From IMG/VR virus record IMGVR_UViG_3300044826_000112: a stretch of 64,000 nt of DNA; one strand, written 5' to 3'. Under the pieces are notes generated by a model that saw only the letters and a program-made list of their open reading frames with translations, searched no databases and had not been told where the DNA came from. How positions within the stretch are numbered: position 1 is the stretch's first letter; each line of letters begins with the position of its first letter. Positions 1 to 64,000 of the stretch are shown piece by piece. The translations under genes were made by a program, and so were the position numbers. Source of the stretch: a virus.

Positions 1-303
1 TTGAACCTCCGAGTGCCAGAAGAGAAGGTGTACGACTCTCGCAAAGAGGCCGTGGCCAGGTTCTTCAAGGAAGCCATCGATGACTTCACGACTCAAGAGG
101 TCCACCTCCTCAAATATGCGGAAACTCATGGGGTATACACCCATCGTTTCGATTGGGGTAACTGGTCCATGACTGCAGATATCAAGCTGCCCATCAAAAC
201 CTACCGCCTCTTCGGCCAGGATTATGAAGTCACCGATGAGGTAATGGCTCGTATCAAGGAGGATGTGGAATGCCTACCTACACCGGAAGAGTCCGCTCAA
301 TAG
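1..303 (+). CDS. hypothetical phage protein (probably 5'-partial)
   Basis: ORF open from window edge, overlaps next gene. Confidence 0.6.
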   Translation: MNLRVPEEKVYDSRKEAVARFFKEAIDDFTTQEVHLLKYAETHGVYTHRFDWGNWSMTADIKLPIKTYRLFGQDYEVTDEVMARIKEDVECLPTPEESAQ

Positions 304-626
304 TTCTCCCCGTCGAGAGCTATGAGAAGCACAAAGAGGTCGTCGACAAGTACCTGGATGGCTACAAGGTGGAAACCTACATTGGCCACAGTACGAGATG
401 GCTTCACGTCATCAACCCCAACTTCGACTGGGAGTCCGAGTACCGCATCGCCGATGATGCTACCCGGATCCTCCCAGGACAGAAATGGCGGCACAAGAAG
501 GTCGCCAACTTTTGGGTTACCGTCACAGGGATAGGTCTTGGAGTTGTGCACTACCAGGACCTGCACCAGTATCTTCATTACTGCAGTTTCGAGGAATTCT
601 ATGCCAGATACGTTCGTATTCCCTAG
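270..626 (+). CDS. hypothetical phage protein
   Basis: ORF with upstream AGGAGG, part of overlapping gene chain. Confidence 0.7.
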   Translation: MPTYTGRVRSIVLPVESYEKHKEVVDKYLDGYKVETYIGHSTRWLHVINPNFDWESEYRIADDATRILPGQKWRHKKVANFWVTVTGIGLGVVHYQDLHQYLHYCSFEEFYARYVRIP

Positions 627-1089
627 AGACTTGATCGAGGTAGATTCGGTATTAGCCACCAGCGTCCTTGCGGACGCTGTCTACAAGGAAATCCGCAGCC
701 GCGGAGGCTTGTTCTGCTTTGAAATCCACCTGACCGGTTTCAGCAGACTACCTGCAAGTGCCAAGGTTACCCGCTTCTACAGCGATAACCAGAACTTCGA
801 AAGCTTCCTCAATGGTATTGCCGTCGCATATGACGATGGCTTCCTCCTGGATACGTATCAGCCGCTCTCGGAAGTGATGCGTAACATGATGACTACCCTC
901 ACTGGATCATCCATCGGCCGTGTCATGATGTCTATCACGACACCTCACGGATTGATCGAGCTGAAGGCAGTGTATCGAGGAGATCTATTCGTCACCTTAG
1001 GTACTGGTGGTAAAGCCTCTGGTACCAGGGTGACTGTTAAGTCAGAAGACGCCCACAAATGGTTCAAGGATAACGGTTATGAATGCTAA
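601..1089 (+). CDS. hypothetical protein
   Basis: ATG 601 with GAGGA SD, overlaps neighbours. Confidence 0.7.
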   Translation: MPDTFVFPRDLIEVDSVLATSVLADAVYKEIRSRGGLFCFEIHLTGFSRLPASAKVTRFYSDNQNFESFLNGIAVAYDDGFLLDTYQPLSEVMRNMMTTLTGSSIGRVMMSITTPHGLIELKAVYRGDLFVTLGTGGKASGTRVTVKSEDAHKWFKDNGYEC

Positions 1090-1525
1090 GAATTTTCTGG
1101 AAGTATGGTCCGCCCTCCCGTTTGAAGAGCTGAAGAAGAGCTTGGCGGTCGAGGCCGCCCGGGCTTTCCGCAAGACTCTTCATGTGGCCATCCTCAATAA
1201 GCACGAGCTGGCTCGCTACAACGGTGATGAAGATGAGGCGATCATTACTGACCTTACCACTCCGGATATCATCATAAACAAAGGGAACATCCTGAAGGAT
1301 ATCTTCTCGCACCACCTCAGTGATGACGAGATGATCCTGCTCAACAACATCTGTCAGGAGCTGATGAGCTCTCTGCTGCGTGTAACCTCCCGGGCTGAGT
1401 GTCGGGTAGATCTGAGCGATAGCATCGTGGCGGACATTGCCGTCGTGGTAGAAGATCAGGCGCTCATCACCTGGAACAACATGAATATTCGCATCAACCG
1501 TAGCGATCTGGAGCAAATTGCATGA
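1079..1525 (+). CDS. hypothetical protein
   Basis: ORF, AAGGA SD, ATGA coupling to next gene. Confidence 0.7.
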   Translation: MNAKNFLEVWSALPFEELKKSLAVEAARAFRKTLHVAILNKHELARYNGDEDEAIITDLTTPDIIINKGNILKDIFSHHLSDDEMILLNNICQELMSSLLRVTSRAECRVDLSDSIVADIAVVVEDQALITWNNMNIRINRSDLEQIA

Positions 1526-1944
1526 AGAACATTTCCCTGACAGAAGCCGAGAAGCTGTACGCAGATGGCCTGGATGCTCTGTACGAGGAGCTGCTGGATG
1601 GTGTTTCGTTCAACCACTATGTGAAGGTTGAATGTGGCCTCCTGCAGTCGTTCAACCCGATCGACGTATCGTCTACAGATACCTGTGATCTGTACGACGC
1701 CATCCGTGAACGCAAGGACTTGCCTCCGATCGTCCGTACCATCGCCATGGAGCTCATCAGCCTGGCCGAGTCTCTGGACATCAACGTGTGGCCGGTAGAC
1801 CTGACCGGCAGCAATGGCACCTATGTGGTCAAGGTCCACAAGTCCAGCGAACCGAGCCACACTGTGGTGTTGGATAGCGGAGAGTCCGTCACGTTCACTC
1901 TGCAGGAAATGTCCATCCGCGGTGTTTACGCTCACGCCAACTAA
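1522..1944 (+). CDS. hypothetical protein
   Basis: ORF, GGAG SD, phage-like codon usage. Confidence 0.7.
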   Translation: MKNISLTEAEKLYADGLDALYEELLDGVSFNHYVKVECGLLQSFNPIDVSSTDTCDLYDAIRERKDLPPIVRTIAMELISLAESLDINVWPVDLTGSNGTYVVKVHKSSEPSHTVVLDSGESVTFTLQEMSIRGVYAHAN

Positions 1945-1956
1945 AGTAGATTCCTT

Positions 1957-1964
1957 GGTATAAG
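1957..1964 (+). promoter_or_regulatory. GGTATAAG phage promoter motif (first of >20 intergenic copies, e.g. 7522, 7632, 9188, 10622, 12496, 16091, 20813, 22506, 27275, 28392, 32322, 33937, 37067, 40656, 40771, 49154, 51303, 55471, 58201)
   Basis: Exact 8-mer recurring just upstream of genes/RNAs, often right after terminators. Confidence 0.8.
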
Positions 1965-1983
1965 AACTGTGTAATCGAATAAC

Positions 1984-2685
1984 ATGAGGTCTAGCATGGA
2001 TACCCATAAGGTTGAAGTTGTGGACGTCATGGGATTGAAGGTGGCGACCTTCCGTTGTGAGACCGGGGAAATCCTGGTCTCCCTTCGCGACATCTTAGAG
2101 GCTAGCCTTTCTGATGTCGCCGAAGAGATCGCCTTCCTCCGGTCTCCTGACGGTCTAAGTGTACTCAAAGCGATGAACATCTACCCATCTCACTGCTACC
2201 ACAATGGGATGTATGAAGAGGGTTTGTTCATTCCGCACGAGTATGTGAACCACTATATGTTCTCCATCCAGAAGCCTGGAGAGGAGATCGACACTCTGCG
2301 GATGTACCTGTCCGCGGAGATTGCAAGACACTGGGCGAAGATCAGCAACTCGGCTGCTGGATATACGCCTCAACAACTGCGTACCTACGTGATGCATGCG
2401 TCAGACGAGAAGCTGGGGATGGCCCTGAGTGGGTTCAACCTGGACAATCATGACGAGGTCATGCAGACGCTGCGTCAGTTCGCTCTGAAGGAGCTCGGCT
2501 ACCCGTACCTGTGGGATAAGCTGTCGCCTATCGAGATGGACATCTACAACGCGGTGCTCTCAACGATGGGCTCACTGCTCTTCAAGTGTCAGCAAGAGAT
2601 GTTGAGCGTCGAGGAATCCATGGAGATGATGTACCAAGAGGTGCAGAAAGTCATCACTGGGTTCAAGTCGATTGGACCTGCATAG
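1984..2685 (+). CDS. hypothetical protein, possibly diverged P22 antirepressor N-terminal-like domain
   Basis: Weak similarity to the two downstream P22AR-N genes (VSLRDI...LFIP..YVNHYMFSI...HW). Confidence 0.55.
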   Translation: MRSSMDTHKVEVVDVMGLKVATFRCETGEILVSLRDILEASLSDVAEEIAFLRSPDGLSVLKAMNIYPSHCYHNGMYEEGLFIPHEYVNHYMFSIQKPGEEIDTLRMYLSAEIARHWAKISNSAAGYTPQQLRTYVMHASDEKLGMALSGFNLDNHDEVMQTLRQFALKELGYPYLWDKLSPIEMDIYNAVLSTMGSLLFKCQQEMLSVEESMEMMYQEVQKVITGFKSIGPA

Positions 2686-2987
2686 TACATATGTATGGTG
2701 CAGGTCTGGATATACGTATGTACACTCAGATGAATCCACATATGTACATTCACGAATCACGATATCATGATTAGCCAAATTGGCTGGATCTGCGTCATGG
2801 TATCGTGATTCAGACCTGTTCAACATTTTTGCATATGCAGGTATAACTACAGTGTAGAGACGTCTACGCCGGTCACGACTCCGGCGACCGGCTTCTTGTT
2901 TTTCCCAATCGGCGGATGGTGATACCACCATTCGCCAAATCAGTAGTTTCGTGAATGGTGATAAGACCATTCGCCAAAGGAGAGATC

Positions 2988-3884
2988 ATGATCAACCCTA
3001 TCAAAGTATATCGTCAAGATGTGACTGTCGTTAACTTCTACGGCCAAGAGATTGTGACCGTAATGCTGGAAGAGCTTGGCACTCCGGCGATCTTCGCCAA
3101 GCCTCTTGTTGAGAACCTCGGTATTGACTGGAAGAACCAGTATACCAAACTCATGGAATCTCCGCGGTTCCAAGCTATCGTCGTCAGTGTGAAAGCCCCG
3201 GATGATGACCGTGTACGTGAGCATCTGGTACTGCCCATCCGTACACTGAACGCCTTCCTGTTCAGCATCAACCCGATGAAAGTGCCGGAAGACAAGTTCA
3301 TGCAGATCGAAGGCGAAGACATCTCTGTGCGTGACAACCTGATCAAGTACCAGTCTGAGTGCACCGTAGCTCTGCACGACTACTGGATGCATGGCATGGC
3401 GATCAACACCCGCGTCAATCCGTCTGACATCCGCACTGAACGCAAGCTGGGCCCGGTAACCTACAGCCGGGGTCGCATTGAGCGTGTCCTACCGAAGTTC
3501 ATGGACTACGCGGCCAGCATCGGTCAGCCGCTTGAGCGTGGCATCCTGATGCAGGGCCTGTGCGTAGCCATCGCCGAGTATGTAGGTGCCATTGCCTACA
3601 ACCCGGAAAACATGACCGTTGTACGTCTGGAGCCTCTGGGCGCCCAAGGCATGCAGCGTGTCGAGTCCAAGCTGTCCGGTCGCGATCAGTGGCTGGTAGC
3701 GATCATCGAGAACGTGTTCTGCAACGCAATGACCGAAGCCATGCACCAGCAGGCAGATGTCACGCAGTTCCTGACCACGCTCGACGTGATGATCCTGGAC
3801 ACTGTGACCAACCTGGGTCACCACTTCGTAACCTGCAGCTCTACCTTCAACAAGGGCAACGGGTTTCTTTCTGCAATGGTTTAA
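2988..3884 (+). CDS. phage antirepressor-like DNA-binding protein (P22_AR_N domain)
   Basis: VNFYG..AKPLVENLGIDWKNQYTKL..LPIRTLNAFLFSINP.KV..LIKYQSEC..LHDYW; SD AAGGAG before ATG 2988. Confidence 0.85.
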   Translation: MINPIKVYRQDVTVVNFYGQEIVTVMLEELGTPAIFAKPLVENLGIDWKNQYTKLMESPRFQAIVVSVKAPDDDRVREHLVLPIRTLNAFLFSINPMKVPEDKFMQIEGEDISVRDNLIKYQSECTVALHDYWMHGMAINTRVNPSDIRTERKLGPVTYSRGRIERVLPKFMDYAASIGQPLERGILMQGLCVAIAEYVGAIAYNPENMTVVRLEPLGAQGMQRVESKLSGRDQWLVAIIENVFCNAMTEAMHQQADVTQFLTTLDVMILDTVTNLGHHFVTCSSTFNKGNGFLSAMV

Positions 3885-3942
3885 TCCACCCTGGGAGGCC
3901 TAAGGGCCTCCCTCTCTAATATCGTAAAACTGAGGAATCGAT

Positions 3943-4788
3943 ATGACTACTGAATACATCCGCCACAGCAATGTACGTGCCGTTAACTTTTACGGGGATA
4001 TCCTCCCGACTGTTGACTTTATCAACCCGGATGGGCAGCGTGAGATTGGCGTAATCGGTGCCGCTTTGGCCCGTGGCCTGGGTCTGGAGTGGAACCGCCA
4101 GCTGCAGAAGCTGACTTCCGGTGACCCTCGCTTCATGGCCTTCACCGTTAAGGTGCAGACTGAGAAGCAAGTGCGTGACATGGCGGTCATCCCGCTGCGT
4201 TTCCTAAACGCCTACCTGTTCTCCATCAACCCGATGAAGGTTGCGGAAGACCAGATGGTTGAGCTGTCGAACGGCGAGAAGGTTTCTGTACGGGAGAAAC
4301 TGATCCGCTACCAGTCTGAGTGCACCGTTGCACTGCATGACTACTGGATGCACGGTACCGCACTGAACCTGCGTCCGGTTCCGCATGACGTTACCTATCC
4401 GTTCCGTGATGCCCGCATCTCCAGCCGTCCGCAGCTGGTAGAAGCCGTGAAGAAGTACGCCAAGTTCCACAAAGCGTGCCTGCGTCTGGATATCGACGAT
4501 AGCGACCTGGCCGAGAGCCTGTATCAGCCGATGCTGAGCATGATCCACCAGGTGAACTGCGTTGCTCTGGAACATGAAGAAGCTGCCCTGTCCGGCCGGG
4601 ATGCAGCTATCGTCGCGTTCTCTGAACTGACCGTAGCGACCATCCTGAACCATCTGGTTGCACACGACATCCTTGAAGAGGGTGACATCGTGGGCTTCTG
4701 TGAAGGTCACCTGGTCAAACACCTGCAGGAAGTGGGTGACAAGTTCCTGGTTATGGGTGATACCCTGCCGGCGGACCTGACCAAGTAA
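3943..4788 (+). CDS. phage antirepressor-like DNA-binding protein (P22_AR_N domain), paralog of 2988..3884
   Basis: Same motif set, YQSECTVALHDYWMHG identical in both. Confidence 0.85.
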   Translation: MTTEYIRHSNVRAVNFYGDILPTVDFINPDGQREIGVIGAALARGLGLEWNRQLQKLTSGDPRFMAFTVKVQTEKQVRDMAVIPLRFLNAYLFSINPMKVAEDQMVELSNGEKVSVREKLIRYQSECTVALHDYWMHGTALNLRPVPHDVTYPFRDARISSRPQLVEAVKKYAKFHKACLRLDIDDSDLAESLYQPMLSMIHQVNCVALEHEEAALSGRDAAIVAFSELTVATILNHLVAHDILEEGDIVGFCEGHLVKHLQEVGDKFLVMGDTLPADLTK

Positions 4789-4832
4789 CAGATTAGGGGG
4801 ATTCGTCCCCCTTTCTTTTAGGAGCGGTTGCT

Positions 4833-5588
4833 ATGAGTCTATTCGATGACATCCCTTTAACTCCACAGAGATTCCCTCCGCACGCCTTACGGATGCCAGA
4901 GTCCAACGTGATGTCGGATGATCGAAACTACCAGATGCGTAGATCGTCTATCATTGCGAACTGGCAGGCGGCATTTGATGCGTCCAGGAAGGAAAACAAG
5001 CCGCCCAAGTATGAGGTGCAGCAGGTAGAGGCCGTTAACCTCGTGCTTGCAGGCATCTTGATGTACAACTCCATACCAGAACCTAATCCGACGCTCCGCA
5101 TGCAGAGATTCCTGGATACGATGGATGTAGGCGGGTATCGGATGGGTAGAACCAGGATGGGTACACCTTGGGCGTCTGTGTTCATCCGGAATATCCAGTA
5201 CAGCATGGGTAAGTATGTGCCGAACAACGTACGCTTCCCCGAGTTAACCCTACTGGGATTGGCTATTCGGCCGAACATGCAGAAGTTCTACGAGTTCATG
5301 CATCGCGACATGCGTATGCCTACCTTCGTGGATAGGCTTGCTGCTAATGGTTGCCGTGTGAACTTCTTGCGGCAGCCTAATAGTAGCTTGATGATGCTGA
5401 CGGATTACTTGCAGTTCACCCACTCGATCGAGCTAGGTGAGCTGGAGGCTTACTTCAACAGGCGTTTTGACAGGAACTTCTTGCAGTATCTAGAGGCTAC
5501 TCGAAATGCACCCGGTAACGTACGTATGCCAAGTCCATTCCCACCTCCAGATTTCGATGGGGATGTGATGGTGTTGATGGAAGAGTAA
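4833..5588 (+). CDS. hypothetical protein
   Basis: 251-aa ORF with AGGAG SD between two terminators. Confidence 0.7.
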   Translation: MSLFDDIPLTPQRFPPHALRMPESNVMSDDRNYQMRRSSIIANWQAAFDASRKENKPPKYEVQQVEAVNLVLAGILMYNSIPEPNPTLRMQRFLDTMDVGGYRMGRTRMGTPWASVFIRNIQYSMGKYVPNNVRFPELTLLGLAIRPNMQKFYEFMHRDMRMPTFVDRLAANGCRVNFLRQPNSSLMMLTDYLQFTHSIELGELEAYFNRRFDRNFLQYLEATRNAPGNVRMPSPFPPPDFDGDVMVLMEE

Positions 5589-5592
5589 AACA

Positions 5593-5616
5593 AAAAGGGT
5601 CCCGAAGGACCCTTTT
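5593..5616. terminator. bidirectional intrinsic terminator
   Basis: AAAAGGGTCC-CGAA-GGACCCTTTT between convergent genes. Confidence 0.85.
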
Positions 5617-5629
5617 CTTTAACTACCGA

Positions 5630-5905
5630 TTAGGCGTTGACGGAACGCTTGAACTCGGTACCCGGCTTGAAGTGCGGGGCAGTGCGAGCTGCGATGTCCA
5701 TGGCTTCGCCAGTCTGCGGGTTACGACCTTGACGGCCGGCACGAGCACGGCTGGAGAAGGTACCGAAACCTGCGATACCAACAGTTTCGCCCTGAGCAAC
5801 GGTGTCAACGATGGTGTCGATAGCAGCGTTCAGGAAACGAGCAGCTTGTACCTTCGGTACGGACAGATCTTCGGCCAGCTTGGTGATCAGATCACTCTTG
5901 TTCAT
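5630..5905 (-). CDS. hup: HU family DNA-binding protein
   Basis: MNKSDLI..GFGTF..R.GRNPQTGE..I.A...P.FKPG..FK; AAGGA SD before ATG at 5905. Confidence 0.95.
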   Translation of the reverse strand: MNKSDLITKLAEDLSVPKVQAARFLNAAIDTIVDTVAQGETVGIAGFGTFSSRARAGRQGRNPQTGEAMDIAARTAPHFKPGTEFKRSVNA

Positions 5906-5957
5906 GATGTCATCCTTTAAGTTGTGGATCAGTGACGTTGTTTGGTTTACAGTATGG

Positions 5958-5986
5958 ATCATAGCTAGGTCCAAAAAGGTTGTCAA
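5958..5986 (-). promoter_or_regulatory. sigma70-type promoter of HU gene
   Basis: TTGACA-17-TATGAT on - strand. Confidence 0.8.
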
Positions 5987-6031
5987 CAGTGGAGTGTAAA
6001 AAAATTGTCTAGAACAGAACGCTTTAAGCAG

Positions 6032-6196
6032 ATGAATGATATGTCCTTGATGTCTAAGAAGAAATTGGAGATTAAGGCCATGGCTCGTGCTAGAATGCCC
6101 CAGGTTTCGCAGCAGATCGATGAAACGCTGAGTCGAGTTGCTGCTCTTAAAGAGAAGATGAAAGGAGAAGAAGATGTTACGACTAGCGAGGATTAA
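6032..6196 (+). CDS. small hypothetical protein (start uncertain)
   Basis: ORF overlapping next gene. Confidence 0.45.
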   Translation: MNDMSLMSKKKLEIKAMARARMPQVSQQIDETLSRVAALKEKMKGEEDVTTSED

Positions 6197-6950
6197 GGGT
6201 GGTAGCCACCTGTATGGGCTCAATAACGCTGACTCTGACAATGATTTCTACGAGATTGTTGCTCTGAGTCCAGCTGAGCTCGCATTTGACATCATCAACC
6301 TTCGTCATGGGGAGGCTGTAGGCCCTGGTGAGGTGGATGATCACGAGATCGATGTGGTGACTCTGTGTAATGGCTACTTGGACACCATGTGGGCCCTGGA
6401 GCTTCTGTTCGCAGAGCCAGAGGCTGACTACGAGGTGGCTCCTGAGTGGAACCGTCTGCGTGACATGCGTAAGAACCTGTGTACACCTGCACTGGTCCAG
6501 CAGACTTACTTCCGTCTGCAGAACTGCGTCAGCCAGTATGCCTCCTATACTCGTCCGACAGCTGATCAAGAGGGTGTGTGGAAGGTAGCTGAGAACTTCA
6601 GTACCAAGCCGGTTAACGCTCGGAACCTTGCACACGCATATCGCATGGCTGTCCAGCTGATGAACTACATCACTACTCGTGATCTGTTCGGCACAACCTT
6701 CACTCTGAACCGAGAGGCTTACCATCGCCTCAAGAGTAATGTGGTGACGGTAGAGGACGTCAAGGAGTGTCTGCAGACCCTGGTAGGTTTGGGTATGCTG
6801 AAATCCCAAGGTGTAGGCATCAGTAGTGAGTTCTATGAGAGCCCGGAGACCAAAGTAGTCCTCTGGGGAATCGTGAACACCACCACGGTGGCTGCTATCG
6901 GAACCGAGAGTCCAGCCATCGAGTACTTCCAATCGACACATGACGAGTAA
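6174..6950 (+). CDS. pol-beta superfamily nucleotidyltransferase, RlaP-like (RNA repair associated)
   Basis: GSHLYGLNNADSDNDF (GS..YG....SDxD) motif, ALELLF, C-terminal LAHAYRM helix. Confidence 0.75.
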   Translation: MLRLARIKGGSHLYGLNNADSDNDFYEIVALSPAELAFDIINLRHGEAVGPGEVDDHEIDVVTLCNGYLDTMWALELLFAEPEADYEVAPEWNRLRDMRKNLCTPALVQQTYFRLQNCVSQYASYTRPTADQEGVWKVAENFSTKPVNARNLAHAYRMAVQLMNYITTRDLFGTTFTLNREAYHRLKSNVVTVEDVKECLQTLVGLGMLKSQGVGISSEFYESPETKVVLWGIVNTTTVAAIGTESPAIEYFQSTHDE

Positions 6951-7285
6951 ATGTGTCGGGTAACTTTGGGTCCCTAAGGGGACCCAACTTATTGATTCCA
7001 TTAGCTTTTAGCTAGCGATGTGTCGGTTGTGTCGATTGTTCCACCCCAAAATACATACCCCTTTCCTTAGAACACCCAATGTGTCTTATTCTATATATCT
7101 CTCTATCTCTCGTAAGGAAAATATAAATAAATAAATAAGAAGGGGCAGTTGGGATTTTTCATGTACGGGATGTGTTTGGAGGGTGGAACACCGACACATC
7201 GCACACATGGATCCTCGGAATGGCTTGATTATGGACAAAGCGACTGGAACACTGCCTGGAACAGACTCATAGTTACCCGACACAT
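6931..7285. repeat. palindromic origin-like element, copy A
   Basis: Aligns with 45170..45525; ATGTGTC/GACACAT motifs; 47-bp identical AT-rich core at 7091..7137. Confidence 0.9.
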
Positions 7286-7314
7286 CATCTTTTCGAAATT
7301 TCTTTGAAATAGTG

Positions 7315-7343
7315 TTGACGCCAGAAACGACCTACAGTATAGT
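7315..7343 (+). promoter_or_regulatory. sigma70-type promoter
   Basis: TTGACG-17-TATAGT. Confidence 0.75.
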
Positions 7344-7349
7344 GTTCCT

Positions 7350-7508
7350 AAGTGGACCGCTAGATAGAGGGTTATCCTTCAACTGTAATGAAACCCAATC
7401 TCCCTTTATCGCCTCTTTGTTCACCCTTGACTTCGGTCATTGAGTAAATTCAAGTCAACGAGTGGGTTTAACCCCAGAGATCGTGTAGGCCTCTGGGGTT
7501 TCCTTTTT
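7350..7508 (+). ncRNA. candidate small RNA (~160 nt)
   Basis: Own promoter, nested stems, UUCG hairpin, terminator 7470..7508, no credible ORF. Confidence 0.5.
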
Positions 7509-7536
7509 GGGCTTCCGGCTGGGTATAAGTACTATG

Positions 7537-7606
7537 TAGCGGATAGCTCAGGTGGTGAGAGCACTGGACGTGTCCAGGGGTCGGGGGTTCGAGTCCCCCT
7601 CCGTTT
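7537..7606 (+). ncRNA. tRNA-like RNA lacking an anticodon loop (4-nt loop CGUG), no encoded CCA
   Basis: Canonical D arm GCTC/GAGC, stem CTGGA/TCCAG, T arm GGGGG-TTCGAGT-CCCCC, directly after GGTATAAG. Confidence 0.75.
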
Positions 7607-7705
7607 TCTTTTAGTTTCCGCACATGTTCCTGGTATAAGTACTTCGAGAAGGAAACAGCTTCGTTATAGCTGTTATCCCCCATTCTACCTACGAAGGAGT
7701 GTGCC

Positions 7706-9139
7706 ATGAAAACCAAACTGATACTCGCAACCATCCTGTCCATGGGCCTGACCGCATGTGGCGGTGGCGGCGGAAGCGACAACTCTACCCCAACCCCCAA
7801 GTCTGCCATCCAGGGCAAAGCCATTGATGGTTACATCAAAGGTGCCACTGTGTACCTGGACCTGAACTTCAACAAACAGCTCGACGCCGGCGAACCTAGC
7901 GTGATCACCACTGATCTTGGCGACTACCGCATGGAGCTCACCCAGGCACAAGAGCAGTGTGCCGAGTACGTACCTCTCGTGGTAGATGTACCGGTCGGTG
8001 CAGTAGACCTCGACACTGGTGTGGTCGAGCAAGCCTACCAGATGGTTCTGCCGCCGAAGTTCACTCCGATCTCCGACGATGACCTCCTGCACGTCACCCC
8101 TCTGACCACTGTACTGTGGAGCTATGTGGAAAAGCAGCTGTCCAACGACGGCTCCCTGACCTGCCAATCTGTAATGGCCAACCAGCAGACCCGGGAGAAG
8201 ATCGCATTCGAACTGCGTGAGTCTACCAACCGTGTGGTCAAGCACTACAACATCTCTGAGCAGAAGCTGTATGACGACTACATCGCCTCTGGTGACGCTG
8301 AAACCGCCACTCTGGCCATGGAGATCGTTCGTGGTCTGCAGGCTTCCTTCAAGGAAACCGATGAGCTGAAAAAGGCTAACCCGACTGCGTTCTATGCGTA
8401 CGTCGAGTACCATATCGGTGACATCCGGGATAACGATGGTGCCTACACAGATGCCTGGTACAAGGAGCAGGGTGTCTACTGGGATGACCGTGCTATCACC
8501 AAGCTGGACAAGGTCTCTGCAGACTTCACCCAGGTAGTGCGTCCGCTGATCTATAGCGAGCGTCTCTTCCGCAAGACCGGTGACTACAAGTACGTCAACG
8601 AGTACGTCCTTGAGTCCCGCAATGGGGATGACACTCCGTACAGCTGTGGCGTTCGTGAGTCTATCGAGCACGTCGTTGCCAACAAGGCTTACGAGATCTC
8701 CAACCTGGTGGCCTTCCAGGCCGACACCTTCGAGGAGTGTGTAATCGATAACTTGGGTGAAGCAGTAACCCAACGTATGGCATCCGTGACCGACACTGTA
8801 GATGGCGTCAAGAGCATTGCTGAGTTTCAATACGATCGTCAGGCCGGGTCCTTCCCGTTTCTGAATGATTGGATTGATATGGGTAACAGCCTGGCTTCCT
8901 TCAACATGTCTGATCTGGCCACTGCCCTGGAACAGCTGCCGTATGGCTTCGAGGATAACACCGTTGAGCCTAACGCTTCCCACTGGTCCAAGACTCAGGA
9001 GTCTACCGACGCAGCAGGCGTAACCACCCGTATTCAGTTCACTGATCTGAATGCATACACCAAAACCGTAACTCAAGCTGATGGTACCTACGTTGTCCAG
9101 TGTGGCACCGACGGCATCACTTGGGGTACTTGCAACTAA
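7706..9139 (+). CDS. lipoprotein, bacterial cell-surface type
   Basis: Signal peptide with lipobox LTAC-GGGGG, G.AIDGYIKGATVYLDLN.N..LDAGEP motif. Confidence 0.85.
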   Translation: MKTKLILATILSMGLTACGGGGGSDNSTPTPKSAIQGKAIDGYIKGATVYLDLNFNKQLDAGEPSVITTDLGDYRMELTQAQEQCAEYVPLVVDVPVGAVDLDTGVVEQAYQMVLPPKFTPISDDDLLHVTPLTTVLWSYVEKQLSNDGSLTCQSVMANQQTREKIAFELRESTNRVVKHYNISEQKLYDDYIASGDAETATLAMEIVRGLQASFKETDELKKANPTAFYAYVEYHIGDIRDNDGAYTDAWYKEQGVYWDDRAITKLDKVSADFTQVVRPLIYSERLFRKTGDYKYVNEYVLESRNGDDTPYSCGVRESIEHVVANKAYEISNLVAFQADTFEECVIDNLGEAVTQRMASVTDTVDGVKSIAEFQYDRQAGSFPFLNDWIDMGNSLASFNMSDLATALEQLPYGFEDNTVEPNASHWSKTQESTDAAGVTTRIQFTDLNAYTKTVTQADGTYVVQCGTDGITWGTCN

Positions 9140-9229
9140 TAGCAGGGGCCTTCGGGCCCCGTTCCACCTACTACAAGGCTCATTTCTGGTATAAGTAATA
9201 TGGGAACATGAGCTAAGGAGGATTACGTA

Positions 9230-9619
9230 ATGGCTACAGTAAACCCAGAGGTGGTTACGGGTGCCCTCCTCAAAGAACTAATAAAGAAGAGTAACGTCAG
9301 CATTACCCGGATGGCTGGCAAGTTAGACAAAACCCGTAGCAGCCTTCTGGCTGCCCTTAAGTGCAGTAACTCAAAACCCTCTGATGACGAGGTTACTGCC
9401 ATACTCAACATAATCGGAGTAACCAGAGAGGAGTTCGAGTTTCAGAAGAAGCTCATCCTCGATGGCCTTGAGAACCAGTTCGGTATCAAGGCTCAATTCA
9501 GCGGATCACTGGCAGACGGTGATCAGCGTCGTAAAGTGCGTGGCCTAGTGCAACACCTGTATGTAAACCGGAGCATAGGATATAGACCACAAGCTCTGAA
9601 TTACAGGCCTGTGTGCTAG
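9230..9619 (+). CDS. putative HTH (Xre-like) DNA-binding protein
   Basis: LKELIKKSNVSITRMAGKLDKTRSSL..PS.DEV.AI..IIGV pattern. Confidence 0.55.
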   Translation: MATVNPEVVTGALLKELIKKSNVSITRMAGKLDKTRSSLLAALKCSNSKPSDDEVTAILNIIGVTREEFEFQKKLILDGLENQFGIKAQFSGSLADGDQRRKVRGLVQHLYVNRSIGYRPQALNYRPVC

Positions 9620-9712
9620 AGAAAATAGAGGGGCAAACATTGCCTCTCTTTTTTAGTTGACAGCAAGCCAATCTTTGAGCATAGTGTCTCCTGAAACCTT
9701 TAGGAGATCATT

Positions 9713-10588
9713 ATGATCGCGAAAATCACCTCTACCCCGGATTACCGTCCTGACCTGCGTGGCTGTATGGATCTGCGGGATTTCTTCGAGCAAAACACCA
9801 TGACTGGTCGTTTCCGTGACTGGATCCGCCGTCGTGTAGTTCCGGCTTTCGAGCATACCGCTGGTGTTCTCTACCAGTACAACAAGTATGATGGCTGCCC
9901 GGAAGAACTGGCTGGCTCCGTACGTGAACTGAACTACTACGTTCGCCCAGAGGGCATCCCGACCGTAGTCACCCTGGCTGGTCTGGATATGCCTGCTGCT
10001 GCAGCACCTGTTGAAGCTCCCGGCCAACCTGAGGCCGCTGGTGGCGTCAGTGGTGAGAGCATGCTGTCTCTTATCCTGGCTGCTAACAAAGAGCTGGCTG
10101 AGCGGATGGCGTCTCTGGAATCCCTTCTGGTTACGAAGGGAGACCGCAACATCTCTGAGAATGCCCCCGGTCTGCCGGCTCGCAAAGCTGAAGTAGTCGA
10201 CACTGGTAACTCATTCGAGTTCCTGCTGAAGACTCACGGTTTCTCGAACAACCACATGTACGAGTACCGTCGTAATGGCGTGAAGCGTAGCAAGCTGTAC
10301 AACATCTGGCGTGCTACCGTGGACAAGACCTTCCCGAAGAAGCCTGCGTGGCTCGACGTCACCAAGCCGTTCGAAGTGCATCTGCAGTTCGGCTACCTGG
10401 AAGGGTTCGACGTTCACAACTTCGTGAAGAGCTCGATCGATGCGTTGGCCACCGTCTGGGGCTTCAACGACAAGATCGTTCAGAAGGTCTCAGTGGAGGG
10501 TGCTTACGTAGCACCGACAGCGGCACTAGATGCTAGCTTCCATCTGAAATCGAAGAACGCCTTCATCAGATACGTAATCAAGCAGTAA
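9713..10588 (+). CDS. AntA/AntB-like N-terminal domain fused to RusA-like nuclease domain
   Basis: LRDFFE....RFRDWIRRRV at N-term; FDVHNFVKSSIDALA..WGFNDK.V at C-term. Confidence 0.6.
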   Translation: MIAKITSTPDYRPDLRGCMDLRDFFEQNTMTGRFRDWIRRRVVPAFEHTAGVLYQYNKYDGCPEELAGSVRELNYYVRPEGIPTVVTLAGLDMPAAAAPVEAPGQPEAAGGVSGESMLSLILAANKELAERMASLESLLVTKGDRNISENAPGLPARKAEVVDTGNSFEFLLKTHGFSNNHMYEYRRNGVKRSKLYNIWRATVDKTFPKKPAWLDVTKPFEVHLQFGYLEGFDVHNFVKSSIDALATVWGFNDKIVQKVSVEGAYVAPTAALDASFHLKSKNAFIRYVIKQ

Positions 10589-10674
10589 GCCAAAAGGCCC
10601 TCCTCGGAGGGCCTTCTTCATGGTATAAGTACTTCGTGGTGAGTGGGTGACGTGGAGGTTGGAGGAAAAACTTA

Positions 10675-11052
10675 ATGAGCGTCTTTGAATACCTGCAGAA
10701 ATACTATGAGTACCGCTGGAGCTCTCCCGAGTTCAAGTATGAAATCACTTTGATCCTGGGGTTGGTCTTCTTGAATAGTGCTATCTTGGCATTGATCATG
10801 AAGGTCAGACGGAATCTATCTGACGCCCCTATAGTCTTCGTTCCTATCATGCTGATCTTCATCTTCCTGTCTATGCCTATGGGCTTCGATATGTTCGTCG
10901 GCGTGCTGGCTATCTGTGCATCGTTCGTCTCGATCACCGTATATGAGGCTCAGATGGCGGCAATTAGACGTATCGAAGAGGAGATGTTTATCCATGATCT
11001 AAAGGAAATCAGCTTAATGATGTGGAAAAAGCCTCTCTGGAGGTGTGATTAA
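10675..11052 (+). CDS. membrane protein (about 3 TM segments)
   Basis: Hydrophobic stretches, GGAGG SD. Confidence 0.7.
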   Translation: MSVFEYLQKYYEYRWSSPEFKYEITLILGLVFLNSAILALIMKVRRNLSDAPIVFVPIMLIFIFLSMPMGFDMFVGVLAICASFVSITVYEAQMAAIRRIEEEMFIHDLKEISLMMWKKPLWRCD

Positions 11053-11064
11053 AGAAAAGGGGTG

Positions 11065-11092
11065 TTGACACCCTTTTTTAGTATGCTATAGT
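11065..11092 (+). promoter_or_regulatory. sigma70-type promoter for tRNA/ncRNA cluster 1, with -35 inside upstream terminator hairpin
   Basis: TTGACA-16-TATAGT with extended -10 TG. Confidence 0.75.
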
Positions 11093-11277
11093 GGCATCCT
11101 AGTTTCTCAAGTGGGTGGGCATATGATCCTCATCATGGATGTACAATACGGTGAAACGAATTGTGCGGCCGGATTACTGCAATAGGGATTGACAACCCTA
11201 CTGAGATTGTGAGAAGCTTGCCTGGTAAACATCGGAAACCCGATTGGGTTGTCGCTGTTGATCAGTTAGCACGAAAC

Positions 11278-11354
11278 GGAGCTGTAGTTTAGATGGTGAA
11301 AATGCCTGCCTGTCACGCAGGAGACCGCGGGTTCGAGCCCCGTCAGTTCCGCCA
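11278..11354 (+). tRNA. tRNA-Asp(GTC)
   Basis: Cloverleaf, loop CTGTCAC, CCA. Confidence 0.95.
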
Positions 11355-11784
11355 AAATCTTAAGATCAGTACCCAATCTCCCGCCAGCTAACGGGAGATT
11401 AGGATGACCGAGAAACCCTTCGTTGCGGGGTAAGGTTTTACAGTGGCACAGCCAAGCCTTCCTGTCTCTAATCCTGAGATGGTAAGAATCCCTGAGGTAG
11501 GGGACTGTAAGATCCTAGGACACTCATCATATTGGATGATACTGAGCACAAACTCGTTGAGGGTATGCAAATTCCCTCTCTGGCCTTCGGGTCAGGTGGC
11601 CGAATAAAAGCCTAGCATGGGCGTTAAGGCAATCTACTGGGGATGACCTCCCCTTGTCAGGCACCGTGAGGTGTGAGATCCGCCAGAGGGAATCTGGAGT
11701 AGAGATACGAGGTAGCAATACATGCACCTAGGTCGTCGGTAGCACAGGAATCCGACTCCTTTGGGTGCTGATCTTAAGGTTTTG
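11353..11784 (+). ncRNA. large structured ncRNA (~430 nt), unknown class
   Basis: 24-bp terminal stem with two G-U pairs, many internal hairpins, between two tRNAs, no + strand ORF. Confidence 0.8.
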
Positions 11785-11794
11785 AAAGTTTCAT

Positions 11795-11871
11795 CTGTCC
11801 GTAGCGCAGTCTGGTAGCGTGCTCGATTTGGATTCGAGGGGTCGAAGGTTCAAATCCTTCCGGGCAGACCA
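11795..11871 (+). tRNA. tRNA-Pro(TGG)
   Basis: Cloverleaf, loop TTTGGAT, CCA. Confidence 0.95.
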
Positions 11872-11878
11872 ATTTAAT

Positions 11879-12070
11879 GTCCCATATGCACGGCTAGTCT
11901 CAAATGCTCTTCCATCCACGTGGGTTGAGTCAGTAATGGTAAAAGGCGAGATAGGCTTGGAGTGCAGGTGAAAGGCAGAAGGGCCTACTAGTAAGCTAGA
12001 CTACGTGGATTAGCTGAAGACAGGAAGATACGTTGAGTAGTCAAAGGTTCGACTCCTAAGTGGGACGCCA
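11879..12070 (+). ncRNA. 192-nt tRNA-like RNA (acceptor stem + T loop + long rod)
   Basis: GTCCCAT/GTGGGAC-G-CCA, AGG-TTCGACT-CCT, nested long helices. Confidence 0.75.
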
Positions 12071-12077
12071 ATTTGAT

Positions 12078-12153
12078 CGATGTGTAGCTTAACAGGTAGA
12101 GCATCTCCTTCATACGGAGCAGGTTGTAGGTTCAAGTCCTACCTCATCGACCA
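12078..12153 (+). tRNA. tRNA-Met or Ile2 (CAT)
   Basis: Cloverleaf, loop TTCATAC, CCA. Confidence 0.85.
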
Positions 12154-12160
12154 GAACAGT

Positions 12161-12237
12161 TGGGATATCGCCTAGTTGGCCTAAGGCATCGGACTTTGAC
12201 TCCGATATCGTTGGTTCGAATCCAACTATCCCTGCCA
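12161..12237 (+). tRNA. tRNA-Gln(TTG)
   Basis: Cloverleaf, loop CTTTGAC, CCA. Confidence 0.95.
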
Positions 12238-12244
12238 GATTACT

Positions 12245-12320
12245 GGGGAAATAGCACAATTGGCAGTGCACCTGCTTTGCAAGCAGACGGTTGTGGGTTC
12301 GAATCCCATTTTCTCCACCA
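12245..12320 (+). tRNA. tRNA-Ala(TGC)
   Basis: Cloverleaf, G3-U70, CCA. Confidence 0.95.
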
Positions 12321-12326
12321 AACAAT

Positions 12327-12409
12327 GCGGATGTGATGGAATGGCAGACATGCTACGCTTAGAACGTAGTGCCTAGTGCGTGTGAGTTCGAGTCTCACCA
12401 TCCGTACCA
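12327..12409 (+). tRNA. tRNA-Leu(TAG)
   Basis: Cloverleaf with variable arm, loop CTTAGAA, CCA. Confidence 0.95.
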
Positions 12410-12412
12410 CAT

Positions 12413-12477
12413 TTGGTCCCGGGAGGGATAGCCCCGATAGGCGAAGACGAGAGGACGGATCCTCTTGCACCAAACCA
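12413..12477 (+). ncRNA. candidate small ACCA-ended two-hairpin RNA
   Basis: TTGGT/ACCAA terminal stem + ACCA, two internal hairpins with GGA loops. Confidence 0.45.
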
Positions 12478-12542
12478 ATCCTTAAGGCCTCCTTTGGTAT
12501 AAGTCTTGTAGAGAAGACTTATGGCTTAGGAGGCCTTGTCGT

Positions 12543-12959
12543 ATGTGCTATTCCAAAGAACTCATTGAGTACTGGAGTCAACATCTCGAGGCCTACTTCT
12601 TCAACGAAGAGGACTTGGTAGTCTATCAGGTAATCGAAGGGTTGGAGTCAGCCTTCCTATCAGAGGTCACGGTACTCGGCTACTTGTTGCCAAGGTTGAT
12701 GATGTTGAATGCCGACCAGAGCGACTATCAATCCATAGTCGTGGTCACCAGCGTAGCTTCGAGCCTAGCTATGTCGATCTTGATAGGCATGAATCCAGTA
12801 CAAGCACTATCCGATACTCTGACTGGAATGTCTCTGGCTATGCCGAGGGATTACTTAGATCAGGTAGTTGCAGATAACCAAGATATGATCAACCAATTGA
12901 CTCGCCGGTTGATTTCTATCCGTCAAAACAATCCCCTTATTCTTGGAGGTGACCAGTGA
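12543..12959 (+). CDS. hypothetical protein
   Basis: ORF after GGTATAAG, AGGAGG SD. Confidence 0.7.
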   Translation: MCYSKELIEYWSQHLEAYFFNEEDLVVYQVIEGLESAFLSEVTVLGYLLPRLMMLNADQSDYQSIVVVTSVASSLAMSILIGMNPVQALSDTLTGMSLAMPRDYLDQVVADNQDMINQLTRRLISIRQNNPLILGGDQ

Positions 12960-13558
12960 TCCACCAAACTTACTCCCGTATTGCCGCCATCCTGGACAGC
13001 GACATGGAACAAGCCGATAAGCTCGGCAAGCTCTGCTCGATGTTCATGGTTCACGACCTCTCGGAGATCTCTCTCCCAGAGCCTACCTCTCAGCTCGAAG
13101 AGGACACTCAGCGTAAATTCAACATGTTCCTTGCAGATGTGGCTGTGGATACAGTCCGTACGGTGATCACCCCGCAAGTTGTAGAGGAACGGTTGGATTA
13201 CGCCTATACTGTAATCAGCTCGTATGTCCACGATCCACGTCTGTTCACTCCGCTTGTAATCCTCTGGGCGGCAGGACGGATGTCCCGCATGGGAATGGAG
13301 CCTGGACTATGCTTTACCCGCATCCTGGACGCTGTGTACAACAGCGAACGTAAGGACTGCCGGTATGATTTGAGATATACTTTCCGGGACAAAGATGTCC
13401 TTCGGGCTCTCGAGTCTGTGAAGACCGCAACGCTTGTCGACCCAGTCGTCAAGTTGGACTTCCTGCTGGGCCTGAAGCAGATTCTGACGTACCTGAAAGA
13501 TCGAGACCGGGACTTCCGTAAAGGACTGACCCTTAACCTAGTGGAGAAAATGCTATGA
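12956..13558 (+). CDS. hypothetical protein
   Basis: GTGA coupling, GGAGG SD. Confidence 0.7.
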   Translation: MIHQTYSRIAAILDSDMEQADKLGKLCSMFMVHDLSEISLPEPTSQLEEDTQRKFNMFLADVAVDTVRTVITPQVVEERLDYAYTVISSYVHDPRLFTPLVILWAAGRMSRMGMEPGLCFTRILDAVYNSERKDCRYDLRYTFRDKDVLRALESVKTATLVDPVVKLDFLLGLKQILTYLKDRDRDFRKGLTLNLVEKML

Positions 13559-14133
13559 CCTTAGATGATGCCGTAGAACTGATCAGTGAGAATCACCCCA
13601 CTGTTCTGATGAACCGGCTTCACGAGGCGGAACTTGCGGACGGCTTTCGGGCCGCCCGCGATTCCATCGACGTGAACGCTTTCCTTTACCAGCTGATCCT
13701 GCGTGCTACCGGCAATAAGGTAGACGACGAGGTCCTGCTGGCCAAGCAAGAGACCTTCATGAACTTTTACGTATTCACTAACCCTGTGGATACTGAAGGT
13801 ATGCCGACTGTGTACGACCTGAGCCAAGAGGCTGAACTGGTAGAGGGCGAGAAGTACAACTTCCTATGGCCTCAGTCAGTTAAGCTGATGCTGGCCCTGT
13901 CTACTCTGACCAAGCTGGAGTCTGTTGCAGAACATCTCCTGGCCTGGTCCGTAGAAGTAGGTGCAAGCTTCAGCCAGATGGTTACCATCCTGACTGACGA
14001 AAAGGTCCGGGAAGTGGTTGCCAAAGTGCTTCCGGAAGACAAGCATGACTGGATCCTCAAAGCTGTAGTAGAGGAAACCGCCGGCAGCAAGAAGAAAATC
14101 ACTGCTGCGAAAAAAGCTATTGGTGTAGCTTGA
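13555..14133 (+). CDS. hypothetical protein
   Basis: ATGA coupling. Confidence 0.7.
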   Translation: MTLDDAVELISENHPTVLMNRLHEAELADGFRAARDSIDVNAFLYQLILRATGNKVDDEVLLAKQETFMNFYVFTNPVDTEGMPTVYDLSQEAELVEGEKYNFLWPQSVKLMLALSTLTKLESVAEHLLAWSVEVGASFSQMVTILTDEKVREVVAKVLPEDKHDWILKAVVEETAGSKKKITAAKKAIGVA

Positions 14134-14171
14134 CAGAAGGGACTGCAGGAGCTATCCTGCAGTCTCATAGT

Positions 14172-14246
<75 letters not shown>

Positions 14247-14252
14247 AATTGA

Positions 14253-14327
14253 CGCGGGTGGGAGGTAAGGTATCTTACTGTCCTCATAAGGCAGAACAAG
14301 CAGGTTCGATTCCTGCACCCGCTACCA
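14253..14327 (+). tRNA. tRNA-Met(CAT), initiator-like (C1xU72 mismatch)
   Basis: CGCGGGT/ACCCGCT, loop CTCATAA, CCA. Confidence 0.9.
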
Positions 14328-14332
14328 GTTCT

Positions 14333-14416
14333 GGATGCATAGGCAAACGGTTAAGCCAGCGGTCTGTAAAACCGTAGCCCTCGGGCTTCTTGGTTCAAAT
14401 CCAAGTGTATCCACCA
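14333..14416 (+). tRNA. tRNA-Tyr(GTA)
   Basis: Cloverleaf with variable arm, loop CTGTAAA, CCA. Confidence 0.95.
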
Positions 14417-14420
14417 AATT

Positions 14421-14498
14421 GGGTTCTTAGCTTAAGATGGTCTGAAGCGGTGGACTGAAAATCCACAGAACTCGGTTCGAGTCCGAGAGAACCCACCA
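14421..14498 (+). tRNA. tRNA-Phe(GAA)
   Basis: Cloverleaf, loop CTGAAAA, CCA. Confidence 0.95.
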
Positions 14499-14499
14499 T

Positions 14500-14577
14500 G
14501 TGTACGTAGCTCAGATGGTCCAGAGCTCCCGGATGTGACCCGGAAGGTCGTGAGTTCAAATCTCACCGTACACCCCA
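14500..14577 (+). tRNA. tRNA-His(GTG)
   Basis: Cloverleaf, loop ATGTGAC, C73, CCA. Confidence 0.92.
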
Positions 14578-14583
14578 AATGAC

Positions 14584-14660
14584 AGGAGATTAACTCAGCT
14601 GGTCAGAGTGCTTTCCTTACAAGAAAGAAGTCGTCGGTTCGATCCCGACATCTCCTACCA
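14584..14660 (+). tRNA. tRNA-Val(TAC)
   Basis: Cloverleaf, loop CTTACAA, CCA. Confidence 0.95.
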
Positions 14661-14737
14661 ATCCCCTCCCCACCCGCCCACAACCCGAAATTAGATCGGG
14701 ACCTGTCGGCGGGTTTTTTCATTTAGGAGTTTTGAAA

Positions 14738-15226
14738 ATGATCCAACATACCCGCGGTAATGCAATCTCTCTGTTCCTCAAGGATAACGACCCCTGTGCC
14801 TTTGCCCATGGGGCTAACTGTCTGTGCCGTATGGAGCGGCAAACTGGTATCGCATATGAAGTGAAGATGCGACTGCCAGATCTGTGGGAAGCCGATCAGG
14901 CTACTGAACCTGGTGACCGTAACAAGCTCGGCACTGCATCCTTCAAGATGTGGGAAGGTTACGATGGAGTTGTCGATCATATAGCCTACAACCTATACAC
15001 GCAGTACTCCAACTTGGACGAGTCCGACATGTTCGACTACGACGCCCTTCGCTTGTGCTTCCAGCGTCTGCAGGATCACATGCTTCGGTTTGACATCCCC
15101 AAGGTGTACATCCCGAAGATTGGAGCCGGCCTCGCTAAGGGTGATTGGTCTAAAATCCTTACGATAATCGAAGAAGAGACTCCCGACATCACTGTCGTTG
15201 TAGTCGAATATGACCCGGGGGCATGA
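14738..15226 (+). CDS. Macro domain protein (ADP-ribose/Appr-1-p processing, T4 Tk.4/Poa1-like)
   Basis: AHGANC..M..GIA and PKIGAGLAKGDW motifs. Confidence 0.9.
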   Translation: MIQHTRGNAISLFLKDNDPCAFAHGANCLCRMERQTGIAYEVKMRLPDLWEADQATEPGDRNKLGTASFKMWEGYDGVVDHIAYNLYTQYSNLDESDMFDYDALRLCFQRLQDHMLRFDIPKVYIPKIGAGLAKGDWSKILTIIEEETPDITVVVVEYDPGA

Positions 15227-15248
15227 CCCCCATTTTTTAGGTGGCTCT

Positions 15249-16097
15249 ATGAAGAAACAATCATCCGTCCTAGCAGTTGCAGCTGGGGCACACATTGCCC
15301 AGAACGTACTGGGCTCCCGACTGGTTAAGTCAGTCGGGTTCAAACAGAATACGGCGAAGAGTTTCCTGTCAGGTGCTACAGCCCGCGTAGGACGCTCTGG
15401 GACGCTCGCAGAGACCGCCAAATCGATGGGCTATGGCGTAGCAGCCCCAGAGGCTGTGATCGCTCAGAATCGTGCCTACGAGGCTGGACAGAAGGTCTAC
15501 CGGAAGCTCCGTACCAACGGGGTGGATGTGAACAAGATGTCCAAACGTGATCTGGCTCTGGCACGTATGGAGCTTCGTGGTAAGCACTCCACTGTGGACT
15601 ACCATCTGAAGAAGAAAGGTGTAAACAACCCGTTGATCAACACGCTTCGCTCCCAGGTAAGTCCAGGTATTCGCCAGAACATTACCAGAGAGAACACGCA
15701 CTCCAGCCATCTCAAGGAAGTACTGAACAAACCTATGGGTAACAAGCTGCCTCACAGTGGTAAAGCAGTAGCGACAGCCAACGTAGCTGCAGCTGCAGTT
15801 GAGCCGGTAGCAGGAGCCTTTAACGGTGCCAAGTACGCCCTTGAGTCTAAAGCTGTTGCCAAGACGCGGTTCGGTAAGTGGGCTGACAAGAAGTTCGTAT
15901 CTGATCCTCTGAAGAACGCCTACGAGCAAGGGAGGAAGGGTATCGAGCGTAATCCGATTAAGGATGCAGCCCACAAGTATCTGGTTAACGGAGCGGTAGG
16001 TGAAGGCATCCAGGGTGCCCACAAGGCCGGCTTGCAGGCTCGAAGTGATGCTCTTGCAGCTTCTGCACGCCAACTCAAGGCACCGAAGAAGGTATAA
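15249..16097 (+). CDS. basic Lys/Ala/Gly-rich protein, possibly virion-internal
   Basis: Composition resembles 18743..20811 group. Confidence 0.65.
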   Translation: MKKQSSVLAVAAGAHIAQNVLGSRLVKSVGFKQNTAKSFLSGATARVGRSGTLAETAKSMGYGVAAPEAVIAQNRAYEAGQKVYRKLRTNGVDVNKMSKRDLALARMELRGKHSTVDYHLKKKGVNNPLINTLRSQVSPGIRQNITRENTHSSHLKEVLNKPMGNKLPHSGKAVATANVAAAAVEPVAGAFNGAKYALESKAVAKTRFGKWADKKFVSDPLKNAYEQGRKGIERNPIKDAAHKYLVNGAVGEGIQGAHKAGLQARSDALAASARQLKAPKKV

Positions 16098-16122
16098 GTA
16101 CCACAGTAAGGGAGGCAACACT

Positions 16123-16263
16123 ATGAAACTTATCCTATTTCTATTCATTCTTGGGCTTCTCCTGGGTTACCGGGAGGATCGTAAAGTCAAAAAGCAGCAA
16201 AAGGAGTGGCGTAATGCAAAAAAGAAACCTGAGAGTAACGAACAAGAACGTCCACCTAAATAA
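16123..16263 (+). CDS. small membrane-anchored basic protein
   Basis: MKLILFLFILGLLLG, GGAGG SD, after GGTATAAG. Confidence 0.6.
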   Translation: MKLILFLFILGLLLGYREDRKVKKQQKEWRNAKKKPESNEQERPPK

Positions 16264-17005
16264 GCTGTTGGCAGCTGGATTGACGGCAATGATCGTTCAC
16301 CCTACTGCCCCGACGGCGGAAACGTTCAAGTTCAGTTACCGGAGGTTCCGAGAGAAGACACCAGACTCAGTTACCTGGCACAATGAGGAAGATGACTGCT
16401 ATGTTAGCATGGTACTTAACCCACTGCCGATCGAGCGGATGCCGGAATACATCTCACGTACAGGTAACTACCTAGGCGATAAAGATCTCATCCACTTCGT
16501 GTATGTACTGCAAGAATCCGGAGAGTACATATATGACGGGCAAGTCTTCGATGATGTTCATGAAGACGTTCTCCGTGAGGAGATGAGTAGAAACTACAAG
16601 TACAAAAGGGCATTCTTCGCAACTGACATTGCGAATCTGTCTTCTTCTAAAGGTCAATGTGCTCACTTCCTCTGCAAAGAGGTGGGTGAGATGCCTGACA
16701 CTGCAGAGTTATGCAATGATGTCAGCCAAATGGAGCCTTATGATGTGGTATACATCGGGCATCGTGGCGGCGTTATGGCCTGCACTCTCACTAACTTCTT
16801 CCAAATGATCGATCTTAAAGACGTACGCAACATCGTGGCTGATGAGCCTGGTATGACGTACATCGTTGAGAACGGTCGGGAGGTTGTACAAGAAGTAGAA
16901 GACGTAGATACACCCGGTATCATGCTCCTCTGGAATGACACGTTCTTCAATAAGGAAGACACTTGGCATCTGGAAGAGAGTATCGGTAACGAAATCTATT
17001 CATAA
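16214..17005 (+). CDS. hypothetical protein
   Basis: AAGGAG SD before ATG 16214. Confidence 0.7.
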   Translation: MQKRNLRVTNKNVHLNKLLAAGLTAMIVHPTAPTAETFKFSYRRFREKTPDSVTWHNEEDDCYVSMVLNPLPIERMPEYISRTGNYLGDKDLIHFVYVLQESGEYIYDGQVFDDVHEDVLREEMSRNYKYKRAFFATDIANLSSSKGQCAHFLCKEVGEMPDTAELCNDVSQMEPYDVVYIGHRGGVMACTLTNFFQMIDLKDVRNIVADEPGMTYIVENGREVVQEVEDVDTPGIMLLWNDTFFNKEDTWHLEESIGNEIYS

Positions 17006-17018
17006 TTTGGGGGAATAT

Positions 17019-17753
17019 ATGAAGCGTAATGTTTTGGTAGAGATGGCGACTAAAAATCCCGGCTGCGATATCATCTTGGTATTGACCGGTACGGATATAC
17101 CCACTCCTACGCTCATCAAGGCAGCTGAAGCAGTACTGGAATCCAAAGTCCGGTCAACCTATAACGCAGGCCCTGACTCTGGTATCCGGCTCATGGCAGT
17201 GGATAAGTGCGATGGACTTGAGAGCGTTCGCAATCGCAACTTCGAATTCACCCGCACCACCAAAGGCTGGCCTCATATCCGCGTTCCTGCTGACTACATC
17301 TTGATGTATCTGTTCGACGTGAAGGATATGATCACCTTCGAGACTATGTGCAGCGACAACGTAGTCGAGATCGTGGACATGGAAACTACCAGCCCTGACA
17401 CAAAGATCATCATGTCCGGAGTGAACATGTTGCCTATATGCAGGGGTAATATGCAGGTACACAAAGTACCTGTCGAGCCAGCTAAGGATGACAACATACC
17501 GGAGCCTCTCAAGCTTCTGTGCCGTATGGCTGTCAAATCGCTGTTCGCCATGACCAACGTCCATAACGTGCCGGCCGGGTTCTTTGAGAACCTAGCAGAA
17601 TCGTTCATGCTTGGACCGCATAACGGACGCATGGACCGTTATGACATGACATTCCGGAGTAATGAGGGTAGTTCCTCTGAGGACTTCAAAGATCTGACAA
17701 TCGAGCAAGTGTTCGCACTCTACGAGTTACGCAACACGACAACGATCCAGTAG
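17019..17753 (+). CDS. hypothetical protein
   Basis: GGGGGA SD, followed by terminator. Confidence 0.7.
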   Translation: MKRNVLVEMATKNPGCDIILVLTGTDIPTPTLIKAAEAVLESKVRSTYNAGPDSGIRLMAVDKCDGLESVRNRNFEFTRTTKGWPHIRVPADYILMYLFDVKDMITFETMCSDNVVEIVDMETTSPDTKIIMSGVNMLPICRGNMQVHKVPVEPAKDDNIPEPLKLLCRMAVKSLFAMTNVHNVPAGFFENLAESFMLGPHNGRMDRYDMTFRSNEGSSSEDFKDLTIEQVFALYELRNTTTIQ

Positions 17754-17827
17754 ATCTAATAAAAAGAGGGACTTATGTCTCTCTTTTTAGTTGCAAACCC
17801 CCAGACCCTTTGTTAGGATGAATTGAC

Positions 17828-17903
17828 CCTGGAGTAGCTCAGCAGGTAGAGCGAACGACCGATAATCGTTAGGTCACTGGTTCGAACCCAGTCTCTAGGA
17901 CCA
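17828..17903 (+). tRNA. tRNA-Ile(GAT) with C33
   Basis: Cloverleaf, loop CCGATAA, CCA. Confidence 0.9.
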
Positions 17904-17907
17904 AATT

Positions 17908-17983
17908 GCATGTATAGCTCAGTAGGTAGAGCGAGACGTTGCCAACGTCTAGGCCGTCGGTTCGAGACCGTCTACATGCTCCA
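17908..17983 (+). tRNA. tRNA-Gly(GCC)
   Basis: Cloverleaf, loop TTGCCAA, U73, CCA. Confidence 0.95.
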
Positions 17984-17984
17984 A

Positions 17985-18059
17985 GCATGATTAGCATAAT
18001 GGTAGTGCGACTGCCTTCCAAGCAGTTAGGTGACAGTTCGAGTCTGTTATCATGCTCCA
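17985..18059 (+). tRNA. tRNA-Gly(TCC)
   Basis: Cloverleaf, loop CTTCCAA, U73, CCA. Confidence 0.95.
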
Positions 18060-18116
18060 ATTTCTGCCCGGCCGGGGGTTTCGCCTCCTTTACCTCGGTT
18101 GGGCTTCTACATCACT

Positions 18117-18205
18117 GGGGGATGCTCACGCTAGCGGATTCCAAATCCGTCGACGTTAAATATGCGTGTGGTCGTCGTTGGGTTCGATTCCTACATCCTC
18201 TGCCA
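18117..18205 (+). tRNA. atypical tRNA-Trp(CCA): no D stem, long variable arm
   Basis: GGGGGATG/CATCCTCT-G-CCA, GCGGA-TTCCAAA-TCCGT, GG-TTCGATT-CC. Confidence 0.75.
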
Positions 18206-18260
18206 CTTTCCTTATCCCTCTCTTTTAGCTATGATCTCCTTAACCAAAAGGAGAATCCGC

Positions 18261-18734
18261 ATGCAAATCCAACAAGTATTCGTTGCAAACACTATCGTCA
18301 AGGAAAGCGACGAGATCGTCGATTTCACCGCTATGACTCCCGTACTGACGTACCTGGAGAAAGTCATTCCAGATGACGGCCTGATGTCGTGCGTTGTCGA
18401 CTATGACGATGAAGATATCAAGTACACCGGCGTAGACGTCAATCTCGGCAGAATGAACGGGAAGTTGGTCTTCACTGTATCCAAGGACCGTATCCTCTTG
18501 CCTCAACACGAAATCTCCTTCGTACCCTATCTGACCGAGGAAGGGGTCCCGCAGCTCATGATTTCAGTTCCGCCTGGCCGCATCGAGAAGATCGGCATGG
18601 AGGCCCTTGAGAAATACTACAATGACCACCTCGAGTTCGTACAGGTGATGCTGGGTCATTTCGCCTTGTTTGCGGACTTAAACTCTAAGAACGAACTAAA
18701 GGAGTTCATCGAGACTACACGGACATACCATTGA
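18261..18734 (+). CDS. hypothetical acidic protein
   Basis: AAGGAG SD before ATG 18261. Confidence 0.75.
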   Translation: MQIQQVFVANTIVKESDEIVDFTAMTPVLTYLEKVIPDDGLMSCVVDYDDEDIKYTGVDVNLGRMNGKLVFTVSKDRILLPQHEISFVPYLTEEGVPQLMISVPPGRIEKIGMEALEKYYNDHLEFVQVMLGHFALFADLNSKNELKEFIETTRTYH

Positions 18735-18742
18735 GGTGAGAG

Positions 18743-19390
18743 ATGAGTGATCTACTAGAACTAGCGAAAGGTCTGCACAAGCAGGCCAAAGAAGAAAAGA
18801 GCGGTAAAGGTGCAGGTTGGGCAGCAGGCCTGGGTACCTATATTGCAGGTGCCAAGATGAGCAACAAGGGGAACCGCAAGCTTGTGGCTACCGGTGGTAA
18901 GAGCAAGGCCGCCCGCATACTGAGTGGTATCGGAGCTGCTACTGAATTCGGAGCTATCCCGCTCGGTATCCAAGTTAAGCGTAACATCGAGAAGAAGGCT
19001 GTTGAGAAAAAGAAGAAAGAGCAACCTAGCATGCTACGCCCAGGTGTAGTTGCAGGTATCGCTACTGCTTCTGGTGCCACAGCAGCCAGAGCTACAGGCT
19101 CAGCCATGATGCATCGTGCTGCTAAGTCTACGGTGGCAAACTCTTACCGCCCTACTGATGTAGATCGTAAGAATGTCAAAGGCTTCTATGAAAACGGTAA
19201 GTACGTAACCGGTAAAACCCCAGGGCTTCAAGCAGGTCGCGTCAAAGATATTGCCTCAAAGTCTAACAAACTTATGTCCAAAGGGATGAAAGTCAGTAAG
19301 TACGGTACGGCCGCTCTTATTGCATCTCCAGTTGTTGGTGCATTAGTCGGCAAGGCTCATCGCATGATGACCGAGAAGAAGGATAAGTAA
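18743..19390 (+). CDS. basic protein with LHKQA leader, possibly virion-internal
   Basis: N-term MSDLLELAKGLHKQA shared with next gene; Gly/Ala hydrophobic segments. Confidence 0.7.
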   Translation: MSDLLELAKGLHKQAKEEKSGKGAGWAAGLGTYIAGAKMSNKGNRKLVATGGKSKAARILSGIGAATEFGAIPLGIQVKRNIEKKAVEKKKKEQPSMLRPGVVAGIATASGATAARATGSAMMHRAAKSTVANSYRPTDVDRKNVKGFYENGKYVTGKTPGLQAGRVKDIASKSNKLMSKGMKVSKYGTAALIASPVVGALVGKAHRMMTEKKDK

Positions 19391-19399
19391 GGAGATTCT

Positions 19400-20128
19400 A
19401 TGTCCCTAGTCGATATCGCTCTTGGCCTGCACAAGCAGGCCGAAGAGAAGAAAAAGAAGGAGCGTCATGAAGGGTTGACTGCTGGCGGGGCTATTTTGGC
19501 CTCCAGCGGTGCCCAGCAACGTCTGATGGGTTACGAAACCGTTCACCATGGTACTCCTAAGCATGAGAACGTCATGTCTATCAAGAAGCATGGCATTAAA
19601 AAGTCCCATGCTGGTACCGGTGCTGGTGCTGCTGACATGGCCGTTGGTCACGTAGATAGAGATAATCTCAAAGGTCGTGTCTTCACTACTACCAACAAAG
19701 GCTATGCAAGTCACTACACTAAAGGCAATCTCTTTGAAGGCCCAGATATTCGCAAAGTGGTAACTGCTCACGTCCCTTATCGTGCCAAATCTCGTCTACA
19801 CACCGACAAGATCATGCATGAAGCAGCTAACGGTGTCGGCGTAGGTAAGAACATGGGTCAAGCTGAACGGGCTAATGCTAAGCGTCTGCTGAAACAGACT
19901 CGTGTGTATAAGCACGGCATCAAGACTCGCTTCATCGAAGGCGGTAAAGATTACGCCGGTAAGAAGCAGTTCCTGAACGCCGGGCATATGCGTCGTTATC
20001 TGTCCCAAGCAGGTGGTAAGGCACGTTTCGCTACTGGTGTAGCCCAATCAGCTGTCTCAGCCGGTCTCGGTGCTCTGACTCTGCGTAACGCTGCCAAGAC
20101 ACTTAAAGAGAAGAAGGAAGCTAAATGA
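19400..20128 (+). CDS. basic protein with putative ADP-ribosyltransferase-fold domain
   Basis: VHHGT...NVMSIKKHGI...GRVFTT...ASHY; LHKQA leader. Confidence 0.6.
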   Translation: MSLVDIALGLHKQAEEKKKKERHEGLTAGGAILASSGAQQRLMGYETVHHGTPKHENVMSIKKHGIKKSHAGTGAGAADMAVGHVDRDNLKGRVFTTTNKGYASHYTKGNLFEGPDIRKVVTAHVPYRAKSRLHTDKIMHEAANGVGVGKNMGQAERANAKRLLKQTRVYKHGIKTRFIEGGKDYAGKKQFLNAGHMRRYLSQAGGKARFATGVAQSAVSAGLGALTLRNAAKTLKEKKEAK

Positions 20129-20811
20129 ACGCTCTACTAAAGATTGCCTCTAAAAAGAGGGATGATGATAAGGTGAATAAGAAGGCCGTCGTAGCAGGCG
20201 GCCTCTTGGTCCATATGAATGCTGGCAAGGTTGCCCCGCGTGTTATCGGCTACCACAAGATGTATCACGGCACAGGTGCTCATAACGTTGAGAGCATCAA
20301 AAAGACTGGCTTAGATCCTAAGTACGGTGGCAAGACTGGCGGTGCAGCTGATCTACATGGCCTGGATTCGTTCAAGAAGAACAGTTCTGGGAAAGTCCAC
20401 ATGTCTCCTCATAAAATATCTGCTCGGATGATGGCTAACTTCGTTGATCTCAAGAAGGCCAATCCTAACATGGACAACACGCATGTCATGAAGGGGGCCA
20501 TGAAGGGAGCTATGACCGGGAAAGGTAACGTCTTCACTATTCACTTGTCTGAAGGGCAACACCGACGTCTGAAGAATGATCCCGATATGGGAGGTGCCAA
20601 GACTTTCCACCAGAAGATCCGCAAGGAACAGCTTCAAGGCGGCGTCAAGGGCATGGCTTCCGTAGTCAACAAAGGTACCTTGAAGCGTCACTTCACGACC
20701 AAGCACGGTTTAAAGCGTGTGGCTCACGGTCTGGGTAACGCAGGTGCTGCCGCTTTGGGCGCCAAGATGCTCTACGATCAAGCAAAAAAGCTGAAGTCCA
20801 AGAAGGATTGA
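20125..20811 (+). CDS. basic protein with Tpt1/KptA-like ADP-ribosyltransferase-fold domain
   Basis: MYHGT...NVESIKKTGL.P...VHMS....A....VFTIHL. Confidence 0.65.
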   Translation: MNALLKIASKKRDDDKVNKKAVVAGGLLVHMNAGKVAPRVIGYHKMYHGTGAHNVESIKKTGLDPKYGGKTGGAADLHGLDSFKKNSSGKVHMSPHKISARMMANFVDLKKANPNMDNTHVMKGAMKGAMTGKGNVFTIHLSEGQHRRLKNDPDMGGAKTFHQKIRKEQLQGGVKGMASVVNKGTLKRHFTTKHGLKRVAHGLGNAGAAALGAKMLYDQAKKLKSKKD

Positions 20812-20843
20812 TGGTATAAGTAATGTGTCAAAGGAGATACATT

Positions 20844-20990
20844 ATGAACGACCAACCTAAAACCCCTGCTACTACTTCAGAGTCAACTGCTAGCCAAGCT
20901 ATAGAAGCCTATCGTAAAGAACACCCCATCCGCTACTATGTAGGTGGTTTCATTGGCAGCATCGTTGCCGTATTCAGAAAGAGACCTTGA
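20844..20990 (+). CDS. small hypothetical protein (48 aa, not in ORF track)
   Basis: GGTATAAG promoter, AAGGAG SD, terminator after. Confidence 0.6.
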   Translation: MNDQPKTPATTSESTASQAIEAYRKEHPIRYYVGGFIGSIVAVFRKRP

Positions 20991-21045
20991 TGGTCTCTTT
21001 TTTAGTTGGTATGATGCTGATGTCTAATTAACCAAGGAGACATCA

Positions 21046-21273
21046 ATGGAAAACCAACATCGCAAGATCACCGGGTATCGGGAGCTGTCCGAAGCTGAAG
21101 TTGCTCTGATGAACAAGCTCAAGGAGCACGGTAACGAGATAGGCTTCATCCTTGATCAGATGGCTACCGACGCCTCTCTCGATCAACGCTGTGTGGCAAT
21201 CGCTAAGACCCAGATCCAGACTGGCATGATGTTTGCCATCCGGGCTGTTGCTCAACCTACTACCTTCTGCTAA
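21046..21273 (+). CDS. acb2: anti-CBASS cyclic oligonucleotide sponge Acb2
   Basis: MENQHRKITGYRELS..E..LMN..K...AIAKT.IQTGMM..IRAVAQP..F matches Acb2 family. Confidence 0.92.
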   Translation: MENQHRKITGYRELSEAEVALMNKLKEHGNEIGFILDQMATDASLDQRCVAIAKTQIQTGMMFAIRAVAQPTTFC

Positions 21274-21282
21274 GGAGTCATC

Positions 21283-21546
21283 ATGGTCATCATCACTGTA
21301 ATTCCAAAATCCGTTCCCATGGACCTACTTCGTTATGATGGCCATAATGAAGCAGAACTCCAGGAGTTCACCGGGCTGGAGACAGCAAAGGCTCAATCTC
21401 AAAACGGCTCGCCCGTTGCCTTCATGTTCCATGCCGCAGGTCCTCGTCTGGCCCAAGTCGGTGAGTACGTCAACAAGTTTGGCATGACGTACACCGAGAC
21501 CACCCTTCGTAGCGGCTACCAGATCGTCGATACGGAAGACGTGTAA
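21283..21546 (+). CDS. hypothetical protein
   Basis: AAGGAG SD. Confidence 0.7.
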   Translation: MVIITVIPKSVPMDLLRYDGHNEAELQEFTGLETAKAQSQNGSPVAFMFHAAGPRLAQVGEYVNKFGMTYTETTLRSGYQIVDTEDV

Positions 21547-21574
21547 AATATCTCTGTGATATAGGAGATTTACC

Positions 21575-21880
21575 ATGGATAATGTAGAAAATCTGGTTAA
21601 AGTTGCGAGAGAGCTGAAGTCGAATGAGCGAAAGGGTACTGTAGGTACTTCTGCGTATAATGGTGCTAAATACGGTGCTCGAGCAGGGGCTGTGTTAGGG
21701 GCTATTGGCGGTCTGCATTCGATGCGAAACCCTCTAGGCGCTATGATCGGAGGTGTAGGTGGTACGATTGCGGGAGGTGTAGCAGGCGGCGTAGCTGGTG
21801 TTAACTACGGTGCGGCACGTGCTCTCTATCGTGACGCTAAAGATCTCAAATCGGTTCACCCTAACAGGCTGAAAGACTGA
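21575..21880 (+). CDS. glycine-zipper-like protein with LVKVA leader
   Basis: GxxxG repeats, AGGAG SD. Confidence 0.65.
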   Translation: MDNVENLVKVARELKSNERKGTVGTSAYNGAKYGARAGAVLGAIGGLHSMRNPLGAMIGGVGGTIAGGVAGGVAGVNYGAARALYRDAKDLKSVHPNRLKD

Positions 21881-21974
21881 TAAAAGTAGTTGACGTGCCT
21901 CCACTCGTTTTGATAGAGTGTTCGTACGGTTAAACCTACCCTGTGATCGGTTCGCTGAAAGCAGGGTTTTCCCC

Positions 21975-22051
21975 GGATCAGAAGCACATGAGGCATGTGC
22001 GGACGCCTGTTAAGCGTATGGTAGAGGGTTCGAATCCCTCCTGGTCCGCCA
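21975..22051 (+). tRNA. tRNA-Asn(GTT)
   Basis: Cloverleaf, loop CTGTTAA, G73, CCA. Confidence 0.9.
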
Positions 22052-22059
22052 ATTTCTAT

Positions 22060-22194
22060 GCTCCATCAAGGTTTGCTTTGCAGGGAAGGATCCCTTCGAA
22101 GCGATATGGGTACGGTAGTGAGCTTGTTCGAACATCTCGAGTAAGTAGTGCTAGCGAGGTACCGAGACTGCGGGTTCGATTCCTGTGTGGGGCG
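22060..22194 (+). ncRNA. 135-nt oversized tRNA-like RNA
   Basis: GCTCCAT/GTGGGGC-G, GCGGG-TTCGATT-CCTGT, enlarged inner arms, between two tRNAs. Confidence 0.7.
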
Positions 22195-22203
22195 GTTCAA
22201 TTT

Positions 22204-22279
22204 GCTGGTTTAGCTCATCTGGTAGAGCGGCTCTCTTGTAAAGAGCGGGTGGCGGGTTCGAGTCCTGCAACCAGCACCA
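22204..22279 (+). tRNA. tRNA-Thr(TGT)
   Basis: Cloverleaf, loop CTTGTAA, CCA. Confidence 0.95.
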
Positions 22280-22289
22280 AGATTTCAAT

Positions 22290-22365
22290 GCGTCCCTAAC
22301 TCAATGGTTAGAGTGCCTGCCTCTTAAGCAGAACGTTCTGGGTTCGAGTCCCAGGGGACGTACCA
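22290..22365 (+). tRNA. tRNA-Lys(CTT)
   Basis: Cloverleaf, loop CTCTTAA, CCA. Confidence 0.9.
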
Positions 22366-22370
22366 AATAC

Positions 22371-22458
22371 GGAAGAGTGGCGAAATGGTAGCCGCGTCAG
22401 CTTGGAAAGCTGTTGTCCTTTACGGGGCATGAGGGTTCGAGTCCCTCTTCTTCCTCCA
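22371..22458 (+). tRNA. tRNA-Ser(GGA)
   Basis: Long variable arm, loop TTGGAAA, CCA. Confidence 0.92.
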
Positions 22459-22556
22459 CTTCAGAAACCCGCTTCGGCGGGTTTTCCTTTTTGTGGCCCT
22501 TTGGGGGTATAAGTACTCCGTAGGAAGGCCTACATACTAACAAAAAGGGAAATCCC

Positions 22557-23150
22557 ATGAACAAAAATACTATCAAGTTGATCTCCTCCTTCTCATTGAG
22601 CATGGTGTCCGGGGAAGACATCCCGTTCGTTCGCATGAAAGAGATCTCCATCGAAGACCTGCAAGATGATCTTGCGTGGTGCGACCTCGTGTCCCATGTA
22701 AGCGTTCCAGAATTAGCTACCATTCTGACTCACTACATCGGCCGCCCCATCGAGGTCAACCGCTCCGCCGTGCGTCTCAAGGGCAACCGCCTGATTGTCG
22801 CCAAGGTATATGGCGGCCGACTGGAAGCCGGTATGACTCAGCTGCCTGGTGGGATGATTCTCCGCTTGGTCGAGGTGTATCTCAACAAGCCTAACCTGGT
22901 GCGATTCCCTGCTGCACAGGCCTCTGAGATGCCAGCATGGCCGGTCGAACACATTCACCCTGAAGAGCCGACCACCATAGGCATCGACTGGGAGAATGGA
23001 GAGATCACCATCATGACGGTCTCAAAGACCCTCAACGGTGACTTTGCGGCCTTTGTACAATCCCGTACCGGTCATGAGAATGACTGCTACATCGTGGACT
23101 GCGGTGAGCAGACCTGGCAATCCGTGATCAACAAGGAGATGGAGGCATGA
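22557..23150 (+). CDS. DUF1874 (AcrIII-1/STIV B116-like) domain protein with C-terminal extension
   Basis: LISSFSLSM, ILT..IG..IEVNR..VRL, RLEAG motifs; GH catalytic motif appears absent. Confidence 0.7.
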   Translation: MNKNTIKLISSFSLSMVSGEDIPFVRMKEISIEDLQDDLAWCDLVSHVSVPELATILTHYIGRPIEVNRSAVRLKGNRLIVAKVYGGRLEAGMTQLPGGMILRLVEVYLNKPNLVRFPAAQASEMPAWPVEHIHPEEPTTIGIDWENGEITIMTVSKTLNGDFAAFVQSRTGHENDCYIVDCGEQTWQSVINKEMEA

Positions 23151-23692
23151 AGCAAGTACTAGCGTTCCGTCTGGAAGCCGGCGAGACTCTATGTGGACTG
23201 CTGGAAGATTGCCGCAATATGGGGATCCACCTGAAGGCTCATACTGAGCTGCCTGGCGGATTGCATCTCTTTGAAGACCGGGAGCCTGCAGTGATCCAGC
23301 TGTCGGCCTGCGAGATCACTATGGAAGATCGCATGGCGTGGGACTTCTCGGCCCGTAATCGAGATAGCCGTCGACCCTTCTACCGGATGCGGGGAACCGT
23401 TGATCCTCTGGTTGATATCTTCCCATTCCCGCCGATCATGAAGTTCTATGTCGAAGGGGTTGAAGTAGAGGTGTCAGTCAACTTCATCAACAGCAAAGGT
23501 GGTGGAGACAGTCTGCAGATGCACCATAAAGGCGAGTTGATAGCCTCTACTGGTGCCACTATGGGCAAGTGGGTGCTGAGAATAGGTGGGTTCCAGGAGT
23601 ACAACTCCAATCCCACCCTGGTCAAAGCAGCTATGACTGCCATCAAGTTCTTGGATGAGAAACTCTACGATGATGTAGAGGATGCAGCATAA
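23147..23692 (+). CDS. hypothetical protein
   Basis: ATGA coupling, terminator after. Confidence 0.7.
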   Translation: MKQVLAFRLEAGETLCGLLEDCRNMGIHLKAHTELPGGLHLFEDREPAVIQLSACEITMEDRMAWDFSARNRDSRRPFYRMRGTVDPLVDIFPFPPIMKFYVEGVEVEVSVNFINSKGGGDSLQMHHKGELIASTGATMGKWVLRIGGFQEYNSNPTLVKAAMTAIKFLDEKLYDDVEDAA

Positions 23693-23756
23693 AGAGAGGG
23701 CCTCGTGCCCTCTTTTAGTTGACCTGCATGTCTCGTTTAGGTATAGTTCTGTTCAC

Positions 23757-23832
23757 GGGTCGCTAGCTCAATGGTAGCAGCAAGGTGCTTTTAACGCCGA
23801 GGTTCTGGGTTCGAGTCCCAGGCGTCCCACCA
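23757..23832 (+). tRNA. tRNA-Lys(TTT)
   Basis: Cloverleaf, loop CTTTTAA, CCA; promoter TTGACC-17-TATAGT at 23719. Confidence 0.9.
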
Positions 23833-23838
23833 AATTAT

Positions 23839-23934
23839 GGAAGAGTCATCCGAAATTGGTATCGGTCCAGTCTTGAAAACTGGTCATCGGGCTAGTACCC
23901 CGTTGTGTGAGTTCGAGTCTCACGTCTTCCGCCA
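23839..23934 (+). tRNA. tRNA-Ser(TGA)
   Basis: Long variable arm, loop CTTGAAA, G73, CCA. Confidence 0.9.
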
Positions 23935-23939
23935 CTTTA

Positions 23940-23998
23940 GGCTAGGTCTGCTGGAGAAACGATAAGATACTCCTGTCTATAAAGGTTCCTAGTCGCCA
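23940..23998 (+). ncRNA. 59-nt mini tRNA-like RNA (acceptor stem + GCCA)
   Basis: GGCTAGG/CCTAGTC 7-bp stem followed by G-CCA, one internal hairpin. Confidence 0.55.
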
Positions 23999-24012
23999 CT
24001 TGGAGATGCAAT

Positions 24013-24198
24013 ATGTCCAACGTCACCATCCGTACCTTCACCCCTTACATCAACAAACTCCGAAAGGAAGCAGAAGACCTTCGCAATGACACCCTGGTGA
24101 GCATGGCCGAAGGTATTCGTAACGAGATCATGGCCAAGCGCCTTGATGAAATCGCCAACGACATAGAGAATCTTGCTGATGCTACACAGTACTCATAA
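24013..24198 (+). CDS. small hypothetical protein
   Basis: GGAG SD, ORF. Confidence 0.65.
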   Translation: MSNVTIRTFTPYINKLRKEAEDLRNDTLVSMAEGIRNEIMAKRLDEIANDIENLADATQYS

Positions 24199-24595
24199 GA
24201 CCTACTGGTTGGGCCTCTATGGAGGCCTTCTTCGCGTAGGAGCTGTAGAACTACGCCTCAACGGCAATGCTATCGGCCAAGATGATTGTCCTATGGCAGA
24301 CTTCCTGGATGAGATAGGCAAGAAAATCCAGTTCATCCAGGACACTGACGTCGAACTGCTGTGCTACATATGGGAGCTGCAGAAGGAATACAAGAAGTTG
24401 AGGCTTCACCGCTTCTCCATGCTTCCTGACCAATCCTTTGAGCTCAAGCAGGCAGAACGACTCAGAGGCATCATCGAGATGCTCAAGAAAATCAGACGAG
24501 GAGATATGGCATGCTTCCTTTTGGATCAAAAAGAACCTACGGGGATTGCATCGTTACGAGATACCGTAACGGGGGCAAAGTCCACATTCGGCTAG
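24173..24595 (+). CDS. hypothetical protein
   Basis: ORF overlapping upstream gene. Confidence 0.55.
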   Translation: MLMLHSTHKTYWLGLYGGLLRVGAVELRLNGNAIGQDDCPMADFLDEIGKKIQFIQDTDVELLCYIWELQKEYKKLRLHRFSMLPDQSFELKQAERLRGIIEMLKKIRRGDMACFLLDQKEPTGIASLRDTVTGAKSTFG

Positions 24596-24804
24596 GAGCT
24601 GTTAACAAAGCTGTTGGCCGCCGCCTGTCCAAATCGGACAGAATCATCCACCAACTCGAGGATATCCCTCATGATGCCTTACGGATCTAAACGTACCCTC
24701 TATGGGCTGCACAATCGCAGCGTCAAACGTGGCCGTTTCTATGGAACAGTTGAGAAGAAACACCCTCGCCAAGAGGGTAAGAAGCAGATCAAGGAGCAGC
24801 TGGA

Positions 24805-25059
24805 ATGATCACCGGGGTAAGTCTCTTACTCCCATGGGGTGAACAGATCGACCTGCCAGCTCCCCATAGACATCACGATCTTCTTCACGAGTACTTCGTG
24901 AACAACGGGCAGAAAGTACCGCCAGGTACTGCCCAGGGTTTTCACGATGAGAAGTATCGCTTCTACACTCGGGAGAAGGCTCGGGAGTATGCCCTTAAGT
25001 GCGGGCAGGTCACCACTACGCAGCATTCTAAGAAGCTCTTCTCGGAGGACTTGTGGTAA
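24805..25059 (+). CDS. hypothetical phage protein
   Basis: P.RHH...QGF.....RF.TR..A...A...GQ.....LFSEDLW pattern. Confidence 0.7.
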   Translation: MITGVSLLLPWGEQIDLPAPHRHHDLLHEYFVNNGQKVPPGTAQGFHDEKYRFYTREKAREYALKCGQVTTTQHSKKLFSEDLW

Positions 25060-25418
25060 AGTGGTTCGTGCGGCTTGACCCGCCTGAGATGAGAGTACAG
25101 AACTACCCATGGGGAGTCTGGCTAAATGGATTCCGCGATAGTACCCATGAATCTAAGTGGCTTGCTGAGCAAAGGAGAGACGAGTTGAACAGACGTGAGA
25201 AGATGATCGCCAAGGCTGACCTGATTGTAGGTGCCACCTACAGAGGTCACTGCCGCAACGCCGAAAAGGCTATGTGGAACGGCAAGAAGTTCGAGTACAT
25301 CCGCCATAAGTTCTCCTTCGAGTACTTGGAGACTATCTGCCATCCGGATGATGATCAGGAGTTCGACGTGTTCTATCCGTACGAGCTCCTTGAGGAGGTC
25401 CCTATGCTTACCAACTGA
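25053..25418 (+). CDS. hypothetical phage protein
   Basis: Y.G.CRNA..A.W.G.KF.YIR.KF pattern. Confidence 0.7.
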   Translation: MVKWFVRLDPPEMRVQNYPWGVWLNGFRDSTHESKWLAEQRRDELNRREKMIAKADLIVGATYRGHCRNAEKAMWNGKKFEYIRHKFSFEYLETICHPDDDQEFDVFYPYELLEEVPMLTN

Positions 25419-25436
25419 TAACCATAGGAGACTAGC

Positions 25437-25685
25437 ATGTCTAGAACTACCCGTAGAACCAAAGGCTACCAAATCGCTGCTGAATACGATACTCGCAATA
25501 TGTTCCATCGGGACATTCAATGGAGCCGCTACCATGAGGGCACCAAGCGTTATATCAAGCAGCACGGAGTAAGAAGTACGTTCCGTCAGGAGTTGCACAA
25601 CGCTATTCGTGATGGTAGATTTGAGGACTTCTATCCTACTGCGGGATTGGCCCAATACCTCAAAGCGTGGAGCTGGGGGATTTAA
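25437..25685 (+). CDS. small basic MSRT-RR protein, paralog 1
   Basis: Shares RS.FRQEL..A.....EDFYP with 25736..26023. Confidence 0.7.
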   Translation: MSRTTRRTKGYQIAAEYDTRNMFHRDIQWSRYHEGTKRYIKQHGVRSTFRQELHNAIRDGRFEDFYPTAGLAQYLKAWSWGI

Positions 25686-25735
25686 CTAAGGAGGTGACAT
25701 ATGACTCTTCATTGACAACCATAGGAGAAAGTCAA

Positions 25736-26023
25736 ATGTCGAGAACATATCGTCGTAAAAGCGGACAGCAGTGCAGCCTGATCGGTGTTCCGGGATGGAT
25801 CGATGAGACCATCGAAGAGTACAACTCCCCGTGGCTCAAGAAGTTCCACTGGGATCGCAACAAGTATACGTGCCACAACAAGATCAAAGGCTATCTGCGT
25901 TGGACTGGTAACCGTAGCTCCTTCCGTCAGGAACTGCGTGAAGCCCTGAAGACCGAGCGTGTAGAGGATTTCTATCCGCACAAGTCCATGAACAAGTTCA
26001 AGCAGGCCAGCTGGGTCCTCTAA
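25736..26023 (+). CDS. small basic MSRT-RR protein, paralog 2
   Basis: AGGAG SD; same motif. Confidence 0.7.
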   Translation: MSRTYRRKSGQQCSLIGVPGWIDETIEEYNSPWLKKFHWDRNKYTCHNKIKGYLRWTGNRSSFRQELREALKTERVEDFYPHKSMNKFKQASWVL

Positions 26024-26069
26024 CCTAAGCCCTCTTCGGAGGGCTTTATCGTAACTAAAGGAGAAGGTA

Positions 26070-26744
26070 ATGGAACTTACACTTAGCTTTAACGGAATCA
26101 CCAAGACTCTGACTCCGATTGACGTCGATGGGCGTACTATGTACGACCTGAACGAGATCTGGCGTGAGTGGAATCTCTCCGTAACTGAACGCCCTGCCCA
26201 GTGGCGGAGCAAGGATCGGGCTGAGTTTTCCCGGACTGCAGATTTGCAGTCCAGAAGAAACGGACAACGAGAGCAAACTTTAGCTACCCAGCTGGCGGTC
26301 TATGCGTACGCCATGTGGGTATCTGTTGAGTTCTACCGTGCTGTAGTGGAGTGTTTCACGGCAGTCGCTAACGGACAACTGGAACAGGCTCAAGCTATCA
26401 CCGCCAGGGTCACCAAAGCAGAAGCATATGAAGTCCTCGAGACCAGTAAGCGTCCGCTTAACAAGATCCGCAGCTGGTTCGATCGTTTCGACGGCGACGT
26501 AGCTGAAGGTGTAACTGAGATCCTGGATGCCATCTCTGGCTGCCAGACCGTCACTCGTAGTCAACGCGAACGCTTCACCGCCTCTCTGACCGCTGCTGTT
26601 AATGAGTGGGAAGAAGGCCAAATCCATGGCGGTGTCCGTGGGGTTCGCCTCTCCGGCGTCATGCTGGAAGCTGAAACCGCCCGCTTGAACATCGTCAAGC
26701 GTGAACGCTACTGGGCCCGTCGGGCCGCCAGTGCTGCTAAGTAA
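26070..26744 (+). CDS. KilA-N domain DNA-binding protein
   Basis: MYDLNEIW...RPAQW...T.A......AYAMWVS.EF...V. Confidence 0.85.
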   Translation: MELTLSFNGITKTLTPIDVDGRTMYDLNEIWREWNLSVTERPAQWRSKDRAEFSRTADLQSRRNGQREQTLATQLAVYAYAMWVSVEFYRAVVECFTAVANGQLEQAQAITARVTKAEAYEVLETSKRPLNKIRSWFDRFDGDVAEGVTEILDAISGCQTVTRSQRERFTASLTAAVNEWEEGQIHGGVRGVRLSGVMLEAETARLNIVKRERYWARRAASAAK

Positions 26745-26812
26745 TAAGAGCCCTCTTCGGAGGGCTTTTCTATTGACATAAACTACAGTAGATAACTGTA
26801 GGAGTATGTGTA

Positions 26813-27118
26813 ATGGTAGACTTCCTCATTCTTTTAGCTATCGTTGTAGCTGTTCTGCTGACGATCATGAAGGTCTTCCCGTCGCACACCGGAGCATCCA
26901 GATACGCTCGCAACATCCTTATCGGGCTGGATCAGCTCATCAACGCCATTCTGTTCGGCGATCCTGATGAGACTCTATCTTCCCGTATCGGTAAGGCTGC
27001 CGAGCATGGGCACTGGTTTGCGATCATGATGAGCCGATTCCTCGACTTGTTCGAGAAGGATCACTGTAAGAAGAGTATGGAGTATGATGAGGGTAAACGG
27101 AACCTATTCAAGGACTGA
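26813..27118 (+). CDS. conserved phage membrane protein
   Basis: N-term TM, IGLDQL.NA.L.GDPDETLSSR.G. Confidence 0.75.
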   Translation: MVDFLILLAIVVAVLLTIMKVFPSHTGASRYARNILIGLDQLINAILFGDPDETLSSRIGKAAEHGHWFAIMMSRFLDLFEKDHCKKSMEYDEGKRNLFKD

Positions 27119-27313
27119 CATCGAAGAGGTGGCCAGAAGACTTGGATGGTGGGACGTCGACTACATCGACCGATTGCTTCAAGGACAGGCTTTTGATCCT
27201 GATGACATGCAGTTCGTTCTCAGAGAGCTAGAGAAAGTAAGACCAACAGGGGGCCATTAGGCCCTCTTTTTCTTGGTATAAGAAATACAGGAAGGTCTTA
27301 CTCAGGAGAAGTT

Positions 27314-27712
27314 ATGAAAGACGAATACCTTGATGTCATCAAGTACTTCAAGCAGGAGGAGAAGAACGAGGCACGCAAAGGTCTCTACGACGATGTCACC
27401 AACCACATTCTCCACGGGACTGATATAGAGACCTTGGCGTTCGACAAAACGTTGACTCCATCAGTCCGTAACCTGGCACAACAGATGATTCGCAGTGCAT
27501 CTTGCTTGGACATCAAGCCTCGAGAGGAGAATATAAACCGCCTCTGGTTGTCCACCATCAGAGGGTTAGTATACGACGACTACTACAACGCCTGTCGCAA
27601 GTTCATAGAGACTGGTGATGGGGAACTCTACATCGAAGAACATTGCCGATCATTCCGGCTGTTCTGGCATGCAACCATATTCTCCAACGTATGGAGGCCT
27701 AATGATAGGTGA
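27314..27712 (+). CDS. hypothetical protein
   Basis: After GGTATAAG, AGGAG SD. Confidence 0.7.
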   Translation: MKDEYLDVIKYFKQEEKNEARKGLYDDVTNHILHGTDIETLAFDKTLTPSVRNLAQQMIRSASCLDIKPREENINRLWLSTIRGLVYDDYYNACRKFIETGDGELYIEEHCRSFRLFWHATIFSNVWRPNDR

Positions 27713-27839
27713 TGACGAAAGTTGGGGCTCTAGCTCCTACCAAGAAGACGAAGATGGGTTCGAGATAGTCGATCCTGAAGAGACACGTCCGGAAGATTCC
27801 GGATTCATCCCACCTGAAGAATTGGAAGGTATTGCATGA
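27702..27839 (+). CDS. acidic microprotein (45 aa)
   Basis: GGAGG SD, ATGA coupling to next. Confidence 0.6.
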   Translation: MIGDDESWGSSSYQEDEDGFEIVDPEETRPEDSGFIPPEELEGIA

Positions 27840-27964
27840 ATTACGAAGAAGACGATCTCCCAGATGACGAAGAAGATGAGATTGACACTAGCCTGCCGTA
27901 CGACGAAGACGAGTACAGCGATGAAGACCAGTACGACGACGTTGTAAAGCTCATGGAAGGCTAG
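27836..27964 (+). CDS. very acidic microprotein (42 aa, not in ORF track)
   Basis: MNYEEDDLPDDEEDEIDTSLPYDEDEYSDEDQYDDVVKLMEG, followed by terminator. Confidence 0.6.
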   Translation: MNYEEDDLPDDEEDEIDTSLPYDEDEYSDEDQYDDVVKLMEG

Positions 27965-28031
27965 TCAGTATCTCGAAGAAAGCCTCTGGGCTTTCTTTTA
28001 GCTAATCTCAGTGTTACAATGCGAAGCAACT

Positions 28032-28117
28032 GGAAGAGTGGCAGAATGGTATTGCAGCACCCTGCTAAGGTGTAGGCCCGAAAGGGTCTGTGGGTTCGAA
28101 CCCCATCTCTTCCTCCA
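28032..28117 (+). tRNA. tRNA-Ser(GCT)
   Basis: Long variable arm, loop CTGCTAA, CCA. Confidence 0.92.
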
Positions 28118-28130
28118 ATTTAGAGGCCTT

Positions 28131-28301
28131 ATGGAATTCATCAACCCTACTGTAGAGATTGCGTACATCGATGCCCAGCTGGGCGTGTACCATCAGTACC
28201 TGACTGCCAGCGCCGGCAAGCCTGATCCTAAGGGCAAAATCGCTGAGGTCCAGGCTAAGGTAGACGAACTGAATCGTCGTAAGGCTGAACTTCAAGGTTA
28301 A
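28131..28301 (+). CDS. small coiled-coil protein between tRNAs
   Basis: GAGG SD, biased codon usage. Confidence 0.65.
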   Translation: MEFINPTVEIAYIDAQLGVYHQYLTASAGKPDPKGKIAEVQAKVDELNRRKAELQG

Positions 28302-28302
28302 A

Positions 28303-28386
28303 GCCGGTATGGTGGAATGGCATACACAGCGTACTTAAAATGCGTCGCCTTCGGGATTGTGGGTTCGAATCCCACTACCGGTACCA
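28303..28386 (+). tRNA. tRNA-Leu(TAA)
   Basis: Variable arm, loop CTTAAAA, CCA. Confidence 0.95.
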
Positions 28387-28403
28387 ATCATGGTATAAGT
28401 ATC

Positions 28404-28490
28404 ATGGAGTCGATTAAGGCTTAGTCTGACTCTTCTCAAGTGTATGAGTGTTTTCCCCGGGGTCCTCACGTTTCGAGGACCTTTCTTTTT
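28404..28490 (+). ncRNA. candidate small RNA (~85 nt)
   Basis: GGTATAAG promoter, 5' hairpin, terminator, only a 6-codon ORF. Confidence 0.45.
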
Positions 28491-28573
28491 GTCAACAAAT
28501 TGGGTAATACCGGTATAACTATGTTGTAGGGAACCTACACTTTCTTTTTCGTTAATCAAATGGAGTAAACATC

Positions 28574-29029
28574 ATGGCACTTTTCGGCCTGTTCCGTAAG
28601 AAAGCATCCAAGGCAGCTGTTGAAATGGCTGAGAACATGAAGAAGATGGAGAACCGCGATCTCCTGCAGGCGTTCGTCGGCGGCGGCCTGCTGATCGCTT
28701 CTGCCAACGATCAGAAGATCTCCCCGGATGAAGTCGCTACCTTGGAGAAGATGATCAACGCCTCTCCTGCCATGAGCCACTTCGGTTCCGAAATCTCCGC
28801 CACCATCGGCCGCGTCATGGCTCAGTTCGATGCCGGCTATGCCTACGGCAAGATGCAAGTCCTGCGTGAAATCGCCGACGTCAAGTCCTCTGAAGAAGAG
28901 AAGACTGAAGTCATCGTTGGCATGATCGTCATGGCTGCCAAAGAAGATGGCATCGACGATAAAGAGCTGGCAGTGATCGACGAGATCGCTCGCAGCCTGG
29001 GCGTTCAGTACAAGCAGTACCTGCCGTAA
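28574..29029 (+). CDS. terB: TerB family protein
   Basis: LLIASAND.KISPDE...I....M....F; MAA.EDGIDDKE..VI.EIA.SLG. Confidence 0.85.
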   Translation: MALFGLFRKKASKAAVEMAENMKKMENRDLLQAFVGGGLLIASANDQKISPDEVATLEKMINASPAMSHFGSEISATIGRVMAQFDAGYAYGKMQVLREIADVKSSEEEKTEVIVGMIVMAAKEDGIDDKELAVIDEIARSLGVQYKQYLP

Positions 29030-29092
29030 TCTTTACCTATCAGGTAGAGATTCTAAAAGGGGGCCAATGGCCCTCTTTTTAGTGGAGGATAT

Positions 29093-29353
29093 ATGTCCCC
29101 TGAAGTCATAACTCCTTGGGTTCTGTTTGTAGTAACCTTGCCTGGCCTAGTGGTGCTCATAATCCTGTTCATTGCGGCTTTTCGGGCTAATACTGTCCTA
29201 AAGAGAGTCATCACAATGCAGGAATATGAGATAGGTATGGTTCGCAAAGAACTCAATGAAGCCACTGCCTTGGCGGAAACTCGCCGAGTCATCCTGATTG
29301 AAAAAGACCGGAGATTGAAAGAATGCCCACATTGTTCTGGATCGCAATCGTAG
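29093..29353 (+). CDS. membrane-anchored hypothetical protein
   Basis: TM, coiled coil, C-terminal CPHC. Confidence 0.65.
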   Translation: MSPEVITPWVLFVVTLPGLVVLIILFIAAFRANTVLKRVITMQEYEIGMVRKELNEATALAETRRVILIEKDRRLKECPHCSGSQS

Positions 29354-29928
29354 CCCTGTTGGGTATCGCCTATCTAGTGCGTGTATACCGTATGGGCGAG
29401 CTGCAGAAGGAAATGAAGCAGATGGCTGCTATCAACAAGCAGCTTGAAGATCGCAACTACATGCTTGAGATGCAGGTGTCACACCTGAACCTCAGTATGA
29501 AAGACCAAAAGAGCACCCTGACCAAGCTCAAAGAGATGGTCGATAGACTGAGCCCTAAGCCGAAGGAGGAGAAACCTGTTGATAACCAAGGCTTTAAAGG
29601 CCCTAAGAGCAAAACTGCTCCAGTTACGCAAACGCCCACCCACCAAGCGACCAGTTCGTCACACCGGCAGGATCGGGTAGACAACAGCATCTACGTGGCA
29701 GACCCTATGTCTCCACTCAACCCGTTGAGCCCGATGTATCAGAACCAACCAACTATGCGGGACGATACCTCGGTGCACAGCAGTCATCGTCATGATGACA
29801 CTCCATCACACCGTTCTTCGGTGTGTTCCGATGATTCCTCAACAAGGAGCAGTGGATATGATTCCTCGCCAAGCTATGACTCCGGCAGCAGTTCTGATTC
29901 TGGCTCTTCTGGCGGCGGTTGCGATTAA
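29323..29928 (+). CDS. membrane-anchored protein with Ser/Asp low-complexity tail ending GGGCD
   Basis: ORF composition. Confidence 0.7.
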   Translation: MPTLFWIAIVALLGIAYLVRVYRMGELQKEMKQMAAINKQLEDRNYMLEMQVSHLNLSMKDQKSTLTKLKEMVDRLSPKPKEEKPVDNQGFKGPKSKTAPVTQTPTHQATSSSHRQDRVDNSIYVADPMSPLNPLSPMYQNQPTMRDDTSVHSSHRHDDTPSHRSSVCSDDSSTRSSGYDSSPSYDSGSSSDSGSSGGGCD

Positions 29929-30181
29929 CCCCGTAGTGCTGATGCTGTCCGTTCTCACGGATGCACTTTGCTCGGTGTTCGTCGTGTACGCCCTCTTTCA
30001 GCTCAATAAGAGCTGCAAAGAGACTCACTTCACCGGATACGTGGTTATCCTGTCCTTTCTGACCATGATGACCTTTGTGTCTACACCGTTCTATCTGATG
30101 TCTGCAATGCTCGATGGATTCATGGCGATTGCCATTCTGATCGCCCTGATCCCTATCCTGCAGGACATCCGCAAAGCTTAA
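29792..30181 (+). CDS. multi-TM membrane protein (start uncertain)
   Basis: Several hydrophobic segments, terminator after. Confidence 0.55.
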   Translation: MMTLHHTVLRCVPMIPQQGAVDMIPRQAMTPAAVLILALLAAVAINPVVLMLSVLTDALCSVFVVYALFQLNKSCKETHFTGYVVILSFLTMMTFVSTPFYLMSAMLDGFMAIAILIALIPILQDIRKA

Positions 30182-30221
30182 CCAAAGGCCCCTAGTGGGC
30201 CTTTATTTTTTAGGAGCATTT

Positions 30222-30899
30222 ATGGACTTCATTAAGAAGCATCCGCGGACCTACCACCATCCCCTCTCTCCCGGCAAGGGTGCGGATGACAAGACCGCCT
30301 ATAACGTTGACAGCGACTTCCATGGGTTGGAAGTGGTTGTGCTCGAGAAGATGGATGGCGAGAATACCAACATCTATCGGCACGCCTGGCACGCCCGCTC
30401 TCTGGATACTCCGACAACTTCCTGGCGAGAGCTCGTAGCACGTCGTCAGAGTGCGATAGGAGGCTTCCTGGAGCCACGGGAGTGCATCCACTGTGAGAAC
30501 GTATTGGCTCGCCACTCGATCGCTTACGATGCGTTACAGAGCGATCTGTATGCATTCAGAGTTCGCATGGGCGACTACATGTTGTCCTGGGATGATACTG
30601 TTGAGCGGATCAATGAGCTCAATGCAATGGTAATGGATTGGGAGATGCCCGAGTTCTTCATTGCCATCCCGAAGGTTCTCTACCGCGGCCCATATAGCCC
30701 TGATCTGGTGCATAAGATCCAGTTCAACCCGAACACCTCGGAGGGCTGGGTGATGAGTAACGCACATGCATTCCCTATCGGCATGTACTCGTGCAACGTC
30801 ATCAAGTACGTTCGTGAAGGGCATGTACAAACTGACGAACATTGGACCAATCAGGAGATAGTACGCAATGGAATCCAGTACCCAAGCATTCCCTCGTAA
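30222..30899 (+). CDS. ATP-dependent RNA ligase family protein
   Basis: KHPRTYH.P.SPG...DDK; motif I EKMDGEN; HARS; EG.V; KYVR.GHVQT..HW. Confidence 0.88.
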   Translation: MDFIKKHPRTYHHPLSPGKGADDKTAYNVDSDFHGLEVVVLEKMDGENTNIYRHAWHARSLDTPTTSWRELVARRQSAIGGFLEPRECIHCENVLARHSIAYDALQSDLYAFRVRMGDYMLSWDDTVERINELNAMVMDWEMPEFFIAIPKVLYRGPYSPDLVHKIQFNPNTSEGWVMSNAHAFPIGMYSCNVIKYVREGHVQTDEHWTNQEIVRNGIQYPSIPS

Positions 30900-31704
30900 G
30901 GTAATAGTCAACCCGTTGACCTCGCAGATCTTGAAGTCTCACAAAGAGACTTCCTTCGATAACTACTTCGACTGGCGGTATCGGACACAAGAGAAGGAAA
31001 AGCTTCTGGAGATTCGGGCCATAGAGTTCCCTAAGGATGAATCCTACTTCTTGGCCGGCCCAGTGTGGTTTCAGGGCAAGACTTACGGTATGGCGTACTT
31101 CCAACATCAGGAGGATTGTAAGCCTATCGCTCAGTTAGAAGCTGAAATGATTGAGGAGTACGAGCACATCCGTAGCCTAACGTATATGCCTCACGAGTAT
31201 AAGGAGCAGTTCTACAAGTATCTGGATCCGCATGCTGACCGGGCTAACAATTGTGCCACGGAGATGTTCTATGATCCAGTGACTAAGACCTTCTTGTCGG
31301 CGTTAGATCTTCGCTTCGACGGAGCCAGGGAGATTGATAGCAAGATTATCACTAGGGCCAAGAAGCACTCTAGAGCAGAGGCGAGGAAGAGTAAGAAGAT
31401 GGGAACCTTCTGTGGTGCCTTTTGGACTACTCAGATTGCCGAAGATCGAATCCGCGATTACATCGGCAAGAAGGCAGTAGAGGCAACTCTTGAAAAGCAA
31501 CGAGAGGTAGCTCTCCAGATCAACGAGGAGAACCGTAAGGTGGCGTTCTGTAAAGAGCGGCCATATCTGCTGTACCTCCTCGGTACGGATGATGCGTCTT
31601 ACACCAAGACCTTCGCGACCGAAGACGAGATGTACAAGTTTGCTGACCGCATCAAAGGGGCCAGCAGTGAGTTCGTAACCAGTCAGATGACTTTCACTAA
31701 CTAA
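30868..31704 (+). CDS. hypothetical protein
   Basis: 278-aa ORF with AGGAG SD. Confidence 0.7.
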   Translation: MESSTQAFPRKVIVNPLTSQILKSHKETSFDNYFDWRYRTQEKEKLLEIRAIEFPKDESYFLAGPVWFQGKTYGMAYFQHQEDCKPIAQLEAEMIEEYEHIRSLTYMPHEYKEQFYKYLDPHADRANNCATEMFYDPVTKTFLSALDLRFDGAREIDSKIITRAKKHSRAEARKSKKMGTFCGAFWTTQIAEDRIRDYIGKKAVEATLEKQREVALQINEENRKVAFCKERPYLLYLLGTDDASYTKTFATEDEMYKFADRIKGASSEFVTSQMTFTN

Positions 31705-31713
31705 GGATCAGTT

Positions 31714-32328
31714 ATGAAATACGAAGTGCACGTAACCGTAGATGCAGAAGGAATCTCCATCGAGGATTTCCGAGAGGCCTGCTGGAGACTCAAAGTCAAA
31801 CCTATCGAGATCATCCTCAAGGAAGGGACTGAGATGAAGGACTTGATGACCTCAGGGACTCGGGATTTCGACGATGACAAGAAAGCCTTCGATTGGGCCA
31901 AGGAACAAGAGGAGTTCCTCAATGCTAACGGATTCAAAGTCCTGCGGGTCAAGATCGAAACCCAACCGGAACATCCGCTGGCCCCGAAGACTCGCAAGGA
32001 TGAGATGCCGGAGGGCAGCTACTTCGAGACACACATCCAGATGACGCTGGTACGTCCGGAGTTCATGGACATCCTCGAGGAGTTCATCCGTCGCAACAAG
32101 GTGCACCTGAGCCGCAATGCCTTCAAGCAACAGAAGGATGGCAAGATGGTGTACATGCTGACCTACCGTAGCACCGACTGCTATGGCAAGTTCTACAGCA
32201 CCAAGTCGAAGTTCATTCTGGATTTCCTGGAGCACTTCGAAGATGTAGCGGTACTGCGGCCGGCCAACGTCGAGTTCATTCTGTTTGACTCCAAGCAGTC
32301 TCATGATGACCGTTGGCTCCAGGTATAA
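31714..32328 (+). CDS. hypothetical protein with internally repeated (Y/F)E.H(V/I) motif
   Basis: YEVHV / YFETHI, RVKIE, HLSRN. Confidence 0.7.
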   Translation: MKYEVHVTVDAEGISIEDFREACWRLKVKPIEIILKEGTEMKDLMTSGTRDFDDDKKAFDWAKEQEEFLNANGFKVLRVKIETQPEHPLAPKTRKDEMPEGSYFETHIQMTLVRPEFMDILEEFIRRNKVHLSRNAFKQQKDGKMVYMLTYRSTDCYGKFYSTKSKFILDFLEHFEDVAVLRPANVEFILFDSKQSHDDRWLQV

Positions 32329-32367
32329 GTACTTTGGAGTCAATAAACCAACAACAAGGATAACCTT

Positions 32368-32703
32368 ATGTCTATTGGGACAACCCCTATTCATATGGAA
32401 GACATCGAGCTTTCTAACGCCATAATCCTCCTGGCGACCTATTCGCTGTATGGGCTACCGCATGATCAGTTCACGGACTTCATCACCACCCCGTACGAGG
32501 ATCTGGCAACACAGCGTCACTTGGTGGCCAACCTGATCACCGAGTTTCACTTAACTCAGCTGTTCTCCGATGGCAAACTGAAGACGGATCCCAAGGACTT
32601 TGGTCGTTACGTCCTAGAATCAGCCTATCTGACCATCCGTGAGAAAATGCAAACAAGCAAACTCAAGGAGGTCATATGCCCATCTTCTCAGGGATCCTCT
32701 TGA
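32368..32703 (+). CDS. hypothetical protein
   Basis: After GGTATAAG, AAGGA SD. Confidence 0.65.
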   Translation: MSIGTTPIHMEDIELSNAIILLATYSLYGLPHDQFTDFITTPYEDLATQRHLVANLITEFHLTQLFSDGKLKTDPKDFGRYVLESAYLTIREKMQTSKLKEVICPSSQGSS

Positions 32704-32757
32704 TAGGTCTGATTATCGTGTTGGTCAAATTCACAGGATACGCATGGAGAACAAGGA

Positions 32758-33315
32758 ATGACGATAAACATAAGCATTGGTGAGCGGAAGTTCGAGTACA
32801 AGACTGACTTCCTGCTGAGCGGCGAGGGTTCGGAGTCCCTCAAGGCTAAACTGAATCTTCGTCGTGAAGGTCGCGGTGAAGGAATCTGGATGTTCATTCA
32901 CCCGGAAGACAAGGAGGCGTATGAAAAAGATACTCGTGATGGGGACTTTGTCCGTCTGGGTATCTTGATCAACGCAGCCTTATGCGGGATGCCCTGGGGC
33001 TCCTATGTGCCGTACAAGTTGAACGGTGATGAGCGTCCGTCGGCCATCTTCGAGAAGGTGATCGACGTCAACCAAGATCCGCAGTTCCACCCGGAAATGT
33101 GGCGTCGCATCCTCGAAGGTGCTCCATCTCAACTGATCGAAGCCTTCAACCACTGCATGGACAGCAACCGTCCAGACTATGGTAAAGACTGGATCGAATG
33201 GGCTCAAAGCATACACGATGACGAGAAGTCTCAATCTCACCCTGAACTCATGGCCAAAATCAAGGAGACCATTGACCAATGTTCCACCGCCTTAAACGTG
33301 CAGCAGAAGGTATAA
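32758..33315 (+). CDS. hypothetical protein
   Basis: GGAG SD, ORF. Confidence 0.7.
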   Translation: MTINISIGERKFEYKTDFLLSGEGSESLKAKLNLRREGRGEGIWMFIHPEDKEAYEKDTRDGDFVRLGILINAALCGMPWGSYVPYKLNGDERPSAIFEKVIDVNQDPQFHPEMWRRILEGAPSQLIEAFNHCMDSNRPDYGKDWIEWAQSIHDDEKSQSHPELMAKIKETIDQCSTALNVQQKV

Positions 33316-33513
33316 CCTTCCGGGCTGAAGCGGAGAAGATCCGCATACAGATCACGAATGCAAGTCTGTCAGACTCTCAGAAGCGGGAACTTAACCGCAT
33401 TCTGGACGAGAAACTGGCACGCTGCACTCGTTGAAAACAAGGGGGTTATCCCCCTTGTTTTTTACCCACAGATGCCCTAATATGGAGACTTCGGAAATCA
33501 AGGAGATAACATT

Positions 33514-33645
33514 ATGTGGGAAGTATTCCAACATTATCTGCAAGAAGCTCTTTGTTGGTGCGGATTCCATAACTGGTCCAACACCGATTCTTTCCACCAG
33601 GTCTGTACGCACTGTGGCGAGATCAGAGAGAAACCGCTGGAGTGA
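33514..33645 (+). CDS. small Cys/His (zinc-ribbon-like) protein, not in ORF track
   Basis: AAGGAG SD; CWCGFHNW...CTHCG. Confidence 0.6.
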   Translation: MWEVFQHYLQEALCWCGFHNWSNTDSFHQVCTHCGEIREKPLE

Positions 33646-33711
33646 GTGAAAGGTTAAGCTGCCGGATTGCAAACTCGGATTTTGTGGGTTCGAATCCCAC
33701 CTCCAGCTCCA
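33636..33711 (+). tRNA. tRNA-Cys(GCA)
   Basis: Cloverleaf, loop TTGCAAA, U73, CCA. Confidence 0.88.
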
Positions 33712-33720
33712 AAGAAAACT

Positions 33721-33797
33721 GTTCCCTTAGCTCAATTGGACAGAGTACCGGGCTACGAACTCGGGGGTTATAGGTTCGACTCCTATAGGGAACGCCA
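33721..33797 (+). tRNA. tRNA-Arg(ACG)
   Basis: Cloverleaf, loop CTACGAA, CCA. Confidence 0.95.
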
Positions 33798-34006
33798 ATT
33801 TAAGAGGCCGTCATGAAGAACGTAATGTTGTATCTTCTAGGCGGAACCGCAATGATTATCGCAATAGACATCATCTTCCGCCTGTAGGGCCCGTGACTAA
33901 CCTCTCGGGCCTTTCTCATTTCTGCATACCCACTCTGGTATAAGAACTATGGAGTCTGAAAAGGTCCAAAACTAAAAAAATACATACCAGTACAAGGATA
34001 ACGGAA

Positions 34007-34603
34007 ATGCGTGCTGCTAACTTTGAGATGTCTAGTGTCGGTCACATACATGTGATGCGTGTGTTCCCTCAGGGAGCTGAAGTGGAATACGTTACTCTGC
34101 TGCTCAAACCTGTGGTTGACAAGAGGAATCGGTTGCAAGGATTCTTCGAAGCAATCCTGGATATCGAGGGTCTCGATGGGATGTTCCCTAGAGTAGAGGT
34201 AGAGAACACTATGATGTTAAAAAGGGTCTTATCAGGCCTTGCAGATCGCAAAGAGATCATTGGAACTCTGCGTAAGCTGGGTATCGAAGATCCCGAAGTG
34301 ATCTACAACCGCCTGCTTGAGTTGAACCTTGTGAAAGGTGCAGTACCCGTAGTCAAACCCCGCGGTCGCTACAAGGATGTAGTGGTTGAGCTGTGGGGTG
34401 ATGAGACTGAAGAGCACGGTGTATACACCATCTCTTTGGAACGTCAAAAGGGTGAATACGTGATGATCGAGCGTGAAAACAATCGTGAAATCAGTCGTCG
34501 TCCGCAGCCAGGTATTACCATCGGTCGTACTGAACTGCGTGACACAGTCGCCTTGATCGAGAAGCTTGAAGGCTGCCGCCTGAAGCTCTTCGTTCAGAAC
34601 TAA
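34007..34603 (+). CDS. hypothetical protein
   Basis: AAGGA SD, terminator after. Confidence 0.7.
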   Translation: MRAANFEMSSVGHIHVMRVFPQGAEVEYVTLLLKPVVDKRNRLQGFFEAILDIEGLDGMFPRVEVENTMMLKRVLSGLADRKEIIGTLRKLGIEDPEVIYNRLLELNLVKGAVPVVKPRGRYKDVVVELWGDETEEHGVYTISLERQKGEYVMIERENNREISRRPQPGITIGRTELRDTVALIEKLEGCRLKLFVQN

Positions 34604-34645
34604 TCTAAGGGGTCTTCGGACCCCTTTTCTTACCTAGGAGACCAA

Positions 34646-35185
34646 ATGTTTTACACAGCAATCGCTGCAGTTAGTACAGAAGGGGCTATCGGGGCAGGCC
34701 TCGATTTGGCAGTCAAGAGCCGTGCCGATATGATTCACTTCGCAAATACCACAAAGGATGGCGTTGTGATTATGGGCTACAACACGGCTAAGAGCCTTAA
34801 GACGCCTCTGCCAGGCAGATCTAACTATGTGATTGGGTTCACGAGATCTATCAGAAGTAATCATACCTCCGATCTGGATCCTGGATTTACCCAGATATTC
34901 ACCCACCCAGACTCTCTTGAGAGCATCCTCCATATGATCGCAGCTAGTCATCCAGACCAATTGCTGTTCATCATCGGAGGAGCCAAGATGTACGAGGCGT
35001 GTGCACCCTACTGTAGTCGCCTGTATCTGACGGAAATCCCCAAGTCTAACCCGGATGCCGACGTGTTTTTCCCCAAAGAGGCGTTTTCAGGGTATAAAGA
35101 AGTTGGGAGACAAGATTTACAAGACGGTTCGGTGATCGTCGATTATGTAAATCCCCATTGCCTTTACGGTATCAGTGTAGTATAA
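34646..35185 (+). CDS. folA: dihydrofolate reductase
   Basis: IAAV...GAIG, D..HF...T, VIMG.NT..SL..PLPGR.N.V, IIGGAKMY, LYLTEI, DVFFP. Confidence 0.93.
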   Translation: MFYTAIAAVSTEGAIGAGLDLAVKSRADMIHFANTTKDGVVIMGYNTAKSLKTPLPGRSNYVIGFTRSIRSNHTSDLDPGFTQIFTHPDSLESILHMIAASHPDQLLFIIGGAKMYEACAPYCSRLYLTEIPKSNPDADVFFPKEAFSGYKEVGRQDLQDGSVIVDYVNPHCLYGISVV

Positions 35186-35476
35186 AGTAGTTAACTACCT
35201 GGAGGCACCGAATGATCCTGATCCTAGAAGTCCTAGCTAACCTGTTCGCATGCGTTTGCGGGTTCTTCCTCGACTCCGAATCGAGCTGGGATGTGGACTT
35301 TGATGCCAAACACCGTCAATCATTTAGCTCCAACCAGGTTCGACGCCCTAAACATAAGACTCCTCGCCGCCTCATCCGGGGCAGATCGGGGTTTACTTAG
35401 TGTAGGTGGTACGAGACCTGACGGTGACTAATTTCTTAAATGGCCCTCTTCGGAGGGCTTTTCTATTGGAGGAAGT

Positions 35477-35782
35477 ATGAGATCAGGTACCGCTGCACTC
35501 TTCATGAGTGCATCCTCGTCTGACAGTGTGTTCGAGGCCCTCTGTGCGGCTTACGCCATTCACTACGGGTCAGTCTCGTTGTATGACCTGACAGAGCAGA
35601 TCCGTGAGTTCTGGGGTGGCACTGGCCGCTACCATACTCGCATCGACAACTATCGCTGTCTCGCCAAGACCGGCCACCGCATTCGCGGGACCACCCAATA
35701 CATCATCGATAATCAATGGGCCTTGAACAACCCTGTTCAAATGGACCGCTATCGTGCCATCGCAAGGGAGCTTTTCGAATGA
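35477..35782 (+). CDS. hypothetical protein
   Basis: GGAGG SD. Confidence 0.65.
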   Translation: MRSGTAALFMSASSSDSVFEALCAAYAIHYGSVSLYDLTEQIREFWGGTGRYHTRIDNYRCLAKTGHRIRGTTQYIIDNQWALNNPVQMDRYRAIARELFE

Positions 35783-36579
35783 TCGACCGTCCAACTACTA
35801 TGATCCACCTGCTCAGCATGAGCCATCTGCATCGTGACCGCCTCTGGATTGCCGCTATGGCTCGCCAGACTCTCACGCAGGTAACCTCTAACCTCTGCCG
35901 TAGCATGGCGGAGCTGGGGTATGACATGTCCCTGCCTAACGGATACAACCAGCGTTTCTACAGCCTCAGTCATGCGTCTCGTCGTCAGTCGGTCAGTATG
36001 ACTTGGGCTCTGGATCCTACCCGCATGGGTCAGCATCAGAACTTGTCCTGGCGGCATTTCTTTGGCCTGATCCGCGGTATGGGTAACAGCTACGGTGCAA
36101 GCCTGTTGTGCACCCGTAACGGTAGTGCATCTTCGATCAGCTGGTCTGAAGACCCCAGCTCCAATCTGGCAGACTACTACATCACAGAAGGTCCGACAGT
36201 TCCTCCTCTGGATCTGCGTGCTGCGTACGACACTAACGTGTTCCCGAAGGTTATGGAGGTGCTGTGCATCTTCGGTTCGGTCTGTCTGGCCCAAGTTGCC
36301 ATGTATGGTAATGAAGCCCGGGCCATTCCGGACTTGTCCCCGCTGCTGGATCAGCTTATCCCACTGCTGTCAGATGAAGACAAGGTCATCTTGACCAACT
36401 TCTTGACGCACAACTCAGCGGTTCGCCTGCTGTGCCGCAGCCACATTGCCATCATGGAGGGGCGAAATGTACCTGGATCCACTACTGAAGCCGCTGTCGG
36501 AGATGCAGACGCACAAACTGCTGAAGCTACCTGTGCCGCTCAAGACGTACCAGGAACTCCTGCTGCTGATCAAGGCTGA
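35779..36579 (+). CDS. hypothetical protein
   Basis: ATGA coupling. Confidence 0.65.
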   Translation: MIDRPTTMIHLLSMSHLHRDRLWIAAMARQTLTQVTSNLCRSMAELGYDMSLPNGYNQRFYSLSHASRRQSVSMTWALDPTRMGQHQNLSWRHFFGLIRGMGNSYGASLLCTRNGSASSISWSEDPSSNLADYYITEGPTVPPLDLRAAYDTNVFPKVMEVLCIFGSVCLAQVAMYGNEARAIPDLSPLLDQLIPLLSDEDKVILTNFLTHNSAVRLLCRSHIAIMEGRNVPGSTTEAAVGDADAQTAEATCAAQDVPGTPAADQG

Positions 36580-36682
36580 TATCAAGCGAGATTACCCGGG
36601 TCTGACCATCCTTCAAGTATTGGAGATGGACACACCTACGGAATCTTGATAGGGTTGTAACAGTCGATACCGGGAGGTGCCC

Positions 36683-36895
36683 ATGGCGGACTTCGTATAT
36701 GTGGTCAAGGCTGTTACCAAGAACCTTGAAGAGGATGTAATCGGACTGACTCGTAGGGGATGCCCAACTGCGGCTCCTGGCTCTCACCACATCTGGGATG
36801 ATGAGGATGAAGCCTACGACTTTATGTTGAAAGCTGAAAGGTGCTTCAGTAAAGCCGTCTACCCGATCATGTACGTGCAACCTATCCGAGTATGA
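36683..36895 (+). CDS. small hypothetical protein
   Basis: GGAGG SD, terminator after. Confidence 0.6.
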   Translation: MADFVYVVKAVTKNLEEDVIGLTRRGCPTAAPGSHHIWDDEDEAYDFMLKAERCFSKAVYPIMYVQPIRV

Positions 36896-36959
36896 CGAGG
36901 GCTCCTTCGGGAGCCCTACTTCTTGCTCTTCCGTCTCCTTTTAGCTATCATTCAGTTAT

Positions 36960-37035
36960 GCCCCAGTAGTTCAGTGGATAGAGCAACCGCCTTCTAAGCG
37001 GTGAGTCGTAGGTTCGAATCCTACCTGGGGTGCCA
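36960..37035 (+). tRNA. tRNA-Arg(TCT)
   Basis: Cloverleaf, loop CTTCTAA, CCA. Confidence 0.95.
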
Positions 37036-37132
37036 CTCTCCTTTTCAATTTTCAGCATATAGCTCCGGTATAAGTACTACGTAGAGGAGGATATACCCTC
37101 CACTTTCTATTACTCACCACCAGGAGACTATC

Positions 37133-37411
37133 ATGTCTACACTTCCGGATACCTCGAACATGGTCATGATGACCGTGAATGATCTCATTGCCTTGCAAGA
37201 GAAAGCTGAAGACAAGCCGAAAGAATACTCCGTCGGAGATGCCATCGGCGGCATCCTCGGGGTTGCTCTGATCGGCGGAGGTCTGTACCTCGCCTGCTCT
37301 GGTCTGAACTCCAGCATGAGCAAAGACCGCCAGTACACCAAAGACATGGAACACGAAGTTAATGATCTTCGTACCCGTCTGGAAGCCCTCAAACAAGCCA
37401 CAGGTAAATAA
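37133..37411 (+). CDS. single-TM coiled-coil protein, tandem paralog 1
   Basis: TM + E.NDL..RL..LK..TGK tail. Confidence 0.75.
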   Translation: MSTLPDTSNMVMMTVNDLIALQEKAEDKPKEYSVGDAIGGILGVALIGGGLYLACSGLNSSMSKDRQYTKDMEHEVNDLRTRLEALKQATGK

Positions 37412-37413
37412 TC

Positions 37414-37695
37414 ATGGAACTGAAACTCGAGAATGACTTCCTGGCGTTGGTAAATGCTGACCGCTATCAGGAACTGAAAGAACAAGCCGCTGCCAATGAG
37501 AACGCCTCTCAGAGCGTGCTGGAAACTACCCTGCAGGTTGCCACTGGTGCGATCATCGTGGGTGCCATCGGGTACATGGGTTATGCAGTGCATGACTCCA
37601 TCAAGCAATCCGAGAAGCGTTCTGAACTGCGTCGTGAAAAGAACGACCTGGCAGACCGTCTGGCAGAACTCAAGCGGAAAACCGAGAAGGAATAA
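37414..37695 (+). CDS. single-TM coiled-coil protein, tandem paralog 2
   Basis: Same architecture. Confidence 0.75.
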   Translation: MELKLENDFLALVNADRYQELKEQAAANENASQSVLETTLQVATGAIIVGAIGYMGYAVHDSIKQSEKRSELRREKNDLADRLAELKRKTEKE

Positions 37696-37698
37696 GTC

Positions 37699-37962
37699 AT
37701 GGAACTGGCTACTGGTAAGGTGATGATCTCCCAAGATCATCTGGAGATGATGCGGTTCGATGCGAGCCGCTCTGAGCGTAGTACTACTGCGGCGGTCGTA
37801 TCGACTGCCGTTATGGTTGGGGCAGCGGTGGCGGTGGGTTATGTTGTCTATTCAGATGTCAAAGACGGTCGAGATCACAGGGCCCGGATGGAAAAAATGC
37901 ACAACGAGCACGACGACCTCAAACGCCGAATCGCTGAGCTTACAAAGAAGAAGGACGCATAA
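37699..37962 (+). CDS. single-TM coiled-coil protein, tandem paralog 3
   Basis: Same architecture. Confidence 0.75.
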   Translation: MELATGKVMISQDHLEMMRFDASRSERSTTAAVVSTAVMVGAAVAVGYVVYSDVKDGRDHRARMEKMHNEHDDLKRRIAELTKKKDA

Positions 37963-37963
37963 G

Positions 37964-38254
37964 ATGGAAACTTTCGAGTACACAGGTCCCATGCGTATCA
38001 TGGACAAGAGTGATCTGGAATCCATGATCACCAAGATCGACAAGATCGAAGCCTCTATGGAGCCGGGTGCAGTTGAAGTGGCCCTCAAAGGTCTGTCTGC
38101 TGCAGTAATCGTTGGTGCCGGTCTGTACTTCATGTCGAAGTCTAGCTCGGACTCAACCCCGGTTCGGGCCGCTCGTGAAGCCACTATCGCTCGTGAGAAC
38201 GAGAACCTGGCTACCCGTCTGGCTGAACTCAAGCGTAAGACAGGTAAGGAGTAG
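37964..38254 (+). CDS. single-TM coiled-coil protein, tandem paralog 4
   Basis: Same architecture; start ATG 37964. Confidence 0.75.
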   Translation: METFEYTGPMRIMDKSDLESMITKIDKIEASMEPGAVEVALKGLSAAVIVGAGLYFMSKSSSDSTPVRAAREATIARENENLATRLAELKRKTGKE

Positions 38255-38257
38255 GCC

Positions 38258-38494
38258 ATGCTGGGACCAGCCCTGCTGTTCGGCCTGATAATGCAGGTCA
38301 AGAAAGATCGGGCTAACGCGGCTGCCGAAGAGATCCTCAGGAACATGGAGCCTATCTATGTTCCTGAAGGAGAAGCTCCGCTGAACGAGAAAGCCCTTGA
38401 GCGGATCCAGAATCTGCTCGATAAAGTTGACACTGTGGCCCAAGGTGTGGAGAATGCCTCGGTCACAGTGAAATCTATGAAGGAAGGGCAATAA
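38258..38494 (+). CDS. small membrane-anchored protein
   Basis: AAGGAG SD. Confidence 0.65.
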   Translation: MLGPALLFGLIMQVKKDRANAAAEEILRNMEPIYVPEGEAPLNEKALERIQNLLDKVDTVAQGVENASVTVKSMKEGQ

Positions 38495-38539
38495 GCTCTT
38501 CTTTTAGTCAACTTTTAGCCATTAGGGGGTATAACCATT

Positions 38540-38677
38540 ATGGGAGAACCTAGCTTTATCAAAAAGGTTGTCCGGGATCCTATGTTCCGCCACAAGGTTG
38601 AGAAGCCTGGCAAGGGCAAAGGTTCTTATCAACGTAAGCCAAAAGGAAGTAAGAATGACCCTGTACGCGAAGATTAA
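38540..38677 (+). CDS. arfA: alternative ribosome rescue factor A homolog (45 aa, not in ORF track)
   Basis: DPMFRHKVEKPGKGKGSYQRK matches ArfA [21 protein letters not shown]. Confidence 0.85.
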   Translation: MGEPSFIKKVVRDPMFRHKVEKPGKGKGSYQRKPKGSKNDPVRED

Positions 38678-39083
38678 GGCTGATTGCCTTGTGCTCCGTA
38701 AGGAACAACAGAAGGAAGAAGCAGGCGTTCTGCTTGTTGTTTTAGGTGATGCCGAGACTCGGGCTAAGCAGCTCAGTCCTGCTATGCTGGAAGCTGACGG
38801 CTCTCTTCCGGATCACGAAGTTCTGAAGATCATCAAGAAGAACATCGATGATGCCATCACCACCCTCAACGCCAAGAAGGACAACCAGAAAGCCCAGCTG
38901 ACTCGTGCCCTTCTCGAGCCCTATATGCCAACCATGCTGACTGCCGAAGAGCTCCAGGACATCCTGACCTCTGCGGTAGAAGTAGAGAGCCTCGGCTCTG
39001 CAATGAAATTCCTCAAAGAGAACTATGCCGGTAAGTATGACGGCAAGATCGCTTCTGAAGTTGCCCGTAACATGTTCGCCTAA
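38655..39083 (+). CDS. GatB/YqeY domain protein
   Basis: L..KIK.D.....K; D.EVL.II.K.I; LEPYMP.MLT.EEL; G.AM..LK....GK.DGK..S. Confidence 0.85.
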   Translation: MTLYAKIKADCLVLRKEQQKEEAGVLLVVLGDAETRAKQLSPAMLEADGSLPDHEVLKIIKKNIDDAITTLNAKKDNQKAQLTRALLEPYMPTMLTAEELQDILTSAVEVESLGSAMKFLKENYAGKYDGKIASEVARNMFA

Positions 39084-39092
39084 GGAGGCAAA

Positions 39093-40415
39093 ATGAACAT
39101 TAATCTCAAGAAACTGCTCGGTATTGGTGCAGCTGGTCTGCTCGGTGCTGTCATCCTCGTCTACGGTCTGTTCGGCTGGATCTACGTAGCTGGCGGTGAG
39201 TATGCCCGAATTCAGAAGCCTGATGGCTCCTATGAATGGCACGTCACCAACGGCTTCAAGGTGAAGACTCCGTTCCTGGATCGCTACGAGATCTTCAACC
39301 AGTACAACACCATCGACATGACCGATGGCGAGAACCCTACTGCAACGATCGATCTGCCGTTGCACAAGGTTAACTTCAACGATACCTACACCATGGATAT
39401 CGGCGTAACTGCCCGCTACTCCTTGATGCCGGATCCGGAGAAGCTGGAAATCATGTACCAGGCGAACAAGACCAACAAGGCCTTGGTTGCCAGCACCATG
39501 GTGCCGAACCTGCGTAACCTGTTGAGCCAGACTGCCAACCAGTTCCGCGGTGAGGACTACCTCCAGGGTGGTCAGAACGAGTTCCAAGCTCGTCTTTACT
39601 TCCAAGCTGAGAATGGCCTGTACGTTACCGAGCGTGTTAAGCGTGAAGTGGACGTTGAATCTGGCTACTCTGCCGACGTGAACGCTTCTGCTAACGCCGA
39701 AGGTACCAAGCAGACCAAGGCTATGGCCTGGGTTGTGGACATCGTTCGCGATGATCAAGGTAAGCCGATCACTCAAGAGAGCCAGCTGGCCAAGTTCGGC
39801 GTCATGCTGGATCTGATTGAGATCAACAAGTTCATTCCGGATCCCGATCTGGAAGCCTTCATGACTCAAAAGCGTGCCAAGATCCGTGAACGTGCCGGTA
39901 TCGTTGAAGACCAGCGTAACGCTCGTGAAGCTCAAGTAACTGCCCGCCTGATGGGTGAGAAAGAGCGTATCGAAGAGCGTAACAAGGCTCTGAAAGCTAA
40001 AGACCGTGCCGTTATTACCGAATCCCAGCAGGTAGCAGTTGAACAAGAACGTGCCAAGCTGGAAATCGTTAAGAAGGACAAGGAACTGAAGATCGCTCAG
40101 GCGAACGAAGGTATCCAAAAGGCCAACTACGAGGCTGCCAAGTATGAAGCTCTGGCTATCAAAGAGACCGGCTTGGCCGAAGCTCAGGTAGAAGACGCCA
40201 AGTATAAGGCTAAAGATCGTCAGCTCTACATGAAAGAGCTGGAGCTGGAAAACAACAAGCACCTGTACAATGCTCTGCCGGCCCTCAAGGTCCAGATGCC
40301 TCAGTACGTGCAGATGGGTGGCCAGAGTGGCATGAACAGCAACCTGGAAGCTATGTCCTCTCTCAAGCTGATGGAAGGCTTGGGTATGAGTACTCCAGCG
40401 ACTCCTGCCAAGTAA
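39093..40415 (+). CDS. SPFH (band 7/flotillin-like) membrane protein
   Basis: N-term TM, GFKVKTPF, band-7 core, long AE-rich coiled coil. Confidence 0.85.
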   Translation: MNINLKKLLGIGAAGLLGAVILVYGLFGWIYVAGGEYARIQKPDGSYEWHVTNGFKVKTPFLDRYEIFNQYNTIDMTDGENPTATIDLPLHKVNFNDTYTMDIGVTARYSLMPDPEKLEIMYQANKTNKALVASTMVPNLRNLLSQTANQFRGEDYLQGGQNEFQARLYFQAENGLYVTERVKREVDVESGYSADVNASANAEGTKQTKAMAWVVDIVRDDQGKPITQESQLAKFGVMLDLIEINKFIPDPDLEAFMTQKRAKIRERAGIVEDQRNAREAQVTARLMGEKERIEERNKALKAKDRAVITESQQVAVEQERAKLEIVKKDKELKIAQANEGIQKANYEAAKYEALAIKETGLAEAQVEDAKYKAKDRQLYMKELELENNKHLYNALPALKVQMPQYVQMGGQSGMNSNLEAMSSLKLMEGLGMSTPATPAK

Positions 40416-40468
40416 GGCAGACTAAAGGCCCTCTCCGGAGGGCCTTTTCTTTTACCTAAGGAGTAGGT

Positions 40469-40654
40469 ATGGAGATTTTCTTAGAGGTAATCGCTCTGAT
40501 GGGACTCTTGTCTGTTGCGATAATCGCCTACATAGTCGGCTTAGTGGTCGCAATGGTGACGGAGGAGCTGCTATTGGGAGGAGCTGCGTTCGTCGGAGTA
40601 GTTGTTGTTGCGTATTACTTCTGGCAATACCTCTCAACAACGGTGGCATCTTAA
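40469..40654 (+). CDS. small 2-TM membrane protein
   Basis: AAGGAG SD, hydrophobic. Confidence 0.65.
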   Translation: MEIFLEVIALMGLLSVAIIAYIVGLVVAMVTEELLLGGAAFVGVVVVAYYFWQYLSTTVAS

Positions 40655-40664
40655 CGGTATAAGT

Positions 40665-40751
40665 AAGTTAGAGATGTGATAGCTGTAGATCCTGTACGAC
40701 AGATTTGGGCCACTTGGCCGCCCGGCTTACGCAAATTCCCCGGGTTTTTTT
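40665..40751 (+). ncRNA. candidate small RNA (~85 nt)
   Basis: GGTATAAG promoter, hairpins, CCCGG/CCGGG + T7 end. Confidence 0.45.
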
Positions 40752-40782
40752 ACTATCGCTGAGCGATTCGGGTATAAGTACT

Positions 40783-40948
40783 ATGTGCCAGAGGAAGCGT
40801 ATAACTCTGACACTCTCGACCGCAAGAATCAGACTCCGTCTACTCTGCAGATGCCCGCCAAGCGTCAATGCAGAATCCCATCGCTAGCGGTCGAGAGTTT
40901 CAAAAGGAATGAAAAACGTGAAGAACTCGCAAATAAGGAGTCGGAATC
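40783..40948 (+). promoter_or_regulatory. structured 5' leader / riboswitch-like element
   Basis: 12-bp perfect stem 40812..40823/40887..40898; internal GACTCC complementary to SD GGAGTC. Confidence 0.5.
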
Positions 40949-41344
40949 GTGCAGGTCGCAAATCTAGGAACTATCACCGGTGAAACTGCAGTATTAACCG
41001 GGTGTCTGAACCTAGAAGGCGACTTCGCCATACAGGCTGAGGATGGTGCATTCCTCAACTTCTTTCCAGTGCACTACCCGGACGGGTATGTACGTAAGAA
41101 CTGGTCCGTAGAATTTCGCACCGACGGCTGGTATTTACATACATCATGTTCGGTTTTGAATGGCAAGGTTGAGTGTCCATTTAAAGCACAGCTCTGTATG
41201 GAGTTGGTTCGAGGCTCATTGGAATGGACAAAGGGTCTAAGGTTAATCTCAAGGATTTGCCGAGGGGATATCAGTAAGATCACAACTACTATGAGGATGC
41301 TTCAAAATGCAGGCTTAATCACGGGTACTAATCGGGAAGAATAA
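40949..41344 (+). CDS. hypothetical protein
   Basis: AAGGAG SD before GTG. Confidence 0.6.
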   Translation: MQVANLGTITGETAVLTGCLNLEGDFAIQAEDGAFLNFFPVHYPDGYVRKNWSVEFRTDGWYLHTSCSVLNGKVECPFKAQLCMELVRGSLEWTKGLRLISRICRGDISKITTTMRMLQNAGLITGTNREE

Positions 41345-41399
41345 CAACACCACTCATGGGGGCTCGCACAGGCCCCCATATCAATCCAAAGGAGACAGT

Positions 41400-42014
41400 A
41401 TGTCTAAAGCACTAGACCCGATTTCTTTAGCTATCGCGAAAGCCTCGTGGTGGCATGGCGAACAGAAACGCAAGTACACCAACGATGACTACATCGTTCA
41501 CCCTATTGAAGTCATGAACTTCCTAGCCTTGTTTACTCAGGACGAGGCAGTCATGGTGGCAGCCATCCTGCACGACGTAGTAGAAGATACCCCCGCCACC
41601 GTTCAGGAAGTCGAAGCTATCTTCGGTGAGGACGTAGCCAAACTGGTATTCGGCATGTCGGAACCTGAAGTACCGGCAGGTACCAACCGCGGGGAGCGGA
41701 AGGAAATCTACCGCCTACATCTGGAGAAGCAATGCTGGCGGACCAAGATGATCAAGTTTGGGGATATCTACTCGAACACCAAAGATATCGCTATGCACGA
41801 TCCTGACTTTGCTGTAGTCTACTTGGCCGAAATCCAGCGTACTATCAACTCGATCGATGATAACCGTATCCCGCTCCTGCTCCGCCAAATGGTCAAAGAG
41901 CAGGTCAAGCTGGCTAAGCTGTACGTTGATCAGTTCCAGGCCAACAAGAAGTTGGTCAAGAAGCTGAGCAATATCAGAACTATTACCGAAACCATCAAAG
42001 GAGAACTGCTATGA
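41400..42014 (+). CDS. RelA/SpoT-type HD hydrolase (small alarmone hydrolase/Mesh1-like)
   Basis: H..Q.RK....YIVHP.EV; AAILHDVVEDT; FG..VA.LV; IK.GD..SN. Confidence 0.88.
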   Translation: MSKALDPISLAIAKASWWHGEQKRKYTNDDYIVHPIEVMNFLALFTQDEAVMVAAILHDVVEDTPATVQEVEAIFGEDVAKLVFGMSEPEVPAGTNRGERKEIYRLHLEKQCWRTKMIKFGDIYSNTKDIAMHDPDFAVVYLAEIQRTINSIDDNRIPLLLRQMVKEQVKLAKLYVDQFQANKKLVKKLSNIRTITETIKGELL

Positions 42015-43600
42015 AGAACTATCTGAACAACGCTCTTGGTCGTGCCCACCTGGCTAACGTAGAAGGCGTGGACGTCAAACTTCCCGGCCAAGTACGTACT
42101 CACGGCGGTGGTTTCGCCTTCGAGATCACTCCTGAAGTGCTGCTCGAACGCTTCCTGATCCTGGGTACCACTACCTCTCAGTACGTCGGTCCAGACAAGC
42201 TGGCAGTAGACGCTCTCGGCCGTCTGATGCCGCACATCGCTCTGAACCCGGTGACCGTGGCTCGTACCGCGGTAGAAGCCGTGGAGCAGAACCGTGTGCT
42301 GTCAAAGGTACCTGCTCTTTTCGTTTACGCTACAGCTCACACTGTGGCCACCTCTGGTGAACACCGTCGTGCCATCGCTCTGATGCTGCCTCGTATCGTC
42401 AACACCTTCTCCGACCTTCAGACCCTACTGGGTTTCGTAGCGAACACTCATAACAAGGGTATCGCTACCAGCTTGGTCAAGGCATGCCGTCGCTACCTGT
42501 ACAACATGCCGATCGACAAGATGATCAACCAGGCTCTGAAGTACCGTAAGCGTGCCGGCTGGGCAGTTCTGGACATGCTGCGTGTCATCCACCCTGTGCC
42601 GAAGGATAACGACCAGAACTTCCTGTACGGTTACATCGTGGAGAACGATGAAGCCCGTGCAGAAGCTTGCCGTCGCTTCCCGATGGTAGCAGCCTTCGAA
42701 GCTGCCAAGGTGCTGGATGATCACAACCTGATCGTCAAGCTGATCAAGGACAACGGTCTGACTTGGGAGCACGTACCTACCGAGCACCTGAACAACAAGT
42801 GGGTTTGGAAGGCTCTGCTGCCCAACCTGCCGATGACCGCTCTGATCCGTAACCTGCCGAAGATCTCTTCTGTAGGTGCGATCGATGACACCTTGTCTCT
42901 GGACATCGTGCTGGACAAGCTGAAGCCGGAGATCGTGGCAAAGGCTAAGGTTCACCCCTTCCGTCTTTACCTGGCATGGTACGGCTATGGCCAAGGCGGC
43001 AACCGCAACATGTCCTGGACTCCTAATCAGCGTATCCTCGCTGCTCTGGAGACCTGCCTGTATGCGGCATTCGCCAACGTAGAGGTGAAGGGTAAGGTGT
43101 GCATCGGCTCTGACATCTCAGGCTCTATGTGGTGGGATGACTCTCGCATCAACCGTACTGGTCCGTATGCAGGCGATGCAGCCGGCATGCTGGCAGCCAC
43201 CTTCAAGGCAGCTAATCCGGAAACTGACGTGTTCTACTTCTCCGGCCAGCTGGTCAAGGCGGCGTTCGACCCGATGTCTTTGAAGTCGGTCAACATCGAC
43301 ATGCACAAGCATCACATGGGTAGCACCAACCCAGGTTTGCTGATCTCCAAGGCCATCAAGGATAAGGTCAGATACGATGCCTTCATCGTCCTGACTGATA
43401 ATGACGTGAACAGTGGTCGTCACTCCCAGCAACTGCTGGAGACCTACCGTGCCACCGTCAATCCGAAGGCCAAGCTGATCGTCGTCGGTATGACTGCGAA
43501 CAACTTCTCCATCTCCAGCCCGGATGACGTCCTGTCTATGGACATCGCCGGTATGGACGCAGGGATCATGACTGCGATCGAGAAGTTCATCGCAATGTAA
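42011..43600 (+). CDS. Ro60/Rsr-like TROVE + vWA domain RNA-binding protein
   Basis: GGFAF....LERFLILG....Y; KYRKR.GW...D.LR..HP; LTWEHVP; LP.TALIRNL; HPF; DISGSM (MIDAS); LTDND. Confidence 0.92.
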   Translation: MKNYLNNALGRAHLANVEGVDVKLPGQVRTHGGGFAFEITPEVLLERFLILGTTTSQYVGPDKLAVDALGRLMPHIALNPVTVARTAVEAVEQNRVLSKVPALFVYATAHTVATSGEHRRAIALMLPRIVNTFSDLQTLLGFVANTHNKGIATSLVKACRRYLYNMPIDKMINQALKYRKRAGWAVLDMLRVIHPVPKDNDQNFLYGYIVENDEARAEACRRFPMVAAFEAAKVLDDHNLIVKLIKDNGLTWEHVPTEHLNNKWVWKALLPNLPMTALIRNLPKISSVGAIDDTLSLDIVLDKLKPEIVAKAKVHPFRLYLAWYGYGQGGNRNMSWTPNQRILAALETCLYAAFANVEVKGKVCIGSDISGSMWWDDSRINRTGPYAGDAAGMLAATFKAANPETDVFYFSGQLVKAAFDPMSLKSVNIDMHKHHMGSTNPGLLISKAIKDKVRYDAFIVLTDNDVNSGRHSQQLLETYRATVNPKAKLIVVGMTANNFSISSPDDVLSMDIAGMDAGIMTAIEKFIAM

Positions 43601-43633
43601 TTCAACATTTGGGGTATTACGGGTATAAATATT

Positions 43634-44149
43634 ATGTGGTGAGGTATCTTACTCTTAAGTAGAGAGGAGGTAACCTCCTCACTCCGTAGTACCCCTCCGG
43701 GGCGGATCCTGGCGGATCCAACTCGGCGTTATGCTCACCAAGCGACGTACAGTATGTTCGACAAGTGTTGAACTGCAAGAGGTAACCTCTTGACTCGTTC
43801 TTCCAGGCGCCGCTCCGGGCTTCGCCCTACGCTCTGCCTGGAGTATCTATAGATTGGATCTAGCATCCGCGAGTGTACGTTAGTACCAACCACCAGAGGT
43901 AACTTTGGGAATACCAAGCGAGGAGGCTACCTCCTCATTCTGTTAAACCCGCAGTCGGCGTACAGTCCCAATCACTGTACCGCCTTCGCATGCTCTGGTT
44001 GATGCTGTGGCATCACGAGTAGTCTGTAGTATATGGACTTAGTTCCGTGGGGAGGTAACCTCCCTACTCCATTACTTCGCGTATTTGCACAGAAGTGCAA
44101 AGTACGCATGTACAGACCATAACCAAAAGAGAGTCCAACTCTCTTTTTT
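43634..44149 (+). ncRNA. Ro60-adjacent ncRNA array of four homologous structured units
   Basis: Promoter GGTATAAAT at 43622, four units (43637..43740, 43744..43881, 43892..43999, 44022..44117), terminator 44125..44149. Confidence 0.8.
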
Positions 44150-44164
44150 ACTTGGAGATTAGCC

Positions 44165-44716
44165 ATGGACCTATTCCTCGGGGTTGACCCGGGTTGGAAG
44201 AACCTCGGATGGTGCGTCTCGACAATCGATGGGGAACCTCAATTGTTCGGGACAATGAACCCTTCCGAGTATGAGTTGGGCACGGTGCCTAAGCTCATCT
44301 TAGATAGTCTCGGCAGCAAGGCGAAAAACCTGAAAGGTATTGCCATGGAGCGGTACGTCTTTTATGATGGCCGCTACAACGCTGACAGTGAGCACATCCT
44401 CATGGTTACGGGACAGTTCCAGTACATGGCTGCCTCGTTGGGGATGGAGATCAAGATGTTCCGAGCTATTGACTGGAAGACTACGCTAGCCAAGGTCTTG
44501 TTCAAGTCCAATGGCTGGCAGAATCCTTCTGATTCGTTCGACAAAGTGTTCTCAATTGCAGCTGCTAAAGAGGCAACTGGAATGGAATTCAAAGTCGACC
44601 ACGTGGCGGACGCAGGGTGCCTCGCATACCTCGCAGGACGCTACCAGAAGGCGTTGACGGCTGCTGCCCTAGGCAGTGGTCTAGGTAAGACTAAATGCTC
44701 TCAGAAACGCTCCTAG
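44165..44716 (+). CDS. RuvC-like (RNase H fold) nuclease / Holliday junction resolvase
   Basis: FLGVDPG..NLGW; IAME; WK; DHVADA. Confidence 0.82.
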   Translation: MDLFLGVDPGWKNLGWCVSTIDGEPQLFGTMNPSEYELGTVPKLILDSLGSKAKNLKGIAMERYVFYDGRYNADSEHILMVTGQFQYMAASLGMEIKMFRAIDWKTTLAKVLFKSNGWQNPSDSFDKVFSIAAAKEATGMEFKVDHVADAGCLAYLAGRYQKALTAAALGSGLGKTKCSQKRS

Positions 44717-44745
44717 AGCGTTATACGACACACAAGGAGAATACC

Positions 44746-45171
44746 ATGCATCTTAACGAAGTTTTGAAAGAGTTCGCCCCGGCAATGGCAGCTATCGAGA
44801 AGACTACTGTAGTGGAGACCTTCTTCGCTCAGCTGGTATCTCTCGAGGGAGCCATCTCTGAAGTGTACAGTGTCCAAGGCCGCCTGGAAGAGTACTCCCG
44901 TGACCAAGTGGAGTTCTCCATCCGTTGTAGCTGTGGCTCCGATGAGCTGCTGGAAACTGAAGAGCTCAAGCAGTACTACCGCTTGAAGAAGGCCAGTTTC
45001 AGTGCCATGGGCTTCATGTACAACCAGCGTGTCAACGACGATCTGGTCGATCTGGCCTGGGAAGCATTCCAAATTGCTACCCCTCAGGCTGATCGTGCCA
45101 TGTTCGACCGTGTACGTGCAGGCGACGTCGAGGCCTTGAAGGCTCTGCAAGAGCTACATAAGGCCCAGTAA
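44746..45171 (+). CDS. hypothetical protein
   Basis: AAGGAG SD. Confidence 0.7.
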   Translation: MHLNEVLKEFAPAMAAIEKTTVVETFFAQLVSLEGAISEVYSVQGRLEEYSRDQVEFSIRCSCGSDELLETEELKQYYRLKKASFSAMGFMYNQRVNDDLVDLAWEAFQIATPQADRAMFDRVRAGDVEALKALQELHKAQ

Positions 45172-45525
45172 TCGACACATTTCGGCCCCATGTGTCTGGT
45201 CATTTTGAGTCCAATCGACACATAAAATGACGATTTCATGGGGTTTTTAGCGTGTATGTGTCGGTTGTGTCGCCTGTTCCACCCCAAAATACATACCTAC
45301 TTCTACGAAAAGGCACCAATGTGTCTTATCCTATATATCTCTCTATCTCTCGTAAGGAAAATATAAATAAATAAATAGAGAGGGGTGGTTGGGATATTTC
45401 AGATATGGGATGTTTTTAGAGGGTGGAACACCGACACATCGCACACATGAATCTGAAGACTGCTTTGCTTACGAGGATGTTCCAGGCACACCATGTGCAC
45501 ACAGACTCATACTTGACCGCCACAT
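45170..45525. repeat. palindromic origin-like element, copy B
   Basis: Colinear with 6931..7285 (offset ~38.24 kb), identical 47-bp core at 45331..45377. Confidence 0.9.
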
Positions 45526-45542
45526 GCCCAAGGAGGCATTCA

Positions 45543-46163
45543 ATGTCGTATATCGAAACCTACAGTGGAGACAAGTTCTTCGCCATCGCCGAAGACCTGG
45601 AAGGTATCAACATCGATGATATCGCCAAGGCCTTGTCTCACACTAACCGCTACAACGGTCATACTGAGCTGCCCTACTCGGTAGCTGAGCATAGCATCCA
45701 CGTAGCCAGTCTGCTGCCGCCAGAGCTGCAGATGATGGGTCTGCTGCATGACGCTTCTGAAGCGTACATTGCAGACATCCCGTCTCCGTTCAAGCCGCTT
45801 ATCCGTGGCTACGAGGAACTGGAAGATCACATCATGAAACGGGTATGGCGGAAGTTCGGCATTCCGCTTGAACTCGTAGAAGAGCGTTACGCGGAAGTGA
45901 AACATGCTGACCTACTGATGCTGTGTGCCGAGGCACGGAACATCAAGAAGTCGAAGGGTGAGCTGTTTAGCGACGTGTTCGAACCGTACTTCGAAAAGGC
46001 AGAACAGGATGAACGACTGAAGGATATGCCGTATCATATCTCTCCCGCAATAGCCTGTGGTCTGTTCAAGAAGATCTTCCGCATGATCAGCGAGGGGAAA
46101 TTCCTGGAAGGCCCGTTCCTCCGTCACGAGGACATGGTTAAATTTCTGATGGTAAGAGGATAA
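45543..46163 (+). CDS. HD-domain phosphohydrolase (YfdR/5'-deoxynucleotidase-like)
   Basis: I.DIA.ALS...RY.GH....YSVAEHS; LLHDASEAY..DI.SP.K; VK.AD. Confidence 0.88.
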   Translation: MSYIETYSGDKFFAIAEDLEGINIDDIAKALSHTNRYNGHTELPYSVAEHSIHVASLLPPELQMMGLLHDASEAYIADIPSPFKPLIRGYEELEDHIMKRVWRKFGIPLELVEERYAEVKHADLLMLCAEARNIKKSKGELFSDVFEPYFEKAEQDERLKDMPYHISPAIACGLFKKIFRMISEGKFLEGPFLRHEDMVKFLMVRG

Positions 46164-46165
46164 AG

Positions 46166-48454
46166 ATGACTCAACGTGTAACCAAACGTGATGGCTCTCT
46201 GGAGCCGGTTGATCTGGCAAAGATCAGCAAAGTACTGACCTGGGCTGCTGAAGGCCTGGACGATGTATCCGTATCCCAGGTAGAGATGTCCTCTCACCTG
46301 CAGCTGGTAGATGGCATGTCCACCAAGGATATCCATGCAGTGCTGGTTAAGTCAGCTGCCAACCTGATCTCCGTGGACACCCCGGACTATCAGTACATGG
46401 CTGCTCGTCTGAACCTGTACAGCCTCCGCAAGGAAGCCTACGGCGGCTACAAGCCTCCTCACCTGGCCGACCACATCCTCAAGATGGTAGAGGCTGGCAA
46501 GTATGACCGGACCATCCTGGTCGACTACAACCCGCAAGAGCTCGAAGAGCTGGCCCAGTACATCGATCATGATCGTGACTGGCTGTACGCCTACGCTGCT
46601 ACCAAGCAGCTGGAAGGCAAGTACCTCGTGAAGGATCGTCACACCGGTCAAATCCACGAGAGCCCGCAGATGATGAACATGCTGATCAGTATGTGCCTGT
46701 TCCAGCGTTACGTGTCTATCGACCGTGCTCGCCGAATGGACTACGTGAAGCGTTTCTATGATGCTCTGTCTACCTTCAAGATCTCTCTGCCGACCCCGAT
46801 CATGAGCGGCGTCCGTACTCCGACCCGTCAGTTCAGCTCCTGCGTAGTAATCACTACCGGTGACAGTCTGGATTCCATCAACGAGACCTCTGCTTCCATC
46901 GTGAAGTATGTATCTCAGCGTGCTGGTATCGGCCTGTCGGTTGCATCTATCCGTGCCCTCGGTAGCGCAATTCGTGGGGGTGAAGCCAAACACACCGGTC
47001 TGATTCCGTTCATCAAGAAGTTCCAGTCCGACGTCAAGTGCTGCTCCCAAGGCGGAGTACGTGGCGGTGCAGCTACTGTGTTCTTCCCCTGGTGGCACTA
47101 CGAGTCTCCGGAGCTGATGGTTCTGAAGAACAACCGTGGTACCGAAGATAACCGTGCTCGTCACCTCGACTACGGTATCGAAGTCAACGGCTTCATGTAT
47201 CGCCGCTTGCAGGCCCGTAAGGACATCTCCCTGTTCTCTCCGTCTGACGTACCGAACCTGCTGGAAGCGTTCTACGCTGACCAAGGTGAGTTCGAGCGTC
47301 TGTACGAGATCTACGAGTCTGACCTGAGCATCCCGCGTCGCACCATGTCTGCAGTCGACTTCTGTACCTCTATCGCCTCTGAGCGTGCGAGTACTGGCCG
47401 TCTGTATGTGGCACACATGGACCATATGAACACCAACAGCCCGTTCGATCCGAATGTGGCACCTGTTCGTCAATCCAACCTGTGCCTGGAAATCGCTCTG
47501 CCGACCAAGCCTGTCGGTATGGAAGAAGAGACTGGTGAGAAAGGTGAGATCGCCCTGTGTACTCTGGGTGCGTTCAACCTGGGTGCCATTACCGAGGAAG
47601 AACTGCCGGAGCTGTCTGACCTGCTGGTCCGCGGTCTGGATACCATCCTGGATTATCAGGATTATCCCCGCAAAGAAGCCAAGTACGCAACCATGCTGCG
47701 TCGCCCTCTGGGTATTGGCGTCATCAACTACGCCTATGACCTGGCCCGCCGCGGCCTGCGTTACACAGACCCCAAAGCTCTGGAGTACACGCACCGCCTG
47801 TTCGAAGCCATCCAGTACAACCTGCTGTCCGCATCGGTTGACCTGGCAGTGGAGTTCGGTGCATGCCCGGCGTTCCACGAGACCACCTATGCTCAAGGCG
47901 TCCTGCCGATCGACCGCTACAAGAAGTCTGTCGATAAGCTGACTGCTCCGGTCTACTACTACGACTGGGAGAGCCTGCGTGAGCGTATCGTGAAGCACGG
48001 TCTGCGTAACTCTACTCTGACCGCTCTGATGCCTTCCGAGACCTCCAGCCAGATCTCCAACGCCACCAACGGTATCGAGCCGCCACGTGGTCTGGTGTCT
48101 GTGAAGCAGTCCAAGGACGGCGTCATGCGTCAGGTGGTACCGGACATCAAGCGTCTGCGTCGTGCCTACGAGACTCTGTGGGAGCAGCCAAGCTGTGTGC
48201 CGTACCTGCAGCTGGTAGGTGTAATGCAGAAGTTCGTCGACCAGGCTATCTCTGCCAACACCAACTACGACCCGGTTCGTTTCCCGGAAGGTAAGGTGTC
48301 TGCAGCGACTGTTCTGCGTGACATGATGACTGCTTACAGCTATGGTGTGAAGACTCTGTACTATCACAACACTCGTGATGGTGCCGACGATAACATGGCT
48401 GAAGTTCTGCTGGCGGAGTCCGATGACTGTGCCGGTGGTGGTTGCAAGATCTAA
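46166..48454 (+). CDS. nrdA: ribonucleotide reductase class Ia alpha subunit
   Basis: ATP cone, TRQFSSC, QGGVRGG, QSNLCLEI, MPSETSSQISNATNGIEP, KTLYY, C-term CAGGGCKI. Confidence 0.98.
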   Translation: MTQRVTKRDGSLEPVDLAKISKVLTWAAEGLDDVSVSQVEMSSHLQLVDGMSTKDIHAVLVKSAANLISVDTPDYQYMAARLNLYSLRKEAYGGYKPPHLADHILKMVEAGKYDRTILVDYNPQELEELAQYIDHDRDWLYAYAATKQLEGKYLVKDRHTGQIHESPQMMNMLISMCLFQRYVSIDRARRMDYVKRFYDALSTFKISLPTPIMSGVRTPTRQFSSCVVITTGDSLDSINETSASIVKYVSQRAGIGLSVASIRALGSAIRGGEAKHTGLIPFIKKFQSDVKCCSQGGVRGGAATVFFPWWHYESPELMVLKNNRGTEDNRARHLDYGIEVNGFMYRRLQARKDISLFSPSDVPNLLEAFYADQGEFERLYEIYESDLSIPRRTMSAVDFCTSIASERASTGRLYVAHMDHMNTNSPFDPNVAPVRQSNLCLEIALPTKPVGMEEETGEKGEIALCTLGAFNLGAITEEELPELSDLLVRGLDTILDYQDYPRKEAKYATMLRRPLGIGVINYAYDLARRGLRYTDPKALEYTHRLFEAIQYNLLSASVDLAVEFGACPAFHETTYAQGVLPIDRYKKSVDKLTAPVYYYDWESLRERIVKHGLRNSTLTALMPSETSSQISNATNGIEPPRGLVSVKQSKDGVMRQVVPDIKRLRRAYETLWEQPSCVPYLQLVGVMQKFVDQAISANTNYDPVRFPEGKVSAATVLRDMMTAYSYGVKTLYYHNTRDGADDNMAEVLLAESDDCAGGGCKI

Positions 48455-48495
48455 CTAACAGGGCCCTACGGGGCCCTTTCATTTGGAGAAAGGAT

Positions 48496-49149
48496 ATGAA
48501 GAAGACTATTCTGGTTGCCATGATGGCTATCTCTCTGACCGGTTGCGTAGACTCTCTGCGTGATCTGGATAATAACACCCGTATGACCAACGCTGAGCAG
48601 GGCTATATCATTGCTACTGGTAAGGCCGCGGATGCCCGGGATGCCATCACTAACGGCTATGAGTCAGGTACTGGTGCTGGCGAAGACTTCCGCCGTATCT
48701 GGTGGGATCTGGCCTCCGCCGCTAACTCTAAGCGTAAGAACTTGCGGAACGAGGATGAGGTAAACATCAAGCCTTTCTGCGACATCCTAGAGGAAGTTCG
48801 CATGGCTGACTACCGTGTCACCACGCAGTTCCCTAAGGCTCGCACTCTGCAGAGTGTCTACCAGGAGATCACTGGTAAGACTCTGGATGAGTCATGCGGC
48901 GTAGTACCTGCGGCCATCCCTGTGGCACGTACTGTTCAGACTGACCGTACCGGCAACGGTGAACCTGAGTTGGCCCCTGAGACCTATGGTCTGATGATCG
49001 ACGCTGCTAAGTCCTGCGAGCGTGCACGTATCTCCCTGATGTCCTATCCGTCAGGCTACGTGTTCACCAAGAAGGACTACAACAAGATCATGAACCTGGT
49101 GAACGACTGCAAGCGATTCGAACTGGAGAGTTCAATCAACAGTAAGTGA
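48496..49149 (+). CDS. lipoprotein
   Basis: MKK..signal with LTGC lipobox. Confidence 0.75.
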   Translation: MKKTILVAMMAISLTGCVDSLRDLDNNTRMTNAEQGYIIATGKAADARDAITNGYESGTGAGEDFRRIWWDLASAANSKRKNLRNEDEVNIKPFCDILEEVRMADYRVTTQFPKARTLQSVYQEITGKTLDESCGVVPAAIPVARTVQTDRTGNGEPELAPETYGLMIDAAKSCERARISLMSYPSGYVFTKKDYNKIMNLVNDCKRFELESSINSK

Positions 49150-49214
49150 TCATGGTATAAGTACTGTGTAGGAGTCTGACCTACGAAATCAAATAACTAT
49201 ACAGGAATACTGTC

Positions 49215-49364
49215 ATGCAAACTCAAGTTGTACAAATCGCTGCTAGTAAGCTGGTCCACATGTCAATCGAAGAGATCGAAGAGATCAATGCCATGGAAGG
49301 TGTCGAAAGCATGAGCCAGCTGGTTCGCAAAGTAGAGGCTGAGCAGTATAAGCTCGATGCGTAA
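49215..49364 (+). CDS. small hypothetical protein (49 aa, not in ORF track)
   Basis: After GGTATAAG, AGGA SD. Confidence 0.55.
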   Translation: MQTQVVQIAASKLVHMSIEEIEEINAMEGVESMSQLVRKVEAEQYKLDA

Positions 49365-49452
49365 TCCAGTAGACCGGGGTCAACATTGATCCCGGTCAAA
49401 TCTTCCTTTTCTTTTTTCCCTATACTTACTCCCGATTTTCCGGAGAATCCAT

Positions 49453-51309
49453 ATGTCCATGATCAGACTAACCCCCGACCAACTCAAGCAGATGGTCCAG
49501 AACTCTATTGACTATCGTCAAGCCCAGAACGCCGCCACCGGCTCCAAACTGGATGCCAACGCCAACGTATCAGTCAAGAACGTAGCGACCGAAGAAGTGG
49601 AGCTCGTCAAAGACTTCCTCCTGCAGCTCAACCGTACTCGCGTAAGTGCTGCTATCCAGGAATTGTACGGCACTCGCGACGCCCAACAGTACCTGGAAGA
49701 CCTTGGTGATCACTTCATCTATACCCACGATGAAACCTCTATCAAACCCTACTGCACCTCGATCTCCATGTATCCGTTCGTACTGAATGGTCTCAAGGGT
49801 CTGGGTGGAGATACCACTGCTCCTAAGCATCTGCGTACCTTCGTAGGTGGCTTCATCAACCTCCTGCATGCCATTGCCAGCCAGTTCGCTGGTGCCGTGG
49901 CCACTGTAGAATTCCTTACCTACTTCGATCACTTTGCTCGTATGGAGTATGGCCAGGGCTACTCGAATGCCTTCGACCCCAAGAGCCTCAACTATGACTC
50001 TATTCAGGCTCAAGAGATCCGCAAGGACATCTACGAGCACTTTGCCCACGTGATCTACACCATCAACCAGCCGGCTGCGAACCGCGGCTATCAGGCCATC
50101 TTCTGGAACATCACAGTATTCGACCAAGGCTACTTCGAGAGCATGTTCGAAGGCTTTGTGTTCCCCGATCTGGACCGTCCGAACTGGGCATCTACCTCTG
50201 TGCTCCAGCGTGAATTCCTGCGTTGGTTCAACAAAGAGCGTGAGCGTGCAGTCCTGACCTTCCCGGTCGTAACTGCTGCCCTGTTGAATGATGGTACTGA
50301 CTTCCGTGATCTGGATACTGCAAAGTTCCTGGCCAAGGAGATGTCTGAAGGTAACTCCTTCTTCATCTACACCTCCAAGTCCGCGGATAGCTTGGCCTCT
50401 TGCTGCCGTCTGCGTAACGAGGTGACTGACAACGTGTTCTCCCATAGCCTGGGCGCTGGCGGTGTCATGACTGGTTCTCTGAACGTCATCACCATCAACA
50501 TGAACCGTTTGGCCCAAGCAGGTAGCCGTGAGCTCAACATTCAAGGGTTCCACGCCGCTCTGAAACGTCAGGTCCAGCAGGTACACAAGTACCAGCACGG
50601 CCACCTGAAGATCTACCAAGAATACTTGGCCCAAGGGATGCTGACCGCGTACGACGCAGGCTTCATCTCTATGGAGAAGCAGTTCCTGACCGTAGGCCTG
50701 AATGGTCTGGTAGAGGCTGCAGAGTTCTTCAACATCCGCCCTGACAACAACCCTCTGTATCGCAAGTTCGTACAAGACACTCTCAAGGTCATCTATGATG
50801 AAAACCGTGAGTTCTCCGCACGTACTGGCCTGAAGGTGAACACTGAATTCGTGCCGGCTGAGAGCCTGGGCGTCAAGAACGCCATGTGGGACCAGAAAGA
50901 CGGTTTGAAGGTCATGCGGGATTGCTACAACAGCTACTTCTATCGCGTGGAAGACGAGAACCTCTCTCCTCTGGATAAGCTGAATCTGTTCGATCAGGAT
51001 ATGACCAAGTACCTGGACGGCGGTTCTGCCCTCCACCTCAACCTGGAAGATCTCCTGGACGAGGAACGCTGGATGGGTATGATGCGTTGTGCCATCGTGG
51101 TCGGTGTGCAGTACTTCTGCTTTAACGTGAAGTCCACTATCTGTAACGACTGTGGCTTCATCGACAAGCGTACTCGCCAGTGCTGCGAGAAGTGCGGCTC
51201 CCATGACGTCGATGGTGCCACTCGAGTGATTGGCTACTTGAAACGGGTGAGCAACTTCTCGAAAGCTCGACAGGAAGAGCATTCCAGAAGAGTCTATTCC
51301 CGGGTATAA
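49453..51309 (+). CDS. nrdD: anaerobic (class III) ribonucleoside-triphosphate reductase
   Basis: IYTHD, PYC, SCCRL, VPAESL, GGS, CxxC..CxxC, TRVIGYL glycyl radical motif. Confidence 0.95.
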   Translation: MSMIRLTPDQLKQMVQNSIDYRQAQNAATGSKLDANANVSVKNVATEEVELVKDFLLQLNRTRVSAAIQELYGTRDAQQYLEDLGDHFIYTHDETSIKPYCTSISMYPFVLNGLKGLGGDTTAPKHLRTFVGGFINLLHAIASQFAGAVATVEFLTYFDHFARMEYGQGYSNAFDPKSLNYDSIQAQEIRKDIYEHFAHVIYTINQPAANRGYQAIFWNITVFDQGYFESMFEGFVFPDLDRPNWASTSVLQREFLRWFNKERERAVLTFPVVTAALLNDGTDFRDLDTAKFLAKEMSEGNSFFIYTSKSADSLASCCRLRNEVTDNVFSHSLGAGGVMTGSLNVITINMNRLAQAGSRELNIQGFHAALKRQVQQVHKYQHGHLKIYQEYLAQGMLTAYDAGFISMEKQFLTVGLNGLVEAAEFFNIRPDNNPLYRKFVQDTLKVIYDENREFSARTGLKVNTEFVPAESLGVKNAMWDQKDGLKVMRDCYNSYFYRVEDENLSPLDKLNLFDQDMTKYLDGGSALHLNLEDLLDEERWMGMMRCAIVVGVQYFCFNVKSTICNDCGFIDKRTRQCCEKCGSHDVDGATRVIGYLKRVSNFSKARQEEHSRRVYSRV

Positions 51310-51357
51310 GAAACCTAGAGGGGCCCATATCGGGCCCTTTCTTATTGGAGAAGAGTC

Positions 51358-51594
51358 ATGACTGACCTAGCGAGAATGATGAGCAACCTTAACGGGTTGA
51401 CCTCGGAGAGACGTCTGATTGAGAACCGGATCCTCACTGCTAACAGTGACATCCTTGCTGCTATCAAAGAGAGCGGCTTGACCAGGGTTCAATTAGAGAT
51501 GATGCCTGAGTTCCGGACGTACGCCGGCTGCGTACTCATCCAGACTGCCTTCCAACCTAAACCACCAAAGGATAACTATGAGCTCGGAGCTTAA
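51358..51594 (+). CDS. hypothetical protein
   Basis: GGAG SD. Confidence 0.65.
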   Translation: MTDLARMMSNLNGLTSERRLIENRILTANSDILAAIKESGLTRVQLEMMPEFRTYAGCVLIQTAFQPKPPKDNYELGA

Positions 51595-52078
51595 GAACTT
51601 GATATGCATTGGGGCTGCTAGTTACGAGGCTGCCCGCTCTGCTAACGTGGCCCTTGCCGGGGCCGAAGACGCTATCGAACGACTATTCCACCGAGAGGCT
51701 CTTAACGGCCAGATCTACACGCTGCTTGAATGCATGAAGGGTATGACCTACTCGTTCTGCTGCAAGCTGTTGGATAAGATGTTCTACGACTATGGTTCAA
51801 CGTGGCTGACGGAGGACATAGTAAAGGCTTTGCTGCCAGCATACACCTGGCTGGAACTGGAACCTTCGGCTACATGCCAAGATCCAAAGCCTATCCTGGA
51901 AATGCTCTACCGTATAGAGACTGGGTTTGCGGAGTATTTCGCAAGAGATGACCGTCCATATAATGAGAGATACTACCTGATTATTCATGAAGAGGAATTC
52001 CTCGGGATAATCAATAAGGCTCAGCGTATTCGCAAACGAGAAAAACGGAAGGTGAAACGTGGCAACAGTGATCTTTAA
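51578..52078 (+). CDS. hypothetical protein
   Basis: Overlapping gene chain. Confidence 0.65.
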   Translation: MSSELKNLICIGAASYEAARSANVALAGAEDAIERLFHREALNGQIYTLLECMKGMTYSFCCKLLDKMFYDYGSTWLTEDIVKALLPAYTWLELEPSATCQDPKPILEMLYRIETGFAEYFARDDRPYNERYYLIIHEEEFLGIINKAQRIRKREKRKVKRGNSDL

Positions 52079-52823
52079 GCAAGCTGGGGTAGGTGTAGAG
52101 ACCTACCTCAAAGATGGCATTCCGATGCTGTATGTGGACCAGATCTTCACGATGTGCAAGATGAGTCTGGACCACCTGGTGAAGTTCAATGAACGCTATG
52201 AGACTGATAACCTTTGTCCGGCCGAAGGTGACCCAGAAGATCGCGGCTACTATGTAGGGGCCCAGCTGTACGATGTACACGAGTATCTCGTCAGCCTCCG
52301 TACCAATCCCTTCCAGAGCCTGCTGCGTACCTTCCAGGCAAGCCTGTTGAAGGTGATTACGGGCTATTGGGCGAACATCGTGTATGACTCAGACTTCGCT
52401 CCAGTTCTCACCATACGTGAGCATCGGGAGATCACTCTTGATGATGAAGCTTTCGTGGTCAACGCGGCGTTCAAGATGATTGCACTCCTGCAGGCTCATG
52501 CCGAGGAGTTCAACTACATCGATCTCGCCCGCAAGAGCATCTACAAGGCCCGCACTAAGACTGTAGGCCCAAATTTGCTCGTCAACACACTCATGTGGTA
52601 TATTCCCCGAACGTCTGGGGGTGCTGCCGTGTTGTCTCGCGTGCGGGAAATCATCTGGGCCATACAGAAAACCAATCAAACCGAAGGTTCGCTATTCGCT
52701 CTCCAATGGGCAATAGCGGACCTGATGAGCCTCGAGCCAGAGGCATACGAGGATCTGGACCTGCTCGAAGTTGAGCTGTTCACAGGAATCCTCCTAGTAC
52801 TAAGGGAGTTCACTAATGGCTAA
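52059..52823 (+). CDS. hypothetical protein
   Basis: Overlapping gene chain. Confidence 0.65.
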   Translation: MATVIFKQAGVGVETYLKDGIPMLYVDQIFTMCKMSLDHLVKFNERYETDNLCPAEGDPEDRGYYVGAQLYDVHEYLVSLRTNPFQSLLRTFQASLLKVITGYWANIVYDSDFAPVLTIREHREITLDDEAFVVNAAFKMIALLQAHAEEFNYIDLARKSIYKARTKTVGPNLLVNTLMWYIPRTSGGAAVLSRVREIIWAIQKTNQTEGSLFALQWAIADLMSLEPEAYEDLDLLEVELFTGILLVLREFTNG

Positions 52824-53430
52824 CAACAAGATCCACGAGATCCACGCAAGTGCCGATAGCGTTCCGTATTGGAACGAGCGTCACGTTACCCGTAACGCAT
52901 TGGCCTTGCGGTCTCTGGAGATCGCCGATGCAGTAGTCCTGAACGAGGCGGATTTGACCAAATTGCGTGACGTCGACATGCTTCAAGAGCGTGACCTCAG
53001 CGGTATCACCAAGCCTATCTATCTGCAGTTTGACGGTAAGAAGTCCGAAGGTCGCTTCATCATCGGCCTGCTGATGTCCCTGTCGGAAACGGACGAGCGG
53101 GTAACTGTAGTTCCCTACTCGAACAACAACGATGAAGGCAAGATGTGGCCGTATGACGTGTACTTTGAGATCACCAAGGTCTGCGAGAAAGAGGCTACGG
53201 TGACTACTCACCCGTTCCACCCGGCTGCTCTGCAGGACAAGATGGATGAAGAGGCTAAGGCACACTTCACAGCACTGAGCGGGATCGCCTTAAGCTTCCT
53301 GACTTTGCTGGGTACTGGCGCCCTGACTATCGGTCCTGAGAAGGAAGACATGTCCAAACTCAACAAAAGGAGAGGAAAGGATGGTAAACCGCCTGTTAAA
53401 GCGGACTGCCAGATCGTATGGAATAACTAA
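52816..53430 (+). CDS. hypothetical protein
   Basis: GGAG SD; LNKRR.K.GKPP tail. Confidence 0.7.
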   Translation: MANNKIHEIHASADSVPYWNERHVTRNALALRSLEIADAVVLNEADLTKLRDVDMLQERDLSGITKPIYLQFDGKKSEGRFIIGLLMSLSETDERVTVVPYSNNNDEGKMWPYDVYFEITKVCEKEATVTTHPFHPAALQDKMDEEAKAHFTALSGIALSFLTLLGTGALTIGPEKEDMSKLNKRRGKDGKPPVKADCQIVWNN

Positions 53431-54064
53431 GCGTGTTTTGGCGGTGACAGCTGTAGCCGCCATAACCATGGGCTTTAGCAGCACCCATGAAGTAATAACT
53501 AGCTGCGAAGCATACGCTGCCTCTTACGCAGTCGTTCAGAAGAGAGCCCGGATGCATCGAATCGATGAGTCCGGTAAGAGTGAGATCTACACTCGGTTCT
53601 GGGAAGAACGAGCAAATGAGAAGAGGAAGATCCGTACCATAAATGGCAAAGTCATCTGGGATACTCCGGTATCTCGGGGGGAAAATCTAATACGGAGCGA
53701 TTATGGCTATTACGTTAGAGAATATCCTGATGTACCAAGCACGGTATACACCTCGGAAGACGCTTATGGTTGGCATAATCAGATCGATGTTGTGGTCACG
53801 GCCTGGACAATGGATGGCCTACAGTATCGACTCAGAGCTGACCAGTACCAGCAGTGTATGGCAAGCCTTCATCGGCCAACTCCTGCCTACGAGTGGTACG
53901 GAATTGTACTATCAACAGAAATAATCAAGGAGAATGAAGAGAAATGGCCTATAGCACTTTTGGCGAAAAACGTGTGGACCACACTGTACAACCGATGTTC
54001 TTCGGTACTCCGGTTAACGTGGCTCGATACGACCGAGTCAAGTACGACGAGTTCAACGACCTGA
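53381..54064 (+). CDS. hypothetical exported protein (3' end overlaps nrdB)
   Basis: Signal-like N-term, fills gap before nrdB. Confidence 0.55.
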   Translation: MVNRLLKRTARSYGITKRVLAVTAVAAITMGFSSTHEVITSCEAYAASYAVVQKRARMHRIDESGKSEIYTRFWEERANEKRKIRTINGKVIWDTPVSRGENLIRSDYGYYVREYPDVPSTVYTSEDAYGWHNQIDVVVTAWTMDGLQYRLRADQYQQCMASLHRPTPAYEWYGIVLSTEIIKENEEKWPIALLAKNVWTTLYNRCSSVLRLTWLDTTESSTTSSTT

Positions 54065-55053
54065 CGACTCGTCAGCTGGCGTTCTTCTGGCGTCCTGAAG
54101 AGATCGACCTGTCCATCGACCGCGTCGACTTCAACCAGCACATGCAGGAGCATGAGCGTCACATCTTCACCTCCAACCTGAAGTATCAGACCCTGCTGGA
54201 CTCCGTCCAAGGTCGTGCTTTGGTTCTGGCATTGATGAAGATCACTTCGCTGCCTGAGCTGGAGAACTGGATCGAGACTTGGTCTTTCTCCGAGACCATT
54301 CACTCTCGCTCCTACAGCCACATCATCCGCAACCTAGTAGCGGATCCCGACGTTATCTTCAACGATATCGTCGAGAACAAGTACATTTCTGAGCGTGCTC
54401 GTTCGGTAACGGACCGCTACGACCGCTTCATCAAGATGGTCGATGAGTATTCCCATGCGGAAGACCTCGCGATGTTCGACCTGAAGGTCATGAAGCGTGA
54501 CCTGTACCTGCTGCTGGTTGACATCAATGCCCTGGAAGCTCTTCGCTTCTATGTGAGCTTTGCGTGCTCCTTCGCCTTCGCTGAGCGTGAGCTCATGGAG
54601 GGTAACGCCAAGATCATCAAGCTGATCGCCCGGGACGAGGCCCTCCACAAGGAGGGCACCGTTACCATCCTTCGTCTTTTGCGTACCAGCGAAGACGCAG
54701 ACTTCCGGGCAATCGCCAATGATCCTGAAGTTCACAAAGAGATCGATCTGATCTACGCATCGATCGTTCAGCAAGAGAGTGAATGGGCCGACTACCTGTT
54801 CAAGGACGGGGCTATGATCGGCCTGAACGCAACCATTGTGAAGCAGTACATGCAATGGATTGCGGATATCAACCTGCGTCTTATCGGTCGCCCGGCTATG
54901 TTCGGCATCAAGAGCAACCCGCTGCCCTGGATGTCCAACTACACCAACTCCTCTGATGTACAAGTTGCACCTCAGGAGACCGAACTGACCTCTTACCGTA
55001 CTGCTGACCTTGCAGCAGATACTCATGGAGCTGATCTCGATGTGGAACTCTGA
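53944..55053 (+). CDS. nrdB: ribonucleotide reductase class Ia beta subunit
   Basis: FFWRPEE, QTLLDSVQGR, ETIHSRSY, EALRFYVSFA, IARDEALH, VAPQETE..SY. Confidence 0.98.
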   Translation: MAYSTFGEKRVDHTVQPMFFGTPVNVARYDRVKYDEFNDLTTRQLAFFWRPEEIDLSIDRVDFNQHMQEHERHIFTSNLKYQTLLDSVQGRALVLALMKITSLPELENWIETWSFSETIHSRSYSHIIRNLVADPDVIFNDIVENKYISERARSVTDRYDRFIKMVDEYSHAEDLAMFDLKVMKRDLYLLLVDINALEALRFYVSFACSFAFAERELMEGNAKIIKLIARDEALHKEGTVTILRLLRTSEDADFRAIANDPEVHKEIDLIYASIVQQESEWADYLFKDGAMIGLNATIVKQYMQWIADINLRLIGRPAMFGIKSNPLPWMSNYTNSSDVQVAPQETELTSYRTADLAADTHGADLDVEL

Positions 55054-55366
55054 GTTTGAAGAGGCTGAACGTTTCGTTCGCCTCATCTCTATCCCGAAGA
55101 AGGCCGTAAGCGGTCCTGTCTTCATCGAAGTTCCGGAGGGTACCACCTTCCGGAATGAAATCCGTTGGCAGAACAATCGTCCTGTCATCATGGCTTCCTG
55201 CCCAACCCACCGCAACATGGTCAAGCTGCGTCTGTGCGTCTATCGCATTGCTGACGTACCGGTTGGCCGTGACATCTGTGGTCCGTACTGCCTGGGTACT
55301 TTTTACATGAACCTCGGCAAGATGGATACTTACGTGGCGTTCCTCGACGCCAACGTAGCAGAGTAA
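55040..55366 (+). CDS. hypothetical protein
   Basis: GGAG SD, terminator after. Confidence 0.6.
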   Translation: MWNSEFEEAERFVRLISIPKKAVSGPVFIEVPEGTTFRNEIRWQNNRPVIMASCPTHRNMVKLRLCVYRIADVPVGRDICGPYCLGTFYMNLGKMDTYVAFLDANVAE

Positions 55367-55390
55367 CTTCAAGGGCCCTTCGGGGCCCTT

Positions 55391-55450
55391 TGAGCATTAT
55401 CTTGCTCAAAATCCTCTAGACCAAGCCGATTTTGAGCAATAAGTTGCTCA
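55391..55450. promoter_or_regulatory. paired palindromic operator-like sites TGAGCA-N6-TGCTCA
   Basis: Two copies at 55391 and 55433 upstream of GGTATAAG at 55471. Confidence 0.6.
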
Positions 55451-55498
55451 TCCACATTCCCTCGTATCCAGGTATAAGTACCTTGGAGGAACACATAT

Positions 55499-56386
55499 AT
55501 GATCGAAATAGATGAATTGGAGAACCGCTGTGCCAACGGATTGATGGCGGCAGCTGGTTGTCTTCCGATTATGACCTTGGCGTCATATCGGGCTCAAGAG
55601 GCTATGGCCCGTCCGAAGTCTTCTGTTAGAGCAGTCTCCTGGGGTTTCATCTCATCGGTAGCCCTCGGGGCTATATGGGCTGCAACTCCTTGGGCTAAAG
55701 AAGAGCCTACGGAGAAGGATGAGGCAGAAGTTCTGAAGGCGTATCAACCACGTATCGTGATGTCCATTGCCAACGAGATCGGTGAAGACATCAAAGAGAC
55801 CGCAGACGACTATGCATACAAGATTGCCGATGAGGCAGGTAAGCGTCGTATGCGTGCAGAACGCTTTGAGAGCGTGCTGTGGGGTGATCGCTTCAAGCGT
55901 GAACACATAGAAGCACTGCATGACTCGGAACGCAGGAAGGACCTCAAGGAGCGTCTGATGCGTATCGATCCGGTGTATGGTGAGCGTCTGTTCTCATCGT
56001 ACGACGAGGCGGCGGCTCGCTACTATGATCTGCCAGAGTGGCGTTGGATGGATAACATCGATGAGAAGGAGAAGGATCGCAGTAGTGGAAGCTACTATCG
56101 TAATCCGTACCTCTCGTCAGGCAAGGAGGATACCTCACGGCCTACCTCTAAGTCAGTCTTCTCGTACCGATCTCCTACTCTTGAGAAGAAGATCGATGCA
56201 TCCAAGAAGGCTGCCGATGAGCGTAAAGCCGCAGCTGCCGTCCCAACCAAACGCTACGACACTTCCCGTTGGGATTCTGACGATGATGACGGTGAGGAGG
56301 TAGTGGTGCGGGAAACTCGTCACACTGACGTAGTAGATCGCCTCCTGGCGGGCGGCATAGACACAGACTTCGAGGATGAATCATGA
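55499..56386 (+). CDS. membrane-anchored hypothetical protein
   Basis: TM segment near aa 45-63, charged remainder. Confidence 0.65.
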   Translation: MIEIDELENRCANGLMAAAGCLPIMTLASYRAQEAMARPKSSVRAVSWGFISSVALGAIWAATPWAKEEPTEKDEAEVLKAYQPRIVMSIANEIGEDIKETADDYAYKIADEAGKRRMRAERFESVLWGDRFKREHIEALHDSERRKDLKERLMRIDPVYGERLFSSYDEAAARYYDLPEWRWMDNIDEKEKDRSSGSYYRNPYLSSGKEDTSRPTSKSVFSYRSPTLEKKIDASKKAADERKAAAAVPTKRYDTSRWDSDDDDGEEVVVRETRHTDVVDRLLAGGIDTDFEDES

Positions 56387-56862
56387 GTTGGTGGGGTAAC
56401 GGGTACCGTAGCGGGAGTACATATACGACCACTACTTCCAAGACCTCTCGTCGCCGTCCGAAAGATGGCGTCGACTTGGGGATCGAGGTGAATGTACGGC
56501 TTAAGCTGTACGAGCGTAGACACCTGAAGGGCCGCGGGGAGTCGGCCCTTGTGCAGTACCTCTTGCAGCATCCTAAGATAGAGGGCCTGCAAGTATCGTT
56601 CACCTGCCGCCGGGAGCAACTGCCCGAAGTGCTGGAGGCGATAGCAGAAAACAAGGAAGACATCATCAATATGAATGACTTCCAATTCGAGACATTCGGG
56701 GAGATGCTCCATGCAGTTGTGGAGAGTAACCTCGGTGTAAAACTGGATGACGACACAAAGGAAGCTTTGACAGGCAAATCCCACTCCGTACGGCCGGATA
56801 AAAGGGAGAAGCCGAAGTCAAGTGACCCTCTGTCACTCATTCGGATGAAAGGGGAGGATTGA
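56383..56862 (+). CDS. hypothetical protein
   Basis: ATGA coupling. Confidence 0.65.
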   Translation: MSWWGNGYRSGSTYTTTTSKTSRRRPKDGVDLGIEVNVRLKLYERRHLKGRGESALVQYLLQHPKIEGLQVSFTCRREQLPEVLEAIAENKEDIINMNDFQFETFGEMLHAVVESNLGVKLDDDTKEALTGKSHSVRPDKREKPKSSDPLSLIRMKGED

Positions 56863-56913
56863 TCCTCCCCGCTCCTTTTTATATACTTCCGGGTATACAC
56901 AAAGGAGACGGAT

Positions 56914-57540
56914 ATGAACACAATTGTCGTAGGAATTGCAGGATTGGCCGGTGCTGGCAAGGATACCTTCGCAAACTACCTCATCGAAGAGCTGAAGAAG
57001 TACCAGGTGAGCGTCGGCACGTATGCCTTCGCAGAGCCGGTTAAGCACGTTGCAGGATATGTTTTCGGTATGACCGAGGAAGAGCTTCACACCCAGGCTG
57101 GTAAAGCTGCAGTGGCTATTCATGGCTACGGCTTGACCAACCGTGAGATTCTCCAAAAGGTTGGTACCGAGAGCTTCCGCGACGTGTTTGCCCAGCAGAT
57201 CTGGATCGACTTCGCTAATCGAGTACTGAGTGAGCGGACCGAGGTCTTTACCATCATCACCGATCTCCGTTTCGAGAACGAACTGAACTTCGTTCAAAGC
57301 AACGGCATTTCCATCCGGATCGACGCACCAAAACGGAACAAGATTACAGTGCCTGATCACCCGTCTGAACGCTTCGTGCAGAACATGCCGGTAGATGTCG
57401 TTGTTAGCAACGATGGCTCCCTGGCAGACTTGCAAGTAGCAGCGGCCGAGGTGGCACAAGTGCTGATTTTCCCTTTAGCTGAGCAGCTTCAGGGTAACAT
57501 TGGAGCTAACTATGCTAGCCATTTCAAACCTGCCGTCTGA
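56914..57540 (+). CDS. deoxynucleoside monophosphate kinase
   Basis: GIAGLAGAGKDT, FAEPVK, REILQKVGTE..R, ITDLRFENE, HPSE. Confidence 0.92.
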   Translation: MNTIVVGIAGLAGAGKDTFANYLIEELKKYQVSVGTYAFAEPVKHVAGYVFGMTEEELHTQAGKAAVAIHGYGLTNREILQKVGTESFRDVFAQQIWIDFANRVLSERTEVFTIITDLRFENELNFVQSNGISIRIDAPKRNKITVPDHPSERFVQNMPVDVVVSNDGSLADLQVAAAEVAQVLIFPLAEQLQGNIGANYASHFKPAV

Positions 57541-58207
57541 CGGTAGTGATTGGGGTCCTATGGACCCCACCTTTTCTTTTAGCCATGACGTAAATTCCCC
57601 ACTGCGAAATATCCAGTGCGGCAAGCGAGATCAGTATCCTCTAAACGAATTGGATATGGTCTACTCCCCAGAGAAACCTGAAGATATCCATACGATGCAC
57701 TTCGTCATCGATGAGATTGAAGAAGAACCTGAAGATACCGAATATGTTTTCATTGATAGTCCAGTTCTTTCGTATATTAGAGCCAACCTTTCCCTACTCC
57801 CTAAGTGCATGGTTACGGATCCTCTCGGTGATGTTCACTATGTTTATCAATGCTACTCGTTCACGCGCCCAATCTATTACACGATTTCAGATAACATCGT
57901 GTCTATCAGCCGTAATCGCCCTGTTTATCCTTTTGGGTCTACTTGTAGCGATTTCGATGTATCTCTTCTCCTGGATCACCGTCCCCGCCTCGTAGAGGCA
58001 ACCTACCTCTTAAGCTTCTCCCCTGTCGACACCATGATGATCTTTGGTGGGCGTTATGACGTCGTCGGGAAATTCTTCAAGTACGGTAAGGAATTCTGGG
58101 GAGATGTGAAGGAGCATCTGATGGATATCGTTCAGGAGCAGGAACGCCGTCGGATTGCCGAACAAAAGCTCTATAACTACACAGAAATGCTCTTCTCCAA
58201 GGTATAA
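57500..58207 (+). CDS. hypothetical protein
   Basis: 235-aa ORF filling interval. Confidence 0.6.
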   Translation: MELTMLAISNLPSDGSDWGPMDPTFSFSHDVNSPLRNIQCGKRDQYPLNELDMVYSPEKPEDIHTMHFVIDEIEEEPEDTEYVFIDSPVLSYIRANLSLLPKCMVTDPLGDVHYVYQCYSFTRPIYYTISDNIVSISRNRPVYPFGSTCSDFDVSLLLDHRPRLVEATYLLSFSPVDTMMIFGGRYDVVGKFFKYGKEFWGDVKEHLMDIVQEQERRRIAEQKLYNYTEMLFSKV

Positions 58208-58250
58208 GTATATTGGAGGTGGATAAGATGCCACCGTAACTTCGGAGAGT

Positions 58251-58511
58251 ATGATGTTTCAAGTAAGAATCCCTATGGCAGGTCGATCTGCCAAGGATAT
58301 GTTGGACTTCGCCCAAAGCAAGGCTAAGGAGCGTAAGGGATGCCTGATTATGGGCACAACGGAAGCTGGTCAGGTGCACGATGATGGTAAGCATCTTGCA
58401 AACTATCATTTTGACGCAGACCACATGGTCGTCAACGTACTCCACAAGCCCTTGTTCGTTCCCCAAGGGTTGGTAGAACGGGAATTACACAAGTTATTTG
58501 CGGCGAGCTAA
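58251..58511 (+). CDS. hypothetical protein
   Basis: After GGTATAAG, GGAG SD. Confidence 0.65.
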   Translation: MMFQVRIPMAGRSAKDMLDFAQSKAKERKGCLIMGTTEAGQVHDDGKHLANYHFDADHMVVNVLHKPLFVPQGLVERELHKLFAAS

Positions 58512-58532
58512 GCCCCAGAGGGGCCAAAATTT

Positions 58533-58558
58533 AAGAAGGGCACGAAGGCCCTTCTTTT
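58533..58558. terminator. bidirectional terminator at strand switch
   Basis: AAGAAGGGC..GCCCTTCTTTT. Confidence 0.75.
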
Positions 58559-58949
58559 AGTCTGCAATCTCGAAGTGAGGCAGGTCGTTGAAGGAGTTAT
58601 CCTTCAACTCCGTGTTCTGGTTCCAGTCACCACCCCAGCGTAGCTTGATGCCCATAGTGGCAGCGATGCCTACTACGAAGCCTGCGAAGTAACGCATGCG
58701 GTTGGTGTCGTTCCAGTCGATAGGGTAAGGCAGAACGTCAGCCGCCAGGGACGGAGTCTTGTTGTGCTTACCTTGCGGATACTTCAGCTTGGACTTACCT
58801 TCAGCGAAGGCCTTGTTCTGAGCTGCTTCTCCACGGTGACCCTCGATGACGGTGCAATCAAAGTGCTTGATGACTTCGTTGAACACCTTCTGCAGGCGTG
58901 GATCACAAGTTGCTAGCTTCTCCTGCGAAGCTTTACCGAATGCTGGCAT
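58557..58949 (-). CDS. endolysin, L-Ala-D-Glu peptidase (M15 family)
   Basis: EGHR....Q; KHN..PS.A.D; LRWGGDW; D.PHFE. Confidence 0.93.
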   Translation of the reverse strand: MPAFGKASQEKLATCDPRLQKVFNEVIKHFDCTVIEGHRGEAAQNKAFAEGKSKLKYPQGKHNKTPSLAADVLPYPIDWNDTNRMRYFAGFVVGIAATMGIKLRWGGDWNQNTELKDNSFNDLPHFEIAD

Positions 58950-59486
58950 TTACTTTCTCCCAGTTTGCTGGGACATCATAGGGATGTCCTTCATGTCAGA
59001 AGACTTGGACGAACCGAAGTAGTAGTTCAGGATAGTTGTCCACGCCGTGCCTAGCGAACCTAAAAGGATGTTCAGCACGTTTAGCATTGTACCCTCGACC
59101 TTCACGAAGATCAGGGTGAACAGGATACCAAAGAACCCTACTGTAACGGCCCCGGCAAGAGCACGGGGAGTCCAGTCTCGTAGTACGATCTCGCGTTGAC
59201 GAGCGTCGGAACGATCGGCGAGATACATACCAGTTTCCTTAATGCCAAGCTCCTTCATCTTGACCTTGAAGTCGTTGTCTAGCTCCTTCATCTTGGTCAG
59301 AACTGCGGGATCACCCGTCTGAACAAGCTTCTCGAGCTTAGCTTCCAACTGGTCTTGAGTATCGCCTTCTGTGTCTCCTAGGAGACTGTCAGCGAGGAAC
59401 TTAGTAGCCACGCCAGCAAGAGGACCACCAAGGGCAGTCCCCAGAGCTGGAGCGACAGTTTTAACCATGTCTCTCCATTCAAACAC
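58950..59486 (-). CDS. holin-like membrane protein (GTA 3TM-holin-like)
   Basis: VAP.LGTALGGPL.G.A; DR.DAR.RE; two TMs ending YYFGSS; adjacent to endolysin. Confidence 0.75.
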   Translation of the reverse strand: MFEWRDMVKTVAPALGTALGGPLAGVATKFLADSLLGDTEGDTQDQLEAKLEKLVQTGDPAVLTKMKELDNDFKVKMKELGIKETGMYLADRSDARQREIVLRDWTPRALAGAVTVGFFGILFTLIFVKVEGTMLNVLNILLGSLGTAWTTILNYYFGSSKSSDMKDIPMMSQQTGRK

Positions 59487-59844
59487 TGAATACCTCTACT
59501 ACAGGCCCTCTTTGCTCAGTACTTTGATGGACAAGAGCCTTGAAGCTCTTCTTCATCGTCTCCATCGTACGCAGCAGCTGTTCCTTACTGTCGTACGCCA
59601 CCGACATCTCCGAGTGTCGAACCAGCCGAGAGCCAAAACCGGAAGCGGGTTTGTTCGGATTGTACAGAGGATACTTGCCTAGCTCGTCCAGGTAGCACAG
59701 AGTCTGGTACTCTCCTAAGGTGCCATCTTCCTTGCGTTCGTGCAGAAAGATGTCCTTGGACACTTCAGACCCGTCACCTACCCGGGCCTTCAGTGTGTAC
59801 TTGCCTCTCACGAGCTCATGTGTCAGCTCAAGAGTATTAGGCAT
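59479..59844 (-). CDS. hypothetical (late/structural) protein
   Basis: GGAG SD before ATG at 59844. Confidence 0.65.
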   Translation of the reverse strand: MPNTLELTHELVRGKYTLKARVGDGSEVSKDIFLHERKEDGTLGEYQTLCYLDELGKYPLYNPNKPASGFGSRLVRHSEMSVAYDSKEQLLRTMETMKKSFKALVHQSTEQRGPVVEVFSV

Positions 59845-60334
59845 ATACGATTCTCCAAGAGAACTGCAGGGAGAAGGACTCATTTTTAGGTACGGCTCGG
59901 AATGTCTTGATGTTAAACATGTCGCCGGCCTTCTTGAACAAGCCTACTTCACTGATGTTCTGGTCGTTACCTTCATCCTGGGTCAGAGCGAACACTACGA
60001 GGATGTAATCCTGAGCGTCAGTATCCTTGGACGCCGTAATAGTGATCTTGTTGTTGTTGATGTTCAGCGGTGCGTACAGGTTGTTACGGGTAGGATCCGG
60101 GTTGATCGGACGCTTACCTTCCGGGTCCATGGTACCGCCAGTACCCACCTTGAAGCTCGTCAGGATGTCTGGACGAGCCATTTCGTCATACAGGAAGGAT
60201 AGGTGGTGACGCTTACTCTTACGAGTGATCACGTTCTTCTCTTCGGTGAAGACGTTCTCGACGGTGCCATCAGCGAACACCTTGTCGATAGTAAGGTAGC
60301 CAAAGGCTACCGCATTCTCTACTAAATCCATCAT
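59837..60334 (-). CDS. putative baseplate/tail fibre attachment protein
   Basis: N.IT; VGTGG; EGN...ISEVGLF....MF..KTF....K.....L...W.I pattern. Confidence 0.65.
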   Translation of the reverse strand: MMDLVENAVAFGYLTIDKVFADGTVENVFTEEKNVITRKSKRHHLSFLYDEMARPDILTSFKVGTGGTMDPEGKRPINPDPTRNNLYAPLNINNNKITITASKDTDAQDYILVVFALTQDEGNDQNISEVGLFKKAGDMFNIKTFRAVPKNESFSLQFSWRIVYA

Positions 60335-60338
60335 TTCG

Positions 60339-62558
60339 TTACACCTTCTTGTAAATCTTCAGCGGCTTGTCCAGGTCTCCGTACACACCAGAACGGTTGA
60401 GGTACAGGGTATATCCGCCGTCTCTATCCACGTAGGCACCCTTCTCGTTATCTCGAGACATCAGGAAGGATGGCTCCAGATTGATCGTAGAGCGGTTCAG
60501 CAGAGCTGGGCGGTATCCGGTGAAGTCAGTAGCATCCGCTCCTCCCGCTGGGTAGCTCAGCTTGTTGTAGTCGAACTCGATTACCAAGTCGATCTCATCA
60601 GTACGAGGTACTGGGAAATAGGTCGGGCGAACCTTCACGTTACGCTCGATCACATATACCGCCCAGACGTGGCGGAAGATCTCTGCTACGACGATGTCTA
60701 CTGTGTCGCCAAATGCCTGACGTGGAGGCACGTACATCTGTAGATTATGGCGAGACAGCAGTGGGTCTAAGCCTAGTTCTGAGATCTGGAAGTCAAACAC
60801 CTCTTCTAGCATAGGGTGGTTGAAGCCAGTGCCCGGCGTTGAAGCGACTTTGCTACGCATCATTACGTCGTCCCACACTAATTTTAGTGGAACGTTACGC
60901 ACAACTTTCATTTTGGAGTTGTCCAGGTCGAAGGAGATGTACACCTTCTTGAACTTCTCCAAGATCTCACTGGCAGTAGCCGAGTAGAGAGGGATCAGCT
61001 GCTTCTCAAGGAAAGTCTCGCCTTTATCTGCTGGATAGCAGCTCTTAGCTGGTACATTCCACTCCATGTTGTCGAACGACTCATTGATATCCCCACGGCG
61101 TCCACGGATGGCGGTGCTGCGAGTTCTGGAGATGACGTTGTCACCACGAGTACGGAACATAGGAGCCATGCGTGCACGATCGATGTCCTCAACAAACTGG
61201 AACTCAGGGACCCAGCCACCGATACCAGAACGGACCAGTCCATCCACGTTAACCCCAATGTCATCCGCATCAGAGTCATCGCCAAGACGCTTCTTCACGC
61301 CCATCGGAACTTGGTAGCGGTTGTACCAGTTCTTACCGCGGTAGAACTCAGTCTGAGGATTGTTACGGATGAACAGCTCGATAGGCAAGCCTTGCCCCAG
61401 GTTGTCTTCGATGGAGACGTCCAGCAGATACGAGAAGTCCTCCTTCAGATCAACGATTTCATCGCCAACCGGAGCTTGCCATACGAAGATCGGGAAGGTG
61501 TAGCTAGGTTTCACACGGTCCACGATCTCACGGACGGTCTGGTAAGCATCCAGTGACACACCTGCTTGCTTAAAGAGAACCTGGAAGGTGTGGTTCTTCA
61601 GGTGAGAACGCATCAGGCGATCTGTTACGTTACCAGGCACAGCAGGTGGCAGCTCGGTGTTATTCAGCAGCTGCTTAGGGATAAAGCTGTTGATCCACCA
61701 ATCGCCATCCTTTTGATAGTCACGTACCTCGATCCAAGAGGCCAGCTGCTGGCCGGACTGGATGATGTCTCCTACTTCGATGTCTGGGCGGAAACCATAC
61801 GGGATGTCGTAGTACTGGGATGCAGTAACTACGATCCAGTGACCATTCACACGGTCTTGGATAACGGATAGCACCTTCTCAGTCTGGCGGGCGTACGGCA
61901 GACCAAGAGCCAGGTTCAGACCTTGCTCGATGTACTGGATGTTAGGCCCATGGCCATATAGGAAGTACAAACCCTTCAGGAAATCTTTGTAGCGACCGAT
62001 CGCCTTCTCTGGCGTCATATCAACTAAGTAGCCATACAGCTTCTCAAGCTGACCTTCATCCACGCAGTAGTCGGTTGCCCAGATGGCGTATTCCTCAACG
62101 CCCAGCTTAGTCGGACGCTTAGGGAAAGCCAGTTCGAACAGCGGACGATACAGCAGCAGCTCACCATCGTTGATCTCGAAGTGAACACCACGCTCCAACG
62201 TAAGGGTTGGAAGCAGAGGGCGGTTCATCAAGTACTTAACAGTAGTCACACCTTCAGGAAGACGGAAGCGAACCGATAGTCCTGGCTCTGGAGAGTCCTC
62301 TTGAGACAGACGGATCAGCTTGATCTGGGAGTTGTAGGTCTCCTGGATAGAATCCAAGGAGATGTTACCTGCAAGCTGCAAGAATCGGCTGTAGACGTCA
62401 CCAAGTTGGAAGGTAGACGCCTCTAGGATCCCATCGACCAGCTCGGAATCCTCAAAGATGGACACCCAGAAGTCAGACAGACCATACAGGTAAGTAAGGG
62501 AACTTTGGTTCCCTTCGTTTACGTTTAGGCCAAGCTTGCTGGCCGGGGAGATGAACAT
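60339..62558 (-). CDS. putative baseplate wedge protein
   Basis: Follows baseplate J-like gene; GP....I..GL...LGLP and VKPSYT motifs. Confidence 0.6.
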   Translation of the reverse strand: MFISPASKLGLNVNEGNQSSLTYLYGLSDFWVSIFEDSELVDGILEASTFQLGDVYSRFLQLAGNISLDSIQETYNSQIKLIRLSQEDSPEPGLSVRFRLPEGVTTVKYLMNRPLLPTLTLERGVHFEINDGELLLYRPLFELAFPKRPTKLGVEEYAIWATDYCVDEGQLEKLYGYLVDMTPEKAIGRYKDFLKGLYFLYGHGPNIQYIEQGLNLALGLPYARQTEKVLSVIQDRVNGHWIVVTASQYYDIPYGFRPDIEVGDIIQSGQQLASWIEVRDYQKDGDWWINSFIPKQLLNNTELPPAVPGNVTDRLMRSHLKNHTFQVLFKQAGVSLDAYQTVREIVDRVKPSYTFPIFVWQAPVGDEIVDLKEDFSYLLDVSIEDNLGQGLPIELFIRNNPQTEFYRGKNWYNRYQVPMGVKKRLGDDSDADDIGVNVDGLVRSGIGGWVPEFQFVEDIDRARMAPMFRTRGDNVISRTRSTAIRGRRGDINESFDNMEWNVPAKSCYPADKGETFLEKQLIPLYSATASEILEKFKKVYISFDLDNSKMKVVRNVPLKLVWDDVMMRSKVASTPGTGFNHPMLEEVFDFQISELGLDPLLSRHNLQMYVPPRQAFGDTVDIVVAEIFRHVWAVYVIERNVKVRPTYFPVPRTDEIDLVIEFDYNKLSYPAGGADATDFTGYRPALLNRSTINLEPSFLMSRDNEKGAYVDRDGGYTLYLNRSGVYGDLDKPLKIYKKV

Positions 62559-62560
62559 GC

Positions 62561-64000
62561 TTATCCTCCGTTAACTACGAAGCGGTTAAGCAGGAATTTC
62601 TGTGTGGTGGACAGGTTGAAAGTATCGTTGATAGTTCCAGAGGCCACTTCCAGGTTCTTGTTTACTGCTGCGTAGGGAATCTCGATTGGGGTTACGATAC
62701 CCTTGATCCCTGCGTCATCCAGGATGGCTGTCAGCTCCGATACGTAGAAGATGCCACCACGTTTGATGCCTTCGACATACTCACGAACAGCCTTCTCAGT
62801 TGTCACTGCATCGTACACCACAGGGCTGTGAGTACTGATGTTAACATCAAGCTGCACCGGTTCAAACCCGCGGGCCATGTAGTTAGCACAAACGACGCGG
62901 TTTAGCTTAGCCTTCAGGTATTCCTCGATGTCGCTGATGCCCACGAAGGACTTCACGATCAAGGATGCAGTGCTGTCTTTGTGCATATCGCCAAAGGAGA
63001 TCTTCAGTTGCTGACGAGCAGACAGACCAAAGTCCTTCAGAGGGTTTACTGGCACGCCATTGTTGTAGCGAGTACCTTCAGAGATCGTTACGGACATAGG
63101 AGCATTAGCAGGCACCAAGTCGTCTACCCCATCTGGATCACCTGTTACTGGCGAGCGAGATACGTGATAGATCGGACCCTGGATGTACACATCGCCGTGT
63201 TCATCGGTGATGTACTGCTTGACGGTCTTGGTGATTGGCGTACTGCAATACACATCGACGTGTCCACCAGACTTGTAGGTGATGTGTCCGCCCGGGGCGT
63301 CCGGATCGTTGATAGTTACCTGGTCACGGTACATCTCCTTGTCACCATGGCCAACCACGAGAATATCCCGTACATAGTCAAAGACGTCATGTAGACGAGC
63401 CTCGACAGATGGGTCGTTGATCAGGTTACGAGTAGAGATAGCCGTCGGAGCACGGGTTACCATCTCAGTGTTCTTCTCACGAGCCACAGCTGCCTTCTCA
63501 AGGTATAAAACGGTACCTTTGATGAAGTACGGGGAGAAAATCGTGAAGTAGATCAGGTCGCCTTCCTCAAGGCTGTAGTCTTCTGACGGAGCCTCAGAGA
63601 TCAGGGACAGGTCGGCATACCACAGATCTTCCGCAGAGTCGTACTGCATGTAAGTAACGCCTGGCACCGGTGTGTTTGTCGGAGGATCTACCGTCAGGGA
63701 TGCCTGTGGGTAGAACTTACGCTCGTTATCCGTGGAGAAGTACGCTGTAGATGGGATCTGCAGGGACTGTGGACGGTTGCCCGGGAAGGCAAAGTACAGA
63801 CGAGCACGCACAACGGAGTTCTCACCAGCCTTACGGGTGATGAAGAAGTTGGACAGGATCTTATCAGCCGTCTCTTCTGGCGTATCGTTGGTGATATCCT
63901 TGATGGACATCTGTTCGAAGTACACAGCGATTGCCTTGTTAACTAACGCAATAAGCGTAGCACTAGGACGGATCACCATGTCTCGCACACCGGTACCTTG
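62561..64000 (-). CDS. baseplate J-like protein (5'-partial)
   Basis: N.FITRK.G; E.N.E...RA..AISTRNL; GGHVDVY. Confidence 0.7.
   Translation of the reverse strand, partial: QGTGVRDMVIRPSATLIALVNKAIAVYFEQMSIKDITNDTPEETADKILSNFFITRKAGENSVVRARLYFAFPGNRPQSLQIPSTAYFSTDNERKFYPQASLTVDPPTNTPVPGVTYMQYDSAEDLWYADLSLISEAPSEDYSLEEGDLIYFTIFSPYFIKGTVLYLEKAAVAREKNTEMVTRAPTAISTRNLINDPSVEARLHDVFDYVRDILVVGHGDKEMYRDQVTINDPDAPGGHITYKSGGHVDVYCSTPITKTVKQYITDEHGDVYIQGPIYHVSRSPVTGDPDGVDDLVPANAPMSVTISEGTRYNNGVPVNPLKDFGLSARQQLKISFGDMHKDSTASLIVKSFVGISDIEEYLKAKLNRVVCANYMARGFEPVQLDVNISTHSPVVYDAVTTEKAVREYVEGIKRGGIFYVSELTAILDDAGIKGIVTPIEIPYAAVNKNLEVASGTINDTFNLSTTQKFLLNRFVVNGG

Follow-up and report, generated by a model that had tools for sequence, protein, structure and literature searches.

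The tRNA cluster of phage T4 holds two stable RNAs, 'species 1' and 'species 2', which are co-transcribed with the tRNAs and excised by tRNA-processing enzymes. The 16S and 23S rRNAs are flanked by RNase III processing stems in a precursor that also holds tRNAs. GOLLD and ROOL are large, ornate RNAs, often located beside tRNA genes in phages and prophages, and cryo-EM revealed both to be RNA-only homo-oligomers (Kretsch et al. 2025, PMC12286853). The manA RNA (Rfam RF01745) has been described as a riboswitch candidate and 5' UTR element (Weinberg et al. 2010, PMC2864571), and a 2026 preprint by Ren et al. (bioRxiv 10.64898/2026.07.01.735769) presents it as the first naturally occurring RNA that assembles into an icosahedral cage. 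In the latter work, manA RNAs were found by cryo-EM to form 8-, 10- and 60-mer (T=1) cages in vitro, with kissing loops and GNRA-receptor contacts between the subunits. Adjacency of manA to tRNA genes is mentioned in neither of these two manA papers.

Here we analyse a structured RNA encoded in a 64,000-nucleotide stretch of viral DNA (IMG/VR record IMGVR_UViG_3300044826_000112), referred to below as the window. It derives from a large phage of about 51% G+C with 26 tRNA genes, all on the + strand, and the window also encodes class I and class III ribonucleotide reductases and a Ro60 homologue. The nearest isolated relatives are distant, as a structural protein is 41% identical to that of Salmonella phage Arash and 35% identical to those of Vibrio phages D69, D181 and D148. 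The Ro60/TROVE homologue carries a vWA domain and lies at 42011-43600; just downstream of it, at 43634-44149, the sequence-only reading had noticed an ORF-free, repeated, RNA-like array.

The RNA occupies a 434-nt ORF-free stretch between the genes for tRNA-Asp and tRNA-Pro and is closed by a helix of 23-24 bp (Table 1). On the + strand the unit runs from a promoter through tRNA-Asp and the structured RNA to five further tRNAs (Pro, Met, Gln, Ala and Leu). The promoter overlaps a terminator-like hairpin that follows the upstream gene and is also present in one of the relatives described below (L006). The remaining tRNAs of the array are separated by spacers of a few bases, devoid of comparable stems.

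Table 1. Features of the structured RNA and its immediate surroundings, in window coordinates
Feature	Position	Strand	Remarks
Promoter, sigma-70-type (TTGACA, 16 nt, TATAGT, with TG)	11065-11092	+	11/12 consensus matches
tRNA-Asp(GTC)	11278-11354	+	encoded CCA at 11352-11354
P1, 5' strand	11353-11375	+	repeat finder; 23-bp closing helix
P2 hairpin	11376-11399	+	8 bp, 8-nt loop with AGCUA; sits where manA has its P1 hairpin
P3, 5' strand AGGA	11401-11404	+	proposed partner UCCU at 11757-11760; invariant in six variants; suggested by layout
H2', internal-loop hairpin, first module	11407-11436	+	ACC GAGAA ACCCU ... GGGGU AA GGU; 100% paired, almost invariant
Four-way junction, first module	11439-11509	+	J' (11439-11444 with 11504-11509) plus three hairpins
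Linker with three predicted small hairpins	11524-11578	+	11524-11539, 11543-11556 and 11559-11578; thermodynamic prediction
Second, manA-like module	11579-11761	+	Rfam manA match and fold
UUCG hairpin, second module	11579-11596	+	
Internal-loop hairpin GAAUAAAA/GUUAA, second module	11599-11630	+	
Four-way junction, second module	11633-11703	+	middle arm tipped by GNRA loop GUGA
Hairpin, second module	11710-11729	+	
Last hairpin, loop UAGCACAGGAAU	11735-11756	+	followed by UCCU at 11757-11760
P1, 3' strand	11762-11784	+	repeat finder and six-variant alignment
tRNA-Pro(TGG)	11795-11871	+	starts 10 nt past the closing helix

As manA was first proposed to be a riboswitch candidate of 5' UTRs (PMC2864571), and the present RNA shares a unit with tRNA-Pro, Met, Gln, Ala and Leu, all of which follow it, it might be supposed to act in cis, for example as a riboswitch that controls read-through into these five tRNAs and the genes beyond them. 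We consider this quite unlikely. A search for a terminator inside the stretch found none, and there is neither a terminator nor a ribosome-binding site for the fold to mask. The nearest plausible downstream gene, a 138-aa ORF starting at 12543, lies about 750 nt away, behind all five tRNAs. Because there is a tRNA directly upstream too, the RNA is internal to the precursor, and a 23-bp clamp that joins both ends suits an excised molecule. Furthermore, the manA cages form without a ligand (bioRxiv 10.64898/2026.07.01.735769).

Relatives of the RNA were found through homologues of three neighbouring proteins, which led to the contigs encoding them. In this way we obtained six distinct variants, including the RNA of the window, all from one clade of uncultured phages. 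The order tRNA-Asp, RNA, tRNA-Pro is kept in all five other variants, one of which (L101) has a different tRNA-Pro allele. In comparison to the window, the RNA is 98.2% identical in the L014 group, 96.8% in L020/L021, 96.5% in L006, 96.1% in L101/L102 and 87.7% in L093. Other searches were less productive: blastn of positions 11100-12100 against 50,697 phage records returned only tRNA matches, and a lookup in IMG/VR with the neighbouring proteins gave no relatives. A two-block pattern (ACCGAGAAA, gap, CCGAATAA) retrieved 120 metagenome and 85 viral stretches, none of them related according to nhmmer, which means that the pattern was too loose. The exact 16-mer of the last hairpin occurs twice in viral contigs; we regard both matches as chance, because they lie inside protein-coding genes with no tRNA nearby.

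The relatives allow the surroundings of the RNA to be compared. Between the promoter and tRNA-Asp, the variants L006, L014, L020, L093 and L101 have an intact gene for a 159-aa Endonuclease_5 protein. The corresponding leader of the window, 11124-11277, is a remnant of this endonuclease V gene: ~55 bases of its beginning and ~100 of its end are left on either side of a ~300-nt deletion, which seems to shift the frame; being a decayed gene, it is thus not another structured RNA. Between tRNA-Pro and tRNA-Met lies a further ORF-free element of 192 nt (11879-12070), tRNA-like according to the sequence-only reading, which is 95-99% conserved in L014, L101, L020 and L006 and is missing in L093, where tRNA-Met follows 7 nt after tRNA-Pro. 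An extra element of ~135 nt, not present in the window, is found between tRNA-Met and tRNA-Gln in L101 (5323-5461) and, at the corresponding position, in L014 and L020; it terminates in a T-arm-like GGTTCAACTCC followed by GCCA, and ARAGORN makes no tRNA call there.

The RNA is conserved to the level of the tRNAs while the protein-coding neighbours drift. Between the window and L093, the flanking ORFs are 66-77% identical at the nucleotide level, in comparison to 87.7% for the whole RNA, 92.7% for its 3' module (the second module of Table 1) and 88-100% for the tRNAs. Between the window and L006, some of the flanking ORFs are 69-76% identical (two of them 69-71%), as against 96.5% for the RNA and 100% for the 3' module. 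Across all relatives the 3' module is 92.7-100% identical.

The repeat finder reported the arms of the closing helix P1 as 11353-11376 and 11761-11784, 24 nt each and 92% complementary. We count 23 pairs, since the 24th competes with the first pair of the hairpin P2. Watson-Crick pairing is interrupted at just two positions, 11358/11779 and 11370/11767, both of them U-G on the + strand; on the - strand they would be A-C. The helix covaries: in L093 two A-U pairs have been replaced by C-G, and in L006 one U-G pair has become C-G (the pair 11358/11779 is C-G in one relative). The last two bases of the tRNA-Asp CCA supply one side of the initial two P1 pairs, and all relatives share this arrangement.

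The + strand of the whole RNA folds to -172 kcal/mol (z -4.8), with none of 100 shuffles equally stable; the - strand is weaker in this respect (z -3.4). Our model of the fold started from RNAalifold and was then corrected by the substitutions found in L093 and by alignment to manA. The register of the hairpin at 11489-11503, shifted by one in the RNAalifold output, was set right in this way from the L093 changes. A long-range helix GAUGACC/GGUCGUC, also from RNAalifold, was rejected, since it clashes with the covarying last hairpin and its pairing is disrupted in L093. In the six-row alignment, L093 was re-gapped by hand only at the P2 hairpin and at one base of P1.

This curated model has 130 pairs, of which 102 are invariant in the six variants, 8 changed on one side and still paired, 15 compensatory and 5 broken in some sequence. 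The compensatory pairs are found in P1 (2), P2 (7), the junction stem J' (4), hairpin 3c' (1) and the last hairpin (1). If the 3' partners are slid by 1-3 columns, 0-2 compensatory pairs are left and pairing falls to 31-46%, versus 98.6% in the curated register. A plain MAFFT alignment gives a similar picture for the 5' module, which is 100% paired and has 5 compensatory pairs, a number matched by 1 of 500 shuffles (0-1 in slid registers). The 3' module is near-invariant in such an alignment, and its single compensatory pair is not significant alone. With so little variation in this region, the evidence for its helices is prediction together with the alignment to manA. The closing helix, the P2 hairpin, the first junction stem and the last hairpin thus keep their pairing via compensatory changes.

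In P2, compensatory changes affect two or three pairs in L020, L006 and L101. In L093 (~3903-3929) its stem is wholly rewritten (AGCGAGCAA/UUGUUUGCU), and the loop retains AGCUA. This loop contains the self-complementary AGCU (UAGCUA in L093), which could serve as a loop-loop dimer contact or as a tertiary contact. Compensatory changes are not confined to these helices. In the four-way junction of the first module, such changes are seen at four of the six J' pairs as well as at one pair within a hairpin. The linker hairpins show no informative variation, and one of their pairs is broken in L093. Covariation between loops was also sought among the six variants, and nothing convincing was found.

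Most of what had been proposed from the letters of this stretch agrees with these results. A large, multi-domain, selected non-coding RNA within a tRNA operon had been claimed, and the fold, the covariation, the conservation and the flanking tRNAs bear this out. The repeat finder recovered the proposed 24-bp closing stem, including the limitation of its non-Watson-Crick positions to two G-U pairs, with the count of 23 explained above. The internal stems AATCTCCCG/CGGGAGATT (our P2), TTACAGT/ACTGTAA (J') and GTCGG/CCGAC (H5) are all backed by compensatory changes in the relatives. The UUCG and GUGA tetraloops were both found, and the GCAA tetraloop is present solely in one alternative fold. Finally, the complementarity ATTCCCTCT/AGAGGGAAT was seen by the repeat finder; it is invariant across the variants, and its pairing competes with that of two local hairpins.

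The closing helix in itself might be accounted for more simply. A near-perfect 23-bp duplex has sufficient length for RNase III, and this one starts inside the CCA of tRNA-Asp; it is conceivable that it is mainly a processing site that parts tRNA-Asp from the later tRNAs, with a functionless interior. This is very unlikely, however, since it is the interior that is most conserved (the 3' module above all), inner helices show compensatory changes, and the other tRNAs of the array manage with gaps of a few bases and no such stems. It is scarcely credible that the stretch is not an RNA gene at all, but a protein-coding remnant, an intron or the scar of a mobile element. Short ORFs of 54-66 aa do exist on both strands, and there is a decayed gene just upstream in the operon, but four single-base indels in L093 disrupt every short ORF of the stretch, the substitutions track base pairing, and no intron or ribozyme family matches.

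At the curated thresholds of Rfam, no family other than tRNA was found. Upon relaxing the thresholds, a match to manA emerged at 11580-11761, covering model positions 1-192 with 42.3 bits (threshold 55.2) and an E value of 2.8e-9. The same match is seen over the full model length in L006 (41 bits, E 1.2e-8) and in L093 (35 bits, E 1.7e-7). All three scores are below the gathering threshold, and canonical examples of manA reach 168-185 bits. For GOLLD, ROOL, RNase P, introns and Y RNAs there is no Rfam match at E values up to 10 over 11000-12100. The sole match of tmRNA type, to the permuted tmRNA model, has 17 bits and E 0.47 and covers 11327-11510, starting inside tRNA-Asp, and ARAGORN reports no tmRNA. 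The absence of an RNase P, tmRNA or group I/II intron signature, as claimed in the sequence-only reading, is therefore confirmed in that Rfam to E 10 gives no meaningful match. Its suggestion of a related or new large RNA class, made by reference to GOLLD and ROOL, holds as regards the setting beside phage tRNAs and fails as regards membership of those families. A strong match to a known family had been named as the result that would remove novelty; the manA match, being below threshold, reduces the novelty of the RNA and does not remove it.

The resemblance to manA consists of several elements that stand in the canonical order in the 3' module. GAAUAA (11602-11607) and UAAGG (11625-11629) align to the internal-loop hairpin of manA and are invariant in the six variants; a looser copy, GAGAAA ... 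UAAGG, is present in the 5' module. Prediction and model alignment both give a manA-type four-way junction closed by CUACU/AGUAG, in which the second of three hairpins carries the GNRA loop GUGA. The terminal hairpin of manA, GGUA..ACAG.AAUCC, is recognizable in the last hairpin, of which a stem pair changes from C-G to U-A in L093 with the loop kept. The enclosing helix, formed in manA by GGGaG directly behind the first hairpin and CuCCC directly behind the last one, was deleted by the model in the 3' module. If P2 is taken for the first hairpin of manA, then AGGA and UCCU, invariant in all variants, occupy the equivalent places of an enclosing helix.

In its loops, too, the RNA departs from manA. 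In the manA consensus, GUGGUG is complementary to ACCA and UaCUguA to acAguA; judging from the order of the helices, these two loop pairs are probably the kissing loops named L5-L7' and L8-L9' in the preprint. Neither complementarity is kept within the matching 3' module, where the corresponding loops (AUGACCU, GGGAA and AUACA) are not complementary in the canonical pairs. Alternative complementarities exist: GAGGU of the 5' module could pair with ACCUC of the 3' module, and ACAGGAA of the last loop with UUCCUGU, although neither combination covaries among the six variants.

Might the RNA then belong to a new large class unrelated to manA, with motifs alike by convergence or chance and a tRNA setting such as is common to GOLLD and ROOL? 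On one hand, the manA score is under the gathering threshold, one half of the RNA does not match manA, and the RNA lacks the two loop-loop complementarities as well as the canonical enclosing helix. A reciprocal search, in which a model of the 3' module matched 69 of 71 canonical manA loci, is of no help here; we discarded it as circular, because these loci had been fetched by a pattern with the same motifs. On the other hand, E values of 1e-7 to 1e-9 were obtained over the full manA model in three variants, and several independent manA motifs follow each other in the same order. Moreover, the layouts of the ends agree (a hairpin, 1 nt, a purine-rich strand, UG and an internal-loop hairpin at one end, and the last hairpin and directly after it a pyrimidine strand at the other), and this RNA and manA both tend to abut phage tRNA genes. 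We thus consider an unrelated class unlikely. It seems fairly probable to us that this is a free-standing structured RNA of about 430-440 nt, an enlarged and uncatalogued relative of manA.

The 5' half of such an enlarged manA relative needs to be considered separately, as alone it has no match to Rfam or manA, and a model of the 5' module searched against canonical manA found none. Its layout is nevertheless a familiar one: the hairpin P2 is followed by 1 nt, AGGA, UG, an internal-loop hairpin and a six-pair junction stem with three hairpins. At the 3' end of the RNA, UCCU comes immediately after the last hairpin, the place of CuCCC in manA. Since the layout is manA-like at both ends, we propose that AGGA and UCCU form an enclosing helix that frames two consecutive modules. 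The likeness between the two halves is weak: their local alignment gave a score of 36 versus 26 ± 4.8, equalled by 19 of 500 shuffles. With the 5'-module model, the 3' module was matched in the expected register at 11.8 bits (E 0.012), a score similar to that of a noise match, and the reverse search, with the 3'-module model on the 5' half, gave 5.6 bits (E 0.06) beside noise matches of similar score. Whether there are two homologous modules of manA type, or a manA with a large unrelated insertion, we regard as an even choice.

If the RNA is a relative of manA, the question arises whether canonical manA is also found beside tRNA genes. A scan of viral contigs (IMG/VR, L022-L092) with a manA-signature pattern gave 71 loci, and in 12 of these a same-strand tRNA gene lies directly before or after manA. 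Rfam was run on eight of the twelve and identified canonical manA with 168-185 bits, at 0-7 nt from the tRNA. A tRNA-Thr is located just upstream in 4 of the 12 loci, and a tRNA-Gly, Asn or Asp just downstream in 8. Over species genomes, a general manA pattern yielded six matches, none of the long form; among them are L311 (Paraglaciecola mesophila, a marine gammaproteobacterium) and L310 (a marine Flavobacteriales MAG). Phages Arash and D69 were scanned with the manA model and the 3'-module model, and nothing was found but one 14-bit match, which was set aside as it sits in a stretch that looks protein-coding.

The likeness to manA thus comprises the ordered signatures of the 3' module, carriage by a phage and direct abutment of a same-strand tRNA, the last shared with 12 of the 71 canonical loci. 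There are differences as well. The RNA has ~430 nt in comparison to ~190 nt, with an extra module of like layout and a 23-bp closing helix; both modules lie within its short enclosing helix, provided that this helix exists, and the canonical loop pairs are not kept. Its host phage is a relative of Arash and the Vibrio phages with 51% G+C, not a marine cyanophage. GOLLD and ROOL resemble it in being large, ornate and frequently adjacent to tRNA genes, but no model match is found to E 10, and the present RNA is smaller than either and has no motif in common with them. Like species 1 and 2 of T4, it is a phage RNA among tRNAs; the T4 RNAs are much smaller and are not known to be related to it in sequence. 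With the rRNA processing stems it shares a long duplex around a structured RNA in a precursor that also holds tRNAs, the enclosed RNA being non-ribosomal in this case.

We propose the following scenario for this enlarged manA relative. The RNA would be co-transcribed with the flanking tRNAs and freed by tRNA processing: an RNase P cut at the 5' end of tRNA-Pro would set its 3' end, while 3' maturation of tRNA-Asp would free the 5' side. As the CCA of tRNA-Asp is partly in P1, this maturation would require the helix to open transiently, unless RNase III cuts it beforehand. P1 may clamp and protect the ends of the released RNA, or it may serve as an RNase III site. Within P1, the hairpin P2 and the short putative helix AGGA/UCCU would frame two consecutive modules, each made of an internal-loop hairpin and then a four-way junction with three hairpins, so that the manA core would be present twice or in an expanded form.

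The RNA keeps the GNRA arm, and in place of the canonical loop pairs it offers new complementary ones. As manA cages assemble via loop-loop contacts, a folded, probably homo-oligomeric particle would be expected during infection, rather than a riboswitch for a neighbouring gene. That the RNA may form an oligomeric particle in vivo is, however, only a tentative proposal, as it is drawn from the analogy to manA. Similarly doubtful is the idea that it might be the protomer of a new RNA-only assembly in infected cells, in which a two-module manA-type core would form a shell or ring whose geometry differs from that of the known manA cages. Here the 23-bp helices could be projecting arms or sites at which the ends are cut or joined, and the particle could hold or sequester something connected with the tRNA operon it stems from, such as tRNAs, host nucleases that target tRNAs, or other host factors.

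Taken as a relative of manA, this RNA extends the family past the marine cyanophages to a clade with 51% G+C near Salmonella and Vibrio phages, and it indicates that a manA-type RNA occurs that is more than twice as large and clamped by a long helix. Direct abutment of tRNA genes, seen for this large form and for a sixth of the sampled canonical manA loci, favours an excised, free RNA over a gene switch. If a host is found, the variant would permit genetic tests of a manA-type RNA, and a two-module protomer would be a ready target for structural work on RNA-only assemblies.

What the first reader, a model, noticed from the sequence alone, without database searches (positions are those of the whole stretch)
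43634..44149. Array of four structurally homologous RNA units downstream of Ro60
Seen: one promoter-to-terminator unit with no credible + strand ORF. Each unit has closing stem - GUA - variable hairpin - conserved 7-bp hairpin NNNGAGG-(UAA/CUA)-CCUCNNN - A(C/U)UC - variable domain - (A/G)UG - closing strand. Closing stems: TGGTGAG/CTCACCA (43637..43740), GACGTACA/TGTACGTT (43744..43881), ACCAGAG/CTCTGGT (43892..43999), GTCTGTA/TACAGAC (44022..44117). Conserved hairpins start at 43664, 43776, 43920 and 44049, with compensatory outer pairs. The hairpin resembles a Shine-Dalgarno/anti-SD duplex (AGGAGG/CCUCCU). It is not CRISPR-like, and I see neither the classic Y RNA GUCCGA/UUGAC helix nor YrlA T/D arms. 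Inference: a new class of processed, modular scaffold/guide/decoy RNAs with constant handle and variable cargo.
Basis: partly seen in the sequence, partly recalled or inferred. Interest (0 to 1): 0.9.

Follow-up and report, generated by a model that had tools for sequence, protein, structure and literature searches.

The report
Four-unit structured RNA array beside phage Ro60
Directly after the Ro60 gene of an uncultured tRNA-rich phage lies a separately promoted row of four small structured RNAs that share one invariant hairpin; they match no catalogued RNA family and are probably an undescribed kind of partner RNA for the Ro60 ring protein.

Summary
Window 43601-44149 is a promoter-to-terminator unit with no credible ORF. 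It holds four units of 96-138 nt. Each has a 7-8-bp closing stem, GUA, a variable hairpin, a 7-bp hairpin with an invariant GAGG-NNN-CCUC core, ANYC, a variable domain and RWG.

Five related metagenomic contigs carry the same array directly after Ro60. Their Ro60 is 60-93% identical where the whole gene is held. Helices keep pairing through many double changes: 99% of cells are paired in the shared stems, against 36-56% when partners are slid. G-U pairs, a phage promoter motif and the terminator put the RNA on the + strand.

No Rfam family matches, even at E<=10. Rfam YrlA does hit beside Ro60 in other phages and metagenomic contigs. The known Ro60-binding motifs (GGUCCGA, GNCGAA, CGAA) are absent.

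My covariance model finds the family only in this clade. Salmonella phage Arash, the nearest cultured relative found, lacks both Ro60 and the RNA.

Best reading (about 0.55): a lineage-specific class of Y-RNA analogues, with a constant handle and four different bodies. This scan earlier reported other phage Ro60-like genes with RNA arrays, but with a different handle (ACAGCAA).

The parts
42011..43600 (+). Ro60 (TROVE + Ro60-type vWA) gene, overlapping the stop of the upstream HD_4 phosphohydrolase gene (41400-42014)
   Evidence: Pfam vWA_Ro60 4.5e-31 and TROVE 2.6e-22. Near-full-length match (residues 27-526 of 529) to entries named RO60 or Ro: 9nen 2.9e-48, 1yvp 7.7e-44, 2nvo 9e-44.
43601..43629 (+). 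Promoter-like site: TTCAAC, 17 nt, TATAAA, containing the phage motif GGTATAA (43622-43628). The inferred start, about 43636, is the first base of unit 1.
   Evidence: Conserved in all six variants. GGTATAA occurs 27 times on the + strand and never on the - strand of the window, mostly in front of genes and tRNAs. TTCAAC-N16-18-TATAA has 2 matches against 0.03 expected. The start site itself is inferred.
43637..43740 (+). Unit 1 (104 nt): 7-bp closing stem, GUA, hairpin, constant hairpin 43664-43680, ACUC, three-way domain, AUG, closing strand
   Evidence: Fold; R1 81.9 bits. Its stems covary with the other units. There is no compensatory change among its own orthologues. It is replaced by a 40-nt hairpin in L027.
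43744..43881 (+). Unit 2 (138 nt): 8-bp closing stem, constant hairpin 43776-43792, large branched domain
   Evidence: z -4.2. Eight pairs have changes on both sides among six orthologues; 95% of cells are paired against 34-43% when slid.
43892..43999 (+). Unit 3 (108 nt): closing stem, constant hairpin 43920-43936, linker with invariant AACCCGC, 10-bp hairpin
   Evidence: R1 93.3 bits.
44001..44014 (+). Small spacer hairpin between units 3 and 4 (GATGC-TGTG-GCATC)
   Evidence: Kept in all variants. It reads GACCC-TT-GGGTC in L027, that is, compensatory changes.
44022..44117 (+). Unit 4 (96 nt): closing stem, constant hairpin 44049-44065, linker, 12-bp hairpin
   Evidence: z -6.1. Seven pairs have changes on both sides; 95% of cells are paired against 27-54% when slid.
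44125..44149 (+). Intrinsic-terminator-like hairpin followed by a T run, 15 nt before the next start codon (44165)
   Evidence: Fold z -5.4. The stem arms and the T run are invariant in the aligned variants; only the loop varies.

Best explanation
The stretch is an independent small-RNA operon of the phage. A phage promoter placed directly after the Ro60 stop codon drives a transcript of about 515 nt, ended by an intrinsic terminator. The transcript consists of four four-way-junction RNAs.

Each RNA is closed by pairing of its own 5' and 3' ends, as in Y RNAs. Each displays the same handle: a 7-bp hairpin with an invariant GAGG/CCUC core and a triloop, plus fixed junction letters (GU after the closing stem, A-N-Y-C after the hairpin, G before the closing strand). 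Each carries its own conserved body.

I propose that these are the partner RNAs of the adjacent Ro60, working as analogues of Y RNAs. The handle, with or without the closing stem, docks the protein. The four bodies give four different specificities, for example tethering Ro60 to host exoribonucleases such as PNPase or gating its access to RNA substrates during infection. The units are probably cut apart.

Shown: the structure, its conservation, the strand, the promoter and terminator signals, linkage to Ro60, and absence of any known family. Inferred: transcription, processing, Ro60 binding and function.
For: - Structure: unit folds and covariation.
- Strand: 39 G-U against 8 A-C cells in the helices. 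The promoter motif is found on the + strand only. There is a conserved terminator.
- Linkage: every locus found with the RNA has it directly after Ro60. This holds for the window, L021-L028 and L046, with Ro60 identities down to 60%.
- The core GAGG/CCUC is invariant in all 23 units, while the outer pairs and the bodies change.
- Salmonella phage Arash, the nearest cultured relative found, keeps the downstream nuclease-RNR synteny but has neither Ro60 nor the RNA anywhere in its 180 kb.
- No YrlA or other Y RNA is present anywhere in the 64-kb window at E<=1. Other Ro60 phages and four of the five metagenomic Ro60 contigs examined have YrlA or tRNA-type hits beside or within about 2.6 kb of the gene.
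- Established knowledge: bacterial and phage Y RNAs are encoded next to Ro60, are 80-130 nt long, and are closed by a 5'/3' stem (PMC4201824, PMC12135203).
Against: - The motifs through which Ro60 is known to bind Y RNAs are absent. GGUCCGA and GNCGAAN0-1G are missing from all six variants, and CGAA from five of six.
- The conserved element is an internal hairpin, not the terminal stem.
- There are no expression, processing or binding data.
- The whole region is syntenic among the relatives, so adjacency alone does not separate 'partner of Ro60' from 'travels in the same module'.
- Only six variants of one clade are known.
- Unit 1 has been lost in one lineage without loss of Ro60.
Confidence: 0.55

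Rival explanations
1. The RNAs are real and new but work with a partner other than Ro60. That could be a host or phage RNA-binding protein or nuclease, the co-transcribed HD phosphohydrolase, or the small ribosomal subunit, with the GAGG/CCUC helix read as a copy of the Shine-Dalgarno/anti-SD duplex. On this view they merely travel in the same inserted module as Ro60.
For: All known Ro60-binding motifs are absent. The conserved element is an internal hairpin. GAGG/CCUC is the core of the SD/anti-SD pairing, which follows directly from the sequence. The window is rich in translation-related genes: 26 tRNAs, and ArfA and YqeY domains in the relatives' gene calls.
Against: GGAGG is present in only two of four units and the helix is closed, so neither strand is free. 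There is no similarity or complementarity to the E. coli rRNA operon above shuffled controls. No other RNA-binding protein gene is evident in the module. Y RNAs are as a rule encoded next to Ro60 (PMC4201824).
Confidence: 0.25
2. The stretch is a long structured leader or attenuator that controls the downstream 183-aa RuvC-like nuclease gene (44165-44716) by read-through of the terminator.
For: The terminator ends 15 nt before the start codon, and the ribosome-binding site (GGAG) lies after the T run. All genes here are on the same strand.
Against: In phage Arash the homologous nuclease gene (54% identity) has no such leader, and ORFs abut it. Four modular units, each with its own closing stem, is not the anatomy of an attenuator. 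The terminator has a strong 10-bp stem and a T run.
Confidence: 0.07
3. A type III toxin-antitoxin-like pair: a repeated antitoxin RNA, then a terminator, then a nuclease toxin.
For: The order promoter, RNA repeats, terminator, about 180-aa protein resembles toxIN-type loci (my own knowledge of those systems).
Against: The units are 96-138 nt long and alike only in structure, not near-identical short repeats. The protein has no PADLOC or Pfam hit. Its predicted strand-helix order (three strands, then helix, strand, helix, strand, helix) and its D8/E62/D145/H146/D149 residues suggest an RNase H/RuvC-like fold, though the model is poor at pLDDT 46. Its homologue stands without any RNA array in Arash.
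Confidence: 0.03
4. The palindromes GAGGTNACCTC act on DNA, as operators for a dimeric regulator or as part of an origin, and the RNA folds are incidental.
For: There are four near-perfect 11-bp palindromes within 400 bp.
Against: The flanking three pairs covary instead of keeping their sequence. The centre is often not symmetric (CTA, TAT, ATA). Helices far from the palindromes covary too. G-U pairs outnumber A-C pairs 39 to 8. The stretch is bracketed by a promoter and a terminator.
Confidence: 0.03

Closest known systems
YrlA/YrlB, the bacterial and phage Y RNAs bound by Rsr/Ro60 (Rfam RF02553; Chen et al. 2014, PMC4201824)
   Same: Encoded directly beside a Ro60 gene, often several per locus. 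About 100-140 nt long. The 5' and 3' ends pair into a closing stem around a multi-helix body. Also found in phages with many tRNA genes.
   Different: There is no tRNA-like T and D arm and no GNCGAAN0-1G motif. RF02553 gives no match at E<=10, whereas the same model scores 30-59 bits near Ro60 in Vibrio phage BONAISHI, Gordonia phage Mareelih, mycobacteriophage Bxz1 and two metagenomic contigs. Here the conserved element is an internal GAGG-triloop-CCUC hairpin.
Metazoan and Deinococcus Y RNAs (conserved GGUCCGA bulged helix)
   Same: Size, terminal stem plus internal multi-loop, and several paralogues per genome with different loops.
   Different: The conserved bulged helix is absent and no Rfam Y_RNA match is found. 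Here the units are arrayed in one bacterial-type transcription unit.
Thermus phage phiLo Ro60 with Yrl1/Yrl2 (PMC12135203)
   Same: A phage Ro60 with two or more small RNAs encoded next to it. That paper shows such RNAs can bind the phage Ro60 and host PNPase.
   Different: Yrl1/2 lie upstream of the gene and were defined by a CGAA motif in a stem-bulge-stem. CGAA is absent here in five of six variants. The window's Ro60 is far closer to the canonical Ro60 entries (E 1e-44 to 1e-48) than to phiLo Ro60 (1e-10).
Arrays of 'clamp helix + ACAGCAA' RNAs beside Ro60-like DUF2828 genes of phages and giant viruses
   Same: The same logic: a row of small RNAs with one constant handle and different bodies, next to a Ro60-type ring protein gene, often with its own promoter.
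   Different: The handle differs. ACAGCAA is absent, and CNGCAA occurs once, in unit 2 only, with no unit-wide pattern. The protein here is a canonical TROVE/Ro60, not DUF2828. I did not re-examine those loci.

Membership tests
Y RNA in the broad sense (RNA partner of Ro60) | Encoded next to a Ro60/TROVE gene | tested here: met
   The array starts 1 nt after the Ro60 stop codon in the window and in all five related contigs.
Y RNA in the broad sense (RNA partner of Ro60) | About 80-130 nt, with 5' and 3' ends paired into a stem around an internal loop or body | tested here: met
   Units of 96-138 nt with 7-8-bp closing stems that covary. The true RNA ends are not known.
Y RNA in the broad sense (RNA partner of Ro60) | Physically bound by Ro60 | not testable with these tools
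Canonical Y RNA (metazoa, Deinococcus) | Conserved GGUCCGA-type bulged helix in the terminal stem | tested here: not met
   No GGTCCGA within one mismatch in any of six variants. No Rfam match.
YrlA (RF02553) | tRNA-like domain with T arm and D arm | tested here: not met
   No RF02553 or tRNA hit in 43500-44250 at E<=10. ARAGORN finds nothing there. The model works on control phages.
YrlA (RF02553) and phiLo Yrl1/2 | GNCGAAN0-1G or CGAA motif on the 5' strand of the stem | tested here: not met
   GNCGAAN0-1G is absent from all six variants. CGAA is absent from five of six and occurs only in the L027 array, at two positions in its unit 2 region.
ACAGCAA-handle RNAs of DUF2828 loci (scan notes) | Clamp helix followed by ACAGCAA | tested here: not met
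   No ACAGCAA. A single CTGCAA lies in the linker just 5' of the unit 2 constant hairpin, overlapping its first base, in five variants.
Type III toxin-antitoxin RNA array | Near-identical short tandem repeats followed by a ToxN/AbiQ-type toxin | tested here: not met
   Mean column identity across the unit alignment is 50% and unit lengths differ. The downstream protein has no PADLOC or Pfam hit and an RNase H-like strand-helix order.
CRISPR array | Identical direct repeats separated by unique spacers of similar length | tested here: not met
   Only an 11-nt core recurs, at spacings of 112, 144 and 129 nt. The flanks covary as stems.

The most novel reading that the evidence does not exclude
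This would be a new class of Y RNA in which Ro60 (or a Ro60-bound factor) recognises a constant GAGG-triloop-CCUC hairpin presented on a four-way junction, instead of the terminal bulged stem. The phage would deploy four such RNAs from one operon, each body directing the Ro60 ring to a different host RNA or nuclease, as part of an HD-hydrolase/Ro60 module that reshapes host RNA metabolism or counters an RNA-targeting defence.
Probability: 0.3. Interest if true: 0.8.

Novelty: new variant of a known kind. Interest (0 to 1): 0.62.

Why it matters
Ro60 is conserved from bacteria to humans, yet how its partner RNAs are recognised and what they direct it to is known for only a few cases.

Here a canonical Ro60 has no recognisable Y RNA. 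In its place is a covarying four-member RNA family with a different constant element. That suggests Ro60-RNA recognition is more plastic than the GGUCCGA/CGAA rule implies, and that covariance models built on YrlA miss whole classes of partners.

The constant-handle, variable-body design is directly testable by pull-down, by gel shifts with compensatory hairpin mutants, and by structure determination. It would show how one ring protein can be given several specificities.

It also adds to a pattern seen elsewhere in this scan: phage Ro60-type genes accompanied by lineage-specific RNA arrays. That pattern points to a widespread, largely unstudied viral use of Ro-type particles.

Tried and rejected
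- No DNA match in 50,697 phage records. A 24-kb megablast gave only a tRNA match.
- The IMG/VR scan for GAGGTAACCTCNNNACTC gave 20 single matches. All lacked the unit anatomy, most looked like unrelated sequence, and none carried more than one core. I take them as chance.
- Ro60-based scans of IMG/VR and JGI metagenomes found no relatives. A unit-4 pattern scan of metagenomes gave one true locus (L046) and five chance ones. The same scan of species genomes gave two chance hits.
- Minimum free energy does not tell the strands apart: -659 against -656 kcal/mol summed. The strand rests on G-U counts and on the signals.
- An idea that unit 1 copies the 3' end of 16S rRNA was tested against the E. 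coli rrnH operon, sense and antisense. All four units scored within shuffled controls.
- A search for targets of the variable parts in the rest of the window found only matches of 12 nt or less, at chance level.
- The AlphaFold model of the downstream 183-aa protein was too poor (pLDDT 46) for a fold search.
- The 650-nt gap after Ro60 in Agrobacterium phage Atu_ph07 showed no comparable units.
- I did not test the Ro60 surface residues that contact Y RNA, because I could not find the residue list in the papers held.

Full report
**What is there**

The window is a tRNA-rich phage-like contig with 26 tRNA genes. No whole genome is held for it.

ORF 42011-43600 is a canonical Ro60. It hits Pfam vWA_Ro60 (4.5e-31) and TROVE (2.6e-22). 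It matches solved structures over residues 27-526 of 529: 9nen, named RO60 (2.9e-48), 1yvp, named 60-kDa SS-A/Ro (7.7e-44), and 2nvo, named Rsr (9e-44). Its start overlaps the stop of an HD_4 phosphohydrolase gene (41400-42014).

The next ORF starts at 44165. The 564 nt in between hold no + strand ORF above 30 aa.

**Checking the observation**

- The four units fold on their own into the stated anatomy, with z-scores of -3.0, -4.2, -4.3 and -6.1. The whole stretch has z = -6.7.
- The core GAGGYWACCTC occurs exactly four times in 64 kb, all of them here.
- Between units 3 and 4 lies a small extra hairpin (44001-44014).
- After unit 4 lies a strong terminator-like hairpin with a T run (44125-44149).

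**Relatives and covariation**

The phage record collection and IMG/VR hold nothing similar. A protein search found four closer Ro60 proteins, at 93, 89, 75 and 60% identity. Their contigs show the same order: HD gene, Ro60, a gap of about 490-560 nt, then the 183-aa gene. A pattern scan of metagenome contigs added a sixth variant, L046, 96% identical in DNA.

All of them carry the array. The most distant one (L027) has a plain 40-nt hairpin in place of unit 1.

- On the alignment of five loci, RNAalifold recovers units 2-4 with 23 pairs that changed on both sides.
- Per-unit alignments give 8, 4 and 7 such pairs for units 2, 3 and 4.
- Given the structure, 95% of cells pair, against 27-54% when partners are slid by 1-3 columns.
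- Across 19 units aligned as paralogues, the closing stem and the constant hairpin are 99.2% paired (slid: 36-56%). All seven closing-stem pairs and the three outer hairpin pairs change on both sides. The four inner pairs GAGG/CCUC never vary.
- Also invariant in those 19 units are GU after the closing stem, A-N-U-C after the hairpin, and G before the closing strand. L046 unit 4 has AACC.
- The triloop itself varies: UAA, AAA, UUA, CUA, CAA, UAU, AUA.
- Unit 1 has no compensatory change among its own orthologues. Its support comes from the comparison between units.

**Strand and signals**

Free energy does not separate the strands. In the supported helices, however, there are 39 G-U cells against 8 A-C cells. 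This favours the + strand.

The sequence after the Ro60 stop reads TTCAAC, 17 nt, TATAAA, and is conserved in all variants. It contains GGTATAA, a motif that occurs 27 times on the + strand and never on the - strand, typically in front of genes and tRNAs. A start about 7 nt after the -10 element would fall on the first base of unit 1; this is an inference.

**What it is not**

Rfam gives no match in 43500-44250, apart from a meaningless 14-bit hit at E = 5. It gives no Y RNA or YrlA anywhere in the window at E<=1.

As a positive control, the same YrlA model scores 59 and 36 bits directly upstream of Ro60 in Vibrio phage BONAISHI, 52 bits in Gordonia phage Mareelih and 32 bits in mycobacteriophage Bxz1. 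YrlA or elongated tRNA-type hits also lie upstream of Ro60 in four of five metagenomic contigs whose Ro60 is 33-36% identical to this one.

The known Ro60-binding motifs are missing. GGUCCGA and GNCGAAN0-1G are absent from all six variants, and CGAA from five of six. The same holds for the ACAGCAA handle that earlier notes of this scan report beside DUF2828 Ro60-like genes.

My covariance model R1 finds the four units at 72-93 bits and every unit in the relatives at 55-97 bits. It finds nothing, not even a partial hairpin match, in 11 other Ro60 neighbourhoods.

**Context**

A structural protein (41% identity) and the downstream 183-aa protein (54% identity) tie the phage backbone to Salmonella phage Arash and three Vibrio phages. 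Arash keeps the order nuclease gene, phosphohydrolase, ribonucleotide reductase. It has no Ro60, and no R1 match in its 180 kb.

So HD-Ro60-RNA looks like an inserted module, and the nuclease gene is backbone rather than part of it. That protein has no family hit. A poor model (pLDDT 46) has the strand-helix order of the RNase H/RuvC fold, and there are conserved D8, E62, D145, H146 and D149.

**How it most likely works**

I read the stretch as a small-RNA operon giving four Y-RNA-like molecules. Each has a closing stem, a constant handle and an individual body. Their most likely partner is the adjacent Ro60 (confidence 0.55).

This rests on four things:
- the general rule that Y RNAs are encoded beside Ro60 (PMC4201824, PMC12135203);
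- strict co-occurrence in this clade;
- absence of any other Y RNA candidate in the window;
- the size and end-pairing of the units.

Against it stand the missing binding motifs and the lack of any binding or expression data.

The handle could equally serve another protein (0.25). A leader for the nuclease gene, a type III toxin-antitoxin-like pair and a DNA operator are each unlikely, for the reasons given under rivals. I found no support for guide or mimic functions: there is no similarity or complementarity to the E. coli rRNA operon or to the rest of the window beyond chance.

**Novelty**

I found no description of such RNAs in the papers I could search and none in Rfam. The protein-RNA pairing as such is known, so I class this as a new variant of a known kind: a new RNA class beside a canonical Ro60, so far seen in six variants of one uncultured phage clade.

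Noticed in passing
window, 27 sites on the + strand (e.g. 2840, 7522, 10622, 38528, 40656, 40771, 43622, 58201): The motif GGTATAA(G/A)TA occurs 27 times on the + strand and never on the - strand, mostly just upstream of genes and tRNAs. It is probably this phage's main promoter element. A subset also has a TCAAC -35-like box about 17 nt upstream.
   Followed up: partly
window 11580-11761 (+): A sub-threshold but significant match to the manA RNA motif (RF01745; 42 bits, E 1.6e-7, gathering score 55), lying among the tRNA genes.
   Followed up: no
window 23839-23930 and 18116-18202 (+): Weak tRNA-Sec-type matches (41 and 29 bits) next to tRNA genes. ARAGORN did not call them. They may be extra long-arm tRNA-like RNAs.
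   Followed up: no
L027 5605-5644 (and L028): In the most distant relative, unit 1 is replaced by a 40-nt element. It keeps a 7-bp closing stem (TAGGGAG/CTCCCTA) around one small hairpin but lacks the constant GAGG hairpin. This is either a decayed unit or a minimal one.
   Followed up: partly
window 38528-40415; L021 532-2407: Upstream operon whose products hit ArfA (45 aa), YqeY (142 aa) and an SPFH/Band 7 protein (440 aa). These are translation-rescue-type genes in a phage, conserved in all relatives.
   Followed up: no
window 44165-44716: A 183-aa protein with no family hit. It has conserved D8, E62, D145, H146 and D149 and an RNase H-like strand-helix order, so it is probably a RuvC-like nuclease. 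It is shared with Salmonella phage Arash ('endonuclease') and Vibrio phages D69/D148/D181.
   Followed up: partly
window 40656-40948: Two GGTATAA promoter motifs (40656, 40771) precede about 180-290 nt without a called gene, upstream of the 131-aa ORF that comes before the HD-Ro60 pair. Another note of this scan suggests a structured leader or RNA there. Neither R1 nor Rfam finds anything.
   Followed up: no
L031 4112-4761 (Agrobacterium phage Atu_ph07): There is a 650-nt unannotated AT-rich gap directly after its Ro60 gene, which is annotated 'Clp protease-like'. No YrlA or R1 hit and no obvious repeated units.
   Followed up: partly
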